A DNA stretch of 64,000 nt from Chloroflexota bacterium (lineage in GTDB: Bacteria > Chloroflexota > Dormibacteria > CF-121), in assembly GCA_005882775.1 (NCBI GenBank), contig VBDY01000123.1, positions 732-64,731 on the forward strand, in the 5' to 3' direction. A program made the translations under genes and the position numbers. Shown here one piece after another: positions 1 to 64,000 of this stretch (position 1 is its first letter; each line of letters opens with the position of its first letter). A model generated the notes under the pieces. It saw only the letters and a list, made by a program, of their open reading frames with translations, did not search any database and had not been told where the DNA came from.

Positions 1-478
1 TCAGCGGAACGCCCGCGCGGTTGAGGTCCACCAGGGATGACTGCGCCTCGTGGATGGCGCCGGCGTGCAGGAGCTTGCCGGTGTCCTCCTCCAGGTGCAC
101 ACGGGTGATCCCGCACCGGCGGGGCTGACCCTTGACCTCGAATTCGAGGAAGCCGTTGCGGCTGAGCGGAAGATCGTACTGCGAGATCTGGTAGCCCTTG
201 GGTAGGTCCGGGTAGAAGTAGTTCTTCCGGTCGAACTTGGTGAACTCGGGAATCTCGCAATTCAGCGCCAGGGCCGTCCGTATGGTCGCCTCGACGGCGT
301 CGCGGTTGATCACCGGCAGCGAGCCGGGCAGCCCGAGGCACACCGGGCAGGTGATGCTGTTGGGTGCTGCCGTCAGGTAGTCGGTAGAACAGCCGCAGAA
401 CATCTTGCTCCGGGTCAGGATCTGGGCGTGGACCTCGAGCCCGATCACGACCTCGTAGCGGGTGGCGAGGGCGCTCAT
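1..478 (-). CDS. gatB: Asp-tRNA(Asn)/Glu-tRNA(Gln) amidotransferase subunit B, N-terminal part (runs off window edge)
   Basis: Minus-strand translation from ATG at 476-478 gives [30 protein letters not shown]..., the typical GatB N-terminus. The start overlaps the gatA stop (ATGA). Confidence 0.8.
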
Positions 479-1950
479 GCCACGGCCGCCTCCAGCAGGG
501 GCGAGTGTGCGTTGTGGAAACCACTGGCCGACTCATAGGCGAAGGCGACGCGGAGGGCGACCTCCTCGCGAAATCCTGGTGCGATCACCTGCAGGCCGAC
601 GGGCAGGCCGCCGGCCAGGCCGCAGGGGACGGAGATGCCGCACACATTCCCCAGGTTGCCGGGGATGGTGATGATGTCGTTGAGGTACATGGCGAGCGGG
701 TCCGCCGTCTTTGCCCCGAGCGGAAAGGCCACCGTGGGAGAGGTTGCCCCCAGGAGCGCGTCGACCTTCTCGAAAGCGCGCTTGAAATCCTCGATTATCA
801 GGGTTCGTACCTTCTGAGCCTTGAGGTAATAGGCGTCGTAGTAGCCGGCGCTTAGCGCGTAGGTGCCGAGCATGATCCGGCGCTTGACCTCCTGCCCGAA
901 GCCGTGCTGGCGGGTCGCCTGGTACTCCTCGATCACGGTCCGGCCACTGCCGTCCTGGAACCCGTAGCGGGCGCCGTCGTAGCGCGCGAGGTTGGAGCTG
1001 GCCTCGGCCGGCGCGATGATGTAGTAGGCGGGCAACGCATAAGCGCTGTTCGGCAGGCTGACCTCTTCGATCGAGGCACCCTGCTGCTCGAGCGTCCGGA
1101 TGGCCGCCCGCACCGCCGCCTCGACCCCCGGTTCCATGCCGGAGACGAAATATTCCCTGGGTACGCCCAGCCGCATCCCCTTGACGCCGGAGGCCAGCTG
1201 GGCCAGGTAGTCGGGCACCGGCCGTGGGGAGCTCGTCGAGTCCATCGGGTCATGGCCGGCGATGACCTGCAGGAGCAGGGCGCAGTCGGTGACGTCCCGG
1301 GTCATCGGCCCGACCTGGTCCAGGGAGGAGGCGAATGCGATCAGCCCGTACCGGCTGACCCGGCCGTAGGTCGGCTTCATCCCGACGATACCGGTCAGTG
1401 CCGCGGGCTGCCGGATCGACCCCCCGGTATCGCTCCCCAGCGCCGCTATCGCCTCACCCGCGGCCACCGCCGCCGCCGACCCGCCGCTGGAGCCACCCGG
1501 GACCCGGTCCAGGTCCCAGGGGTTGTGCACGGGACGGTAGCCGGAGTTCTCGTTCGAGGATCCCATCGCGAACTCGTCGCAGTTGGTCTTGCCCAGGAAT
1601 ACAGCGCCCTCACGATCGAGACGCTCCACCACCGTCGCGTTGTACGGAGGGACGAAGCCCTTGAGAATTTGGGACCCGGCCGTCGACTGGACGTCCCTGA
1701 CGCAGAGCACGTCCTTGAGGGCGATCGGAATGCCAGTCAGCGGTGTCGCGTCGCGACCGTCCCGTAGTCGCTCGTCCGCCGCTCGCGCCTGTTGCAGAGC
1801 CAGGTCGCGAGTAAGGGTGAGATAGGCGGCCGTCTTCTCTTCGACGCGGTCGATCTGCGCATATACCAGCTGAGTGAGCTCGAACGAGGAGATCTCGCGG
1901 TCGACAAGCATCTGATGAAGCTCGTGGATGGTGCGGCCGTGCAGGTTCAT
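475..1950 (-). CDS. gatA: Glutamyl-tRNA(Gln) amidotransferase subunit A (amidase signature [14 protein letters not shown])
   Basis: The 517-aa track ORF carries the amidase signature. The conserved N-terminus [25 protein letters not shown] begins at M27, so start is about 1950, directly after the gatC stop. Confidence 0.9.
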
Positions 1951-2249
1951 TCCTGGATTGCCTTGACCTTGAAATAGGCACCGTCCACCTTGGGCGCATT
2001 CCTCAGGGCGTCCTCGACGCTGAGGCACGGGCGGACCTCGTCCGCCCGCATCACATTGCGCTCCTCCAGAGGATGGGCCGTCGCCGGAACCTGCGACGTG
2101 TCAGCCTGGTTGAGAGCGTTTATGTGGGCCAGGATATTGCGAAGCTGGTCACGGTAGCGGGTCACTTCCTCCGCCGTGATCCCCAGTCGAGCCAGCCGCG
2201 CAACATGCTCGACTTCCGCGGAGGAGAGCTCTGATTCGGGCTCGGGCAA
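1947..2249 (-). CDS. gatC: Glu-tRNA(Gln) amidotransferase subunit C
   Basis: 100-aa ORF with GatC-like sequence (LARLGITAEEV...), immediately upstream of gatA. Confidence 0.8.
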   Translation of the reverse strand: MPEPESELSSAEVEHVARLARLGITAEEVTRYRDQLRNILAHINALNQADTSQVPATAHPLEERNVMRADEVRPCLSVEDALRNAPKVDGAYFKVKAIQE

Positions 2250-2272
2250 GACCCTAATTCTAGGGGCTTAGT

Positions 2273-5089
2273 TCACCCGGTCAGGCTTGTGGTTTTCGGC
2301 GTGCGATGGCGCGCACGGAGCCAGGGACCGAGCTGGGCCGCAGGCAGCGGGTAGCTGATGTGGAATCCCTGAGCCAGGTCGCAGCCGAGCTCACCGAGGA
2401 GGGTCGCGGTCTCGGCGGTCTCCACGCCCTCGGCCACCACCCGCAGCCCCAGATTGTGGCCCAGATCGATGGTAGAGCGGACTATGGCGGCGTCGTCGCG
2501 ACTCTGGGCCAGGTCGGCCAGGAACGACTTGTCGATCTTGATCTCGGCAACCGGTAGGCGCTTGAGGTAGGTGAGCGAGGAGTAGCCCGTGCCGAAATCG
2601 TCGACCGAGAGCCTGACCCCAATCTCGTGGAGGCAGCGCAGGGTCGGGTCGGCCTCAGCCGAAAGGATGCTACGTTCGGTGATTTCCAGGGTCAGCTTAT
2701 CCGGGGGAATCTGCCAGGTCCGCAAGAGATCAGCCACGGTGGGAGCCAGCTCCACGTCCGCCAGGCTGCGGGCGGACAGGTTTACGGCAACGCCAACCTC
2801 GAAGCCCGCCTTGTGCCAGGCATGCAGCTGGCCGAGCGCCTCATTGAGGACCCAGGCCGTGAGCGGCTTGATCAAGTCGGTCTGCTCCGCCGAGGGGATG
2901 AAGTCATCCGGTGGAAGCAGCCCGTGCTTGGGATGTCCCCAGCGGACCAGCGCCTCCAGCTTTTCAGGGCGACCGTCCGCCAGGTCGACGATCGGCTGAT
3001 AATGGAGCAGCAGCTCGAATTGGTCGATGGCATGGCCGAGCTTTCCGATCAGCGGGGTCGGGCTGCCGTTCCCGTCCTCCTGGTCGGACGCATATACGCT
3101 GTAACCGCTGCGGGCGCGCTTGGCCGCGTACATGGCCACGTCCGCCCGGCGCATCAGCGCCGCGGCGTCCTCAGCGTGCTGGGGAAAGCTGGCCACCCCG
3201 ATGCTGACCGCCGGGGTGATCGGCGTCTCATCGATCACAACCGGAGCTTCGAGCGCCTGGAGGATCTTCTCGGCGATCAGCGCCGCCCGCGGTGCGTCCG
3301 TCGCCCCGAAGGGGACCACGGCGAACTCGTCACCGCCAAGTCGGGCCACCATGTCGGCCTTTCTAAGAGTGCCCCGGAGGCGCGCGGCGACTTCTCGGAG
3401 CAGCTGGTCACCCACGTGGTGGCCCAGCCGGTCATTCACTTCTTTGAAGTTGTCCATGTCCATCACCAGGACGGCGCAGGGCCGCAGATCGCGTTCGGCC
3501 GCGAGGATGGCTGTCTCCAGCCGCTCTTTCAAAAAGCTGCGGTTGGGTAGCCCGGTGAGCGGGTCGTGCAGGGCCTGAAACTGAAGCGCTTCGGTTTCGG
3601 CCTTGCGCTGCGAGACGTCGCGGAGCCCGCCGATCAATAGACGCTGGGAGCCGAAGCGGGTGGCGGTGAACTCGATCGGAATCGTGGTGCCATCCTTCCG
3701 CTGCCCCACGGTTTCGTGGGTTCCCTGGGCCCGCTCATCGCGGGCGCGCAGATAGGAGCGCAACTGCGGCCGCAGCTCGCCGCGATTCGGCTCGGCGATC
3801 AGCCCCCCGAAGTCTTTTCCGGCGACCTCATCGACCTGTACTCCGAACAGGCGCTGTGCCGCCGAGTTGATGGATCGAACCTGCAAGCGCTCGTCCAGGG
3901 TGAGGATGCCCTCGGGGACGCTCTCGAGAACGGCCCGAACACGGTCGCTGCTGCGGCGCAGCTCCTCCTCGGCACGGCGACGCTCGATGAATTGACCGAT
4001 CTGGCTGCCGATGTCGGCCATCACCCGCAGTGTGGGCCGGTCGAGGGACCGCACCTCCCGGCTGAAGAGGGCAATCACGCCTATCACCTTGCGGCCGTTC
4101 GTCACTGCAAAGACAAAGTTGCCGTGGAGCCCGGCGCGTCCCGCGAGCTTTGCCCGGACCGCATTACGGTCGGAGGCGACGTCGCGCACGGCGGCGGACT
4201 TGCCGGTGGCCCAGACACGGCCGACAAGGTCCACGCCTCGAGCGAAGGTCAACGCCTTGCTCGCCGCTTCAAACGCCTCAAGGTCTCGGCTCGGCCGCAG
4301 CCAGCCGAATTCCCAGCGCAAGGCACTCGTTTCTAGGTCTATGCCCCAGAACTCGCCCAGGGCCCACCCCATGCTCTCGCATAGCCCCTGGATCACCTGG
4401 GGCGCGGCCTCCGCCCAGCTCGCCGAGGTCGCCAGAGGACGGGTCACGGCGAACTGCGCGCTGCGCAGCCGCTCGGCATTCCGCCTCTCACTGATGTCGG
4501 TGATGAACGCGACCAGGCTGAGCTGCCGGCCCGACCGCCAGACGGCGGATACCGAGACCTCAACCGGAAACTCGTGCCCGTCCCGGTGAAGGGCGGCCAG
4601 CTCGATCGACTGCCCGAGCAGCTTGCCTTCGCCGGTTTCGACGAAGCGCCTGAAGCCGCGCCGGTGGGCCTCATGGTGCCGGCGCGGGATGACGGTCCCG
4701 CTCAGGGTGCGACCGATCGCCTGATCATGGCTCCAGCCGAAAATCTCCTCCGCCTTCTTGTTCCAACCGGTGATGAGTCCGCGCTCATCGGCGGAGATCA
4801 CCGCGCTGGGTGAGGTATCGATGATCACCTTCAGCCGGCTTTCTGAATGCTGGGACTGTTCCGCCAGCTTGAGGTAGGAGACGGATTCACGCTTGGCAAG
4901 GACGTAGAGGGACAGCATCCCGCCGAGCAGCAGGGTGACGCTCAGGACGGTGGTGCCGTCCATCAGCGGCACGGACCAGCTCAGGGCGAGGGTGCCGCTC
5001 TGCCGCAGGGTCCCCAGCACCAGAATGGCAAGCGCTGCCAGCAGCGGCGCGACAAGCAGCAGACTGCGGTTCAGCCGCATGGCGCGCAA
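2273..5089 (-). CDS. Membrane-anchored PAS-GAF-PAS-GGDEF-EAL c-di-GMP signalling protein
   Basis: 938 aa with N-terminal TM helices, RLGGDEFAV (GGDEF) and EITERSIL (EAL) motifs, and PAS/GAF-like segments. Confidence 0.85.
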   Translation of the reverse strand: MRAMRLNRSLLLVAPLLAALAILVLGTLRQSGTLALSWSVPLMDGTTVLSVTLLLGGMLSLYVLAKRESVSYLKLAEQSQHSESRLKVIIDTSPSAVISADERGLITGWNKKAEEIFGWSHDQAIGRTLSGTVIPRRHHEAHRRGFRRFVETGEGKLLGQSIELAALHRDGHEFPVEVSVSAVWRSGRQLSLVAFITDISERRNAERLRSAQFAVTRPLATSASWAEAAPQVIQGLCESMGWALGEFWGIDLETSALRWEFGWLRPSRDLEAFEAASKALTFARGVDLVGRVWATGKSAAVRDVASDRNAVRAKLAGRAGLHGNFVFAVTNGRKVIGVIALFSREVRSLDRPTLRVMADIGSQIGQFIERRRAEEELRRSSDRVRAVLESVPEGILTLDERLQVRSINSAAQRLFGVQVDEVAGKDFGGLIAEPNRGELRPQLRSYLRARDERAQGTHETVGQRKDGTTIPIEFTATRFGSQRLLIGGLRDVSQRKAETEALQFQALHDPLTGLPNRSFLKERLETAILAAERDLRPCAVLVMDMDNFKEVNDRLGHHVGDQLLREVAARLRGTLRKADMVARLGGDEFAVVPFGATDAPRAALIAEKILQALEAPVVIDETPITPAVSIGVASFPQHAEDAAALMRRADVAMYAAKRARSGYSVYASDQEDGNGSPTPLIGKLGHAIDQFELLLHYQPIVDLADGRPEKLEALVRWGHPKHGLLPPDDFIPSAEQTDLIKPLTAWVLNEALGQLHAWHKAGFEVGVAVNLSARSLADVELAPTVADLLRTWQIPPDKLTLEITERSILSAEADPTLRCLHEIGVRLSVDDFGTGYSSLTYLKRLPVAEIKIDKSFLADLAQSRDDAAIVRSTIDLGHNLGLRVVAEGVETAETATLLGELGCDLAQGFHISYPLPAAQLGPWLRARHRTPKTTSLTG

Positions 5090-5126
5090 TATGCGTCACC
5101 GGCCATGAAAGGGAAGTTAAGGAGCT

Positions 5127-5145
5127 GTTACAAACCGTTACAAAG
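5127..5145 (-). repeat. Tandem direct repeat TTTGTAAC-gg-TTTGTAAC (minus-strand sense) about 40 nt upstream of the GGDEF/EAL gene start
   Basis: Plus strand reads gttacaaaccgttacaaag, in a locally AT-richer intergenic stretch. Shares the CCGTTAC/GTAAC core with the repeats at 10886-10913 and 22841-22851. Confidence 0.4.
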
Positions 5146-5166
5146 TCTTATACAGACGACATCCGG

Positions 5167-9377
<4,211 letters not shown>

Positions 9378-9424
9378 GGTCAGTCCAAAGTTTACGGGCC
9401 CGGGCCCAGGGCAGACGGGGTGCT

Positions 9425-10837
9425 TTAGCGCTTGCGGGAGCGGGCGCGGCCGCGCATCCGGCCCTCGTTCATCTGGTCGACGTCATCGTCCTCGGCGGAT
9501 GCCTGGCGATTCGTTTTGAACGACTGGGAGAACGCGCCCACAAACTGGTCGCGCAATTCCATGGTCGACACCTCGAAGGCGTCCTTGAGCGTCCAGTGGT
9601 CGTCCGGCGAGTACTTCCGCTCGCAGGCCCAAAGGAGGAACTTGATCAGCCTCACCCGGGTGGCTGCGGCCAGCCGTCCGCGCTTCTTCTGTTTGCCGTT
9701 GCCCTGTACCTTTGCGCTCGACGGCGGCGGCGCCACCGTACCGTCCGACTTGCGCACGCCCCAGGCGGGAGCGGCAGGCGGCACGCCCGCTATCGGCGCC
9801 TGGGAGACAAGGCTCGCCCGAAGCGATCTCAGGTCGTCCTCGGGGGCCGAGGTCTTCGGTTCGGCGGCAGGCGGCGCCTGCGGAGCCGGTACGGCAGCTG
9901 CAGGGGACTGATATACGGGGGCTGCTTCCTTTCGCTTGGGGATGGGCATGGGCGGCACCGAGAAGCTCGGCGGAGTAACCGGCCGGGCCGGCACGGCCGG
10001 ACGAGCCGGCGGCATCTGCACCGGAGGCGCAGCCTGGGGATTCATGAAGGTGGGCTGGCCCGGCATTTGCGGCATGGGGTAGGGAGCAACCACAGGCTGC
10101 TGCGGCATCAGCGGCGGCATGGGCTGCTGGGGCACAGGGGGCCGCATCATGGGGGGTTGCTGCGGAGGGTAGGGCGGTTGGGGCTGCATCATCGGCGGTT
10201 GCGGCTGCATCATCGGCTGCTGCAGCGGCATGCCCGAAGGCATGCGTGGGGGTTGCATGCCAGCCCCGGGCGCCGGCTGATACGGGGCGTTGGGGTACAC
10301 CGGTGGAAAAGCTTGCGGGCCAGGCGGAGCCGGATAAGGCTGGGGCGGATAGCCCTGCCCCTGAGGCGGGGCCTGCCAGGCGGGTGTCATCCCAGGCTGG
10401 GGGGTAAAACGCGGGTTCACGGGTGCGACCTGCCGCTGCTGGTCGGGCGCGATGTAGGGCGACGCCGGGCCCTGGAGCACGGTCTGGCTCCGGCGGAGCA
10501 GGTCGAGCAGACGGCCCTTGTCTATATAAAGGTTGGAGTGCAGCTCCGGATTCGGGCCGGGCACGAACACGAACTGTCCGCTCTGAAACTCCCAGAGGAG
10601 ATCGAACGCCTGGCGCGCTCCGCGCACCCGGCCACCGCTGGCGTGGGTAAGTGCCCCGTTCTGAAAGGCATAGGTCCAGGACCCACGCGGCTCGGTGAGC
10701 TGGAGCGTGCCCGAGCCGCCACCGTTGACGACCTGGTCGAGCAAGCCCAGCAGGCCGACGCGGTCGATGGCCTGGACCTGTGGCTGGGTAGCCGTGGGCG
10801 CGCCGGGGCCCCCCTTCCCCTTGGCGAACAGCTTCAT
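9425..10837 (-). CDS. DUF4388 (PatA-N-like) domain protein with long Pro/Gln/Met-rich low-complexity region and conserved C-terminal basic domain
   Basis: N-terminal DRVGLLGLLDQVVNGGGSGTLQL...LLWEFQSGQFVF resembles DUF4388. It is followed by PQQPMMQPQPP repeats. The likely start is MKLFAKG at 10837, with a GGGAG SD 4 nt upstream. Confidence 0.6.
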   Translation of the reverse strand: MKLFAKGKGGPGAPTATQPQVQAIDRVGLLGLLDQVVNGGGSGTLQLTEPRGSWTYAFQNGALTHASGGRVRGARQAFDLLWEFQSGQFVFVPGPNPELHSNLYIDKGRLLDLLRRSQTVLQGPASPYIAPDQQRQVAPVNPRFTPQPGMTPAWQAPPQGQGYPPQPYPAPPGPQAFPPVYPNAPYQPAPGAGMQPPRMPSGMPLQQPMMQPQPPMMQPQPPYPPQQPPMMRPPVPQQPMPPLMPQQPVVAPYPMPQMPGQPTFMNPQAAPPVQMPPARPAVPARPVTPPSFSVPPMPIPKRKEAAPVYQSPAAAVPAPQAPPAAEPKTSAPEDDLRSLRASLVSQAPIAGVPPAAPAWGVRKSDGTVAPPPSSAKVQGNGKQKKRGRLAAATRVRLIKFLLWACERKYSPDDHWTLKDAFEVSTMELRDQFVGAFSQSFKTNRQASAEDDDVDQMNEGRMRGRARSRKR

Positions 10838-10885
10838 GCGCTCCCAACTATATCCCCGGCTCTCCGGCTGCCCCCCCAAGAACCG

Positions 10886-10913
10886 GTAACGCCTGTGTAA
10901 CTACCCGTTACCT
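10886..10913. repeat. Inverted repeat GGTAACG-N14-CGTTACC (with internal GTAAC), spanning the PRTase stop and the 5' region of the DUF4388 gene
   Basis: The perfect 7-bp arms are seen directly. Candidate operator; it shares the GTAAC/GTTAC core with the repeats at 5127-5145 and 22841-22851. Confidence 0.45.
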
Positions 10914-11536
10914 GGCGTCAGGAGGGACCGAACCTCGTCGTCACCGACCTGCGGCCAGTGCTCAAAGAAGTTCCCGACGGCATAGAAGGGCTCGGGCGTT
11001 GCCAGGCAGACCCACTCATCTACCAGCCGGGAAAGCCAGTCGGCCGTGTCTTTGGGGGCCACCGGCACCGCCAGCGTCACCCGCCTGGCGCCCCGGCGCC
11101 GGGCAGCCTCGACCGCCGCCTGCGCGGTCAGGCCGGTTGCAATCCCATCGTCAGTCAGGATGACCTGGCGGTCGGGCTCGAGGCGGGCGACTCCCTGGCC
11201 GAACTTCCCGACCCAGAGCCTCAGCTCGGCCCGCGTGCCATCGGCTTCGGCCTGCAGCTCCTCCTCGCTGAGCCCGAGCCTGCGGCTCAGGTTGTGGTCG
11301 ACTACGACGCCGGATTCGTCGTCGACCGCACCGATGGCAAGCTCCGGGTTGCCCGGCGCGCCGAGCTTACGCACCGGGCAGATACCAAGCGGTAGCCCGA
11401 GCTCCCGCGCAATCACGGCGCCGACCACGATGCCGCCCCGAGGTATGCCGAGCACCACCGTGTCCGCCGCGTGCGCGTGATGACGGAGCCGCTCGGCAAG
11501 CCGTTCGCCGGCATCGACCCGGTCGCGGAAAATCAT
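10902..11536 (-). CDS. Phosphoribosyltransferase-family protein (type I PRTase fold)
   Basis: 211 aa with VVLGIPRGGIVVGAVIARELGLP and VILTDDGIATG (PRPP-binding loop). Confidence 0.65.
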
Positions 11537-11563
11537 CCTGACTCCCCGCTCTACAATAGGCCG

Positions 11564-12079
11564 ATGTCGGCGGTGGTTGAAAAGATGCCGGGCCTGGGTG
11601 ACCTGGCGCCGGACTTCAGCCTGCCCGGAACGCCCGATGGCGACAAGGTCACGCTGGCCTCATTCCGTAGCAAGCGGCACGTGGTCCTCGTCTTTTACGT
11701 TTTCGATTTCAGCCCTGGCTGAACAAACGAGCTCACCTCCTTGCGAGGTGATCACCAGCAGTTCGAGAAGAACGAGGTCCAAATCCTGGCCATCAGCGTC
11801 GACCACATCTGGGCGCACAAGGCATACGCCAAGAGCCTCGGCGACCTTCCATTCCCCCTGCTGGCGGACTGGGATAAGTCGGTCAGTCGGACCTACGGGG
11901 TGCTTCGCGAGGAGACGGGCGCCGCCCGCCGGTCACTCTTCCTGGTGGACTACCGCGGCTATGTCCGCTGGCGAAACCCCACCTACGACTGGAAGAACGC
12001 GGAGCAGTACTCGGAGCTGATCGAGGCCACCCTCGCCCTCCCGAAAATTCCCATCAAAAAAGAAGAAGCCAGCTCCTGA
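11564..12079 (+). CDS. BCP/PrxQ-type peroxiredoxin with in-frame TGA at the peroxidatic-Cys position (candidate selenoprotein; otherwise a pseudogene)
   Basis: Two track ORFs (11471-11722 and 11741-12079) share a frame and are separated only by TGA at 11720-11722. The joined sequence ...VVLVFYVFDFSPG-[TGA]-TNELTSL...AISVDH...FPLLADWDK matches FYPKDFTPGCT of BCP peroxiredoxins with TGA in place of Cys. The start ATG at 11564 gives MSAVVEKMPGLGDLAPDFSL. Confidence 0.6.
11733..11751 (+). promoter_or_regulatory. SECIS-like hairpin (7-bp stem UCACCUC/GAGGUGA, loop CUUGC) 10 nt downstream of the in-frame UGA
   Basis: A perfect stem-loop is seen directly. Its position and the G/U-containing apical loop are consistent with bacterial SECIS geometry. 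Confidence 0.5.
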
Positions 12080-12085
12080 GCTGGC
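12050..12085 (-). terminator. Intrinsic terminator for groES (hairpin GCCAGCTC..GAGCTGGC followed by UUCUUCUUUUUU on the minus strand)
   Basis: The 7-8-bp GC-rich stem at 12068-12085 is followed, in minus-strand sense, by a U-rich tract. It overlaps the 3' end of the convergent prx gene. Confidence 0.5.
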
Positions 12086-12109
12086 CCCTTCCGTGCCGCG
12101 CGGCGGCGG

Positions 12110-12412
12110 TTAGCCCTTACCGTTTGCGACGACGGCGAGGATGTCCTTCTCGGACAGGATCAGGTATTCGGTCTCTTCGAGCTTGATCTCGCTCCCCGAA
12201 TACTTGGCGTAGACGACGCGGTCGCCGACCTTGACATCGACGGGCTCCCGCTTGCCGCTAGCCTCGATGAACCGGCCATTGCCGACAGCCTCGACCAAGC
12301 CTTCCTGCGGCTTCTCCTTGGCGGTGTCCGGCAGGACGATCCCGCTCTTGGTCATCTCCTCGCGCTCGAGCGGCTTGATCACAACCCGATCACCCAGTGG
12401 ACGTAGCTTCAT
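12110..12412 (-). CDS. groES: Co-chaperonin GroES (Cpn10)
   Basis: 100 aa: [14 protein letters not shown]...[15 protein letters not shown]...[13 protein letters not shown], canonical GroES. An AAGGAGG SD precedes the ATG. Confidence 0.9.
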
Positions 12413-12443
12413 ACTCGAATCCTCCTTGCTGGCAATGCTGTAG

Positions 12444-12470
12444 TTAGCACTCAGTCAGTCCGAGTGCTAA
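12444..12470. promoter_or_regulatory. CIRCE operator (HrcA binding site) TTAGCACTC-N9-GAGTGCTAA, perfect consensus
   Basis: An exact match to the CIRCE inverted repeat, 32 nt upstream of the groES start. Confidence 0.85.
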
Positions 12471-12499
12471 TGATAGCGGAACGCCAGGCTTTCGTTCAA
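12470..12499 (-). promoter_or_regulatory. Putative sigma-A promoter of groES (TTGAAC-18-TATCAT) directly abutting CIRCE
   Basis: Minus strand reads cttgaacgaaagcctggcgttccgcTATCATtagcactc. The -10 sits immediately upstream of CIRCE, the classic arrangement. Confidence 0.4.
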
Positions 12500-12550
12500 G
12501 GCCCTGGGTCTTGTATGACCTGGGCCCTCGAGGTACCCTGCCAGCGAGCC

Positions 12551-12579
12551 TTGACACGGCCGCCGCGGGCGGATAGTCT
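12551..12579 (+). promoter_or_regulatory. Putative sigma-70-type promoter TTGACA-17-TAGTCT for the downstream secreted-protein gene
   Basis: TTGACA at 12551-12556 and TAGTCT at 12574-12579. A GGAGG SD lies 7 nt before the ATG at 12630. Confidence 0.4.
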
Positions 12580-12629
12580 CGGCAGCGAGCGAATTTACCG
12601 TTCGTTCATCAATTTTTGGGGAGGGGACG

Positions 12630-13121
12630 ATGGTCAATCTCAAGAAAACCCTTGCCGCGTCTGCTCTGGCGCTGAGCCTGGCTCTGCCGGCGGGGACGAC
12701 GGCGTTTGCCGACTCGAACGCGACTTCCTGTCCACAGGTAGAGCAGACCTTTCCTTTCGTGCTGCCCAGCGGCATCCTTCCGGTAAGTGGTACCGGCAGT
12801 CTCGTTCTGTCGACAGAGACCGGTCAGAACGGCGTCTGCAGCGGGACATTTACTGCCGTCGTCGGCGTCACGCCGGTCGCGTTCGGAGCCTTTACGGCCA
12901 TCCATCGCGGTTCAACCGTCACGGTCTTCTTCCACACGACCACGGGCAGCCCCGTCGGCGCGCGTGGCGTGCTTTTCTATGACAGTTCGAGTGGCCACGG
13001 CGTGGTCGCCACCAAGATCACGGCTGCCGGCCAGTGCGCGTTCGTCATTGCGCGATTTGAGGGGAGCCCGGCGACCGGATTCAGCATTGTCGGAACACCG
13101 CTCGTTCTACCCTGCTTCTAA
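12630..13121 (+). CDS. Small secreted hypothetical protein (signal peptide, Gly/Thr/Ser-rich, 4 Cys)
   Basis: The N-terminus MVNLKKTLAASALALSLALPAGTTAFA is a Sec signal peptide. SD and promoter are present. No recognisable family. Confidence 0.55.
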   Translation: MVNLKKTLAASALALSLALPAGTTAFADSNATSCPQVEQTFPFVLPSGILPVSGTGSLVLSTETGQNGVCSGTFTAVVGVTPVAFGAFTAIHRGSTVTVFFHTTTGSPVGARGVLFYDSSSGHGVVATKITAAGQCAFVIARFEGSPATGFSIVGTPLVLPCF

Positions 13122-13133
13122 CGCCGCTTACGA

Positions 13134-14126
13134 TTAACTGAAGCCGAGGCCCGGGTCGGCGTCGAAAGGCGCGAGATCCGGGCCTTTTCGTTCCCATTGC
13201 TCCAGGGCAGCAGCCCCGATCATGGCGGCGTTGTCGGTGCAGAGGTCGGGCGCCGGCACGATCAGGTGCACCCGGGCGCCGAGGCGCTCGGCAGCCGCCT
13301 TTCGCAGCCGGCGATTCCGGGCCACCCCTCCCCCCAGGATGACAGTCGGAACCGGTTCCGCAGCCAGCGACGCCTCGACGCGCTGGAGCAGCGCGTCCAC
13401 GATCGCCTCCTGGTAGCTGGCAGCCAGGTCGGCACGCTGCTGATCTGTCAGGTCACCCAGCTTGCGGACCTGGTACAGGAGGGAGGTTTTCACCCCGCTG
13501 AAGCTGAAGTCGAGTCCAGGTGCGCGCGGACGCGGGAAGGCGAACGACCTCGGATCCCCGCCCTCGGCCAGCCGGTCTATCGCCGGCCCTCCGGGAAACG
13601 GCAACCCGAGGATCCGGGCGCCCTTGTCGAATGCCTCCCCCGCTGCGTCGTCACGGGTGCGCCCCACCACCTCGATGGCGCCATGTTCCTCCCAGCGGAC
13701 GAGGTCGCTGTGGCCCCCCGATACGATCAACGCCAGCGCGGGAGGCCGAAGGCCAGGCTCCTCGAGCTTCGCGGCGTAGAGGTGACCGGCGAGATGGCTG
13801 ACGCCGATCACCGGTAGACCGCGGGCGAGCCCGATCGACTGCGCCATGTTCACACCGACCAGGAGGGCGCCGATCAAACCAGGTCCCCGGGTAACCGCGA
13901 GCGCGTCGATCTGGTCCCAGGTGCTATCCGCGGTCGCGAGAGCGCGCTCTATCACGGGGATCAACGACTGAAGGTGGGCTCGCGCCGCGATCTCCGGAAC
14001 CACTCCACCGTAGGGCGCATGCAGCTCATCCTGAGACCGGATCACATTTGAACGAAGCCGCGGTCCGCTCTCGACAACGGCTGCCGCCGTCTCGTCACAG
14101 GAGGTCTCGATCGCCAGGAATATCAG
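13134..14126 (-). CDS. tsaD: tRNA N6-adenosine threonylcarbamoyltransferase TsaD (Kae1/Gcp family)
   Basis: HLAGHLYAA metal-binding motif and Gcp-like sequence. The conserved N-terminus (L)IFLAIETSCDETAAAVV lies upstream of the first canonical start (GTG 14045). The only in-frame candidate giving M-x-x-L-A-IETSCD is CTG at 14124-14126, immediately after the rimI stop. Confidence 0.8.
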   Translation of the reverse strand: MIFLAIETSCDETAAAVVESGPRLRSNVIRSQDELHAPYGGVVPEIAARAHLQSLIPVIERALATADSTWDQIDALAVTRGPGLIGALLVGVNMAQSIGLARGLPVIGVSHLAGHLYAAKLEEPGLRPPALALIVSGGHSDLVRWEEHGAIEVVGRTRDDAAGEAFDKGARILGLPFPGGPAIDRLAEGGDPRSFAFPRPRAPGLDFSFSGVKTSLLYQVRKLGDLTDQQRADLAASYQEAIVDALLQRVEASLAAEPVPTVILGGGVARNRRLRKAAAERLGARVHLIVPAPDLCTDNAAMIGAAALEQWERKGPDLAPFDADPGLGFS

Positions 14127-14142
14127 GGCGGTGCCGCGGTGC

Positions 14143-14685
14143 TTACAGTGGGGCGGTGCTGTCGACGCCCTCGACCTCGAGCGACTCGAGGATTTCCCTG
14201 AAGCGCTTTTTGAAGCTCGGCGCCTGGATCGAATCCGACCACATCACGATCGCATCCTCATTGTTGTCGGTGTAATAGCCTCGCCGCCGGCCGATGACCT
14301 TGAAGCCAAACTTCTCGTACAGCCGGACGGCGACGTCGTTGGAGGGTCGTACCTCCAGGGTCATCCAGCGCGAGCCCAACCTGTAGGCCCGCTGGATGAG
14401 CGCGGCCATCAAAGCGTGGCCATACCCTTTTCCCTGCTCGCCCCCGCGCACACCCACAGTCGTCACATGTGCCTCGTCGCTCATTTTCCAGAGGCCCGCG
14501 TAGCCCACGATCTCGTCGTCCCGGCGCAGCACGATGTAGTACGCGGACCGGTTGTGATGCAGCTCGCGATAGTAGGCATTCTTCGGCCAGGGTGTGGGGA
14601 AGATCTCCTTCTCGATCTGCTGGATCTGGGGGATATCCTCCTCGCGCATGCCGTCGATAAGGACTCGGGATTTCAGTTGCATCAT
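14143..14685 (-). CDS. rimI: Ribosomal-protein-alanine N-acetyltransferase RimI (GNAT)
   Basis: 180-aa GNAT with the RimI-like motif VGVRGGEQGKGYGHALM. It sits between tsaB and tsaD in the conserved arrangement. Confidence 0.85.
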   Translation of the reverse strand: MMQLKSRVLIDGMREEDIPQIQQIEKEIFPTPWPKNAYYRELHHNRSAYYIVLRRDDEIVGYAGLWKMSDEAHVTTVGVRGGEQGKGYGHALMAALIQRAYRLGSRWMTLEVRPSNDVAVRLYEKFGFKVIGRRRGYYTDNNEDAIVMWSDSIQAPSFKKRFREILESLEVEGVDSTAPL

Positions 14686-15332
14686 GGTTGGTTGCCTTTT
14701 CGCTCTTCGGCCGCTGCAGGCTGCGAATAGAGCGCCTGCAACTCATCATATCGCACAGGTTTTGCGTGATCAAAAATCTCGTTCGCGATGGTCACCATGG
14801 CGTCACTCAGTGGTTGCTGCTCGCCCGCCGGAACCTCCAGCCCGGCGCGGTTGGGTGCCCAGCGCAGCAACGCGCCTGCCGGTTCGACCAGGACCAGGTC
14901 TCCTGGGCGCAGCCAGGCATCGATTCCCTGCACCGGCAGCCGGAGGGCGCCCTCCCGCCGGCGCCAGGCGTAGACCTCGTTGCGGCCTGCGTCCCGGAGA
15001 ACGGCTGAGGCCGCTTGCCCCCGCGCCCGGGCAGCAACCATCTCCAGGCTGTCAACCAGGTAAAGCGGAATCTGCCGCCCGTACGCCAGTCCGGCCGCCA
15101 GCGAGAGACCCACCCGCAGGCCGGTGAAGGACCCCGGGCCTCGGCCCGCGGCCACGCCGTCGAGGTCCCTCGGCGACCAACCCGCGCCTGAAAGCAGGTC
15201 GGCGAGCCGGACGATGGCAGGAGCGGAAATACCGGCGCGGGTCCAGGTCACGCTACCCGCACATCGGCCATCCTCGATAAGCACCATCGCATACTCGGTG
15301 CCGGAGGTGTCAAGCGCGAGACGTCTGGCCAC
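14682..15332 (-). CDS. tsaB: tRNA threonylcarbamoyladenosine biosynthesis protein TsaB (YeaZ)
   Basis: The track's 412-aa ORF is over-extended upstream. Real protein starts at GTG 15332 (MARRLALDTSGTEYAMVLIEDGR...) and overlaps the tsaE end by 23 nt. Confidence 0.8.
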   Translation of the reverse strand: MARRLALDTSGTEYAMVLIEDGRCAGSVTWTRAGISAPAIVRLADLLSGAGWSPRDLDGVAAGRGPGSFTGLRVGLSLAAGLAYGRQIPLYLVDSLEMVAARARGQAASAVLRDAGRNEVYAWRRREGALRLPVQGIDAWLRPGDLVLVEPAGALLRWAPNRAGLEVPAGEQQPLSDAMVTIANEIFDHAKPVRYDELQALYSQPAAAEERKGNQP

Positions 15333-15777
15333 TAAAGACTGCCCGAACCCGGTCCGGGCCCTTGAGAAATGTGAGGCGCCGCTTGCGCTCGGTGACGACC
15401 TCAAGGCGGATCCGCACCGTCGACCAGGCATCCAGGACGCCGGCCCGGTCCGACCATTCCACGACCGTGATGCTGTCGGGCGCCGGTTCGTCCAGCCCCG
15501 CGTCACTCCACTCCATACCGTGCAAGCGATACAGGTCGTAGTGGTCGACCGGCACCCGCCCCGGATATCGATGATGAAGCACGAAGGTGGGGCTGTGGAC
15601 GGTCGTGGTGACCTCAAGAGCTTCGGCAATCCCCTGCACGAGCACGGTTTTCCCGCTCCCCAGGTCTCCCTCCAGGGCAACCAGGTCCCCGGCCGCCAGG
15701 ACCGACCCGAGCCGGCGGCCGAAGTCGTGCGTGCCCTCGACCGACTCGGTCTTAACGGAAGTGTTCGAATCCACCAT
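15310..15777 (-). CDS. tsaE: tRNA threonylcarbamoyladenosine biosynthesis ATPase TsaE (YjeE)
   Basis: 155 aa with P-loop GDLGSGKT and a YjeE-like sequence. Confidence 0.85.
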   Translation of the reverse strand: MVDSNTSVKTESVEGTHDFGRRLGSVLAAGDLVALEGDLGSGKTVLVQGIAEALEVTTTVHSPTFVLHHRYPGRVPVDHYDLYRLHGMEWSDAGLDEPAPDSITVVEWSDRAGVLDAWSTVRIRLEVVTERKRRLTFLKGPDRVRAVFSGQTSRA

Positions 15778-16745
15778 GCCTTAGCCGCAGCCGCCGCCCA
15801 TTGCGGACCAGGGTGATTCCTGGCTCGCGGGTCAGCCGTCCCACCTGGGTGAGTCGAAGCCCGGTGCTTGCGCGCAGTGCCGCCGCGGCCGTATCCAGTT
15901 GCCGCCGGGGTGCGGCGCAAATCAGCTCGTAGTCCTCGGAATCAAAAAGAGCCAACCGCCAGGCGGCCACGCCGTGACACCGGCCCAGGGATGCCTCGAT
16001 TGGTAACTCGTCAGCCCAGAGTTCGGCGCCGAGTCCAGCAGGTTCGGCGATCTTCTCCACCTCGCGATAGAGGCCATCGCTGATGTCCCCCGCCACCCGC
16101 ACTCCGGCGCGTCGCAGGATCTGGGCTGCCTCGAGACGAGGAACCGGTTCCAGCTGCGCCCTGACCCAGCTCCGCTCCGCCGGAGTTGCCGGACGACGGC
16201 CGCCTTCGAGAAGCTTCAACCCGGCAGCAGCTGAACCCAACCGGCCGGTTACTCCGATACGCCAACCTGCCCTGGCGCCCCGGCGCGTCAGCGGGCGACT
16301 GCCTTTTGGGAGCTCACCGAAAACCGCGGCGGTCAGCGTGAGCGGCCCCCGGGTAGCGCTCAGATCGCCCCCGGCGATCGCACAACCAAATCGCTGAGCT
16401 TGCTGGGCAATACCGGCATACAGGCGGTCGATCGCCCAAGTCGAGAGGGCACGGGGAAGCGCCAGGGATACCAGCGCATATCGAGGCGTCGCGCCCATGG
16501 CGGCCAGGTCGCTGAGGTTGATCGTCATCAGCCGGCGGCCCAGCTTGCGGAAATCAAAACCGGGCCAGCGACGGCGGAAGTCGATGTCCTCGACCATGGT
16601 GTCCACCGTGGCCACAACTCTGGTGGATCCGATGCGCCAGACAGCGGCGTCGTCGTCGGGCGCCGGGATGATGAGCCTGCTGCTGGCGCGCGCCAGGTAG
16701 GGGCGAAGTGACCTGAGCAGGCCGCGCTCGCCCAGGCCGGCCAGG
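15752..16745 (-). CDS. thiL: Thiamine-monophosphate kinase ThiL
   Basis: PurM-like protein. The conserved N-terminus ...LAGLGERGLLRSL...PAPDDDAAVW...VVATVDTMVEDIDF extends about 45 codons upstream of the track's ATG (16615). No ATG, GTG or TTG occurs between the thiSG stop and that motif; candidate starts are CTG at about 16745 or 16735, or ATC at about 16766. Confidence 0.75.
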
Positions 16746-16772
16746 GTGCCCGACCGCCGCCTGATGGTCGAC

Positions 16773-17759
16773 TTAAACGGGAACGCCCTCCACCGGGCTG
16801 CTGGCGACCGCCTTGAGACCTATGTGGGCGCGCCCAGCGCGAAAAGCCCGCCGGCCGGCAGTCACCGCCTCCGCGAATGCGCGCGCCATCTCGGGTGGAT
16901 CCTGGGCACGCGCAATCGCAGTGTTCACGAGCACACCATCGATGCCCAGCTCCAGGCAGCGGGCTGCTTCGGAGGGGACGCCCAGGCCGGCGTCGACGAT
17001 AACGGGCACCTTCACCTTCTGCTTGATCAGCTGCAGGTTGAGGAGATTTTGTAAGCCGAGGGTTGTGCCGATCGGAGCCGCGCCTGGCATGATCGCGGCG
17101 GCTCCGGCTTCGTAAAGCCGGATCGCCTGTACCACGTCGTCGCTGGTGTAGGGCATGACGATGAAGCCCTCCTTCACCAGCTGCTGGGTCGCCAGCAGGG
17201 TCGCCTGGGGATCGGGCAGCAGCGTGTCCTCGTCGCCGACCACCTCCACCTTGATGAACTCCGAGAAGCCCGCCGCCCGGGCGAGGCGCGCCATCCGCAC
17301 CGCCCCCTCCGCGGTGGTGGCGCCGGCGGTGTTCGGCAGGAGTGTGTAGCGGCGCAGGTTGACGCCTTCGAGCTCCGACCGACCGCCCTCCAGGCTCAGC
17401 CGGCGGATGGCGACCGTGATCATGTCCGGCCCCGCGGCCTCGAGACAGCGCACCAGGACCTCGTTCGACGCGAATTTTCCGGTCCCGTGTATCAGGCGCG
17501 AGCGCAACGCACGTCCCCCCACGACAAAGGGGTCGGAGCCGTCGGCGGCCCCACCGCCGACGAAATAGACCAGCTCCAGCTCGTCACCCTCACCAACCTG
17601 GGTGTTCTCGAAGTCCTCGCGGCGCCGGATCTGCCGGTTGTGCTCGATCACCACTCGCGACGGTTGCACGTCGAGCTGTTCCAGAAGCTGGAGCAAGGTC
17701 AGCCCCTGCGGCACCGTTCGCGGTTTCCCGTTCAGCGTGACGTTGACCTCCTGGCTCAT
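16773..17759 (-). CDS. thiG: ThiS-ThiG fusion (sulfur-carrier ThiS domain ending GGG, fused to thiazole synthase ThiG)
   Basis: The N-terminal 70 aa MSQEVNVTLNGKPRTV...ELELVYFVGGG is ThiS-like. The remainder matches ThiG (IHGTGKF..., IMPGAAPIG). Confidence 0.85.
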   Translation of the reverse strand: MSQEVNVTLNGKPRTVPQGLTLLQLLEQLDVQPSRVVIEHNRQIRRREDFENTQVGEGDELELVYFVGGGAADGSDPFVVGGRALRSRLIHGTGKFASNEVLVRCLEAAGPDMITVAIRRLSLEGGRSELEGVNLRRYTLLPNTAGATTAEGAVRMARLARAAGFSEFIKVEVVGDEDTLLPDPQATLLATQQLVKEGFIVMPYTSDDVVQAIRLYEAGAAAIMPGAAPIGTTLGLQNLLNLQLIKQKVKVPVIVDAGLGVPSEAARCLELGIDGVLVNTAIARAQDPPEMARAFAEAVTAGRRAFRAGRAHIGLKAVASSPVEGVPV

Positions 17760-18424
17760 ACCACAACCTTGAGCCGGGCTTCGACAGCGGCACGCAGCAT
17801 GCGCGAAGCCCCGGCCGGATCCGGGGCGTCATACACGGCGCGAACCACGGCTACCGCCCGGGCGCCTGCCTCGAGAACCTGGCCGATATTCGAGGCCTCG
17901 ATTCCGCCGATCGCGACAAATGGAATGTTCAGGCTCGAGGACACCTCCCGCACGAGACCCGTGCCCACAGCCGGGCGGCCCGGCTTGGTGGGTGTGGCAA
18001 AGACCGGGCCGACCCCGAGATAGTCGGCGCCGCCGCTGGCGGCAGACCGGGCCTGTTCGAGTGAATGCGTCGAGCAGCCGATCAGCCGCCCTTCGAACCC
18101 GGCCAGGGCACGAGCCACGAATAGCGGCAGGTCGCCCTGTCCCAGATGGACGCCGTCGGCGTCGATCGCGAGCGCCAGGTCGGCGTGGTCGTTGACGATC
18201 AGCAGGGCGCCACGCTCCTGTGTGATGGGCCGGAGCCGGCGGCCGAGCCGGTACTGGTCAGCTTTGGACATGTCCTTCTTGCGCATCTGAATGACATCGG
18301 CGCCACCTTGCAGGGCGGCTTCAACGATCCGGACGGTCTCCTCGATCCCGCCGGCCTCACCTGTGACCACGTACAGGCGCATGCGATCGAGCCGCTTGCG
18401 CCGGTCCTCGCCAGATGTCTCCAT
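17756..18424 (-). CDS. thiE: Thiamine-phosphate synthase ThiE
   Basis: ThiE-like sequence (LYVVTG..., GADYLGVGPVFATPTK). The likely start METSGEDRR at 18424 is the first ATG after the riboswitch; the track ORF is over-extended. Confidence 0.85.
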   Translation of the reverse strand: METSGEDRRKRLDRMRLYVVTGEAGGIEETVRIVEAALQGGADVIQMRKKDMSKADQYRLGRRLRPITQERGALLIVNDHADLALAIDADGVHLGQGDLPLFVARALAGFEGRLIGCSTHSLEQARSAASGGADYLGVGPVFATPTKPGRPAVGTGLVREVSSSLNIPFVAIGGIEASNIGQVLEAGARAVAVVRAVYDAPDPAGASRMLRAAVEARLKVVV

Positions 18425-18439
18425 CAAAAAAGCATCCCG

Positions 18440-18550
18440 CCCAGCAGCGCGGAATGCCTGAGAGCCCTTCCCTCCGCAGGTCCTAACCTGGTCAGGTGAC
18501 TTAGGGTCGGCGCGCGGCGCCGTCTCAGCATTCCGCTCCCCTAGGGCACT
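18440..18550 (-). promoter_or_regulatory. TPP (THI-box) riboswitch in the 5' leader of thiE
   Basis: Minus-strand sequence CUAGGGGAGCGGAAUGCUGAGA...ACCCUAAGUCACCUGACCAGGUUAGGACCUGCGGAGGGAAG matches the conserved TPP aptamer blocks (GGGG.GC, GCUGAGA, ACCC, ACCUGA, GGGAAG). It is followed by a segment complementary to the CUGAGA region and a U6 tract before the thiE ATG. Confidence 0.8.
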
Positions 18551-18553
18551 CCC

Positions 18554-18559
18554 ATTATA
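18554..18559 (-). promoter_or_regulatory. Perfect -10 hexamer TATAAT about 8 nt upstream of the riboswitch 5' end (overlaps the alr stop)
   Basis: Minus strand reads ccTATAATgggagtgccc. No strong -35 is recognisable. Confidence 0.4.
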
Positions 18560-19667
18560 GGTTGCGGTAGCGGCGCGGCACCCTTGCCGAGATCGCACAG
18601 AGGACCTCATACGAGATGGTCTCACCGGCCTTCGCCACGTCGTCAGCCTGCCAGCTTGCCTCGCCGTCGCTGCCAATCAGGCAGGCGATGTCGCCGATCT
18701 CCACGCCGGGGACGGTGGAAACGTCTACCGTCGCCTGGTCCATGCTGATAGTGCCCACGATTGGCACGATCTGCCCCCGCACGACGGCACGGCCCCGGTT
18801 CGACAAACGCCGGTGCAGTCCGTCAGCGTAGCCAGCCGCCAGTGTGGCCACCTTCGTCGGTTGCGCTGCCGTGAAGCGCCGCCCGTATCCCACGGTGCCA
18901 CCGACCGGGACCAGATGGACGTTGGTGACCATGGCCTGCCAGGACAGGGCTGGGCGGAGCGAGGGAAGGTCACGCCAGTCCTGGACCGGCCGGACGCCGT
19001 AGATGATCAGGCCGGCTCGCACCATGTCGAGTCGCGCCTCGGGTAGGCGTAGCAGCGCGGCCGAATTGGCGGCATGGCTGATGAAACCGCTCGCGCCTTC
19101 CTGCACGATCCGCGTCCGCGCCTCGAGGTATGCGGCGAGCTGCTGCCGCGTGAAATCAGGTTCGGATTCCGCGGACGCGAAGTGGGTCCAGAAGCCTTCC
19201 AGCCGCAGGTTGGGCGATCGACGGAGCTCGCGGACGAGTCGTACCGCGTCGCCGGCAGGCGCGCCCAGGCGGTTCATGCCGGTATTCACCTTCACATGCA
19301 CCGCGACTGGGGACTCGATGCGCTGCAGGGCCTCGAGCGAAGCCTGGTCGTACAGCGTGAGCGAGAGCCTGGCGGCGATCGCCGCGGATAATGCGGCCGG
19401 GGGTGTGTAGCCCATATTGAGGATGGGCACGCTAATTCCGGACTGCCGGAGCTCGACCCCCTCGGCAACGGACGAAACTCCAAGCCAGGTGGCGCCGCCT
19501 GAAAGGGCCGCCTGCGCGACCTCCACGGCGCCGTGGCCGTAGCCGTTGGCCTTGACCACTGCCATCACGGCAGTCGACTGCCCGACCAGGTCCTTGACCA
19601 GGCGGGCATTGTGAGAGATGGCGCCCAGGTCGACGTCCGCCCACTTGGTGGCGGCGTCGCGAGTCAC
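18555..19667 (-). CDS. alr: Alanine racemase
   Basis: 370 aa with the PLP-binding motif AVVKANGYGHG. Confidence 0.9.
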   Translation of the reverse strand: MTRDAATKWADVDLGAISHNARLVKDLVGQSTAVMAVVKANGYGHGAVEVAQAALSGGATWLGVSSVAEGVELRQSGISVPILNMGYTPPAALSAAIAARLSLTLYDQASLEALQRIESPVAVHVKVNTGMNRLGAPAGDAVRLVRELRRSPNLRLEGFWTHFASAESEPDFTRQQLAAYLEARTRIVQEGASGFISHAANSAALLRLPEARLDMVRAGLIIYGVRPVQDWRDLPSLRPALSWQAMVTNVHLVPVGGTVGYGRRFTAAQPTKVATLAAGYADGLHRRLSNRGRAVVRGQIVPIVGTISMDQATVDVSTVPGVEIGDIACLIGSDGEASWQADDVAKAGETISYEVLCAISARVPRRYRNL

Positions 19668-20902
19668 GATTGAATCGACCGGACCCTTTCCATGATTCGC
19701 GGGATCTCCGGTAGCAGGTCGGAGGCAAGCCCACCGGCTTTTCCAAGTTGCCGCTCCAGCTCGAGTCCGGCCAGCGCATGCAGGTGCACACCGGTGACGG
19801 CTGCCTCGTACGACGTGAGGCCCTGGCCGCGGAGCGATGCGATCACACCGGACAGAACATCACCAGTTCCGCCCGAAGCCAGCGCCGGGGTCGCGATCGG
19901 GTCCACGCTGACTCGGCCATCCGGGGACGCCACCACGGTGCCGGCACCCTTGAGGACGACAACCTTATTCCAGGCCCTGGCGAAACGCAGGGCGACCCCA
20001 CGTCGATCCGCCTGGACCGCGGGCACGTCCAGCCCACTCAGACGACCGAACTCCGCCGGATGGGGCGTCAGGATGATCTGATCGGATAGCCGCGGTAGCA
20101 GCGATCGGTGCTCGGATAGCAGGTTCAGGGCATCGGCGTCGAGGACCAGCGGCGCCGCAATCCGTGGGATGGCATCCTCGATCAGCCGCCGGGTCGAGGC
20201 GTCGCGACCCAGCCCTGGCCCGATGACGCCGGCATCGGCCCCGGTGAATCCCCGCAGCACGCCGCTGACGGAGGCATGTCCGACCACGCCGGGGGCGATC
20301 TCCGGCAAAGGAGCCACCATCACCTCGGTGCACTTCTGCGCGAGGATCGGGTAGATCGTGTGAGCCACCAGCAGCCGGACCAGGCCGGAGCCCGTGCGAG
20401 CCGCTCCCATGCTCGACAGGTAGGCGGCGCCGGTAAATCCCTGTGAGCCGGCCAGCACCACGACGGTCCCGAAGGTCCCCTTGTGGCCGTCGGCCGGACG
20501 ATCCGGCAACCGGAAGTCCGGGGGAAGTGCGGGCCCCACCTGGAGGGCATCGCCCTCCGGAATGACGGCAACCGCCACGGCAAAATGGCCGTCGTGGGCG
20601 ATGCTGACGTCGATCGTGCGACCGGTCAGGGTCGTGTGAGGGGCCACCATGACATGGGGACGGCCATCGTCGCTGGGCAAGATCTCGACGTCCCGCATGC
20701 GCGGCCGGGGCACGCCGGTCGGCATCGCCTTGCCGATCGCCTCCTTCGCCGCCCAGCGGCCTGCCTGCCGCTCAGCGCTGTCGCCGCAGTAGGCGATCTC
20801 ACGCTCGCTCAAGAATTTCCGAAGGAAGCGCTGGCCGAATTTCGCATAGGCCTCCGCCACCCGGGGGACCGCCGCGACGTCCACGCCGACTCTTGGGGTC
20901 AT
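19664..20902 (-). CDS. acpS: Fusion of holo-ACP synthase (AcpS) and ADP-dependent NAD(P)H-hydrate dehydratase (YjeF C-terminal domain)
   Basis: Residues about 30-150 are AcpS-like (MTPRVGVDVAAV...IDVSIAHDGHFAVAVAV). Residues about 160-441 are YjeF_C-like (HKGTFGTVVVLAGSQGFTGAAYL...GPGLG...GGTGDVLSG). One continuous ORF; the likely start is MTPRV at 20902. Confidence 0.75.
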   Translation of the reverse strand: MTPRVGVDVAAVPRVAEAYAKFGQRFLRKFLSEREIAYCGDSAERQAGRWAAKEAIGKAMPTGVPRPRMRDVEILPSDDGRPHVMVAPHTTLTGRTIDVSIAHDGHFAVAVAVIPEGDALQVGPALPPDFRLPDRPADGHKGTFGTVVVLAGSQGFTGAAYLSSMGAARTGSGLVRLLVAHTIYPILAQKCTEVMVAPLPEIAPGVVGHASVSGVLRGFTGADAGVIGPGLGRDASTRRLIEDAIPRIAAPLVLDADALNLLSEHRSLLPRLSDQIILTPHPAEFGRLSGLDVPAVQADRRGVALRFARAWNKVVVLKGAGTVVASPDGRVSVDPIATPALASGGTGDVLSGVIASLRGQGLTSYEAAVTGVHLHALAGLELERQLGKAGGLASDLLPEIPRIMERVRSIQS

Positions 20903-20925
20903 CGTTTTCGTTGCCGCTACCGCGG

Positions 20926-22758
20926 CTATTCTACGGTGACGCTCTTGGCAAGATTGCGAGGCTGGTCGACGTTGCAACCCCGCTCGCACGCGACGAAGTA
21001 GGCGAACAGCTGCAAGGCGACCACATTGGGGATCGGCGACAGGAACTCCGAGACCGCGGGGACCTCGACCCGGTCGGCCGCGACCTCGTCCAGGACATGG
21101 TCGCCGTCGGTGACCAGGGCGGCCACCGGGGCATCGCGGGCGATCACTTCCTGGATGTTGCTGACCATCTTCTCCAGAGTGGCGCCCTGGGTGGCGATGG
21201 CAAACACGGGGAAGTTCTTATCGAGCAGAGCGATCGGGCCGTGCTTCAGCTCCCCGGCGGCATAGCCCTCTGCGTGAAGATATGAGATCTCCTTCAGCTT
21301 GAGCGCCCCCTCGAGGGCAATCGGGTAATTGATGCCTCGGCCGATGTACATGAAGTTTCGATAGCCGGCGTACTTGCGGGCCAGCTTCTGGAGCACCTCG
21401 GCCCGATCCAGGACCTTCTGTACCGCAGCCGGTAGAGCCTTGAGCTCGGCAGTAAGCTGCTTGAGACGCGTCGGGTCGAGCCGGTGGCGCACGGCGGCCA
21501 GCCTGATCCCCAGGAGGTAAAGGCAGGTGATGTGCGCGATGAAGGTCTTGCTGGAGGCCACCCCGATCTCGGGTCCCGAGTGCAGATAGACGACGCCGTC
21601 GCTCTCCAGGGCCATCGAGCTGCCCACCACGTTGGTGACCGAGACCACCTTCGCCTTGAGCCGCCTGGCCTCGCGGATGGCGGCCAGGGTATCGGCGGTC
21701 TCGCCCGACTGCGAGATGCCGACCACCAGGGTGTCCTGATCGATAATCGGTTGGCGGTAGCGGAACTCTGAGGCGGGCTCGACTTCCACCGGGATCCGGG
21801 CAAGGTCCTCGATGATGTACTTGCCGAGCAGCGCAGCGTAGAACGATGTTCCGGCAGCGACCATCTTGATGTCGCGGACCTTGAGTAGCTGGCGGTCGGT
21901 GAAGCCGAACTCCTCGAGGGTCACCTCGCCGTCGTCAGCCAGCCGGCCACGCAGGGCGTTCGAGACGGCATCGGCAGACTCGTTGATTTCCTTCGCCATG
22001 AAGTGGGGATAGCCACCCTTCTGGGCCTGGCTGATATCCCACTTGACGTCGATGATCTTGGGCTTGACCGAGGCCCCGTCCATGCTGCTGACCTGGGGGC
22101 CCAAGGAGCTGATCGCGACCATCTCCCCCTCGCCCAGTAATAGCACTTTTTTTGTGTAGGGGATCACGGCGGTGATGTCGGAAGCAATGAACCATTCCTT
22201 CTCGCCCACGCCCACCACCAGAGGGGCGTTCAGGCGCGCTCCGATAAGCAGGTCGGGGTCGTGCTGGGAGAAGATGACCATGGCGTACGCGCCCCGAAGG
22301 CGACGCAGCGACTCACGAACCGCCGTCACCAGATCGCCTTTGAAGTTCTCTTCGATCAGGTGGGGCACGACCTCGGTGTCGGTTTCGGACACGAACACAT
22401 GCCGCTTGGCCTGGAGCTCGCGGCGCAGCTCGGCAAAGTTCTCGATGATGCCGTTGTGGATCACCACCACCTTGTTGGTGCAGTCTGAATGCGGGTGCGC
22501 ATTGATGAGCGTCGGGCGGCCATGGGTCGCCCAGCGAGTGTGGCCCATGCCCACCCGCCCCGCCGGCATCTCCTCGGTCAGCCGCTCGACCAGGGTGTCA
22601 ACCTTGGAGGCGCTCTTTACCACGGAGAGGTCGCCCGCGTCCTGGTCGAAGATGGCCACGCCGGCCGAGTCGTAGCCGCGGTACTCCAGCCGCTTGAGGC
22701 TGTCCATGATGATGGGAGCCGCAGACCGTTCACCCAGGTAGCCGATGATCCCGCACAT
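20926..22758 (-). CDS. glmS: Glutamine--fructose-6-phosphate aminotransferase
   Basis: 610 aa starting MCGIIGY (Ntn Cys), with SIS domains, ending VTVE. An AGGAG SD is present. Confidence 0.95.
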   Translation of the reverse strand: MCGIIGYLGERSAAPIIMDSLKRLEYRGYDSAGVAIFDQDAGDLSVVKSASKVDTLVERLTEEMPAGRVGMGHTRWATHGRPTLINAHPHSDCTNKVVVIHNGIIENFAELRRELQAKRHVFVSETDTEVVPHLIEENFKGDLVTAVRESLRRLRGAYAMVIFSQHDPDLLIGARLNAPLVVGVGEKEWFIASDITAVIPYTKKVLLLGEGEMVAISSLGPQVSSMDGASVKPKIIDVKWDISQAQKGGYPHFMAKEINESADAVSNALRGRLADDGEVTLEEFGFTDRQLLKVRDIKMVAAGTSFYAALLGKYIIEDLARIPVEVEPASEFRYRQPIIDQDTLVVGISQSGETADTLAAIREARRLKAKVVSVTNVVGSSMALESDGVVYLHSGPEIGVASSKTFIAHITCLYLLGIRLAAVRHRLDPTRLKQLTAELKALPAAVQKVLDRAEVLQKLARKYAGYRNFMYIGRGINYPIALEGALKLKEISYLHAEGYAAGELKHGPIALLDKNFPVFAIATQGATLEKMVSNIQEVIARDAPVAALVTDGDHVLDEVAADRVEVPAVSEFLSPIPNVVALQLFAYFVACERGCNVDQPRNLAKSVTVE

Positions 22759-22840
22759 CTTCTGCTCCTATGTTCCCACTCAGCGCACGTTCAAACGAAC
22801 GTCCTGAGTTTGACAGTCTCGGTAGAACGGCCCAGGGGCA

Positions 22841-22851
22841 GTAACGGTTAC
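22841..22851. repeat. Palindrome GTAAC-G-GTTAC immediately after the cdaR stop, about 85 nt upstream of glmS
   Basis: Seen directly. Same GTAAC/GTTAC core as the repeats at 5127-5145 and 10886-10913. Confidence 0.4.
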
Positions 22852-22854
22852 GGC

Positions 22855-23781
22855 CTACGGCGAGGGGGAGGTCCCCGGGATCTTCCCGATGAAGACGTGC
22901 ACCTGAACCGTGGTTGGGCTCACGTCGACCCCGGCGGGTGGACGCAGCCGGACCGTCCGAATGACGTCTGCGGTGGCGTTGCTGATGTCCACCGGATCGG
23001 AAGCCACCTGAGCCAACCCTGCCAGGACGGCCGAGAGTCCGGTGAGGTTGGCCTGGATAGGCGAGACCGTGACGTTTGTGACTCGGTAACCCGTGGCGGG
23101 CTGGCCGGTCACAGACCAGCCTATGGGCTTGGTCAAGGTGACGGCGTCGGCCTGGATGGTCATTTTGATCGAGACCTGGGGAGGGGTAACCACCATTTTT
23201 GTGAGGGGTTGTTTTCGAGCGTCGCGTACGACCACGATGACGGAGGGATTGATCGGCGCTACCACCCCGGCAAGATCCACTTGCGCGACGGCTTGAATGC
23301 CGTTGAGAAGACTCTTGGGACCGACGATCTGCACGGTCTGGGGAGTGATCGTGGTGGCGGATGTCACCTCGTGAAAGCCAGGTGGCAGGCCATTCACCCG
23401 CTCGATGGTGACCGGTTGGACCGTGGTCCCGATCTCGTCCACGTCGATCGTGATGGAATCCGGCTGGGTGACCGTCACGTCAGGGTCGGCGTTGTCAACG
23501 TGGACTGGCACCCGGTTGGTGCCGACGCGAACGCCGCTGAAGTTTGCCGACAGGTGCAGGCTCCGCTGGTCGAAGACCCGGAGGTTCTCGGCGGTGCCGA
23601 TCACGGTCACGCTGACCTGAGGGATATCGCCAATCACCGTCAGCCCAGCAGGCACTGCCGGATGGTCTATCGAGAGGCGCACAGAATGAGTCTGCGTCGG
23701 GTTCTGGGTATAGGAAACGACGCCCCAGAAGGCAGTCGCGAGAGCGATCGCGAGCAGCTTGATCCGCAGGTTGCTAAGCAA
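22855..23781 (-). CDS. cdaR: YbbR-domain protein CdaR (regulator of diadenylate cyclase)
   Basis: N-terminal TM helix followed by repeated YbbR-like beta-rich segments. It sits directly downstream of cdaA, as in Firmicutes cdaA-cdaR-glmM-glmS. Confidence 0.75.
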   Translation of the reverse strand: MLSNLRIKLLAIALATAFWGVVSYTQNPTQTHSVRLSIDHPAVPAGLTVIGDIPQVSVTVIGTAENLRVFDQRSLHLSANFSGVRVGTNRVPVHVDNADPDVTVTQPDSITIDVDEIGTTVQPVTIERVNGLPPGFHEVTSATTITPQTVQIVGPKSLLNGIQAVAQVDLAGVVAPINPSVIVVVRDARKQPLTKMVVTPPQVSIKMTIQADAVTLTKPIGWSVTGQPATGYRVTNVTVSPIQANLTGLSAVLAGLAQVASDPVDISNATADVIRTVRLRPPAGVDVSPTTVQVHVFIGKIPGTSPSP

Positions 23782-23792
23782 GAGAGGTCATG

Positions 23793-24626
23793 TTAACGCC
23801 TCCAGGCGAGGAGGGGACCGTGAAGCTCTGGCCGGGGCTGGAGCAGCGAACTGAGCACCTGGCGCAGGCGGTCGGTGTCAAGGTTGCGGAGCAATTTTCC
23901 CTCGTGGGCAACAGTGATCTGACCAAGCTCCTCACTCAGGATCAGGACCACGGCGTCGGTCTGCATGGAGAGCCCAAGGCCGGCGCGATGCCTGGTTCCC
24001 ATCCGTTCCCGCACGCTGGCCTCGTCCGCCAGGGGCAGCACGCAGCCGGCGGCGAGGATCTGGTTGCCACGCACGATCACGGCGCCGTCGTGAAGCGGCG
24101 AATTGGGGAAGAAGATCGCTTCCAGGAATTCCGCGGTGAGCTCCCCGTTGATCCGGATCCCGGTATTCGCGTAGTTCTCGAGCCCCGTCTCTTTCTCGAA
24201 GACGATCAGGGCCCCGGTGAACCGCTGAGTCAGCTTGGTCGTGGCCCGGATGACCTCATCGATCATGCGGTTGAAGATCTGCAGGTTGTAGTGCGCCAGC
24301 GGGCGGCCGATGAAACCGATCCGGCCGAACTGGTCGAGGGCCCGGCGGATCTCCGGCTGAAACAGGACGATGATCCCGATCAGGATCGCGGGCGCCGCGT
24401 TTCGGAAGATGAAGGAGAGCAAGCGCAGGCCGAGCAGGTTGGCAACCAGGCCAACCAGGCCCAACAGCAACAGGCCGATCATGAGCTGGACCGCCTGGGT
24501 GCCCCGGATCAGCAGAAACATCCGGTAGAGGAAGAAGGCGACGAGCCCGATATCGATAACGTCCAGGACGTGCCGCCAGATATTCCCGCTGGCCAGGAAT
24601 ATTCCGATGTCCCGCAGGATCTCCAT
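23793..24626 (-). CDS. cdaA: Diadenylate cyclase CdaA (c-di-AMP synthase, DisA_N/DAC domain)
   Basis: Three N-terminal TM helices, then a DAC domain with LHDGAVIV (DGA) and GTRHRAG (RHR) motifs. Confidence 0.85.
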   Translation of the reverse strand: MEILRDIGIFLASGNIWRHVLDVIDIGLVAFFLYRMFLLIRGTQAVQLMIGLLLLGLVGLVANLLGLRLLSFIFRNAAPAILIGIIVLFQPEIRRALDQFGRIGFIGRPLAHYNLQIFNRMIDEVIRATTKLTQRFTGALIVFEKETGLENYANTGIRINGELTAEFLEAIFFPNSPLHDGAVIVRGNQILAAGCVLPLADEASVRERMGTRHRAGLGLSMQTDAVVLILSEELGQITVAHEGKLLRNLDTDRLRQVLSSLLQPRPELHGPLLAWRR

Positions 24627-24694
24627 TCCCGGCGCTTAGTATCGCCGAACGGCGGACTCTACACGGTTTGGTCGGCCAGGACGGGAGCGCCGGG

Positions 24695-25093
24695 CTAGCG
24701 CTTGGTGTACTGAGGCGCCTTCCGAGCGCGCTTGAGACCGGGCTTCTTGCGCTCCTTCATCCGCGGATCTCGGGAGAGCAGGCCATGCTTCTTCAGCACC
24801 GGACGCATGGCCAGGTCAGCGACACAGAGCGCCCGGGCGATGCCATGCTGGACGGCGCCCGCCTGGCCCGACGAGCCGCCCCCTACGACCATGGCGCTGA
24901 TGTTGAATCGCTTCGTGGTCTCAGTCAGCTTGAGCGGCTCGACCACGATCATTTCGAGCATCCGCCGCCCGAAGTACTGCAGTGGCGGCTTGTTGTTGAC
25001 CATGATGGTGCCCTCGCCCGGATAGAGTCGGACGCGGGCAACCGCGTTCTTACGCCGGCCGGTCCCGTAGTAGTAGTGGGCGTTATCGGCCAA
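24695..25093 (-). CDS. rpsI: 30S ribosomal protein S9
   Basis: [17 protein letters not shown]...KR C-terminus. The start is either TTG at about 25093 (overlapping the rplM stop) or ATG at 25120. Confidence 0.9.
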
Positions 25094-25553
25094 TGAACTC
25101 AATCTCCCCTTTAGATCCAAAACGGATGGGCACCGGCTGCTGCGCGCGGTGTGGATGCGCGTCGCTCGAGTAGACCTTCAGGCGCTTGAGCTGATCCTTG
25201 CCCAGGGTGCCATGCTGGAGCATCCCACCGACCGCGTGGCGGAAGGGAAAAGCCGGGTGCCGCTTCAGCATGTCCCCGTAGGCACGCTGACGAAGCCCGC
25301 CGGGGTAGCCGGTATAAGATTTGTAGAACTTTTCCTCGACCTTCTTCCCCGTTACCTTGATGCCTCGGACATTGATCACTATCACGTGGTCGCCGGTGTT
25401 CAGGTGGGGCGTGTACATCGGCTTGTGCTTACCCCTGAGGAGCCGAGCCACGTTGGCTGCCAGGCGGCCGAGCGTCTGTCCGTTGGCATCTATCAGGTAC
25501 CAGCTGGGCTTCAAGTCGGATAGCCGCGCCGTGTACGTCTTTGATTGGTTCAC
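25083..25553 (-). CDS. rplM: 50S ribosomal protein L13
   Basis: [32 protein letters not shown]..., starting from GTG at 25553, 1 nt after the truA stop. Confidence 0.9.
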
Positions 25554-25554
25554 G

Positions 25555-26289
25555 TCAGTAGTCCACCGCGACCTGCACCAGCCCAAACGGCGGGGCGGGA
25601 CGCAGTCCGGTCGCGTTGCCGGCCAGCAGGTGGTCGATCCAATCCAGTGGACGGCGCCCGCGGCCGACCTCGACCAGGGCCCCGGCGATCCGCCGCATCA
25701 TGCCGTAGAGGAAGGCATCGGCAGCCACCGCGATGGTGAGCCACTCCCCATTCTCCTCCACGGAGACCTGACGGATTTCGCGGACGGTGTGGCCACCCGG
25801 ACGCGGGCTCCGACCGAACGCCCGGAAATCGTGCCGGCCCTCGAGTCGCTTCCCGGCATCTCGCATGGCTGACACATCGAGGCGGCCCGGCACACTCCAG
25901 GCGTATTGCCGCTCGTAGGCGCCCCTGCGGATCGCCCGGCGGATCCTGTACGCGTACCGTCGAAGTCGGGCGCTGTAGCGGGCGTGGAAACTGTCGGCGA
26001 CGATCTCCGCGCTCCGCACCACCACGTCGGGACCGAGCCGGCTGTTCAGTGCTCCCGGCAGCTCCGCCACTGGGAAGCCTGAGTCGAGGTGGAAGTTGAC
26101 GCACTGGCCGAGAGCATGGACGCCGGCATCCGTACGGCCCGCTGCAATCAGCACCGGGCTCTCGCCGGTAAGCTGCTCGAGAGCCGTTACCAGCGTCCGC
26201 TCAACCGTGGCGGTCGACCCGGACTGCGCCTGCCACCCGTGGAAGCGGGTGCCCTCGTACTCGACGACCAGCTTGATGTTTGCGCCCAT
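25555..26289 (-). CDS. truA: tRNA pseudouridine(38-40) synthase TruA
   Basis: 244 aa with a TruA-like sequence (GANIKLVVEYEGTRFHGWQ..., RTDAGVHA). Confidence 0.85.
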   Translation of the reverse strand: MGANIKLVVEYEGTRFHGWQAQSGSTATVERTLVTALEQLTGESPVLIAAGRTDAGVHALGQCVNFHLDSGFPVAELPGALNSRLGPDVVVRSAEIVADSFHARYSARLRRYAYRIRRAIRRGAYERQYAWSVPGRLDVSAMRDAGKRLEGRHDFRAFGRSPRPGGHTVREIRQVSVEENGEWLTIAVAADAFLYGMMRRIAGALVEVGRGRRPLDWIDHLLAGNATGLRPAPPFGLVQVAVDY

Positions 26290-26642
26290 CAGTCGACGAG
26301 CTCGACCAGCACCATGGGGGCGCCATCGCCCTGGCGAGGAGAGGTCTTGAGCACCCTGGTGTAGCCGCCGGGTCGCTCCTTCATACGGGGGAGCAGCTTG
26401 GAGAACAGCTTTTCCGACACCTCGCGGTTCTCGACGATGGCGTCCACGGCCCGCCGGGCCGCCACGTTATCGCCTTTGGCCGTGGTGATCACGGTTTCCA
26501 CCCATCGGCGCAGCTCTTTGCCCTTTGCCTCGGTGGTCTGAATGCGGCCGTGCTCGAGCAGGGCGGTCACCAGGTTGCGGCTCAGGGCTTTGCGATGTGC
26601 CGTGCTCCGCCCGAATTTCCGCCCTGCCTTGCAATGCCGCAT
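26289..26642 (-). CDS. rplQ: 50S ribosomal protein L17
   Basis: MRHCKAGRKFGRSTAHRKAL... Confidence 0.9.
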   Translation of the reverse strand: MRHCKAGRKFGRSTAHRKALSRNLVTALLEHGRIQTTEAKGKELRRWVETVITTAKGDNVAARRAVDAIVENREVSEKLFSKLLPRMKERPGGYTRVLKTSPRQGDGAPMVLVELVD

Positions 26643-26654
26643 CGAATCGAACCC

Positions 26655-27611
26655 TTAGACCAGGACCTTGGTCAGCTCTTCCGCCGTCAGGAAGCCGCGC
26701 TGGACCAGCTTTTCCTTGATCTCGTCGAGCGACTTACGCCCGAAGTTGCGCAGCCCGAGCAGGTCCTCTTCGCGAAGGGCGACCAGCTGGCCCACCTTCG
26801 TGATCTCGTTAGCCTTCAGACAGTTGAGCGCGCGGACCGAGAGGTCGAGGTCCTCAATCGGGACATCAGCCAGGCGCGACGACAGGTCGTTGCCCTTTGC
26901 GGGCAGCACGTCGGCCGCCTTGATGCTGTCCGTGAAGTGAGTGAACAGCCCGAGATGGGTGGTGAATTGCTTGGCGGCTTCGCTGATCGCCTGGTCCGGC
27001 GCAATGGTGCCATCCGTCCAGACCTCCAGGATCAGCTTGTCCCAGTCTGTTTCCTGGCCAACGCGGGTCTTTTCGATCAGGAAGTTCGCCTTGACCACCG
27101 GACTGAAGATGGCGTCGATCGGGATCACGCCAATCGGCTGGCCTTCCTTCTTGTTGCGATCGGCCGGGACATAGCCCTTGCCGCGCTCCACGGTGAGCTC
27201 CATCCGGAGCCGGCCGTTGCGGTTGTCCAACGTGCAGATGTAGAGGTCCTTGTTCACGACCTCCACGTCGCTGGGCGCCTGAATATCGGCCGCCCGGACC
27301 TCGCGCGGACCGGTGACGTCGAGCGTCATGCGGACCGGCTCGTCGCTGTAGGAGATCAGGTTCAGCCCCTTCAGGTTGAGGATGACCTCGGTCACGTCTT
27401 CCTTGACGTACGGGATCGACGAAAACTCGTGGGCGACACCTTCGATGGACACCGAGGTCACCGCGGCTCCCTTGAGGGTGGAGAGCAGCACCCGGCGCAG
27501 CGAGTTGCCGAGCGTGGTGCCGAAACCCGGCTCCAGCGGCTCGATCTCGAACTTGCCGTAGCTGGCGGTGTTTTCAACGCTCTTGACTTGCGGTTGCGCG
27601 ATCTCGAACAT
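26655..27611 (-). CDS. rpoA: DNA-directed RNA polymerase subunit alpha
   Basis: 318 aa with the alpha N-terminal domain and a C-terminal domain (DLSVRALNCLK...). Confidence 0.95.
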   Translation of the reverse strand: MFEIAQPQVKSVENTASYGKFEIEPLEPGFGTTLGNSLRRVLLSTLKGAAVTSVSIEGVAHEFSSIPYVKEDVTEVILNLKGLNLISYSDEPVRMTLDVTGPREVRAADIQAPSDVEVVNKDLYICTLDNRNGRLRMELTVERGKGYVPADRNKKEGQPIGVIPIDAIFSPVVKANFLIEKTRVGQETDWDKLILEVWTDGTIAPDQAISEAAKQFTTHLGLFTHFTDSIKAADVLPAKGNDLSSRLADVPIEDLDLSVRALNCLKANEITKVGQLVALREEDLLGLRNFGRKSLDEIKEKLVQRGFLTAEELTKVLV

Positions 27612-27634
27612 GGTCCTCCCTATGAATACAGGTA

Positions 27635-28261
27635 TTAGCGCGAATAAAACTCGACGATCAGTTGCTCTTGAATGGTCTGGTCAATGTCTTCCCGTACGGG
27701 CTGGCTCACGATCTTGGCGGTGAGCTGTTCGTGGTCAACGCTCAGCCAGTTGGGCAGGGTGCGTTGCTTGGCGATCTCGGCCGCCGTCTTGATCCGCTCG
27801 ATCTCCTTGCTTCCATCGCGAATCCGGATCTCGTCGCCCACCCGGACCGAGTAGGAAGGGATGTTGACCGTCTTGCCGTTGACGGCGATGTGCTTGTGGC
27901 TGACGAGCTGCCGGGCGTCACGCCGGGAGGCGGCGAAGCCAAGCCGGTAGACCACGTTGTCCAGCCGCGACTCGAGCAGGCGGAGCAGGTTGAGGCCGGT
28001 GACCCCGCTCATCTTTGCCGCCCGGTCAAAGTACAGCCGGAACTGCCCCTCCAGCAGGAAGTAGATGCGGCGGGCACGTTGCTTGGCCCGCAACTGAATG
28101 CCGTAGTCCGACACCTTGCGCCGGCGCACCTGGGTGTGCATCCCGGGCGGCATCGCCCGGCGATCCAGGGTGCACTTGGTGAAGCACTTCTCGCCTTTGA
28201 GAAAGAGCTTGACGCCCTCGCGCCGGCAGTGCCGGCAGACCGCGTCGTGGTACTGGGCCAT
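27635..28261 (-). CDS. rpsD: 30S ribosomal protein S4
   Basis: [26 protein letters not shown]..., zinc-binding S4. Confidence 0.9.
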   Translation of the reverse strand: MAQYHDAVCRHCRREGVKLFLKGEKCFTKCTLDRRAMPPGMHTQVRRRKVSDYGIQLRAKQRARRIYFLLEGQFRLYFDRAAKMSGVTGLNLLRLLESRLDNVVYRLGFAASRRDARQLVSHKHIAVNGKTVNIPSYSVRVGDEIRIRDGSKEIERIKTAAEIAKQRTLPNWLSVDHEQLTAKIVSQPVREDIDQTIQEQLIVEFYSR

Positions 28262-28653
28262 TAGACGCGCCTCCTCTTGGGCGGGCGGCAGCCGTTGTGC
28301 GGGATGGGGGTCACGTCCGTGATCGCCGTGACCTCCAGGCCTGCTGCCTGCAGGGATCGGATCGCGGCTTCGCGACCCGCGCCGGGTCCCTTGACGAAGA
28401 TCTCGATCTGCTTGAGGCCATGCTCCATGGCTTTCTTCGCCGTCGCTTCAGCGGTCACCTGTGCGGCAAACGGGGTGCTCTTGCGTGAGCCCTTGAAGCC
28501 CTGGCTCCCGGCACTGCCCCAGGCAAGCACGTTGCCCTGCGGGTCTGTCAAGGACACCATGGTGTTGTTGAACGTCGACTGGATGTGGGCCTGGCCCACG
28601 GTGACGTTCTTCTTTTCGCGCCGCCGGGTGCGGACAACTTTCTTTTTCGGCAT
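28261..28653 (-). CDS. rpsK: 30S ribosomal protein S11
   Basis: S11-like ...[10 protein letters not shown]...[11 protein letters not shown]... Confidence 0.9.
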
Positions 28654-29036
28654 TACTTCTTCTCTGCCGCCTTCTTCTTCACGCCGACGGTCTTTCGGGG
28701 ACCGCGGCGGGTGCGGGCGTTGGTGCGAGTCCTTTGGCCGCGGACAGGCAGGCCACGCCGGTGGCGGAGTCCGCGGTAGGTACCGATCTCCATCAGCCGC
28801 TTGATGTTGAGCGCGATCTCCCGGCGAAGCTCGCCTTCCACCTTGGCCTCTTTGTCGATCACGTCTCGCAGGCGTCCTACCTGCTCGTCAGTAAGGTTCT
28901 TGACCCGAATATTGGGGTCGACGTTGGCAATGGTTAGCACCCGGCGCGACGTGGTGGGCCCGATGCCGAAGATGTAGGTCAGGGCAATCTCGACGCGCTT
29001 CTCGCGTGGAACGTCGACGCCGGAAATCCTTGCCAC
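28653..29036 (-). CDS. rpsM: 30S ribosomal protein S13
   Basis: [26 protein letters not shown]... Confidence 0.9.
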
Positions 29037-29047
29037 CTATCCTCCCC

Positions 29048-29159
29048 TTATCCCTGCCGCTGGTTGTGCTTGGGCGTGCTGCAGATGACCCGCACCTGGC
29101 CACCCCGCTTGATGACCTTGCACTTCGGGCATATTTTCTTGACCGACGACCGCACTTTC
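29048..29159 (-). CDS. rpmJ: 50S ribosomal protein L36 (zinc-binding form)
   Basis: Manual translation gives [37 protein letters not shown]. Not in the ORF track because it is under 60 aa. Confidence 0.85.
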
Positions 29160-29164
29160 ATTTT

Positions 29165-29371
29165 TCACGCATCCTTCTTGACGATCCGACCGCGCCCCGG
29201 ATCGAGGGCGGACACCTCCACGCGGACGCGGTCTCCCGGGATGACCCGGAGGAACCGGAGCCGCGCGGCCGGGGCCACGTGTGCCACGATCCTGTGGCCG
29301 GTTTCGAGCTCGACGCGGTAGAGTGCGTTGGGCATCGGCTCTACCACTCGTCCGACGACAAAACTCGGCAT
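29165..29371 (-). CDS. infA: Translation initiation factor IF-1
   Basis: ...PSFVVGRVVEPMPNALYRVELETGHRIVAHVA...GRGRIVKK. Start is ATG at 29371 or TTG at 29377. Confidence 0.85.
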   Translation of the reverse strand: MPSFVVGRVVEPMPNALYRVELETGHRIVAHVAPAARLRFLRVIPGDRVRVEVSALDPGRGRIVKKDA

Positions 29372-29452
29372 CAGCAAGTGCCCATGCCGAGTTCGCCGGA
29401 TTTCCGGCGCACGATCGACAAATATACCACAACTCGATCGCGGGGAAACATA

Positions 29453-30205
29453 TCAGGGTCGCACCTGGGTCAGGATCTCGGGGCCGTCCGGGGTGATGGC
29501 CACGCTGTGTTCAAAGTAGGCTGACAGGCTGTGGTCGACCGTGACCACCGTCCAGCCGTCTCCAAGCAGCGCCACGTCGGGGCCCCCGGCGTTGACCATG
29601 GGTTCGATTGCCAGCACCATGCCGGCCTTCAACAGCGGCCCCCGGCCGGCGATGCCGAAGTTGGGCACCTGTGGGTCCTCATGCATGTCCCGACCGATCC
29701 CGTGGCCGACGAACTGCCGGACGACGTTGAAGCCAGCCGCTTCGACGTGACCCTGGATGGCGGCGCTGATGTCCCCGATCCGGTTTCCGACCTGTGCCTG
29801 CTCGATCCCGATTGCGAGCGACTCCCGGGTGACCTCGAGCAACCTCTGGGCCAGCGGCGATAGTTTGCCGATGCCGACCGTCAGCCCGGCATCCGCCCAG
29901 AAGCCCTGGTGGATCAGCCCACAATCCAGGCTCAGAAGATCCCCCTCGCGCAGCTTGCGGTGGTTGGGGATGCCGTGGACCACCTGGTCGTTGACTGAGG
30001 TGCAGATGCTATTCGGGAAACCCTGGTAGCCGACGAACCCGGGGATACAGCCGCGGCTACGGATAAAGCGGTCGGCCTCCCGATCCAGCTCGAGGAGTGT
30101 GATGCCGGGCGCGGCCATGTCCTGCAAGCGCTGCAGCGCCTCTGCCAGGATTGACCCGGCCTCCCGCATCAGGTCGATCTCCGCCTTGGACTTGTAAATG
30201 ATCAT
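29453..30205 (-). CDS. map: Methionine aminopeptidase type I
   Basis: 250 aa with the MetAP fold and metal ligands (D..D..H..E..E pattern). Confidence 0.9.
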   Translation of the reverse strand: MIIYKSKAEIDLMREAGSILAEALQRLQDMAAPGITLLELDREADRFIRSRGCIPGFVGYQGFPNSICTSVNDQVVHGIPNHRKLREGDLLSLDCGLIHQGFWADAGLTVGIGKLSPLAQRLLEVTRESLAIGIEQAQVGNRIGDISAAIQGHVEAAGFNVVRQFVGHGIGRDMHEDPQVPNFGIAGRGPLLKAGMVLAIEPMVNAGGPDVALLGDGWTVVTVDHSLSAYFEHSVAITPDGPEILTQVRP

Positions 30206-30867
30206 CGAGCGCCCACCCTCTTGCGGGCGGCCAACCGCCGAGTGATGTCAGCCCGGACCTCCTCCACCGACATCTGGCCGTCGATGTTCTCGAGCTTGGC
30301 CTGGGCGCTGTAATAGTCGATAAGCGGCGCCGTATGTTTGAGGAAGACGTCAATCCGGCGAGCCACGATCTCCGACGTGTCGTCCGTCCGCTGGTACAGC
30401 TCACTGCTGTCTTTGGGACAGCGCGGAAGGTTGTGCGCCTGTTCCGGAGTGAAGTGGTAGACCGAATTGCAGGTCGGGCAGGTGTAGCGGTTCGAGAGCC
30501 GCTCGATCAAGACCTGCCGACTCACTCGCAGATAGATGACCGCATCCAGCTGGCGGCCGAGCCTCGCCAGCATCTCGTCCAGCGCCTGCGCCTGGGCCAC
30601 GGTGCGCGGGAAACCATCGAGGATGAAGCCATTTTGGGCATCCGGCTGCTGGAGGCGCTGACGAATGATGTCGATCATCACCTCATCAGGCACGAGCTCG
30701 CCCCGGTCCATGTAGCCCTTGACCTTCTCGCCCAGCGGCGTTCCGGCTCTCCGCTGGGCTCGGAGGATGTCGCCGGTGGCGATCGCCGGGATGTGATAGG
30801 TATTGATCAGGAACCCACTTTGCGTCCCCTTTCCGGCGCCGGGCGCGCCAAACAGAATCAGGTTCAT
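30202..30867 (-). CDS. adk: Adenylate kinase (with Cys4 zinc lid CPTC...CPKD)
   Basis: MNLILFGAPGAGKGTQ P-loop and a lid domain with CxxC...C. Confidence 0.9.
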   Translation of the reverse strand: MNLILFGAPGAGKGTQSGFLINTYHIPAIATGDILRAQRRAGTPLGEKVKGYMDRGELVPDEVMIDIIRQRLQQPDAQNGFILDGFPRTVAQAQALDEMLARLGRQLDAVIYLRVSRQVLIERLSNRYTCPTCNSVYHFTPEQAHNLPRCPKDSSELYQRTDDTSEIVARRIDVFLKHTAPLIDYYSAQAKLENIDGQMSVEEVRADITRRLAARKRVGAR

Positions 30868-30889
30868 CTCGGGCTTCTCATGTCCGGGG

Positions 30890-32194
30890 TTACTTGATGA
30901 ACCCCTTGTACTGACGCATGATCAGCTGGGTCTCGATCTGCTTCATGGTGTCGAGCGCCACACCCACCACGATCAAGACCGCGGTGCCTCCCAGGTACAG
31001 GTTCTGGCTGGGTAATCGGGTGAGGGCTGTCGCCAGCAGCGGGACGAGCACCGTGATCGATCCAAGGAATAAAGCACCTGCAAACGTGATCCTGGTCATG
31101 GTGCGATCGAGGTATTGCGCGGTGGCAACGCCCGGCCGGATGCCCGGTATGAACGCGGCGTGCTTCTTCAGGTAGTCGGCGGTATCGACCGGGTCGAAGG
31201 TGACCGCTGTGTAGAAGTAGGTAAAGCCGAAGATCAGCATGAAATAGACCAGGTTATAAAGGATGTCACTCGGGATGTTCGGGCCGTTTGGCACCCAGTA
31301 GGTGCGCAGCAGCAGCGAGATATCGCTCCACGGCTTGGGCGAGTTGGCCAGGAAGTTTCCAATGATGACCGGGAAGAACATGATGGAGATGGCGAAGATG
31401 ATGGGGATGACACCAGCCTGGTTGACCCGCAGCGGCAGGTGCGAGCTCCGACCCTGATAGACCTTTCGCCCCACCACGCGTTGGGCCGACTGGATGGGAA
31501 TCTTCCGCTGCGCTTGCTGGACCTCGATGATGAACGCCGTCACCACGATCGCCAGTACCGCGAACAGCAGGAGCGGGGCCAGGTTGTTGGTGCCGCCACC
31601 CGTCAGCAGGCTGTAGATGTTATTGGGGATGCGGCCAACGATGCCGGCGAAAATCACCAGCGAGATGCCGTTGCCGATGCCGTATTCGGTGATCAGCTCC
31701 CCAAACCACATCAGCACGACCGTGCCCGCGGTCAGGGTGACCATGATGGTGAGGGTGGTGAACCAACCGATCGAGCTGCCCAGCACCCCCTGCCGGCTGA
31801 AGAGGAGGGTAAGGCCCCAGGCCTGGAGCAAGCCAAGCCCCACGGTCAGCCAGCGAGTCCATCGCGTGATCTTGCGACGGCCGAGCTCGCCCTCACGCTG
31901 CAGCTCTTTGATGCGAGTGGAAACCACCGTCATCAGCTGCATGATGATCGAGGCGTTGATGTACGGGTTCACGCCCATGGCGATGATCGAGAACCGGGAC
32001 AATCCACCCCCCGAGAACAGGTCCAGGAGGCCGAGGAAGGCGTTGTTGTGGAAGAGCAGGTCGAGCTGCTGCTTGTTCGCCCCCGGCACCGCGATGTTCG
32101 CCAGGATCCGGAAGACAACGAAAAGCCCCAGCGTGAAGAGGATCTTCCGGCGCAGCTCGGGGATGCGTAAGGCGTTTCCGATCGCCTCTAACAT
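30890..32194 (-). CDS. secY: Protein translocase subunit SecY
   Basis: 434 aa, 10 TM helices, SecY signature. Confidence 0.95.
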   Translation of the reverse strand: MLEAIGNALRIPELRRKILFTLGLFVVFRILANIAVPGANKQQLDLLFHNNAFLGLLDLFSGGGLSRFSIIAMGVNPYINASIIMQLMTVVSTRIKELQREGELGRRKITRWTRWLTVGLGLLQAWGLTLLFSRQGVLGSSIGWFTTLTIMVTLTAGTVVLMWFGELITEYGIGNGISLVIFAGIVGRIPNNIYSLLTGGGTNNLAPLLLFAVLAIVVTAFIIEVQQAQRKIPIQSAQRVVGRKVYQGRSSHLPLRVNQAGVIPIIFAISIMFFPVIIGNFLANSPKPWSDISLLLRTYWVPNGPNIPSDILYNLVYFMLIFGFTYFYTAVTFDPVDTADYLKKHAAFIPGIRPGVATAQYLDRTMTRITFAGALFLGSITVLVPLLATALTRLPSQNLYLGGTAVLIVVGVALDTMKQIETQLIMRQYKGFIK

Positions 32195-32197
32195 CGG

Positions 32198-32926
32198 CTA
32201 GCCCTCTTCCCCCTTCTCGGGTCGGGGGGCCTTTTGCTTCTTATCGGCCCTGGGGGAACCCTCCGCCTTGGTGGAGCCCTCCGCCTTGGTGGAGCCCTCA
32301 GCGTTGCCGGTACCCTGGGCTCGGGCGGACTTCTCGGCTTTGCCGGTCTTCTCGGCCTTGGCGGGCTTGGCGCCCTTCTGAGGCTTTGACGGCTTCTCGG
32401 CCGCCTCTTCCGATACCGCCGCCGGCACCGGCTTGGGCTGGTTCTTGGCCCGCTTGGTCTTCGGCCGGATCGGCGGCGGGACCTCGATCACCGATACCGT
32501 GCCGCCGATGGCCTCGATCTTCTGGCGCGCGTCGGCTGAAAACCGATGCGCGCGAATCGTCAGCTTGTGGGTGAGCCGGCCAGCACCCAGCACCTTGATG
32601 CCGGCGCCGACGTCCTTGATCATCCCGGCTTCGATCAGCTGCTCGGGCGTCACCTCGGTACCCTCGGGGAACCGGCTCAGCCGAGTCAGGTTCACCACCG
32701 CGAAGGTCTTCTTCCAGCGGTTCTTGAATCCGCGAAGTTTCGGGATCCGCATGGTGAGCTTGGTCTGACCGCCCTCGAAAGCCTTGGGCAGGTTCATGGA
32801 AGTGCGGGCGCCCTGCCCCTTCTGGCCACGGCCGGAAGTCTTTCCATGCCCAGAACCGGCCCCACGGCCCACCCGCTTGCGCGACTCGTGTGAACCCGGA
32901 CTGGGACGGAGCTCGTGCAGTTTCAT
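32198..32926 (-). CDS. rplO: 50S ribosomal protein L15 with an Ala/Lys/Glu-rich C-terminal extension of about 95 aa
   Basis: The N-terminal 145 aa are L15. The tail is ...[36 protein letters not shown]...[17 protein letters not shown]... Confidence 0.9.
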
Positions 32927-32930
32927 CGGA

Positions 32931-33113
32931 TCAGCGGACCTCCTCGACGGTGACCAGGTGGCGAATCTTGTGGACCATCCCGCGGAGCTGGGGGCTGTCC
33001 GGGCGCTCGACGGTCTGATGCAACTTGCGAAAGCCGAGCGCCTTCACGGTCTTTTCGTGGTCCGGCTTCTGGCCGATCACACTCCGTATGTAAGTGATCT
33101 TGAGCGTGCTCAT
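32931..33113 (-). CDS. rpmD: 50S ribosomal protein L30
   Basis: [31 protein letters not shown]... Confidence 0.9.
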
Positions 33114-33688
33114 GCGGACGGCGCCGGCTCCTCGACCGGGGCGACCTCTTCTTTCGGGACGGCCGGCTTGCGACCCCGGCGGATCAGGGCTGCCATCTCC
33201 TCGGTGGACCTGCCCCGCGCCTGGGCGACCATCTCGGCGGTCTGCAAAGCCTGCAGGGCGGCGATGGTTGCCCGCACCGTGTTCACCGGATTGTTGGTCC
33301 CGAGCGACTTGGTGATCATGTCCTTGATGCCGGAGAGCTCGACCACGGCGCGCATGGCCCCGCCGGACCGGATCCCGGTCCCGGGTGCGGCCGGCTTGAG
33401 GAGGACCTTGGCCGCTCCCTTCTTGAGCCGGATCTCGTGGGGAATGGTGGTCCCGACCATGGGGACGGTGATCAGGTGCTTCTTGGCCGAGTCGACCGCT
33501 TTGCGGATCGCCTCCGGCACCTCACCGGCCTTTCCCAGGCCGGCCCCGACGCGGCCATTCTGGTCGCCCACGACCACCAGCGCGCTGAACGAGAAGCGGC
33601 GTCCACCCTTGACCACCTTCGCAACCCTGTTCAGGTGGACAACCTTCTCGCTGAACTCCGACCGCTGATCACGGTACTGATATCCCAT
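33110..33688 (-). CDS. rpsE: 30S ribosomal protein S5
   Basis: S5-like ...[18 protein letters not shown]... Confidence 0.9.
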
Positions 33689-33713
33689 GCGACTCCTTAC
33701 AACCTCAGATTTC

Positions 33714-34082
33714 TCAGAACTTCAGGCCGGCGCCCCGGGCCGCGTCCGCCAGGGCTTTAACCCGGCCGTGATAGGGAAACCCACCGCGGTCGAAGACCAC
33801 TGACTCGATTCCCTGCTGCCGGGCGCGCTCGGCAATGCTCTTGCCAACCGCGGCGGCGCCCTCGTTCCCTGAATGTGACTTCACGGTCTTGCGCAGCTCC
33901 GCATCGGTGGTTCCAGCCGCGACCAGGGTTCGGCCGGCCACATCGTCGATCAGCTGGGCATAGACGTGGTGCAGGCTGCGGAAGACGCTCAGCCGGGGCC
34001 TCCTGGGCGACCCTTCTATCGTGCTGCGCAGCCGGACGTGCCGCTTGAGGCGACCGTCGCGGCGAGCGGCCTTGCGTGTCAT
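33714..34082 (-). CDS. rplR: 50S ribosomal protein L18
   Basis: L18-like ...[17 protein letters not shown]... Confidence 0.9.
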
Positions 34083-34639
34083 CTCGCGGCTCCGGCGCCG
34101 GCGGTCTTGCCCGTCTTGCCTGCCTTGCGGCGGATGCGCTCGCCCTTATTCATGATCCCCTTTCCCTTGTAGGGTTCGGGCGGCCGTACCTTGCGGATCT
34201 CAGCCGTCACCTGGCCGACAGCCTCCTTGCTCGCCCCACGGACGATGATCTTGGTCGGCTCCGGCACCTCGACCGTGATCCCCGCCGGCACCTGGTAACG
34301 AACAGGGTGCGAGTAGCCGACGTTTAGCACCAGCGCCTCACCCTGCCTCGATGCCCGGTATCCGACCCCGACCAGCTCGAGCTGTTTCTCGAAGCCCTTG
34401 CTCACGCCCTCGATCATGTTGTAGACGAGCGTCCGGGTCAGTCCGTGAAGCGAGCGATGTTGCTTGGACTCGCTCGGACGCTCGACCAGGACCGCGTCGT
34501 CCTTGACCGCCAACTTCATCTCAGGATGCAGCGACCGCGAGAGCTCGCCGCGGCCACCCTTGACCGAAATGGTGTGGTCATCCAGGCGCACGGTGACGCC
34601 GTTCGGAATTTTGACGGGAAGCTTTCCAATCCTACTCAT
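34079..34639 (-). CDS. rplF: 50S ribosomal protein L6
   Basis: [17 protein letters not shown]... Confidence 0.9.
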
Positions 34640-34645
34640 ACCGGA

Positions 34646-35041
34646 TCACCAAACGTAGCACACGACTTCGCCACCCAATCCCTGCTTGGTGGCCTGCTGA
34701 CCCGACATCACTCCGTGCGACGTGGAGAGGATGACAATGCCCAGGCCGCCGAGCACCCGCGGAATCTCGGTCTTCCGCGCGTAGACCCGCAAACCCGGCT
34801 TGCTGATGCGGCGAACGCCCGCGAGCGAGCGACCGCGGAGCGTCTTCGGTTTGAACTGGATGTCCAGCTTCTGTCCCTGCTCGGCGGGAGCCACGTCATA
34901 GGCCGCGATGTAGCCCTCCTCCTTGAGCACACGCGCGATCTGCACCTTCTCCCGCGAAGCGGGGATGGCCACCCGGGGATGACCGGCGCTGTTCGCGTTG
35001 CGGATCCTGGTCAGCATGTCGGCGATCGAATCTGTGCTCAT
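34646..35041 (-). CDS. rpsH: 30S ribosomal protein S8
   Basis: MSTDSIADMLTRIRNA... Confidence 0.9.
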   Translation of the reverse strand: MSTDSIADMLTRIRNANSAGHPRVAIPASREKVQIARVLKEEGYIAAYDVAPAEQGQKLDIQFKPKTLRGRSLAGVRRISKPGLRVYARKTEIPRVLGGLGIVILSTSHGVMSGQQATKQGLGGEVVCYVW

Positions 35042-35057
35042 CAGCTCTCTCCCCTCC

Positions 35058-35243
35058 TCACCACGACGCCTTCTTTACGCCAGGGACCTGACCCTGAGAC
35101 GAGAGGGTCCTAAAACAAATCCGGCAGATGCCGAATTTGCGCATGTACGAGCGTGGCCGGCCGCACAGGTTGCACCGGCTGTGCAGCTGGACCGCGTGCT
35201 TGTGTTTGCGTAGTCCCCGATTGATTACCGACTTCTTTGCCAA
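35058..35243 (-). CDS. rpsZ: 30S ribosomal protein S14 type Z (zinc-binding)
   Basis: 61 aa with CNLCGRP...CRIC. Confidence 0.9.
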
Positions 35244-35250
35244 ATCTGCC

Positions 35251-35817
35251 TCACTTCCTGAATGGGAATCCCAGCTCCGTCAGGAGCGCCCGCGCCTCGT
35301 CGTCCGTGCGGGCCGTGGTCACGATGGTGACCTCCATCCCGCGCAGCTTGTCGATCTTGTCGTACTCGATTTCCGGGAACACGAGCTGCTCACGCAGCCC
35401 GAGCGTGTAATTGCCCTTACCGTCGAACGCGGTCGGCGAGATCCCGCGGAAGTCGCGGATCCGGGGTAGGGCAGTCGAGATCAGCTTGTCGATGAACTGG
35501 TACATGCGCGCTGCGCGCATGGTCACCTTGACCCCGATCGGAAGCCCGGCGCGAAGCTTGAAGTTCGCGATCGCCTTCCGCGACTTCATCACCACCGGTT
35601 GCTGGCCGGTGATCTTCTTCAGGTCAGCAATCGCGGCGTCCAGCGCTTTTGGATTCTGGATCGACTCCCCGACTCCAATATTGACGACCACCTTGACCAG
35701 CTTTGGCACCTGCATCGCGTTGGCGTAGGTATACCGCTGGATCAGGGTGGGAACGATCTTCTCCTGGTACCGGTCCTTGAGCCGGAGCTGGACGCGTGGC
35801 TGGGCGGCGACGCTCAT
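35251..35817 (-). CDS. rplE: 50S ribosomal protein L5
   Basis: The conserved start [21 protein letters not shown] is at 35817, just after the rplX stop. The track ORF is over-extended. Confidence 0.9.
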
Positions 35818-36173
35818 ACCTTGGCCTTCACCCGCTCGTAGATCTCGCCGCAATGGACGCAGATGATGGCGCGCTGGCCGTTCGGCATCACGGTCTTGCG
35901 GATCCGGGTCGGCTTGTCGCACTTGTTGCAGACCAGCATCACGTTGGAATAGTCGAGCGGCGCCTCGAAGTCCACGATGCCACCCTGCATCACCTTGGTG
36001 CCGCCTTTCTGCTGCAGCGCCCGCTGATGGCGTTTGAGCATGTTGATGCCCTTGACCACGATCTTGCCCCGCCCAGGGACAGTCCGAACCACCACCCCGC
36101 GCTTGCCGCGGTCCTTGCCGGCCATCACCTGCACCGTGTCGTCCTTATGAATGTCGAGATGAAGCATGCTCAT
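35814..36173 (-). CDS. rplX: 50S ribosomal protein L24 (KOW domain plus C-terminal CxxC-N17-CxxC zinc-ribbon-like tail)
   Basis: ...[15 protein letters not shown]... KOW domain. The tail is [13 protein letters not shown]...ICVHCGEI. Confidence 0.9.
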
Positions 36174-36541
36174 TACAAAACCTCCGGAGCCAGGGACACG
36201 ATCTTCATGAAATTCTTGTCGCGCAGCTCGCGCGCCACCGGCCCGAAGATTCGGGTACCGCGCGGGTTGTTCTGGGGGCCAAGCAGGACGGCGGCGTTCT
36301 CGTCAAAACGGATGGTGGATCCGTCCAGGCGGCGGAACTCTCGCGAGGTGCGAACCACCACCGCCTTGACCACCTCGCTCTTTTTGACCTGGCCACCCGG
36401 GGTTGCCACCGTTACGGCAGCTGTGATGACATCGCCGATGGCCGCGTACTTGCGATAGTGCCCACCCATGACGCGGATGCACAGGATCTCACGGGCGCCC
36501 GTGTTATCCGCCACCTTGAGCCGGGTTTCCTGCTGGACCAC
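36173..36541 (-). CDS. rplN: 50S ribosomal protein L14
   Basis: [24 protein letters not shown]... Confidence 0.9.
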
Positions 36542-36546
36542 TGAAA

Positions 36547-36807
36547 CTACTTCGCCTTCTCCACGATTTCAACCACCCGCCAGCGCTTGTCGTGCGACAG
36601 CGGCCGGGTCTCCATGATCCGGACGCGATCACCCACCTTGCACTGGTTCTGCTCGTCGTGTGCCTTGAACCGGCTCGACTGCCTGATGACTTTCTTGTAG
36701 CGGGGGTGCTCCTTGAGGGTCTGGACCCGGACTACCACGGTCTTGTCCATCCGGTCACTGATCACCTGACCGACCCGACTCTTTCGCATTGCGCGCTCGT
36801 CCATCAT
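36547..36807 (-). CDS. rpsQ: 30S ribosomal protein S17
   Basis: ...[21 protein letters not shown]... The start may be an internal M7. Confidence 0.85.
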
Positions 36808-37091
36808 TCAGATGTCTCCGCAGTCTTCTCCGCTTTGGCACGCCGCCGCCGTGGCTTCTCCGCAGCCTCCTCGACCGGCGCGGGTGCGGGCTGATTGCCC
36901 TCTTCCCATTCTTTTGTGTGGATCTCGGTCAGGATCTGGGCCAGGTCATGCCGGACGTGCCGGATCTGACGGTGATTGGACAGCTGACCGGTCGCCATCT
37001 GGAAGCGCAGGTTGAAGAGCTCCTGCCGTGAAGTCTTCAGCTGCTTCTGCAGATCGGGAATCGACATCGCGTGCAGTTCCTTGGTCTTCAT
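36804..37091 (-). CDS. rpmC: 50S ribosomal protein L29 (with charged C-terminal tail)
   Basis: ...[24 protein letters not shown]... Confidence 0.85.
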
Positions 37092-37762
37092 TTCTTCCCG
37101 CCACCCTTGGCCGGCTTCGCCGCGGGAGCCGCGGCCGCCGCCCTACCACCAGCCGGCGCCTTGCCGGCCGCAGCCGGTGCCGGGGCGCCCTTGGCCGACG
37201 GAGCAGCGCCAGGTGCAGCTTTCGGTCCGCGGGCTGCGGCGGCCGGAGCGGCGGCGGCAGCGGCGACCGGAACAGCACCGGGAACCGCGCCCTCCTCACC
37301 CGGCTTGAGCTCGGCCGGACCTTTGATCTTGACGTCCGCGGCAGCCTTCACACCCGACTTGATGCCCATGGTTCGCGTCCGGGCTGGAAGCTTGTAGGCC
37401 GCCAGCTGGAAGGCGCGCTTGGCCATCTCGGGCGTGACGCCCCCCATCTCGAAGAGCACTCGCCCCGGCTTGATCACGGCAACCCAGCCCTCGGGTGCTC
37501 CCTTGCCACTCCCCATCCTGGTCTCGGCGGGTTTCTTGGTTGTGGGCTTGTCGGGGAAGACCCGGATGAAGACCTGGCCGCCACGTCGAACAAACCGGGT
37601 CATGACCCGCCGGGCGGCCTCGATCTGGCGGTTCGTCATCCAGAAGGCCTCGGCCGCCTGGAGGCCGTACTCGCCGAACGCGAGGTCATTGCCCTGGGTG
37701 GCCACGCCGGTACGGCGGCCCCGATGCTGCTTGCGAAATTTGACACGCGCCGGAAGCAACAT
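37088..37762 (-). CDS. rplP: 50S ribosomal protein L16 with an Ala/Pro/Lys-rich C-terminal extension of about 85 aa
   Basis: The conserved start [21 protein letters not shown] is at about 37762 (track ORF over-extended into rpsC). The tail is ...[39 protein letters not shown]...KPAKGGGKK. Confidence 0.85.
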
Positions 37763-37766
37763 TTCC

Positions 37767-38744
37767 CTATTCCTTCTTCTTGGTGGTACGAGTCCTGGCC
37801 GGCTTTGGAGCAGCCTCGGCGCTGGCTGCGCCCTCTGGACTCTTGGCGGTGGCGGTCCTGCTCCTGGTTGCCCGCTTGGCGGGGGCCTTCTCGGCGCCAT
37901 CCGTCGTGGTCGCAGCCTTGGTCGCGCGTGGCGCGCGCTTGGCCTTTGCCGGGGCGGCCTCGGCGGCAGCAACAGGCGCGGGCTCCGCAGCCGTTGGCGC
38001 GGCCACGGCGGCCGTGACCAGCGCCGGCTCCGGAACCGCAACCGGGAGCCCGGGGAGCGTTGAGATGGGGGCCTCCTCTTCTTCCTCGACCACGGGCGCC
38101 GGCTTCGGCGGAGCCTCGGTTGGGAAATTGCCGGTGTAGACCCAGGCCGAAACCCCGATCCGGCCGAAAGTCGTCTTGGCTTCGGTCTGACCGAAATCGA
38201 TGTCGGCCTTCAAGGTGTGCAGCGGGACCCGACCCTCGCGGTTCCACTCGACACGCGCCATCTCGGAACCGCCCAGGCGGCCACGCAGCCGGATTTTGAC
38301 GCCCTGCGCGCCCGCCCGCATGGTCTTCATCAGCGACTGCTTGATCGCCCGCCGGAACGCGATCCGCTTTTCCAGCTGAGCGGCCACGTTCTCGGCCACC
38401 AGCTGAGCGCTGAGCTCGGGCTTTTTGATCTCCTGGATCGTGACCCGAACGCGCTTGCCCGTCCGCTTCTCGAGCTCATCACGGAGCTGATCGACACTGG
38501 TACCGCCCTTGCCAATCACGATGCCTGGCTTGGCCGTATGCAAGGTGATCGTCAGAGCGCTCGAGGACCGCTCGGTTTCGATCCGCGCGACCCCGGCGTT
38601 CTTGAGCCGAGCCAGGAGCATCCGGCGCAGGCGAACGTCCTCCAGCAGCAGCGTCTTGTACTCCTTGTCGGGCGCAAACCATTTCGCCTCCCAATTCCGG
38701 TAGACACCGAGTCGGAAGCCGTTTGGGTGGACCTTATGCCCCAT
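37767..38744 (-). CDS. rpsC: 30S ribosomal protein S3 with an acidic then Ala/Lys-rich C-terminal extension of about 100 aa
   Basis: [13 protein letters not shown]... KH domain. The tail is ...[17 protein letters not shown]...[18 protein letters not shown]...[12 protein letters not shown]. Confidence 0.9.
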
Positions 38745-39313
38745 TACTTGCTCTTTTTCTCCTTGGTGTCTTTCTTTGGCTCATCCTTCTTGCTGGTCGC
38801 CTTTGCCGGCGCCTTCTTCGGCGCTTTCTTCTTGGTCGTCTCCTCGGTTACACCTTCGCTAGTAGTGGGTTCTTCGGCCGGCTTGCGCACGGGCGCCGCG
38901 GGTGGAGCCGCGGGTATAGCTGCCCTGCTGGCCGGCTGCACTGCACGGGGCAGCGGCGCCGGACGGCGGCGAACCACGCCCGGCCGGTCCTCGACCACGG
39001 CGGTGATGTGACTGGTCCGCTTGAAGATACTGAAGTAGCGGCCCATGGCTCGCGGGCGACCGCGTTTCAACATGGGGCCGGCTTGCACCCGGATGTCCTT
39101 CACCACCAGGTCATCCTTGGCCAGGTTGAAGTTGTTCTCGGCGTTCGCCTGTGCCGAACGGATCACCTTGGCCACGTCGCGCGCGGCGCCCTTGGTCATG
39201 AACTGGCAGGCGGAAAGCGCCTCGGCGACCGGAAGGCCGCGCAGGGTCATCGCCACCAGGCGAACCTTCCGCGGCGCTGTCCGTACCCACTTGGCTTCGG
39301 CTTGTACTTCCAT
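38744..39313 (-). CDS. rplV: 50S ribosomal protein L22 with a C-terminal extension of about 75 aa
   Basis: L22 core, then ...[40 protein letters not shown]...[29 protein letters not shown]. Confidence 0.9.
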
Positions 39314-39315
39314 GG

Positions 39316-39600
39316 TTATTTGAGGGTTGTGGATTTCTCGGTGTGGTGCCCGTGGGCGCGGAAGCGCCGGGTGGGGGCGAACTCACCGAGCAGGTGGCCG
39401 ACCATGTTCTCTGTGATGAAGATCGGCACGTGCTTCTTCCCATCGTGGATGGCGATGGTGTGACCCACCATTTCCGGGAAGACACTCGAATCACGTGACC
39501 AGGTCTTGATCACCTTCTTATCTTTCTGCTGGTTCATAGCCGTCACCTTCTTCATCAGCGACGGCTCCACGAACGGTCCTTTCTTTGTTGATCTCGACAT
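39316..39600 (-). CDS. rpsS: 30S ribosomal protein S19
   Basis: [19 protein letters not shown]... Confidence 0.9.
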
Positions 39601-40446
39601 TTAGCTCTTGCTCTTCCTCTTGGGTGGCCGGCGGCGGACGATCATGTTGCGTGTCTTCTTGTTACGCCGGGTCCGGTAGCCAAGAGCAGGCTTGCCCCAG
39701 GGCGTCTGCGGGTTGCCACCCGCACCCGACCGGCCCTCGCCACCCCCGTGGGGATGGTCAAAGGGGTTCATCGACATGCCACGCACGGCGGGCCGCTTGC
39801 CCCGCCAGCGACTCTTGCCCGCTTTGCCGACGTTCTCGTTCTCGTGCTCGACGTTGCCCACCTGGCCGATGGTGGCGTAGCACTCGACGGCCACCCGGCG
39901 AACCTCACCTGATGGCATCCGGATCTGGGCGTAGTCGCCCTCGCGGGCCAGGAGCTGCGCCGACATTCCCGCGGAGCGAACGATCTGACCGCCTCGCCCG
40001 GGATGGAGCTCGATGTTGTGGACCGTGGTCCCGACCGGGATGTCCTTGAGCGGTAGCGCGTTGCCGGGCTGGATGTCCGCCTCCGGGCCGCATGCCACCC
40101 TGGCACCCACACTGATACCGACCGGAGCCAGGATGTAACGCTTCTCGCCGTCCGCGTAGGTCAGCAAGGCAATCCGGGCACTGCGGTTGGGGTCATACTC
40201 GACCGCCGTCACCGTCGCCGGAATCTCCCGCTTGTCTCGCTTGAAATCGATCAGGCGGTAGAGTTTCCGATGGCCACCGCCCTGGTGGCGCACGGTGATC
40301 TTGCCCTGGGCATTGCGCCCGGCATCCGTCTTCATCGAGACCAGCAGGGCCTTCTCCGCCTTCTTGCCGCGGGTCAGATCATCGAAGGCGCTGACCGACA
40401 TGAAACGGCGGCCCGGGGAGGTTGGCTTGTACTTCTTGATGGGCAT
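39601..40446 (-). CDS. rplB: 50S ribosomal protein L2
   Basis: 281 aa with L2 signature ...[13 protein letters not shown]... Confidence 0.95.
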
Positions 40447-40450
40447 CTGC

Positions 40451-40741
40451 CTAGACTCCCTGGAAGAGGTTCTCGATCTTCTGGCCCTCGGCCAGGGTCA
40501 CGACCGCCTTCTTCCAATCCGGCTGAAAACCACGGACACGACCGCGCCGGCGCTCCTTGCCGTGGACGTGCATGGTGTTGACGCTGACCACGTCCACCTT
40601 GAAAGCGTCCGCGATGGCCAGGGCGATCTCGGTCTTGGTCGCCTTCGGATGGACGCGGAACAGGTACTTGCCGGTCGCCATGGCGGCGTAACTCTTCTCA
40701 CTGATCAGGGGCCGCTGGATCACCTGGACCGCTTCCTTCAT
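40451..40741 (-). CDS. rplW: 50S ribosomal protein L23
   Basis: ...[12 protein letters not shown]... L23. Confidence 0.9.
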
Positions 40742-41382
40742 GAGAGCCAGTCCTCGACCTGGGTCAACGCCTTCCGGGTCAGGACAACGCTGTCTGCCGC
40801 CAGCACGTCGCCGACATTCAGGTTGGAAACCAGGATGGTCTTGACCGAGGCCAGGTTGCGTGTCGACTTCTCGAGCAGGAGGTCGTGCTCCGGCAGGACA
40901 AAGAGGATTCGCACACCGGCCTGCAGCGCCGTGAAGAAGCTATCCAGGGTCTTTGTTTTTGGAGCCTCGAGCGTGATCTCATCGACGATCCGCAAGGCGC
41001 CATCGCGGACCTTCGCTGAGAGGGCCGCCCGCAGGGCCAGGCGGCGCTGCTTGCGTGGCATCTTCTGCTCATAGCTGCGCGGATGGGGCCCGAAGACGGT
41101 ACCGCCGTGGCGCCACTGAGGCGCCCGGGTGCTGCCCTGGCGGGCGCGCCCGGTGCCCTTCTGCTTCCACGGCTTCTTGCCGCCACCGGAGACGTCGCCC
41201 CGGGTCTTGGTCTGATGCGTCCCCTGGCGCTCGTTCGCCTGCTGACGCAGGAGCGCCTGGTGGAGGACCGCCTCGTTCACAGGCGCGCTGAAGATCTCAG
41301 GCGGGAGCTGCACCTCACCCGTCTCCTTGCCTTCGACGTCGAAGACCTTCACGGACGGCTGTTCGGTCATGGTGGTGCTCAT
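40738..41382 (-). CDS. rplD: 50S ribosomal protein L4
   Basis: 214 aa, L4-like. Confidence 0.9.
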   Translation of the reverse strand: MSTTMTEQPSVKVFDVEGKETGEVQLPPEIFSAPVNEAVLHQALLRQQANERQGTHQTKTRGDVSGGGKKPWKQKGTGRARQGSTRAPQWRHGGTVFGPHPRSYEQKMPRKQRRLALRAALSAKVRDGALRIVDEITLEAPKTKTLDSFFTALQAGVRILFVLPEHDLLLEKSTRNLASVKTILVSNLNVGDVLAADSVVLTRKALTQVEDWLS

Positions 41383-42023
41383 TTCGTCTTTGGCTGCCTT
41401 AGCGAGTCCTTGACGACCACGACGCTGTTGGGATGGCCGGGCACGTCACCGTTGACCAGGAGCAGGTTGCGCGCCGGGTCGATGCTGACCACCCGCAGGT
41501 TCCTGGTCGTGCGTTGGGCGTTGCCGAGCTGCCCCGCCATCCGCATACCCTTGTAGACGCGCGAAGGCGTGGATGACGATCCGATCGAGCCCGGCTGCTT
41601 GATGTTGTGCGATCCATGCGTAACCGGGCCGCGTCCGAAGTGGTGACGCTTGTGCTGGCCGCTGAAGCCCTTGCCCCTGGAGGTCCCGGTAACGTCCACC
41701 CATTCGCCGGCCTTGAAGATGTCGACCTTCAGCGCCTGGCCAACCTCGAAGCCGCCCTCGCCCTTCAAGCGCACCTCGCGGACGTGTTTGTGGGCGGCAA
41801 CGCCGGCCTTCTTGAAGTGGCCGGCGATCGCTTTGGTAACTCGCTTTTCCTTGGCCTGGACGAACCCGAGCTGGACGGCGCCATATCCATCCTTCTGGGT
41901 GGCTCGCAACCCGATGACGATGCAGGGCCCGGCCTCGAGCACGGTGACCGGCAGGAGCTCTCCCTTTTCGGAGAACACCTGAGTCATCCCCACCTTCCGC
42001 GCCAACAGCCCTTTGGTCGCCAT
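41379..42023 (-). CDS. rplC: 50S ribosomal protein L3
   Basis: [17 protein letters not shown]... Confidence 0.9.
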   Translation of the reverse strand: MATKGLLARKVGMTQVFSEKGELLPVTVLEAGPCIVIGLRATQKDGYGAVQLGFVQAKEKRVTKAIAGHFKKAGVAAHKHVREVRLKGEGGFEVGQALKVDIFKAGEWVDVTGTSRGKGFSGQHKRHHFGRGPVTHGSHNIKQPGSIGSSSTPSRVYKGMRMAGQLGNAQRTTRNLRVVSIDPARNLLLVNGDVPGHPNSVVVVKDSLRQPKTK

Positions 42024-42328
42024 CAGAGCTTGATCTCGATGTTCACGCCGGACGGCAGGTTGAGACGCATCAGGGCATCGACCACTTTCGGGTTCGGGTC
42101 GAGGATGTCGATGATCCGCTTGTGGGTGCGCATCTCGAACTGTTCACGCGAGTCCTTGTCGATGAACGGCGAACGGATCACCGTCCAGCGGTTGATCTCG
42201 GTCGGCAGCGGGATAGGCCCGGCCGTGGACGCGTTCGTCCGCCGGGCCGTCTCCACGATCTTTTCCGCGGCCTGGTCGAGGACGCGGTGATCGTAGGCCT
42301 TCAGCCGGATCCGGATCTTCTGGGCCAA
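42023..42328 (-). CDS. rpsJ: 30S ribosomal protein S10
   Basis: [19 protein letters not shown]... Confidence 0.95.
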
Positions 42329-42329
42329 C

Positions 42330-43514
42330 TTACTTGATGACCTTGGTGGCCACCCCGGCGCCCACGGTCCGGCCGCCCTCGCGAATTGCGAAGCGCATGC
42401 CTTCCTCGACCGCGATCGGGGTGATGAGCTTGATCTTCATGTTGATGTTGTCGCCGGGCATCACCATCTCCGTGCCCTCGGGCAGCTCCACCTCGCCGGT
42501 GACGTCGGTGGTCCGGACGTAAAACTGCGGCCGATAACCCTTGAAGAACGGCGTGTGGCGCCCACCCTCCTCCTTGGTCAGCACGTAGACCTGGGAGTCG
42601 AACTCGGTGTGGGGCTTGATCGAGCCGGGCTTGGCCAGCACCTGGCCGCGCTCGACCTCCTCGCGCTTGATGCCTCGGAGCAGGCAGCCGACGTTGTCGC
42701 CCGCCTGGCCGGAATCCAGAAGCTTGTGGAACATCTCCACCCCGGTGACCACGGTCTTGCGGGTGTCGTTGATGCCCACCATCTCGACCTCTTCGTTCAC
42801 CTTGACCTGACCCCGCTCGATCCGGCCGGTGACCACCGTGCCACGACCTTCGATCGAGAAGACGTCCTCGATCGGCATCATGAACGGCTTGTCCAGGGCC
42901 CGCTCGGGTACCGGGATGTAGCTGTCGACCGCGTCCATCAGCTTCATCACCGAGTCTTCCCACTGGGCGTCGCCCTCGAGGGCCTTGAGCGCCGAGACCT
43001 TGACCACCGGGATGTCGTCGCCCGGGAACTCATACCGGGAGAGCAGCTCCCGGACCTCGAGCTCGACCAGTTCCAGGATCTCGGGATCGTCGACAGCATC
43101 GACCTTGTTCAGGGCGACCACGATCCGGGGCACGCCGACCTGACGGGCAAGCAGGATATGCTCCCGGGTCTGGGGCATCGGCCCGTCGGTGGCCGCCACA
43201 ACCAGGATCGCGCCGTCCATCTGGGCGGCGCCGGTGATCATGTTCTTGATGTAGTCCGCGTGGCCGGGGCAGTCCACGTGTGCGTAGTGACGCTTGTCGG
43301 TCTCGTACTCGACATGCGCGGTCGCGATCGTGATGCCTCGCGCCTTCTCTTCCGGGGCGTTATCGATCGAGTCAAACGACCGGAACTCGGCGAATCCCTT
43401 CTTGGATAAAACCTTGGTGATGGCCGCGGTCAGTGTGGTCTTGCCATGGTCGATGTGACCGATGGTCCCAACGTTCACGTGCGGCTTCGTCCGCTCGAAT
43501 TTCTTCTTCGCCAT
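42330..43514 (-). CDS. tuf: Elongation factor Tu
   Basis: [32 protein letters not shown]... Only a 1-nt gap to rpsJ. Confidence 0.97.
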
Positions 43515-43540
43515 TGCTACTCCTTCTTGGAATCCTCTCC

Positions 43541-45631
43541 TTACGCTTTGGCCTTCGCCACGATCTCTTCGCCGATCGACTTGGGCACTTCCTGGTAGTG
43601 ATGAAACTCCATGCTGTAGGTCGCCCTACCCTGGGTGCGCGAGCGCAGCTCGGTCGCGTAGCCGAACATGTTGCCCAGCGGCACGTAGGCACGCACCACC
43701 TGCATTGTGGCGCGACCCTCCATACCCAGGATCTGCCCGCGCCGGGCACTCAGGTCCCCGATGATGTCACCCATGAACTCCTCGGGCATGACGACCTCGA
43801 CTCTCATGATCGGCTCGAGCAGGGCGGGCTGCGCCTTGCGCATGCCGTCCTTGGCCGCCATCGAGCCGGCGATGGTGAAGGCCATCTCGGATGAGTCCAC
43901 CTCGTGGTAAGAGCCATCAACCAGGGTGACCTTGACGTCCACCACCGGATAGCCGGCCAGCACGCCGTTGTTCATGGACTCGATCACGCCCTTCTCAACG
44001 GCACTGTGGTATTCCTTCGGAATGGATCCACCCACGATCTTGTTGACGAACTCGAAACCCTTGCCCACCTCGTTCGGCTCGATGTCGAGCTCGGCGTGCC
44101 CGTACTGGCCACGCCCACCCGACTGCCGCACAAAGCGGCCGATACCGCGGGCCTTGCGCTTGATCGTCTCCCGATAAGCGACCTGCGGCTTACCCACGTT
44201 GGCATCGACCGCAAACTCGCGAAGCATCCGGTCCACGATGATCTCGAGGTGCAGTTCGCCCATCCCGGAGATGATCGTCTGGGCAGTCTCCTCGTCGGTG
44301 CGGACCTTAAAGGTGGGGTCCTCCTCAGCCAGCTTGGCGAGCGCCTGACCCATCTTCTCCTGGTCCACCTTGGTGCGTGGCTCGATGGCGACGCTGATCA
44401 CCGGCTCCGGGAAGATGATCGACTCGAGCACGATCGGGTTGTTCTCGTCCGCCAGGGTGTCGCCCGTGGTGGTCTGCTTCAGCCCGATGGCCGCGGCGAT
44501 GTCGCCGGCGTAGACCTCGGAGATCTCCTCGCGATGGTTGGCGTGCATCTGCAGGATGCGGCCGACCCGCTCCTTGGCGCCCCGAGTCGCGTTCCATACG
44601 TATGACCCAGACTTGAGCGTGCCGGCATAGACCCGGAAGAAGGTCAGCTTGCCCACGTAGGGATCGGTAGCGATCTTGAATGCGAGCCCGGCGAAGGGCT
44701 GGTTGTCCTCGGGCTTGCGCCGCTCTGGCGCGTTGCTCTTGGGGTTGATGCCTTCCACCCCCAACTTGTCGATCGGGGAAGGCAGGAAGTCCACGATGGC
44801 ATCGAGCATCGGCTGGATGCCCCGGTTGCGCAGGGCGGCCCCGCACAGCACCGGCACCAACTTGTTGGCGACCGTGCCCTTGCGGATGGCAGCCACGATC
44901 TCCGGGCCGGTGATCGGCTGGTCCTCCAGGTACTTCTGCAGAAGCTGGTCGTCGTACTCGGCCACAGCCTCCACCAGCTGCTTGTGGTGGAGCTCGACCT
45001 GGGCGCTCATGGCCTCCGGGATCTCCTCGGTCTCCATGGTGGTGCCCAGGTCGTCCTGGTAGACGATCGCAACCTTATTAATAAGGTCGACCACGCCCTC
45101 GAAGGAGTCCTCGCTGCCGATCGGGAGCTGGATCGGGACCGCGTTGGCCCCCAGCCGCTCGCGGATCGACTTCCAGGATGCGAAGAAGTCGGCGCCGACA
45201 CGGTCCATCTTGTTGATGAAGGCGATCCGGGGCACCTCGTAGCGGTCGGCCTGCCGCCAGACGGTTTCCGACTGGGGTTCCACCCCGGCGACCGCGTCGA
45301 AGACGGCCACGGCGCCATCCAGTACCCGGAGGCTGCGCTCGACCTCGACGGTGAAATCTACGTGTCCGGGTGTGTCTATGATGTTGATGCGGTGGCCACG
45401 CCAGTTGGCGGCCGTGGCCGCCGAGGTAATGGTGATGCCGCGCTCCTGCTCCTGGACCATCCAGTCCATGGTGGCCGCCCCCTCGTGCACCTCGCCCATC
45501 TTGTGAATACGGCCGGTGTAAAAGAGGATGCGCTCCGTGGTGGTGGTTTTGCCCGCGTCGATGTGCGCCATGATCCCGATGTTGCGCACCTTGTCGAGCG
45601 GGTAGCTTCGAGCCATAGTTTTTTCTGTCAC
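43541..45631 (-). CDS. fusA: Elongation factor G
   Basis: 696 aa, ...[20 protein letters not shown]... Confidence 0.97.
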
Positions 45632-45634
45632 TTC

Positions 45635-46105
45635 CTAGTACCTGAAATGGCTGAAAGCCTTATTGCTTTCGGCCATCTTGTGGGTTTCTTCGCGGCGCTT
45701 GATGGTCGCGCCGACCCCATTTGCCGCATCCATCAATTCCCCAGCGAGCTTCTCTTCAAACGACTTGCCGGAGCGGGCGCGGGCATACCGGACGATCCAG
45801 CGGCGGGCGAGCGCCAGCCGCCGCTCGGGCTTGATCTCGACCGGGACCTGGTAGGTGGCGCCCCCGATCCGGCGGGGCTTGACCTCCAGGACGGGGGTGG
45901 CGTTCTTGATGGCGGCGTCGAAAACCTCGATCGGATCCTTCTTGGAGACCCGCTTGATCCGGTCCAGGGAGGTGTAGAACACGTGTTCGGCCACGCTTCG
46001 CTTGCCCCGCTGCATCACCACGTTGACGAACTTAGCTACGCCCTCGTGTGTGTACACCGGGTCAGGGAGAATGACGCGCTTACGAATTCGGGGACGGCGG
46101 GGCAC
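45635..46105 (-). CDS. rpsG: 30S ribosomal protein S7
   Basis: (V)[43 protein letters not shown]...; GTG start at 46105, 2 nt after the rpsL stop. The track fuses it in-frame to the rpsL N-terminus. Confidence 0.9.
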
Positions 46106-46107
46106 GG

Positions 46108-46420
46108 CTAGGCCTTCTTCGCCTTTTCGCGCTTGGCGCCGTACTTGGACCGGCCCTGCTTGCGCCCCTTGGCGCCGGCCGTGTCCAGGGTGCCGCGGAC
46201 CACGTGGTAGCGGACACCGGGGAGGTCCTTGACGCGCCCACCCCGGATCAGGCCGGACCCGGGCGACCTTGCGGAGAGCGGAGTTCGGCTTCTTGGGGGT
46301 GGTGGTATATACGCGCACGCAGACGCCGCGCCGCTGGGGCGAGCCCTGCAGCGCCGGCGCCTTTGTCTTCTTGAACAAAGGCTTGCGGCCAGTACGGATC
46401 AGCTGTGCAATGGTGGGCAT
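46108..46420 (-). pseudogene. rpsL: 30S ribosomal protein S12 gene, disrupted: about 24 conserved codons are missing and there is a +1 frame change after codon 56
   Basis: Frame 1 gives [56 protein letters not shown]. The S12 C-terminus [47 protein letters not shown] continues in the +1 frame. The canonical LTxGxEVTAYIPGxGHNLQEHSVV segment between them is absent. The original frame has no stop and reads through into rpsG. Confidence 0.6.
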
Positions 46421-46439
46421 AGTTTGACCAACGCGCTTT

Positions 46440-47699
46440 TTAAGACGCGAAGGGATAGTCTACGTCCGCTGCCGGCTTCCTGTCAAATACGGTGGCCGTT
46501 CTGGCGGCTGACGTCCGGCCGAGCAGGCCGATCAGGATCAGCTCCGTCCCCAGGACCGCGTAAGTGGGCTGGAAGAACCTGTTCACGAAGAGGAAACCGA
46601 ACAGGGCGAGACCGATCCAGAGGATGACATCCGCGGACTGCCGCCGCTTGACGATCCAGCGCCAGCCGAGGATCCAGAGCGGGATGGTGACTACCGCCTG
46701 AAGCAGAAAGAAAGGGAATGGATCTCGGGCGCCGCGGATCACCCCGGCGTTCAGCAGCAATGTGGACAGGCCCAGGCCCTGGATCGGGTAGGCATCCTGG
46801 CCGCTGGCCAGGTTGTAGGCGATGGTGTCCCGGAAGAAGGCCGCGGGATCCCACAGGATAAAGGGCAGGAAGAGCGCCAGGACGGCGGCCAGCGAGACCC
46901 CCGCCGACTTGACCATGGTCCGGCGGTCGGCGCCGCAGGCCACCGCCCAGGCGACGATGGGCGGAACCGCCACCAGGGCCGTCTGCTTGGTCGCGATGGC
47001 GAGTCCGAGTACGAGAGCCCCTGGGATGAACTGCTTGCGGCCTACCAGGAGGATTGCCGCGAAGAGCAGGCAGATCATGGGCAGGTCGTTGTCGCCCAGG
47101 ACTGCCAGCAGGGTGTGGCCCGGGACGAGGAAGAGCGTCAGTGCCGCCATTCTTCCCGCCGTCCCCGGGATGAGTTTGCGGAGCAGGACCCAGGCCGCTA
47201 CCGCGGCACCGAGCAACAGGATGCGCTCGTCCCACCAGCCGAGGAGCCATTGCCAGCCAGCCTGGACCGGCGCGGGCAACACGATCGTGCCCGGCCAGTA
47301 GTCGAGGTGGTGGAGTGCCGGGTTTGGAAATGGCTGCGCCCATGGGGCCCCCTCCAGACCGGTGCCGACATAGTTGAAGCCATAGGGGTCGAGTCCCGAG
47401 AGCAACACTCTCCTGGCGATCTGAATCTGGAGGGCGCCATCACCGATCAGGGCCCTGGTCGCGGGCAGGAGGTGCCAGCGGGCGATTGCGTCGATGATGG
47501 GCATGCCGTAAAGCGAAGCGGCAACCGTGCCGGCGGCGAGCTCGCGTGCTCGTGGCCGCAACACCGCGAGAAGGATAGCGGCGGCGGTGGCCCCCAACCA
47601 ACCCAGGATTTCCCACGCCGGCCAGCCCCAGATTTGCCCGATCCGCCAATCCACCGCTGCCGACGGAATGGCCAGGAGCACTAGGAGCCATATCTCCAC
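46440..47699 (-). CDS. Polytopic integral membrane protein (about 11 TM helices; possibly a GT87/DUF2029-like glycosyltransferase fold), inserted between rpoC and rpsL
   Basis: Hydrophobic throughout. The likely start is GTG at 47699 ([12 protein letters not shown]...), with GAGG 8 nt upstream. The track ORF is extended over the rpoC terminator. Confidence 0.5.
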
Positions 47700-47805
47700 G
47701 GGGCGCCTCGAGGCGGAAGTCCCAACTCGGTGCCACGTCGCTGGGAGCGCCGATTCCACCCCGGTACAACGCCATGAGAGCCTGATCCTTGGACGGCACG
47801 GAGCT

Positions 47806-47840
47806 GCAAACAAAGAGGCCGCCCCCGGGCGGCCTCTTCG
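47806..47840 (-). terminator. Rho-independent terminator about 20 nt downstream of rpoC
   Basis: Minus strand reads AAGAGGCCGCC-cggg-GGCGGCCUCUU (11-bp GC-rich stem) followed by UGUUUGC. Confidence 0.55.
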
Positions 47841-47858
47841 CGGTATGCAGTAGCTGGG

Positions 47859-52094
<4,236 letters not shown>

Positions 52095-52097
52095 GTA

Positions 52098-55000
52098 CTA
52101 CCTCAAAGAATCCAGCGGATTTTGCGTCCGGGTGGCGGTCCATTGGTCGGATTCGTCGATCTCATCCCGCTCGAGGTTGATACCCAGGTCAAGCGGCATC
52201 TCGGTCATATCGTCTTCTGACAGGATCACCTGCTTCTCGCCGTCGGACTGGATCTCGACGCCGAGCGCCAGACCCTCCAGCTCCTTGACCAGGACCCGGA
52301 AAGACTCCGGGATGCCGGCCTCGAGCGTGTTCTCGCCCTTGACGATCGCCTCATAGGCCTTGACCCGGCCCACGATGTCGTCGGACTTGACGGTCAGGAT
52401 CTCCTGCAGGATGTGCGAAGCGCCATAGGCCTCGAGTGCCCAGACTTCCATCTCGCCGAAGCGCTGTCCACCGAACTGCGCCTTGCCGCCGAGCGGCTGC
52501 TGGGTGACCAGCGAGTAGGGCCCGGTGGAGCGGGCGTGGATCTTGTCCTCGACCAGGTGGGCCAGCTTCATCATGTAGATGTAGCCGACCGTAACGGCAT
52601 GGTCGAATTCGTCGCCGGTGCGACCATCCCGAAGGGTGATCTTGCCGCTCTCGGGAAGGCTGGCCTTGACCAGCTCTTCCTCGATGAACTCCTCGGAGGC
52701 GCCGTCGAAGACCGGCGTCGCCACCTTGAGCCCGAGCGCGTGCGCGGCCCAGCCCAGATGCGTCTCGAGCACCTGGCCCAGGTTCATGCGGCTCGGAACC
52801 CCGAGCGGGTTCAGCACGATCTCGACCGGCATGCCGTCGGGCATGTAGGGCATGTCCTCGGTCGGCAGAATCCGGGCGATGACACCCTTGTTCCCGTGTC
52901 GCCCGGCCATCTTGTCGCCCTGGGCGATCTTTCGCTTCTGGGCAACATAGACGCGCACCAGCTGGTTGACGCCGGGCGCCAGCTCGTCCTTGGTCTCGCG
53001 GCTGAAGATCTTGACGTCGACGACGATGCCTCGCTCGCCATGCGGTACACGCAGCGAGGAGTCGCGCACCTCGCGCGCCTTCTCACCGAAGATGGCGCGC
53101 AGGAGGCGTTCCTCGGCCGAGAGCTCCGACTCGCCTTTGGGCGTGATCTTGCCAACCAGGATGTCGCCCGGGTGGACCTCCGCTCCGATATAGACGATGC
53201 CGCGCTCGTCGAGGTTCTTGAGCGTCTCATCACTCACGTTCGGGATATCGCGGGTGATCTCCTCGGGACCGAGCTTGGTGTCGCGGGCCTCGATCTCGTA
53301 CTCCTCGATGTGGATCGAGGTGTACTTGTCGTCCCGCACGATCGATTCCGAGATCAAAATGGCGTCCTCGTAGTTGTAGCCCTCCCAGGGCATGAAGGCC
53401 ACCAGCACGTTGCGGCCCAGCGCCAGCTCACCTTCGGAGGTGGCCGGTCCATCGGCCAGGACGTCGCCCGCCTTGACCTGGTCGTCAGCATGCACGATGA
53501 CACGCTGCGAGAGGCAGGTACCCTGGTTGGAGCGCTCGAACTTGTGGATCGCGTACCACTGGTCGGCCGACCCGTCGTCTGGCTTGAGCAGGATGCCGAA
53601 CTCGCGCTTGAGAGTCTCGAGCTTGGCCGAAGGATGGTCTGCCGGCGGCGGGGCGGCGCAGGACACGATCTTGCCAGCGCTCTTCGCGATGATCAGCTCG
53701 CCCGAATCGCGGGCCGCCGCGCTCTCCATCCCGGTGCCCACGATGGGCGCCTCGGTCACGACCAGCGGCACCGCCTGGCGCTGCATGTTCGAACCCATCA
53801 GCGCGCGGTTCGCGTCGTCGTGCTCGAGGAATGGGATCAGGGCGGTGGCCACGCTCACCGTCTGCTTGGGGGAAACGTCCATGAACTGGATCCGGTTGAC
53901 GTCCGCGACCAGGAAGAGGTTCTTGGTCCGGGCGGTGATCCGCTCCTCAACAAAGTGGCCGCTCTCGTCGACCGGCGCGTTCGCCTGGGCCACGATGTAG
54001 CGGTCCTCCTCATCGGCTGACAGGTAGGCGACCTCGTTACTCACCCAGGGCTTGATCGGCAGCTCGCCGACCTTGGCCTTGACCAGGGCGTCGGCGGTCT
54101 CCCGATCCAGGACATCACCCGGCTTGGCCAGGCGGGTCCGCTTGTTAGCCGGATCCATGACGTCTTCGCGGACCGTCCGGCCGACCAGCCGGTCCCGGTA
54201 CGCCTTCTCGGCCGGCATGGTGGCGTAAACCCGGCGGAACGGGGTCTCGATGAAACCGTACTCGTTGACACGGGCGAAGATCGCCAGTGACCCCATCAGG
54301 CCGATGTTCGGACCTTCCGGCGTCTCGATCGGACAGATTCGCCCGTAGTGGGAGTGGTGCACGTCGCGGACATCGAATCCGGCGCGCTCGCGAGAGAGGC
54401 CGCCCGGGCCCAGGGCTGACAGCCGGCGCTTGTGGGTCAGCTCGGCCAGCGGGTTGGTCTGGTCCATGAACTGGGACAGTTGGCTGGAGCCGAAGAACTC
54501 CTTGATGGCGGCCACCACCGGACGCGCGTTGATCAGGCTGGCCGCCGTCACGGTGGCGGCGTCGCAGATGGTCATGCGCTCCTTGATGATCCGCTCCATT
54601 CGGATCAGGCCCATGCGGAACTGGTTCTGGAGAAGCTCGCCCACGGCCCGCACCCGGCGGTTGCCCAGGTGGTCGATGTCATCCGGCTCACCGCCGCCGT
54701 TGTTCAGCTCGGTCAGCTTGCGGATGATGGCGATGAAGTCGTCGTTCGACAGGGTGCGGACGTTCATGTCCGTGCCCAGCCCGAGCCGGCGATTCAGCTT
54801 GAACCGGCCGACCTTGGACAGGTCGAACCGCCGCGGGTTGAAGAACAGCGCAGTCATCAAAGCGCGGGCGTTGTCCACGGTCGGCGGGTCGCCCGGTCGA
54901 ATCTTCTTGTACATCTCGACCAGGGCGTCGTTGACGTCGGTCGAGGAGTCCTTCTCCAGGGTCGCCTGGATGAACTTGTGTTCGGGGTTGTTGTCGACAT

Positions 55001-55640
55001 CGGCGAAGAGCGCCTTGATCTCGTTGTTGCTGCCGTAGCCGAGGGCACGGACCAGGGTGGTGACCGGGATCTTCCGCTTGCGGTCGATCTTGACGGTAAG
55101 GATGTCCTTGCCCGAGGTCTCGATCTCTAGCCAGGCTCCCCGGTTGGGGATCAGCTTGGCGGCGTAGAGCATCCGCCCCGACGCCCGGTCCTCGCTGGAG
55201 GTGAAGTAGATGCCCGGCGACCGGACCAGCTGGGAGACCACCACCCGCTCCGTCCCGTTGACGATGAAGGTGCCCTCCTCGGTCATGATCGGGAAGTCGC
55301 CCATGAAGACCTCGGATTCCTTGATCTCGCCGGCGTTCTCCCCGGTACGGATGGTCAGCCTGGTGTTGATCCGCAGGGGCGCCGCGTAGGTCATGTCCCG
55401 GTTTCGGCACTCTTCCTTATCGAACTTGGGCAGACCGAACTCGTAGTCGAGGAACTTGAGCTCGTAGTTCTTGCCTGTGTAGTCGGTGATGGGGTTGATC
55501 TCCTCGAAGAGCTCCCGCAGGCCTTCCCGCTTGAACCAGCTAAAAGAACGCAGCTGGGTCTCGATCAGGTCCTGGACCGGGATCATCTCGGGGATGTGGC
55601 CGAAGTTCACGCGGGCGCCATCAACAGCAGGTTGAATCAT
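52098..55640 (-). CDS. rpoB: DNA-directed RNA polymerase subunit beta
   Basis: 1180 aa, RpoB conserved blocks. Confidence 0.97.
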
Positions 55641-55953
55641 GAAGGGCGATTCTCCTTTGAATGAGAAAGAGGAAAACTAGGCAGGCCGACAGTGCTGGGG
55701 GCGCGGAAATGGGAGCTTTTCAGCACCGAACGGCAATCCTAACACCCCTGTCTCTACCCTGTCAAGGGCGCGCACAAACTTGCCGCGTCGCCCCCGGGCT
55801 TCGCGCGGGGCCCACGGCTGGTTCCGCGGGCGGTCTATCGGGTCAGAAACCGAATCTAGACGTTGTCAGCCTAATCGCCGGGATTTTACCACCTGAGACC
55901 CGGGAAAGGAACCCTTTTCGGCTCCTTCCCGAGCGATTTGCGTTCTGTCTGGA

Positions 55954-56343
55954 CTACTTGATTTCGGCGCTGGCCCCTGCGTCCTTGAGCTTCTTGAGGA
56001 CGGACTCGGCCTCTTCCCGGTTGACCCCCTGCTTGACCGGCTTTGGAGCCTGATCGACCAGGTCCTTGGCCTCTTTCAGGCCCAGGCCGGTGATCTCGCG
56101 GACCACCTTGATCACGCCGATTTTGGCGTCCCCGGGCCCCGTCAGGACGACCTGGAACTCGGTCTGCTCCGCCTCGGGCGCAGGGGCGGCGGCGCCGCCG
56201 CCGGCAGGGGCAGCCGCAACTGCAACCGGCGCGGCCGCGGTGACGCCAAACTCCTGTTCGATGGCCTTGATGGCGTTCATGACGTCCACCACCGTCCAGT
56301 CCTTGAGCGCGGATACGAAGTCGTCGACACTTACTTTTGCCAC
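55954..56343 (-). CDS. rplL: 50S ribosomal protein L7/L12
   Basis: 129 aa with an Ala-rich hinge and C-terminal KEAKDLVD... Confidence 0.95.
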
Positions 56344-56355
56344 TGTTTGTTCCTC

Positions 56356-56976
56356 CTAGGCTGCGGCCGGCGCGGGCGCCGGCGGTTGTGTCTGGTCCTT
56401 GGCGGCACGGACGGCGTCGAGGGTTCGGGCGAACTTCGAGAGGGGCGCCTGGAGCACGCTCGCCAGGCTTCCCAGCGGCGCCTGCATGGCGCCGAGCAGG
56501 CGGCTGATCAGCACCTCGCGGGAGGGCAGGTCGGCGAGTTCGGTGACAGTTTCCGACTTGATCAGCTGGCCTTCCAGCAGGCCGGCCTTGATGGCCATCT
56601 TCCGGTTGGCGCGAATGTACTCGGTCAGGACCCGGGCTGGGGCTGAAACATCATCACCGGCAAAGAGCATCGCGATCGGACCGGTCAGCTCTGGGCCGAG
56701 GGCAGGATATCCGGCTGCCTCGGCCGCTCGGCGGGCCAGGGTGTTCTTGACAACCATCATCTCCACGCCACCGCCGCGCAGCTTCTGACGCAGCTCCTGC
56801 ATCTGGCTGACGGTCATGCCTCGATAGTCGGCCAGCACGGCCGTCGAGGTCCCCTTAAGGCGCTCGGTTATCTCCTGGACGGTTAAGGCCTTCTGCGCTT
56901 TCTTGTCGACTTTCTCCGGCTTCTTGGTCGATGCGGCCAAACAAAAAACCTCCTCGCCCACAGGCAAGAAGGTCAA
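56356..56976 (-). CDS. rplJ: 50S ribosomal protein L10
   Basis: 206 aa, L10-like. The N-terminal start is uncertain. Confidence 0.85.
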   Translation of the reverse strand: MTFLPVGEEVFCLAASTKKPEKVDKKAQKALTVQEITERLKGTSTAVLADYRGMTVSQMQELRQKLRGGGVEMMVVKNTLARRAAEAAGYPALGPELTGPIAMLFAGDDVSAPARVLTEYIRANRKMAIKAGLLEGQLIKSETVTELADLPSREVLISRLLGAMQAPLGSLASVLQAPLSKFARTLDAVRAAKDQTQPPAPAPAAA

Positions 56977-57077
56977 TCACACATACCTTGCTCGCCTGCG
57001 CAGGGGATTGAGCCGGCTTTGCCGGCGCCTGCGGTCTCGGGCTATTGTCGTGTCGCGACCGCGAAGTATAGCAGAGG

Positions 57078-57785
57078 CTAGGCTGACATCCGGCCCGCCA
57101 GGGCGGGGTCGACGGGAACGCTGGGCCCCATTGTCGGGGCGAGGTAAACCGAGCGAAGGTACTGGCCTTTTGCGGAGCTCGGCTTCGACCGGACAACCGC
57201 GTCCATCAGGGCGGCGAAGTTCTCCTTGAGCTGAGCCTCCGTGTAAGACGCCTTGCCGATGTTGGTGTGGATGATGCCAGTCTTGTCCACCCTGTACTCG
57301 ATCCGACCACCCTGGATGTCCTTGACGGCCTTGGCGATATCGAAGGTGACAGTTCCGGCTCGAGGGTTTGGCATCAGGCCGCGGGGGCCGAGGATCTTTC
57401 CCAGCCGGCCAACCAACCCCATCATGTCCGGAGTCGCGAGAGCTATATCAAAATCGAGCCAGCCTTCCTGGATCCGTTTGACCAGGTCCTCACCGCCCAC
57501 GAACTCTGCGCCTGCCTCCTCTGCCTCCCGGATCTTTTCGCCGGTCGCGAAGACGAGCACCCTCCGCTTCTTGCCAGTCCCGTGCGGTAACGTGACGGAC
57601 CCGCGGACCATCTGGTCCGCGTGGCGGGGATCGACCCCCAGCCGCAGGTGGGCTTCGATCGAGCCGTCGAATTTTGAGGTGGAGCTGGCCTTGACCAGCC
57701 GGACCGCCTCATCCGGCGGGTACTGAGTCCCGCGCTGGATGGCGTTTGCCGCTTCCTTGTACTTCCTGCCCCGTGCCTGCGTCAT
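57078..57785 (-). CDS. rplA: 50S ribosomal protein L1
   Basis: The likely start is [16 protein letters not shown] at 57785, leaving a leader of about 78 nt after rplK (the usual L1 autoregulatory region). Confidence 0.9.
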
Positions 57786-57863
57786 GTGATTTCCTCCTGT
57801 GGTTGATAGCGGGCCGCGGCGCCCTCCCACGTTTCGCGCATCCTATATATACGTAATCAGCGC

Positions 57864-58292
57864 CTAGCTGGGCACCTCGATTCCCATGGAGCGGGCGGTC
57901 CCCTCGATCATCCGGGAGGCCGCGTCCAGGTCGAAGGCGTTCAGGTCCTTGAGCTTGAGCTGGGCAATTTCGCGCACCTGTTGCCGGCTGACCTTACCCA
58001 CCTTCTCCTTGTTGGGCTTGCCCGAACCCTTCTCGATCCCCGCCGCCTTCTTCAGCAGGACCGACGTCGGCGGGGTCCTGGTGACGAAGATGAAGCTTCG
58101 GTCTTCGAAGATGGTGATGGCCACCGGAATCACCTGCCCGGCCATGGAGGCGGTCCGCTCGTTGTAGGTCTTGCAGAATTCCATGATGTTGACCCCGTGG
58201 GGACCGAGGGCGGTGCCGACGGGCGGCGCCGGAGTGGCCTTCCCCGCCTCCAGCTGGATCTTGACGATCGCCTTGACTTTCTTCTTGCCCAT
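57864..58292 (-). CDS. rplK: 50S ribosomal protein L11
   Basis: [39 protein letters not shown]... Confidence 0.95.
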
Positions 58293-58295
58293 TTC

Positions 58296-59030
58296 CTACT
58301 TCAGCCGCTCCACTTGCAAGAGGTCCAGCTCGACCGGGGTCTCCCGTCCGAACATGTTGACCAGCACCTTGAGCTTGCCCTTGTCGGCATTGATCTCGTC
58401 GACCTTGCCATGGAAGTCTGAGAACGGCCCGTCGATCACGCGGACGTTCTCGCCCACCTGGTACTCGACCCGAACCTTGGGGGCTTCCGCCTTGATCTGC
58501 TTCTGGATGAACTTGATTTCCTTGTCCTGGAGGGGGACCGGTTTGGTCCCCGAGCCGACGAAGCTGGTCACCCCGGGGGTGTTGCGCACCACGTACCAGG
58601 ACTCGTCCGACATGATCATGTTGACCAGGATGTACCCAGGGTAGGTCCGCTTGGCGACGTGCCGGCGCTGCCCATCCTTGATCTCGATCACGTCCTCGGT
58701 GGGAACCAGCACATCGAAGATCTGATCGTGCATGTCCATCGACTCGACCCGTTTCATCAGGTTGTTGCGTACCTTCTCTTCGTGACCGGAATAGGCGTGC
58801 ACCACGTACCAGTGGGCTTCGCCCTCGGGAGCCGCCGGCCGGGCCCCCGGCACGACCGCCTGAGCCGATGGTGTCTCGGCCGGTGCGGGGCCATGGCCTT
58901 CGCCCACGGAAACCCGCTCACCCGTCCATATGCGTCCGGTTTCAGCGGCCTCTTTCGGGGGCGCCCGCCGGCTCCGCGGCTTGGCCGCGGTCTCGTTCAC
59001 GTTTGGTTTGTCTTGCGGGGAGTTGTCCAT
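58296..59030 (-). CDS. nusG: Transcription termination/antitermination factor NusG with a low-complexity N-terminal extension of about 70 aa
   Basis: The NGN core HWYVVHAYSGHEEKV starts near aa 73, followed by a KOW domain. Before it is MDNSPQDKPNVNETAAKPRSRRAPPKEAAE... Confidence 0.9.
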   Translation of the reverse strand: MDNSPQDKPNVNETAAKPRSRRAPPKEAAETGRIWTGERVSVGEGHGPAPAETPSAQAVVPGARPAAPEGEAHWYVVHAYSGHEEKVRNNLMKRVESMDMHDQIFDVLVPTEDVIEIKDGQRRHVAKRTYPGYILVNMIMSDESWYVVRNTPGVTSFVGSGTKPVPLQDKEIKFIQKQIKAEAPKVRVEYQVGENVRVIDGPFSDFHGKVDEINADKGKLKVLVNMFGRETPVELDLLQVERLK

Positions 59031-59037
59031 GCTTACC

Positions 59038-59304
59038 TCAGCGGGTGGGAAATTCGAACTTAACGAGAGAGTTGCTCAAGACGAAGTCGATGATGCCGAG
59101 CACGATCGAGACCACGATAACGGTGACGATTACGACGAAGGTCATGGTCCGAAGCTCGCCCCAGCTCGGCCAGATGACCTTGCGGAGCTCGTTGAAGATG
59201 TCATCGAAGCTGCGCAACAGCCCGCGCCGCGGGGCTGCCGTACGAGGGACTGGTGTTCGCTGCAACTTGCTCGACCTCGGGTCTGTCGGGAGGGTCTTTG
59301 CCAC
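59038..59304 (-). CDS. secE: Protein translocase subunit SecE
   Basis: 88 aa with a single C-terminal TM helix and a SecE-like sequence. Confidence 0.85.
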   Translation of the reverse strand: MAKTLPTDPRSSKLQRTPVPRTAAPRRGLLRSFDDIFNELRKVIWPSWGELRTMTFVVIVTVIVVSIVLGIIDFVLSNSLVKFEFPTR

Positions 59305-59343
59305 GGTACTTATACCCCTAAACCCACGCGCGCCGTACGAGGC

Positions 59344-59419
59344 TGGCAGGGGTGGAGCGATTCGAACGCCCGACCGGCGGTTTTGGAGACCGCTGCTCTA
59401 CCAGCTGAGCTACACCCCT
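59344..59419 (-). tRNA. tRNA-Trp (anticodon CCA), CCA 3' end encoded
   Basis: Manual fold: acceptor AGGGGTG/CACCCCT, anticodon stem GCGGT/ACCGC with loop CUCCAAA, T-arm GGGCGTTCGAATCGCTC. It has the classic position upstream of secE. Confidence 0.9.
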
Positions 59420-59457
59420 GTGTCCGGCCGCACAAGTATAAGTAGCGCGCCAGCACG

Positions 59458-59616
59458 TTACTTGGTCTCCCGGTGCGCGGTGTGCTTGCGACAGTTAGGA
59501 CAGAACTTGCTGAGCTCCAGCCGGTCAGGGTCATTCTTCTTGTTCTTGACGGTGGTGTAATTGCGGTGCTTACAAACCTGGCACTGCAGGGTGATGATGG
59601 ACGCTAGGGCAGGCAT
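59458..59616 (-). CDS. rpmG: 50S ribosomal protein L33 (zinc-binding form)
   Basis: Manual translation gives [52 protein letters not shown]. Not in the track because it is under 60 aa. Confidence 0.85.
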
Positions 59617-59625
59617 AACTCTCCA

Positions 59626-59654
59626 AACATAAAAAAGACCTAGCTTCTGCTAGG
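59626..59654 (-). terminator. Hairpin CCUAGC-agaa-GCUAGG followed by UCUUUUUUAUGUUU (minus-strand sense), between the L,D-transpeptidase gene and rpmG
   Basis: The stem and U-tract are seen directly. It could terminate the Ldt gene or be a 5'-UTR structure of rpmG (the GGAGAG SD follows). Confidence 0.35.
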
Positions 59655-59701
59655 CGGTTTCAAATTTTAGCAGACGCCAGCATGCCCGTCAAATACCCGG
59701 G

Positions 59702-61084
59702 TCAGTACTGGACTATGACCGTCGTGCCGATCGGCGCCCAGCCCCAGAGGAAGGTCATCGGGTTGTAGGGGACGTTGACGCAGCCGTGGGTGCCGTTGTA
59801 GAGGTTCGAGCCGGGCCCGTACCAGGACCGCCACGAGGCATCGTGGATGAAATAGCCGCCGCCGAGGAATTCGAGCCCCATTCTGACCAGAGACCTCGGG
59901 TACCAGTAGGGACTGCCGTACGGCCAGGGGGACACCATATAGAAGTTGTACATTCGGGCGAATACGTGATACACGCCGGGTGGCGTCGGTAGCGCCGGGC
60001 GGCCGGTTGCGACGAATGTGGTCAGCACGGCGCTCCCGTCCTGGTAGGCGGTCAGGACCTGCCTCGAGAGCGAGATCACGATCACTTTTCCCACGCCCAG
60101 GTCGACCGGAGCCACGGGCGCCATCTGCTTGAGAAAGATGGCGCTGGCCAGCGCCTGCTTCTCCTGGTAAAGCCGGCCGCTCAAGTTCTGGAAGCTTCTC
60201 TGGTCGCCGACGGTATTCAGCTGCGCCCCCAGGGCATTGATGGTCCCGGGGTGATTACCCACGCTGGCCCCTATGGACTGGGCCATGGCCAGGGTGGATC
60301 GGGCCGATGCCAGCTGCGAGAAGGCGTTGGCGCGCGAGTTCAGAAGGTTCTGGATCCCTACCGACGTCCCCTTCAGACGATCCATGAGCGGCTGGAATCC
60401 GGCCACGGTGTGCACCGATGTCAGGCCATTGGCGACCGAGGTCAGCTGGGCGGCAAACGCGTCCAGGTTGAGCTGGGGGTACTGCCCGGCGCTGGCGAGC
60501 AACGCTCGTGCGCTCAGCAGCGAGGTCGATGCCTGGTCCTGGGCCGACCGGTAGCCGGCGACGCGCCCCTGCATCTCGGTGGCATCCGTAGCCAGGACCT
60601 GGGACAGAGCCACGAAGTCGTTCGGAGTCACAGCCTCACGGCTCAGGCGCACGTATGTGGCTCCGGCGCCGAGGTCGTCCACGCGAACCCCGGCCATCCG
60701 AGCTTCGAGGACGAGCCCATTCCAGGTACGGAGGGCTCGCGTGAACCCGTCCCGGCGGTCGGCCAGATCGCGTTGATAGGCGGAGGTCAGGTCTGCCTGG
60801 AGCTGTCCGAGCTTGTCGAGCTGGGTGTGGCTGACCACCGGAGCCTGCCACCAGGCGGAGGGCCTGGCGGCGGTCACCTGGCTGTAGCGCCACATGAGGT
60901 CGTCCGCGGCGGCCGGATCGAGACCATTCGTGATGGCCCGGGTGAGCGACCGGTCGAACTGGGTCTCAGCCTGCTGCACCGAGCTCTTGAGGATGTCCTG
61001 GCTGGCCACGGCGGCCACCGGGATAGCTGCAGCAAGCAGGGCAACGATCAGGACGAACCCGACCCGCCGCACTCCTTTCACCAC
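59702..61084 (-). CDS. L,D-transpeptidase (YkuD domain) with N-terminal signal/TM anchor and long coiled/low-complexity middle region
   Basis: The C-terminal domain has the catalytic HGCVNV motif. The N-terminus is MVKGVRRVGFVLIVALLAAAIPVAAVAS. Confidence 0.8.
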   Translation of the reverse strand: MVKGVRRVGFVLIVALLAAAIPVAAVASQDILKSSVQQAETQFDRSLTRAITNGLDPAAADDLMWRYSQVTAARPSAWWQAPVVSHTQLDKLGQLQADLTSAYQRDLADRRDGFTRALRTWNGLVLEARMAGVRVDDLGAGATYVRLSREAVTPNDFVALSQVLATDATEMQGRVAGYRSAQDQASTSLLSARALLASAGQYPQLNLDAFAAQLTSVANGLTSVHTVAGFQPLMDRLKGTSVGIQNLLNSRANAFSQLASARSTLAMAQSIGASVGNHPGTINALGAQLNTVGDQRSFQNLSGRLYQEKQALASAIFLKQMAPVAPVDLGVGKVIVISLSRQVLTAYQDGSAVLTTFVATGRPALPTPPGVYHVFARMYNFYMVSPWPYGSPYWYPRSLVRMGLEFLGGGYFIHDASWRSWYGPGSNLYNGTHGCVNVPYNPMTFLWGWAPIGTTVIVQY

Positions 61085-61257
61085 GAACCCCCTCGGAATT
61101 CGCAGCGCCTGCGCCAGCCCCGGCTAGCTCAGGTCGCTCTCGCTACGCCTGGGATAACGTTACAGCCTTTGAAAGGTCACGGGGCCGCACCGGATCGTCA
61201 CGCGCGCGACAGCGCCGTGAAAACCGCGATCCGACCGTTAATCCGGGCGGCCGGCGA

Positions 61258-62127
61258 CTACTTTTCGATCGGCGCCCCGATCAGGCTCCCCCACTCGGTC
61301 CACGACCCGTCGTAGTTGCGGACGTTCGGGTACCCGAGCAGGTAGTGGAGCACGAACCAGGTGTGCGAGGAGCGCTCGCCGATACGGCAGTACGCGATCA
61401 CAGCCTTCTCTGGGGTTACCCCCTTCGTCTGGTAGAGCTCCTTGAGCTCCTCCGCGGATTTGAAGGTCCCGTCCTCTTTGACCGCCTGCCCCCAGGGGAC
61501 ATTCACCGCGCCCGGAATGTGGCCACCGCGCTGAGCACCCTCCTGCGGCAGGTTTTCGGGCGCCAGCAGCTCCCCGCTGAACTCCTTGGGTGAGCGAACG
61601 TCAACCAGCCGGACACCGGCGGAGTCGAACTCGCGCAGGACCTCTTCGCGCAGCGCCCGGATCTTACGCTCGGGGCCGCCGGCTCGGTAGGTTGCCGGCT
61701 TGATCTGCGGCGGGTCGGTGACCAGCTCGCGTCCCTCCTCCTGCCATTTCTTTCGACCGCCGTTGATGAGCCGGACATCCTTGTGCCCGTAGTACTTCAG
61801 GTTCCAGACGAACCAGGCGGCGAACCAGTTGTTGTTGTCGCCGTATACGAGCACGGTCTGGTCGGCGCTGATCCCGCGAGCGGACAGGAGTTTCTCCAGC
61901 TCCTCTTTGGAAAGGAGATCGCGGACCGGCCGCGCCTGGAGGTCCGTACGCCAGTCCAGGCCGATGGCGCCCCTGATATGGCCCGTGTCATAGGCACTGG
62001 TGTCGACGTCGACCTCGACGATCTTCACGTTCGGATCATTGCCATGCTCGACCACCCAGGCTGTGTCCACCAGCACCTCGGGATGGGCATAGCCCGCCCG
62101 GCTGATCTCTGTCGCGCTCTTCGCCAT
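61258..62127 (-). CDS. sseA: Thiosulfate/3-mercaptopyruvate sulfurtransferase (tandem rhodanese domains)
   Basis: Active-site loop CRIGERSS in the C-terminal rhodanese domain. The likely start MAKSATEIS is at 62127, with AGGAGG 8 nt upstream. Confidence 0.8.
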   Translation of the reverse strand: MAKSATEISRAGYAHPEVLVDTAWVVEHGNDPNVKIVEVDVDTSAYDTGHIRGAIGLDWRTDLQARPVRDLLSKEELEKLLSARGISADQTVLVYGDNNNWFAAWFVWNLKYYGHKDVRLINGGRKKWQEEGRELVTDPPQIKPATYRAGGPERKIRALREEVLREFDSAGVRLVDVRSPKEFSGELLAPENLPQEGAQRGGHIPGAVNVPWGQAVKEDGTFKSAEELKELYQTKGVTPEKAVIAYCRIGERSSHTWFVLHYLLGYPNVRNYDGSWTEWGSLIGAPIEK

Positions 62128-62273
62128 GCCTGATACCCTCCTAAAGTTGACTAAGTTAATCGACAAACTCAACAAATGCAGCCTCGAATTGTAGGGACTC
62201 GGGGCCGAGCCGGTCAACCATCAACTCGGAACGGCAACGAATCCGCACAAGAAGGAACGGGCAGGCCCGTTAT

Positions 62274-63413
62274 TTGGCCGTCGACATGAGTCAGGCTTCG
62301 GTGTCCGTCCAGCCCGGCCCGCCGCAACCCGCCCGTCCGCGGCGAACCGCTCTGTTCGTGGTACCGGTGGTCGTCCTCCTGCTCCTGGCCATCCCGGGGG
62401 GTGCGTTCGCCTACGCCGAGAACCAGTTGAGCGCAGGACAGCGCCTCCAGGCCAGCGGGGACTTTGCCGGCGCGCTCAACGCCTATGCGACCGTGGAGTC
62501 GGTCGCTGGCAACCCGGTCTCCCGGGTGCTGCTGGCGGACACGGCTAACAAGGCGGAGGCGGCAGCGGCAGAGACTCACGTGAGCTGGGGCAACCAGCTT
62601 CAGCAGCAGGGTAAGTTTGCCGATGCTGAGCCGCAGTTCGACGCGGCCGTGTCCAGCGGCATCGCCGACTGGCAGACCCGCGGGAACGAGGCCCTGGCCG
62701 CGCTCTACCTGGCCTGGGGAGACTCGCTCCTCGCGCAGAAGAAGTTCGACCTGGCGATCGATAAATACCGCGGCGTGGCCGGCTTCGACACGCCGGGCCG
62801 ACTGCGCCAGGACACTACCGCCCACCTGGCTACCGCATTCGCCGCTTACGCGACCTCATATGTGGCCGACAAGGATTGGCCTAATGCCGTGACCTGGTTC
62901 AAGGACCTGGTCAAGAACTATCCGGAGAGCCCTGAGGCCAAGCTGGCCCTGGCCGGCCAGCTGCCGGACGCGCTCTACAGCGGCGCGCTGGCGTATGTCC
63001 AGCTGTCCCGTTACCAGCAGGCCCGGGATGCCATGACTGATGTCATGACAACTTACCCGCACTCATCGGCCGCCCCCAAGGCAGCCGCCGCGATGGCCGC
63101 GCCGCAACCACTGACCGGCATGCTGGAGACGCCGGATCACCAGGGCGTTCCCAACCGGTTGATCCGCATTTCCACGAGGTGGCGCATCATCCGACCGGGT
63201 ATCTACGCCGACTATGGGACGATCTACCAGACGACCACAGACCGCGGCGGAAACTTCTCGTTGAAGGTGCCGCCGGGAAAGGCTTACCTGGTGACCTGGT
63301 GGGACCCGGCACGCGGAACGTTCGTCACCACCTTCGTCAGCGACACGGTGCCGGTGAACCAGGTGACCATAGATCCCCTCCAGCCGGAGCACGCGACCGT
63401 CACCACCGCCTGA
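62274..63413 (+). CDS. Secreted/membrane-anchored TPR-like repeat protein with C-terminal beta-sandwich (carboxypeptidase-regulatory-like) domain
   Basis: N-terminal TM/signal segment (ALFVVPVVVLLLLAIPGGAFA), an Ala-rich helical-repeat middle, and a C-terminal ...GNFSLKVPPGKAYLVTWWDP... beta-domain. Confidence 0.5.
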   Translation: MAVDMSQASVSVQPGPPQPARPRRTALFVVPVVVLLLLAIPGGAFAYAENQLSAGQRLQASGDFAGALNAYATVESVAGNPVSRVLLADTANKAEAAAAETHVSWGNQLQQQGKFADAEPQFDAAVSSGIADWQTRGNEALAALYLAWGDSLLAQKKFDLAIDKYRGVAGFDTPGRLRQDTTAHLATAFAAYATSYVADKDWPNAVTWFKDLVKNYPESPEAKLALAGQLPDALYSGALAYVQLSRYQQARDAMTDVMTTYPHSSAAPKAAAAMAAPQPLTGMLETPDHQGVPNRLIRISTRWRIIRPGIYADYGTIYQTTTDRGGNFSLKVPPGKAYLVTWWDPARGTFVTTFVSDTVPVNQVTIDPLQPEHATVTTA

Positions 63414-63431
63414 GCCGCGTCCAAGCCACCA

Positions 63432-63437
63432 TATAAT
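63432..63437 (+). promoter_or_regulatory. Perfect -10 hexamer TATAAT 10 nt upstream of tRNA-Thr
   Basis: Seen directly. No convincing -35. Confidence 0.4.
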
Positions 63438-63447
63438 CGGGGCGCAG

Positions 63448-63523
63448 GCCGACGTAGCTCAGCTGGCAGAGCAGCTGTTTTGTAAACAGCGGGTCGCCGG
63501 TTCGAATCCGGCCGTCGGCTCCA
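63448..63523 (+). tRNA. tRNA-Thr (anticodon UGU), CCA encoded
   Basis: Manual fold: acceptor GCCGACG/CGTCGGC, D-arm GCTC...GAGC, anticodon stem GCTGT/ACAGC with loop UUUGUAA, T-arm GCCGGTTCGAATCCGGC. Confidence 0.9.
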
Positions 63524-63748
63524 GATTTTGAATACAACGTGGCGCCGCTTTCAGCAGGGCCGCCGCGCCGTACCACCAAAAGTACCACCAATTTTTCCGG
63601 GATGCCCCTTAGGACGGGTTAATCTGCGGTCCGAAAACCGCGGGCTCCAATTCGATTCCAAGCCCACGAGGTACCCGCCGACTCACCGAGCGACGGGCTT
63701 TTGTTCCACAAACAACGGGTCGCTGAAGACGGCCTTCCGCCCCACCTA

Positions 63749-64000
63749 TCAGGACGGTCGTTTCAGTCGCTGGGCGGCTTCTCGTAATTTCATCGCGGTT
63801 CGTTTGTCAGCGGGTGTGTAGAGGTAGAGGCGGAGCGAAGGCTGCTCGGCAACTTGAAACGCGGTGTACTCCAGGTCGAACCGCCCGAGTTCCGGATGCT
63901 GGAAGCGCTTCACACCCTCCTGGCGACCTCGGACGTCCTGCCGGGCCCATATCGCTGCAAAGTCAGGGCTCTCCTCGAGGAGCTGGTTGATGAGCTCCTG
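63749..64000 (-). CDS. C-terminal part of an MmyB-like transcriptional regulator (runs off window edge)
   Basis: Minus-strand translation gives ...AIWARQDVRGRQEGVKRFQHPELGRFDLEYTAFQVAEQPSLRLYLYTPADKRTAMKLREAAQRLKRPS*, resembling MmyB-family C-terminal domains. Confidence 0.45.
   Translation of the reverse strand, partial: QELINQLLEESPDFAAIWARQDVRGRQEGVKRFQHPELGRFDLEYTAFQVAEQPSLRLYLYTPADKRTAMKLREAAQRLKRPS

Follow-up and report, generated by a model that had tools for sequence, protein, structure and literature searches.

A predicted selenocysteine-containing peroxiredoxin, encoded across an in-frame UGA codon, in a Candidatus Dormibacterota soil bacterium

Results

Gene arrangement at the locus

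In the 64-kb stretch of DNA that was analyzed in this study (the window), two open reading frames on the forward strand, 11471-11722 and 11741-12079, share one frame, and a TGA codon at 11720-11722 is the sole separator between them, as had already been noticed in an earlier reading of the sequence alone (hereafter the sequence-only reading). Translated from the ATG at 11564 to position 12079, the joined frame comprises 171 codons with one internal stop and is terminated by a TGA of its own (12077-12079). Based on this translation, on a Pfam match and on dN/dS ratios, the interval 11564-12079 (forward strand) is considered a complete coding sequence of a predicted selenoprotein, with selenocysteine (Sec) predicted at residue 53.

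The neighboring gene upstream is divergent and encodes a phosphoribosyltransferase (10901-11536, reverse strand; assigned from its open reading frame and from a Pfam Pribosyltran match of the identical gene in the related locus L001). Its start at position 11536 leaves an intergenic gap of 27 nt, which confirms the distance reported before. Downstream, a convergent groES gene is located at 12110-12412 on the reverse strand (Pfam Cpn10 match in a syntenic locus). The arrangement of phosphoribosyltransferase, peroxiredoxin and groES is retained in the loci L001-L004 and L168. A GC-rich inverted repeat at 12061-12092, which a scan of the minus strand returned as a terminator-like match of 14 pairs, lies over the stop codon of the peroxiredoxin gene and is likely a bidirectional terminator common to this gene and the convergent groES.

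Directly in front of the coding sequence, a hexamer resembling a -10 element (TACAAT, 11552-11557, forward strand) can be read 6 nt before the ATG at 11564, and it recurs in relatives. More than 30 Dormibacterota loci have kept CTACAATAGGTCGATG (TACAAT, 6 nt and ATG), and a sister group of seven loci exhibits TATAGT followed by 7-10 nt and either ATG or GTG. Distant Chloroflexota homologues have a GGAGG Shine-Dalgarno (SD) site in place of the hexamer. A simple sigma-70 scan yielded no full -35/-10 pair. The recurrence of the hexamer and the short gap among Dormibacterota loci lends support to the previous suggestion of a leaderless gene, with the mRNA probably starting at or beside the ATG at 11564.

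The encoded protein is a peroxiredoxin with UGA at the peroxidatic position

With Cys placed at the TGA, the translated product matches the Pfam profile AhpC-TSA (PF00578) with an E-value of 1.3e-32 and 112.7 bits (gathering cutoff: 26). The match covers residues 12-136, corresponding to profile positions 2-123 of 124, and spans the TGA. That the TGA falls exactly on the position of the peroxidatic Cys, as claimed by the sequence-only reading, was borne out by two kinds of alignments. In a phmmer search against solved 2-Cys peroxiredoxins the TGA column coincides with the peroxidatic Cys (FYVFDFSPG-C-TNE versus FYPLDFTFV-C-PTE), and the nearest full-length homologues (13 aligned) contain a near-invariant Cys in the same column, which amounts to a Sec/Cys pair. 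The codon of a conserved catalytic Arg (R123, 11930-11932, forward strand) forms an invariant column in the alignments A3, A4 and A5, and R123 corresponds to the Arg within the GIALRGLF segment of 2-Cys peroxiredoxins. The window protein does not contain any Cys, and the family as a whole lacks a conserved second Cys.

The active-site motif is encoded by the codons V46-F-D-F-S50 (11699-11713, forward strand) and was delimited by homologue alignments and an octapeptide tally. It reads VxxxSxxU in the window protein, as opposed to PxxxTxxC/U, with Val replacing Pro and Ser replacing Thr. Ser50 occupies the Thr/Ser position three residues before the peroxidatic residue, and Ser is also common at this position among the nearest Cys homologues (e.g., FYPADWSPVC). 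Seven residues before the peroxidatic residue, where a Pro would be expected, the window protein has Val46. The tally assigned VFDFSPG-U to 96 loci and a Pro to only five Sec forms; most Sec loci contain Val, Ile or Ala at the position which is a near-invariant Pro in the Cys homologues.

The sequence-only reading had further proposed a peroxiredoxin of the BCP/PrxQ type. Membership in the AhpC/TSA peroxiredoxins holds, but the narrower type is not established, as BCP, 2-Cys peroxiredoxin and AhpE structures score equally (121-125 bits). A profile built from the Sec clade only ranked BCP structures first (124.7 and 123.1 bits), followed by a 2-Cys peroxiredoxin (122.3 bits) and AhpE (121.4 bits), a lead of 1-3 bits that is too small to decide. 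With the single window sequence Prx1-type proteins scored highest, and a profile that included the nearest Cys homologues besides the family matched AhpE best, over its whole length, at 179.8 bits (E = 2.4e-52), AhpE being clearly ahead only where Cys homologues dominate the profile. Among the NCBIfam models none reached its cutoff with the window protein; the best match, the PrxU model NF040737, scored 70.9 bits at a cutoff of 270, and the protein is accordingly not a PrxU equivalog.

The UGA codon is invariant and both halves of the gene are under selection

Homologous loci were collected from Dormibacterota and Chloroflexota genomes and from soil metagenomes down to a protein identity of about 38%. 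More than 130 loci were recovered, and hundreds further matched. Codon 53 is TGA in 130 of the 131 loci compared and neither TAA nor TAG in any of them; the sole exception is a distant homologue with TGC (Cys). Considering the genome loci alone, all 49 have TGA. Assemblies in which the gene is present include CAWCIV010000004.1 (a contig of 1.5 Mb), JBDTEO010000019.1, DASYVR010000049.1, QHBT01 (Ca. Dormibacter spiritus) and the complete Dehalococcoidia chromosome OZ252225.1. The best ~60 database clusters (55-98% identical) are without exception C-terminal fragments of 97-148 aa, which suggests that gene callers halt at the same codon throughout the clade. The nearest full-length Cys forms share at most 49% identity, and no Cys-bearing orthologue was found above this value.

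The dN/dS ratio is 0.12 upstream of the TGA and 0.11 downstream of it, showing equal purifying selection on both halves. Synonymous divergence outside of the hairpin codons described below is approximately 1.1-1.2 (1.08-1.20). As dS thereby exceeds 1, a plain stop codon would have drifted to TAA or TAG, yet TGA was kept in all loci but one. UGA-bearing homologues with conservation on both sides of the codon, as expected for a selenoprotein, are thus present.

Elsewhere in the window TGA behaves as an ordinary stop codon. It ends the genes for GatA, a GGDEF protein, UvrD and a YkuD protein as well as the peroxiredoxin gene itself, and 19 other genes of the window, including rpoB, rpoC, secY and those for EF-Tu and EF-G, are free of internal TGA codons. 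The commonest stop codon in the window is TAA (11 of 20 genes), and Trp is encoded by TGG.

A constrained hairpin follows the UGA codon

Starting 10 nt past the TGA, a perfect 7-bp hairpin (UCACCUC-CUUGC-GAGGUGA, 11733-11751, forward strand; stem 11733-11739/11745-11751, loop 11740-11744) is found exactly as described earlier. It is present in the minimum-free-energy (MFE) fold and, folded alone, has an energy of -9.4 kcal/mol. Bacterial SECIS elements are characterized by a loop of 3-9 nt, a stem of 4-16 bp, a distance of 16-37 nt between UGA and loop and an MFE of ≤-7.5 kcal/mol (PMC13188914). With a loop of 5 nt, a stem of 7 bp, a UGA-to-loop distance of 17 nt and the above energy, the hairpin lies within all of these ranges. 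The consensus additionally requires that one of the two leading positions of the apical loop be a G (PMC13188914), and CUUGC has its G in the fourth. The geometry of a bacterial SECIS element, which had been attributed to this hairpin, is therefore present with regard to spacing, stem, loop size and energy but not with regard to the loop G. A subset of bacterial SECIS elements fails the bSECISearch model according to a review (PMC13188914), and some sister subfamilies of the gene studied here obey the G rule with the loops GUU and GGA.

The hairpin codons are constrained at the RNA level. Over codons +4 to +11 relative to the TGA, dS is only 0.11, a tenfold collapse that coincides exactly with the hairpin, and the same codons form the gene's lowest 8-codon window of synonymous entropy (Mann-Whitney p = 8e-6). 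Fixed codons within this segment are TTG (37/37), GAT (37/37), CGA (32/37) and GGT (30/32), and they are often locally rare. Across 48 loci, 90% of the cells are paired in the hairpin, versus 26-55% in slid controls. Divergent subfamilies have a hairpin at the same offset that is built from different arms (ACCUCC/GGAGGU, ACGUCC/GGACGU, GACCGA/UCGGUC and CCUCCU/AGGAGG). In a fixed register covariation is moderate, with compensatory changes in three of the seven pairs and 79% of cells paired among 61 distinct sequences. A covariance model of the hairpin retrieved the element in 71 loci, but this result is driven by primary sequence.

The folding energy itself is unexceptional. Compared with dinucleotide shuffles the z-score is -1.69 in this DNA of 65% GC, and 23% of synonymous recodings of the hairpin peptide fold equally well or better; over 16 subfamily representatives the recoding test gave a mean z of -0.48. 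As this test was negative, fold energy is not counted as evidence here. The hairpin was absent from an RNAalifold consensus of the 48 aligned loci. Within the codon-locked alignment the register of distant subfamilies is displaced by 1-2 nt. The window does not contain a second copy of the motif. Judged from these comparisons of sequences, what goes beyond chance is the invariance of the TGA together with the suppressed synonymous change, and not the energy of the fold.

An extended lower stem that would enclose the UGA (11715-11758, forward strand; CUGG/CCAG and UGA/UCA; predicted energy: -14.4 kcal/mol) is a tentative proposal. Its UGA:UCA helix is 94% paired across the loci and none of its pairs is changed on both sides, while the CUGG/CCAG part is not conserved in the alignment.

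Search for the selenocysteine machinery

Neither selA, selB and selD nor a gene for tRNA-Sec was found in the window, in the 10 kb before its start or in approximately 1 Mb of homologous loci. The window was scanned for tRNA-Sec and other RNAs with ARAGORN and Rfam, and ARAGORN was also applied to 51 related and 80 metagenome loci. A tblastn search with SelA, SelB and SelD from E. coli against the window and the related loci yielded only EF-Tu, which matched SelB. A search of plasmid records for a more closely related SelD returned only those of Proteobacteria, Actinobacteria, Firmicutes and haloarchaea. A literature search found no paper linking Dormibacterota to selenocysteine, and a search for AhpE in combination with selenocysteine returned nothing relevant.

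Discussion

A one-Sec peroxiredoxin as the favored explanation

Taken from the sequence evidence, the gene of this Candidatus Dormibacterota soil bacterium very likely encodes a one-Sec peroxiredoxin, in which the UGA at 11720-11722 (forward strand) would be recoded by means of a SECIS element as the peroxidatic residue U53. This is the reading that had been proposed for the isolated sequence, a Sec-for-Cys peroxiredoxin dependent on a downstream hairpin, and it gains support from the invariance of the TGA, from the low dN/dS of the N-terminal half (0.12) and from the dS of 0.11 over the hairpin. The alignment with the peroxidatic Cys and the constancy of the TGA both point to U53 as the catalytic residue.

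According to the proposed mechanism, a leaderless mRNA would begin at or near the ATG at 11564. Once the ribosome arrives at the UGA, the hairpin at 11733-11751 may recruit SelB loaded with Sec-tRNA(Sec), and selenocysteine would be inserted in place of termination, giving a protein of 171 residues and approximately 19 kDa. The selenolate of U53, presumably activated by Ser50 and Arg123, would then reduce peroxides. The resulting selenenic acid at U53 would be recycled by an external thiol partner, as the family does not conserve any resolving Cys.

Alternative explanations

The alternative that survives best, although it appears improbable, is that the UGA is recoded to Cys or another residue, either by a Cys-charged tRNA-Sec-like tRNA via SelB or by stimulated near-cognate read-through. 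For some bacteria, tRNA-Sec-like tRNAs have been proposed to insert Cys at UGA in a SelB-dependent manner. Any site-specific recoding accounts equally well for the constancy of the TGA, the selection acting on either half and the constrained hairpin, and the lack of Sec biosynthesis genes in the window and in approximately 1 Mb of related loci agrees with this explanation too. However, Cys could simply be encoded by TGC or TGT, as it is in many of the Cys homologues, and keeping a costly signal in more than 100 lineages is sensible only for a residue that no other codon could specify. Moreover, Sec at the peroxidatic position has an experimental precedent in PrxU, as cited in PMC13188914.

That the UGA is a true stop and the locus a split gene, with a separate N-terminal peptide of 52 residues and a 112-residue protein starting from the TTG at 11741, is considerably less probable still. 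Gene callers do annotate exactly this C-terminal open reading frame in dozens of assemblies, TTG occupies codon +7 in 107 of the 131 loci, and an SD-like GAGGUGA is situated close to the TTG. Yet GAGGUGA follows the TTG instead of preceding it and is sequestered by the hairpin, and in divergent subfamilies codon +7 is TTT, TTC, CTT or TGG and does not provide a start codon. The product would be devoid of the catalytic residue, purifying selection acts on the N-terminal part just as on the remainder, and a genuine stop would have drifted to TAA or TAG at a dS above 1.

A recent nonsense mutation or an assembly error on the catalytic codon is highly improbable. As long as only one sequence is regarded, a gene that is intact apart from a lone in-frame stop does have the look of a fresh pseudogene, but 130 independent loci, drawn from many assemblies and species and reaching down to 38% identity, share this TGA, with dN/dS close to 0.1 on both sides and without a Cys orthologue above 49% identity. 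The loci cannot be copies of one contaminant because their divergence exceeds a dS of 1. Close relatives with TGC or TGT in the same flanks, which would mark a nonsense pseudogene, were looked for and are not among the 131 loci.

A genome-wide reassignment of UGA to Trp or Gly (codes 4 and 25), for which nothing speaks besides the in-frame TGA itself, is of negligible probability given that TGA ends four other identified genes of the window and the peroxiredoxin gene, is absent from the interior of 19 genes and is accompanied by TGG as the Trp codon.

Taken together, the invariance of the TGA, the selection on both sides of it, the dS of the hairpin codons and the ordinary use of TGA as a stop in the window exclude a pseudogene, a split gene and codon reassignment, and recoding of the UGA to Sec by means of a SECIS element is the preferred explanation.

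Implications

Dormibacterota are aerobic soil oligotrophs. An abundant soil protein family has so far been catalogued only as catalytically dead fragments of 97-148 aa under the names AhpC or mycoredoxin-dependent peroxiredoxin. As the family is recognized by no curated model, the oxidative-stress capacity and the selenium use of Dormibacterota are under-called. Sec recoding of this gene predicts that Dormibacterota possess, and depend on, a selenocysteine machinery, which would tie their peroxide defense to the availability of selenium in soil. The family also offers a natural test of the benefit of Sec in peroxiredoxins. Nearly all of its Sec forms lack the motif Pro, which is almost always present in the aligned nearest Cys homologues, and a resolving Cys is missing from the Sec forms. 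For SECIS prediction, it contributes a well-sampled element that departs from the current bacterial consensus in one rule. Current understanding is not overturned by these results, as Sec-peroxiredoxins were already known.

A more far-reaching joint reading, which combines an anchor selenoprotein of an aerobic soil phylum with a relaxed position of the otherwise universal Pro and a distinct SECIS class, is speculative and rather unlikely to hold as a whole. Under its first part, Dormibacterota and neighboring Chloroflexota would keep the full Sec machinery mainly for one obligately Sec-dependent enzyme, and an aerobic soil phylum not earlier tied to selenium would be added to its users. Under its last part, a loop without a G at its two leading positions, together with arms imitating an anti-SD/SD pair, would define a class of SECIS elements of its own, which would imply a divergent mode of RNA recognition by SelB.

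Comparison with known systems

Sec-peroxiredoxins have been known since 2001. They are an established selenoprotein family (PMC13188914), found in 78 organisms (PMC5029168); the Prx selenoprotein family corresponds to PF00578, carries a TxxU motif and includes PrxU (PMC13188914). The Dormibacterota branch is an unannotated member of these already known Sec-peroxiredoxins, with the motif VxxxSxxU and not PxxxTxxU.

Regarding the RNA element, the hairpin resembles the bSECISearch consensus and its archetype, fdhF from E. coli, in being a stem-loop inside the coding sequence just downstream of the UGA, and differs from the consensus by its loop CUUGC, which is without a G at its two leading positions. 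Regarding the protein, PrxU from Eubacterium acidaminophilum shares the AhpC/TSA fold family, Sec in place of the peroxidatic Cys and an in-frame UGA that precedes a stem-loop within the coding region. The window protein differs from it in its motif (VxxxSxxU, versus PxxxTxxU in the PrxU family), its short length (171 aa) and the absence of a conserved second Cys, and the hosts differ as well, PrxU stemming from an anaerobic Firmicute and the window protein from a candidate phylum of aerobic soil. BCP/PrxQ proteins (PDB 2YWN and 2CX3) are of the same size class and align end to end with the profile of the Sec clade. AhpE from Mycobacterium tuberculosis (Rv2238c; PDB 1XVW and 4X0X), a mycoredoxin-dependent 1-Cys peroxiredoxin, is similar in length and likewise has one redox-active residue and no resolving Cys, and several of the fragments bear the JGI name "mycoredoxin-dependent peroxiredoxin". 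Whereas AhpE uses Cys, the window protein has a predicted Sec at position 53, and the motif Pro is Val in the main Sec clade. The distant Sec forms L050-L052 have F(P/V)LAFTGG-U in this region, which resembles the FPLAFTGIC of AhpE.

A peroxiredoxin gene interrupted by a conserved TGA

The gene at 11564-12079 (plus strand) translates as one frame of 171 codons, in which the TGA at 11720-11722 is the sole internal stop. With Cys put at this codon, the product matched the Pfam family AhpC-TSA (E = 1.3e-32) over residues 12-136, and the domain therefore spans the internal stop. The TGA column corresponds to the peroxidatic Cys of solved peroxiredoxins in phmmer alignments (FYVFDFSPG-x-TNE vs. FYPLDFTFV-C-PTE) and to a nearly invariant Cys in the 13 nearest full-length homologues. 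Translation, Pfam and phmmer alignments agree with the sequence-only reading, which had proposed a joined-frame peroxiredoxin (Prx) with TGA at the peroxidatic position; the divergent phosphoribosyltransferase (PRTase) gene it had described indeed starts 27 nt away. At the other end, the Prx stop codon falls within a GC-rich inverted repeat of 14 pairs (12061-12092) that is 18 nt away from the end of the convergent groES and is probably a bidirectional terminator common to both genes.

Soil metagenome assemblies in ENA (CRIT18-1 scaffolds) contain near-identical contigs with PRTase, Prx and groES in the same order. When one genome per species was scanned, the gene turned up in MAGs carrying the label Candidatus Dormibacterota and in grassland-soil MAGs named 'Chloroflexi bacterium CF_xx', with remoter copies in Limnocylindria, other Chloroflexota and Dehalococcoidia. 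The ~60 best-matching clusters of the protein database (P0001-P0060; 55-98% identical) are all 97-148 aa long and cover the last ~53-67% of the query, while full-length Cys-containing proteins appear at 49% identity or below only. Gene callers terminate at one shared codon and resume at a TTG or CTG inside the loop of the hairpin that follows it; the resulting fragments, annotated as 'alkyl hydroperoxide reductase subunit AhpC', 'mycoredoxin-dependent peroxiredoxin' or 'redoxin domain-containing protein', are a systematic annotation error. In the DNA 5′ of them, the in-frame TGA occupies the peroxidatic position in 49 of 49 genome loci, the N-terminal half before it being conserved (APDFxLPGTPDG...FYVFDFSPG), and it is kept down to 38-40% identity (e.g., FFPLAFTGG-TGA-AHELTS and FYVLDFTPG-TGA-KTELTE). 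A soil metagenome scan added 80 loci, 79 of them with the stop. The sequence-only reading had named close relatives with TGC or TGT here as evidence against it; across all bacterial loci compared the codon was TGA in 130, TAA or TAG in none and TGC in one, a distant Cys-type homologue.

Among 37 indel-free Dormibacterota-clade sequences, dN/dS was 0.12 before the TGA (44 codons, dS 1.20) and 0.11 after it (51 codons, dS 1.08), and both halves are predicted to be translated. A plain stop codon would have drifted over such dS, in particular because TAA is the commonest stop of the window (TAA 11, TGA 5, TAG 4 in 20 genes). This TAA-rich usage is unexpected at a GC content of 64.9%; the sample includes many highly expressed translation genes. 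Reassignment of UGA is excluded, since TGA ends five window genes (those of GatA, a GGDEF protein, UvrD, a YkuD protein and the Prx itself) and none of the 19 other genes contains an internal TGA. An assembly error is excluded by the same TGA across independent loci, and a pseudogene by clade-wide truncated calls, TGA invariance and selection on both halves. Judged from sequence, the gene is almost certainly a recoded, functional peroxiredoxin gene.

The hairpin downstream of the TGA

The hairpin UCACCUC-CUUGC-GAGGUGA (11733-11751), which the sequence-only reading had placed 10 nt past the TGA, is present in the minimum-free-energy fold. Its stability does not exceed expectation (z = -1.69 vs. 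shuffles), and 23% of synonymous recodings fold as well as the native sequence. As the energy is unexceptional, the case rests on sequence-specific constraint. Codons +4 to +11, counted from the TGA (CTC ACC TCC TTG CGA GGT GAT CAC), are each essentially fixed in 37 species, often as codons rare elsewhere in the gene (TTG Leu, CGA Arg, GGT Gly, GAT Asp), and the codons directly flanking them on either side vary freely. Their dS of 0.11 is tenfold below that of the rest of the gene and makes them its lowest eight-codon window (Mann-Whitney p = 8e-6). Across 48 aligned loci, 90% of the cells of the seven pairs are paired vs. 26-55% with the 3′ arm slid, and three pairs show compensatory changes. 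Fixed-register pairing reached only 79% in a covariance-model alignment of 71 loci, and an RNAalifold consensus did not recover the helix. Other subfamilies have a hairpin at this offset too, built from other arms (ACCUCC/GGAGGU, ACGUCC/GGACGU, GACCGA/UCGGUC, CCUCCU/AGGAGG), the 3′ arms encoding different amino acids.

The bacterial SECIS model sets spacing, loop length, stem length, an energy limit and a G in loop positions 1-2 (PMC13188914). The SECIS geometry originally claimed holds for spacing (17 nt), loop (5), stem (7 bp) and energy (-9.4 kcal/mol), but not for the G expected at loop position 1 or 2; some bacterial SECIS elements do not fit this model (PMC13188914). A second, divergent subfamily of predicted Sec-peroxiredoxins (FYVLDFTPG-U-KTELTEF, ~38-43% identical; loci L053:2977, L153, L156, L158, L160, L162 and L165), hosted by Candidatus Dormibacter spiritus and soil metagenomes, has the hairpin GACCGA-GUU-UCGGUC with a G-first loop.

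Within 11733-11754, the 5′ arm and loop of the hairpin, UCACCUCCUU, are the same as the canonical 3′ tail of 16S rRNA (..AUCACCUCCUUA), and the hairpin sequesters a strong Shine-Dalgarno-like string in the form of its 3′ arm, GAGGUGAUCA; no start codon lies within 5-10 nt after GAGGUGAUCA. Several sister subfamilies have CCUCC/GGAGG arms and others GACCGA/UCGGUC. Because some thus use non-Shine-Dalgarno arms, the likeness probably follows from the Thr-Ser codons ACC UCC.

Translation start and further features of the window

A -10-like hexamer, TACAAT, lies 6 nt 5′ of the Prx ATG. The arrangement CTACAATAGGTCGATG (hexamer, 6 nt, ATG) is kept in >30 loci, in a sister group TATAGT is followed after 7-10 nt by ATG or GTG, and the hexamer is retained even where the reading frame differs; distant Chloroflexota homologues instead have GGAGG 5-9 nt before the start. 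This supports the earlier suggestion of a leaderless mRNA, which would apply to Dormibacterota, with a transcription start that we infer from sequence.

Between uvrD and the PRTase gene lies a Pro/Gln-rich ORF of 484 aa (9425-10879, minus strand) without Pfam match; gene calls in syntenic contigs include it, at 484, 477 or 119 aa. An ORF of 163 aa (12630-13121, plus strand), whose N-terminus (MVNLKKTLAASALALSLALPAG...) resembles a signal peptide and which matches no Pfam family, is likewise called there; the homologous locus L003 has a 245-aa EAL-domain gene at the equivalent position. The window also contains a conserved translation/transcription block (30890-55640; secY, ribosomal proteins S3 and L2, EF-Tu, EF-G, rpoC, rpoB), tRNA-Trp (59344-59419, minus strand) and tRNA-Thr (63448-63523, plus strand).

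Selenocysteine and comparison with known peroxiredoxins

The residue inserted at the UGA is very probably selenocysteine (Sec), which would enter via a SelB-type mechanism. No tRNA-Sec, SelA, SelB or SelD was found in the 64-kb window or 10 kb upstream of it, nor in ~290 kb of genome loci or 689 kb of metagenome loci; SelB matched nothing but EF-Tu (in the window, EF-Tu at 42354-43472 with E. coli SelB). This absence is confined to the loci examined and is uninformative on whole genomes. A literature search returned no paper tying Dormibacterota to selenocysteine.

Because the window protein lacks Cys altogether and its family shows no conserved second Cys, it would be a one-Sec enzyme that must depend on an external reductant for its recycling. 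R123, the catalytic Arg, is invariant in the alignments. The motif V-F-D-F-S-P-G-U has Ser for Thr and Val for Pro of PxxxTxxC. Ser is common among the nearest Cys homologues; the Pro position, Pro in Cys homologues, is Val, Ile or Ala in nearly all Sec forms. A few Sec forms have the Pro (FYPFDFSPG-U, FFPLAFTGG-U, FYPKDFTSG-U; L150:5865, L151:1499, L050:2980, L163), so the Pro-to-Val change would be derived inside the Sec clade and not a requirement for Sec use.

Concerning subfamily, the initial assignment to AhpC/TSA peroxiredoxins stands, and the BCP/PrxQ type it named is one of three candidates: Prx1-type structures score highest with the single window sequence, a profile dominated by Cys homologues best matches AhpE of M. 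tuberculosis, and with a Sec-clade-only profile BCP, Prx1 and AhpE tie within 3 bits. Among NCBIfam models PrxU, the curated equivalog for Sec-peroxiredoxins, scored best (70.9 bits; cutoff 270), and no curated NCBIfam model covers the Dormibacterota family.

Peroxiredoxins with Sec have long been established as a selenoprotein family (PMC13188914); PrxU of Eubacterium acidaminophilum goes back to 2001, as cited in PMC13188914, and a 2016 survey listed Sec-peroxiredoxin in 78 organisms (PMC5029168). Mechanistically, the proposal is the standard one. What is new is a large, soil-abundant and, as predicted, uniformly Sec-bearing clade in a candidate phylum without recorded selenium biology, its absence from curated models and systematic truncation in annotation, the VxxxSxxU motif and a SECIS-like loop that departs from the consensus.
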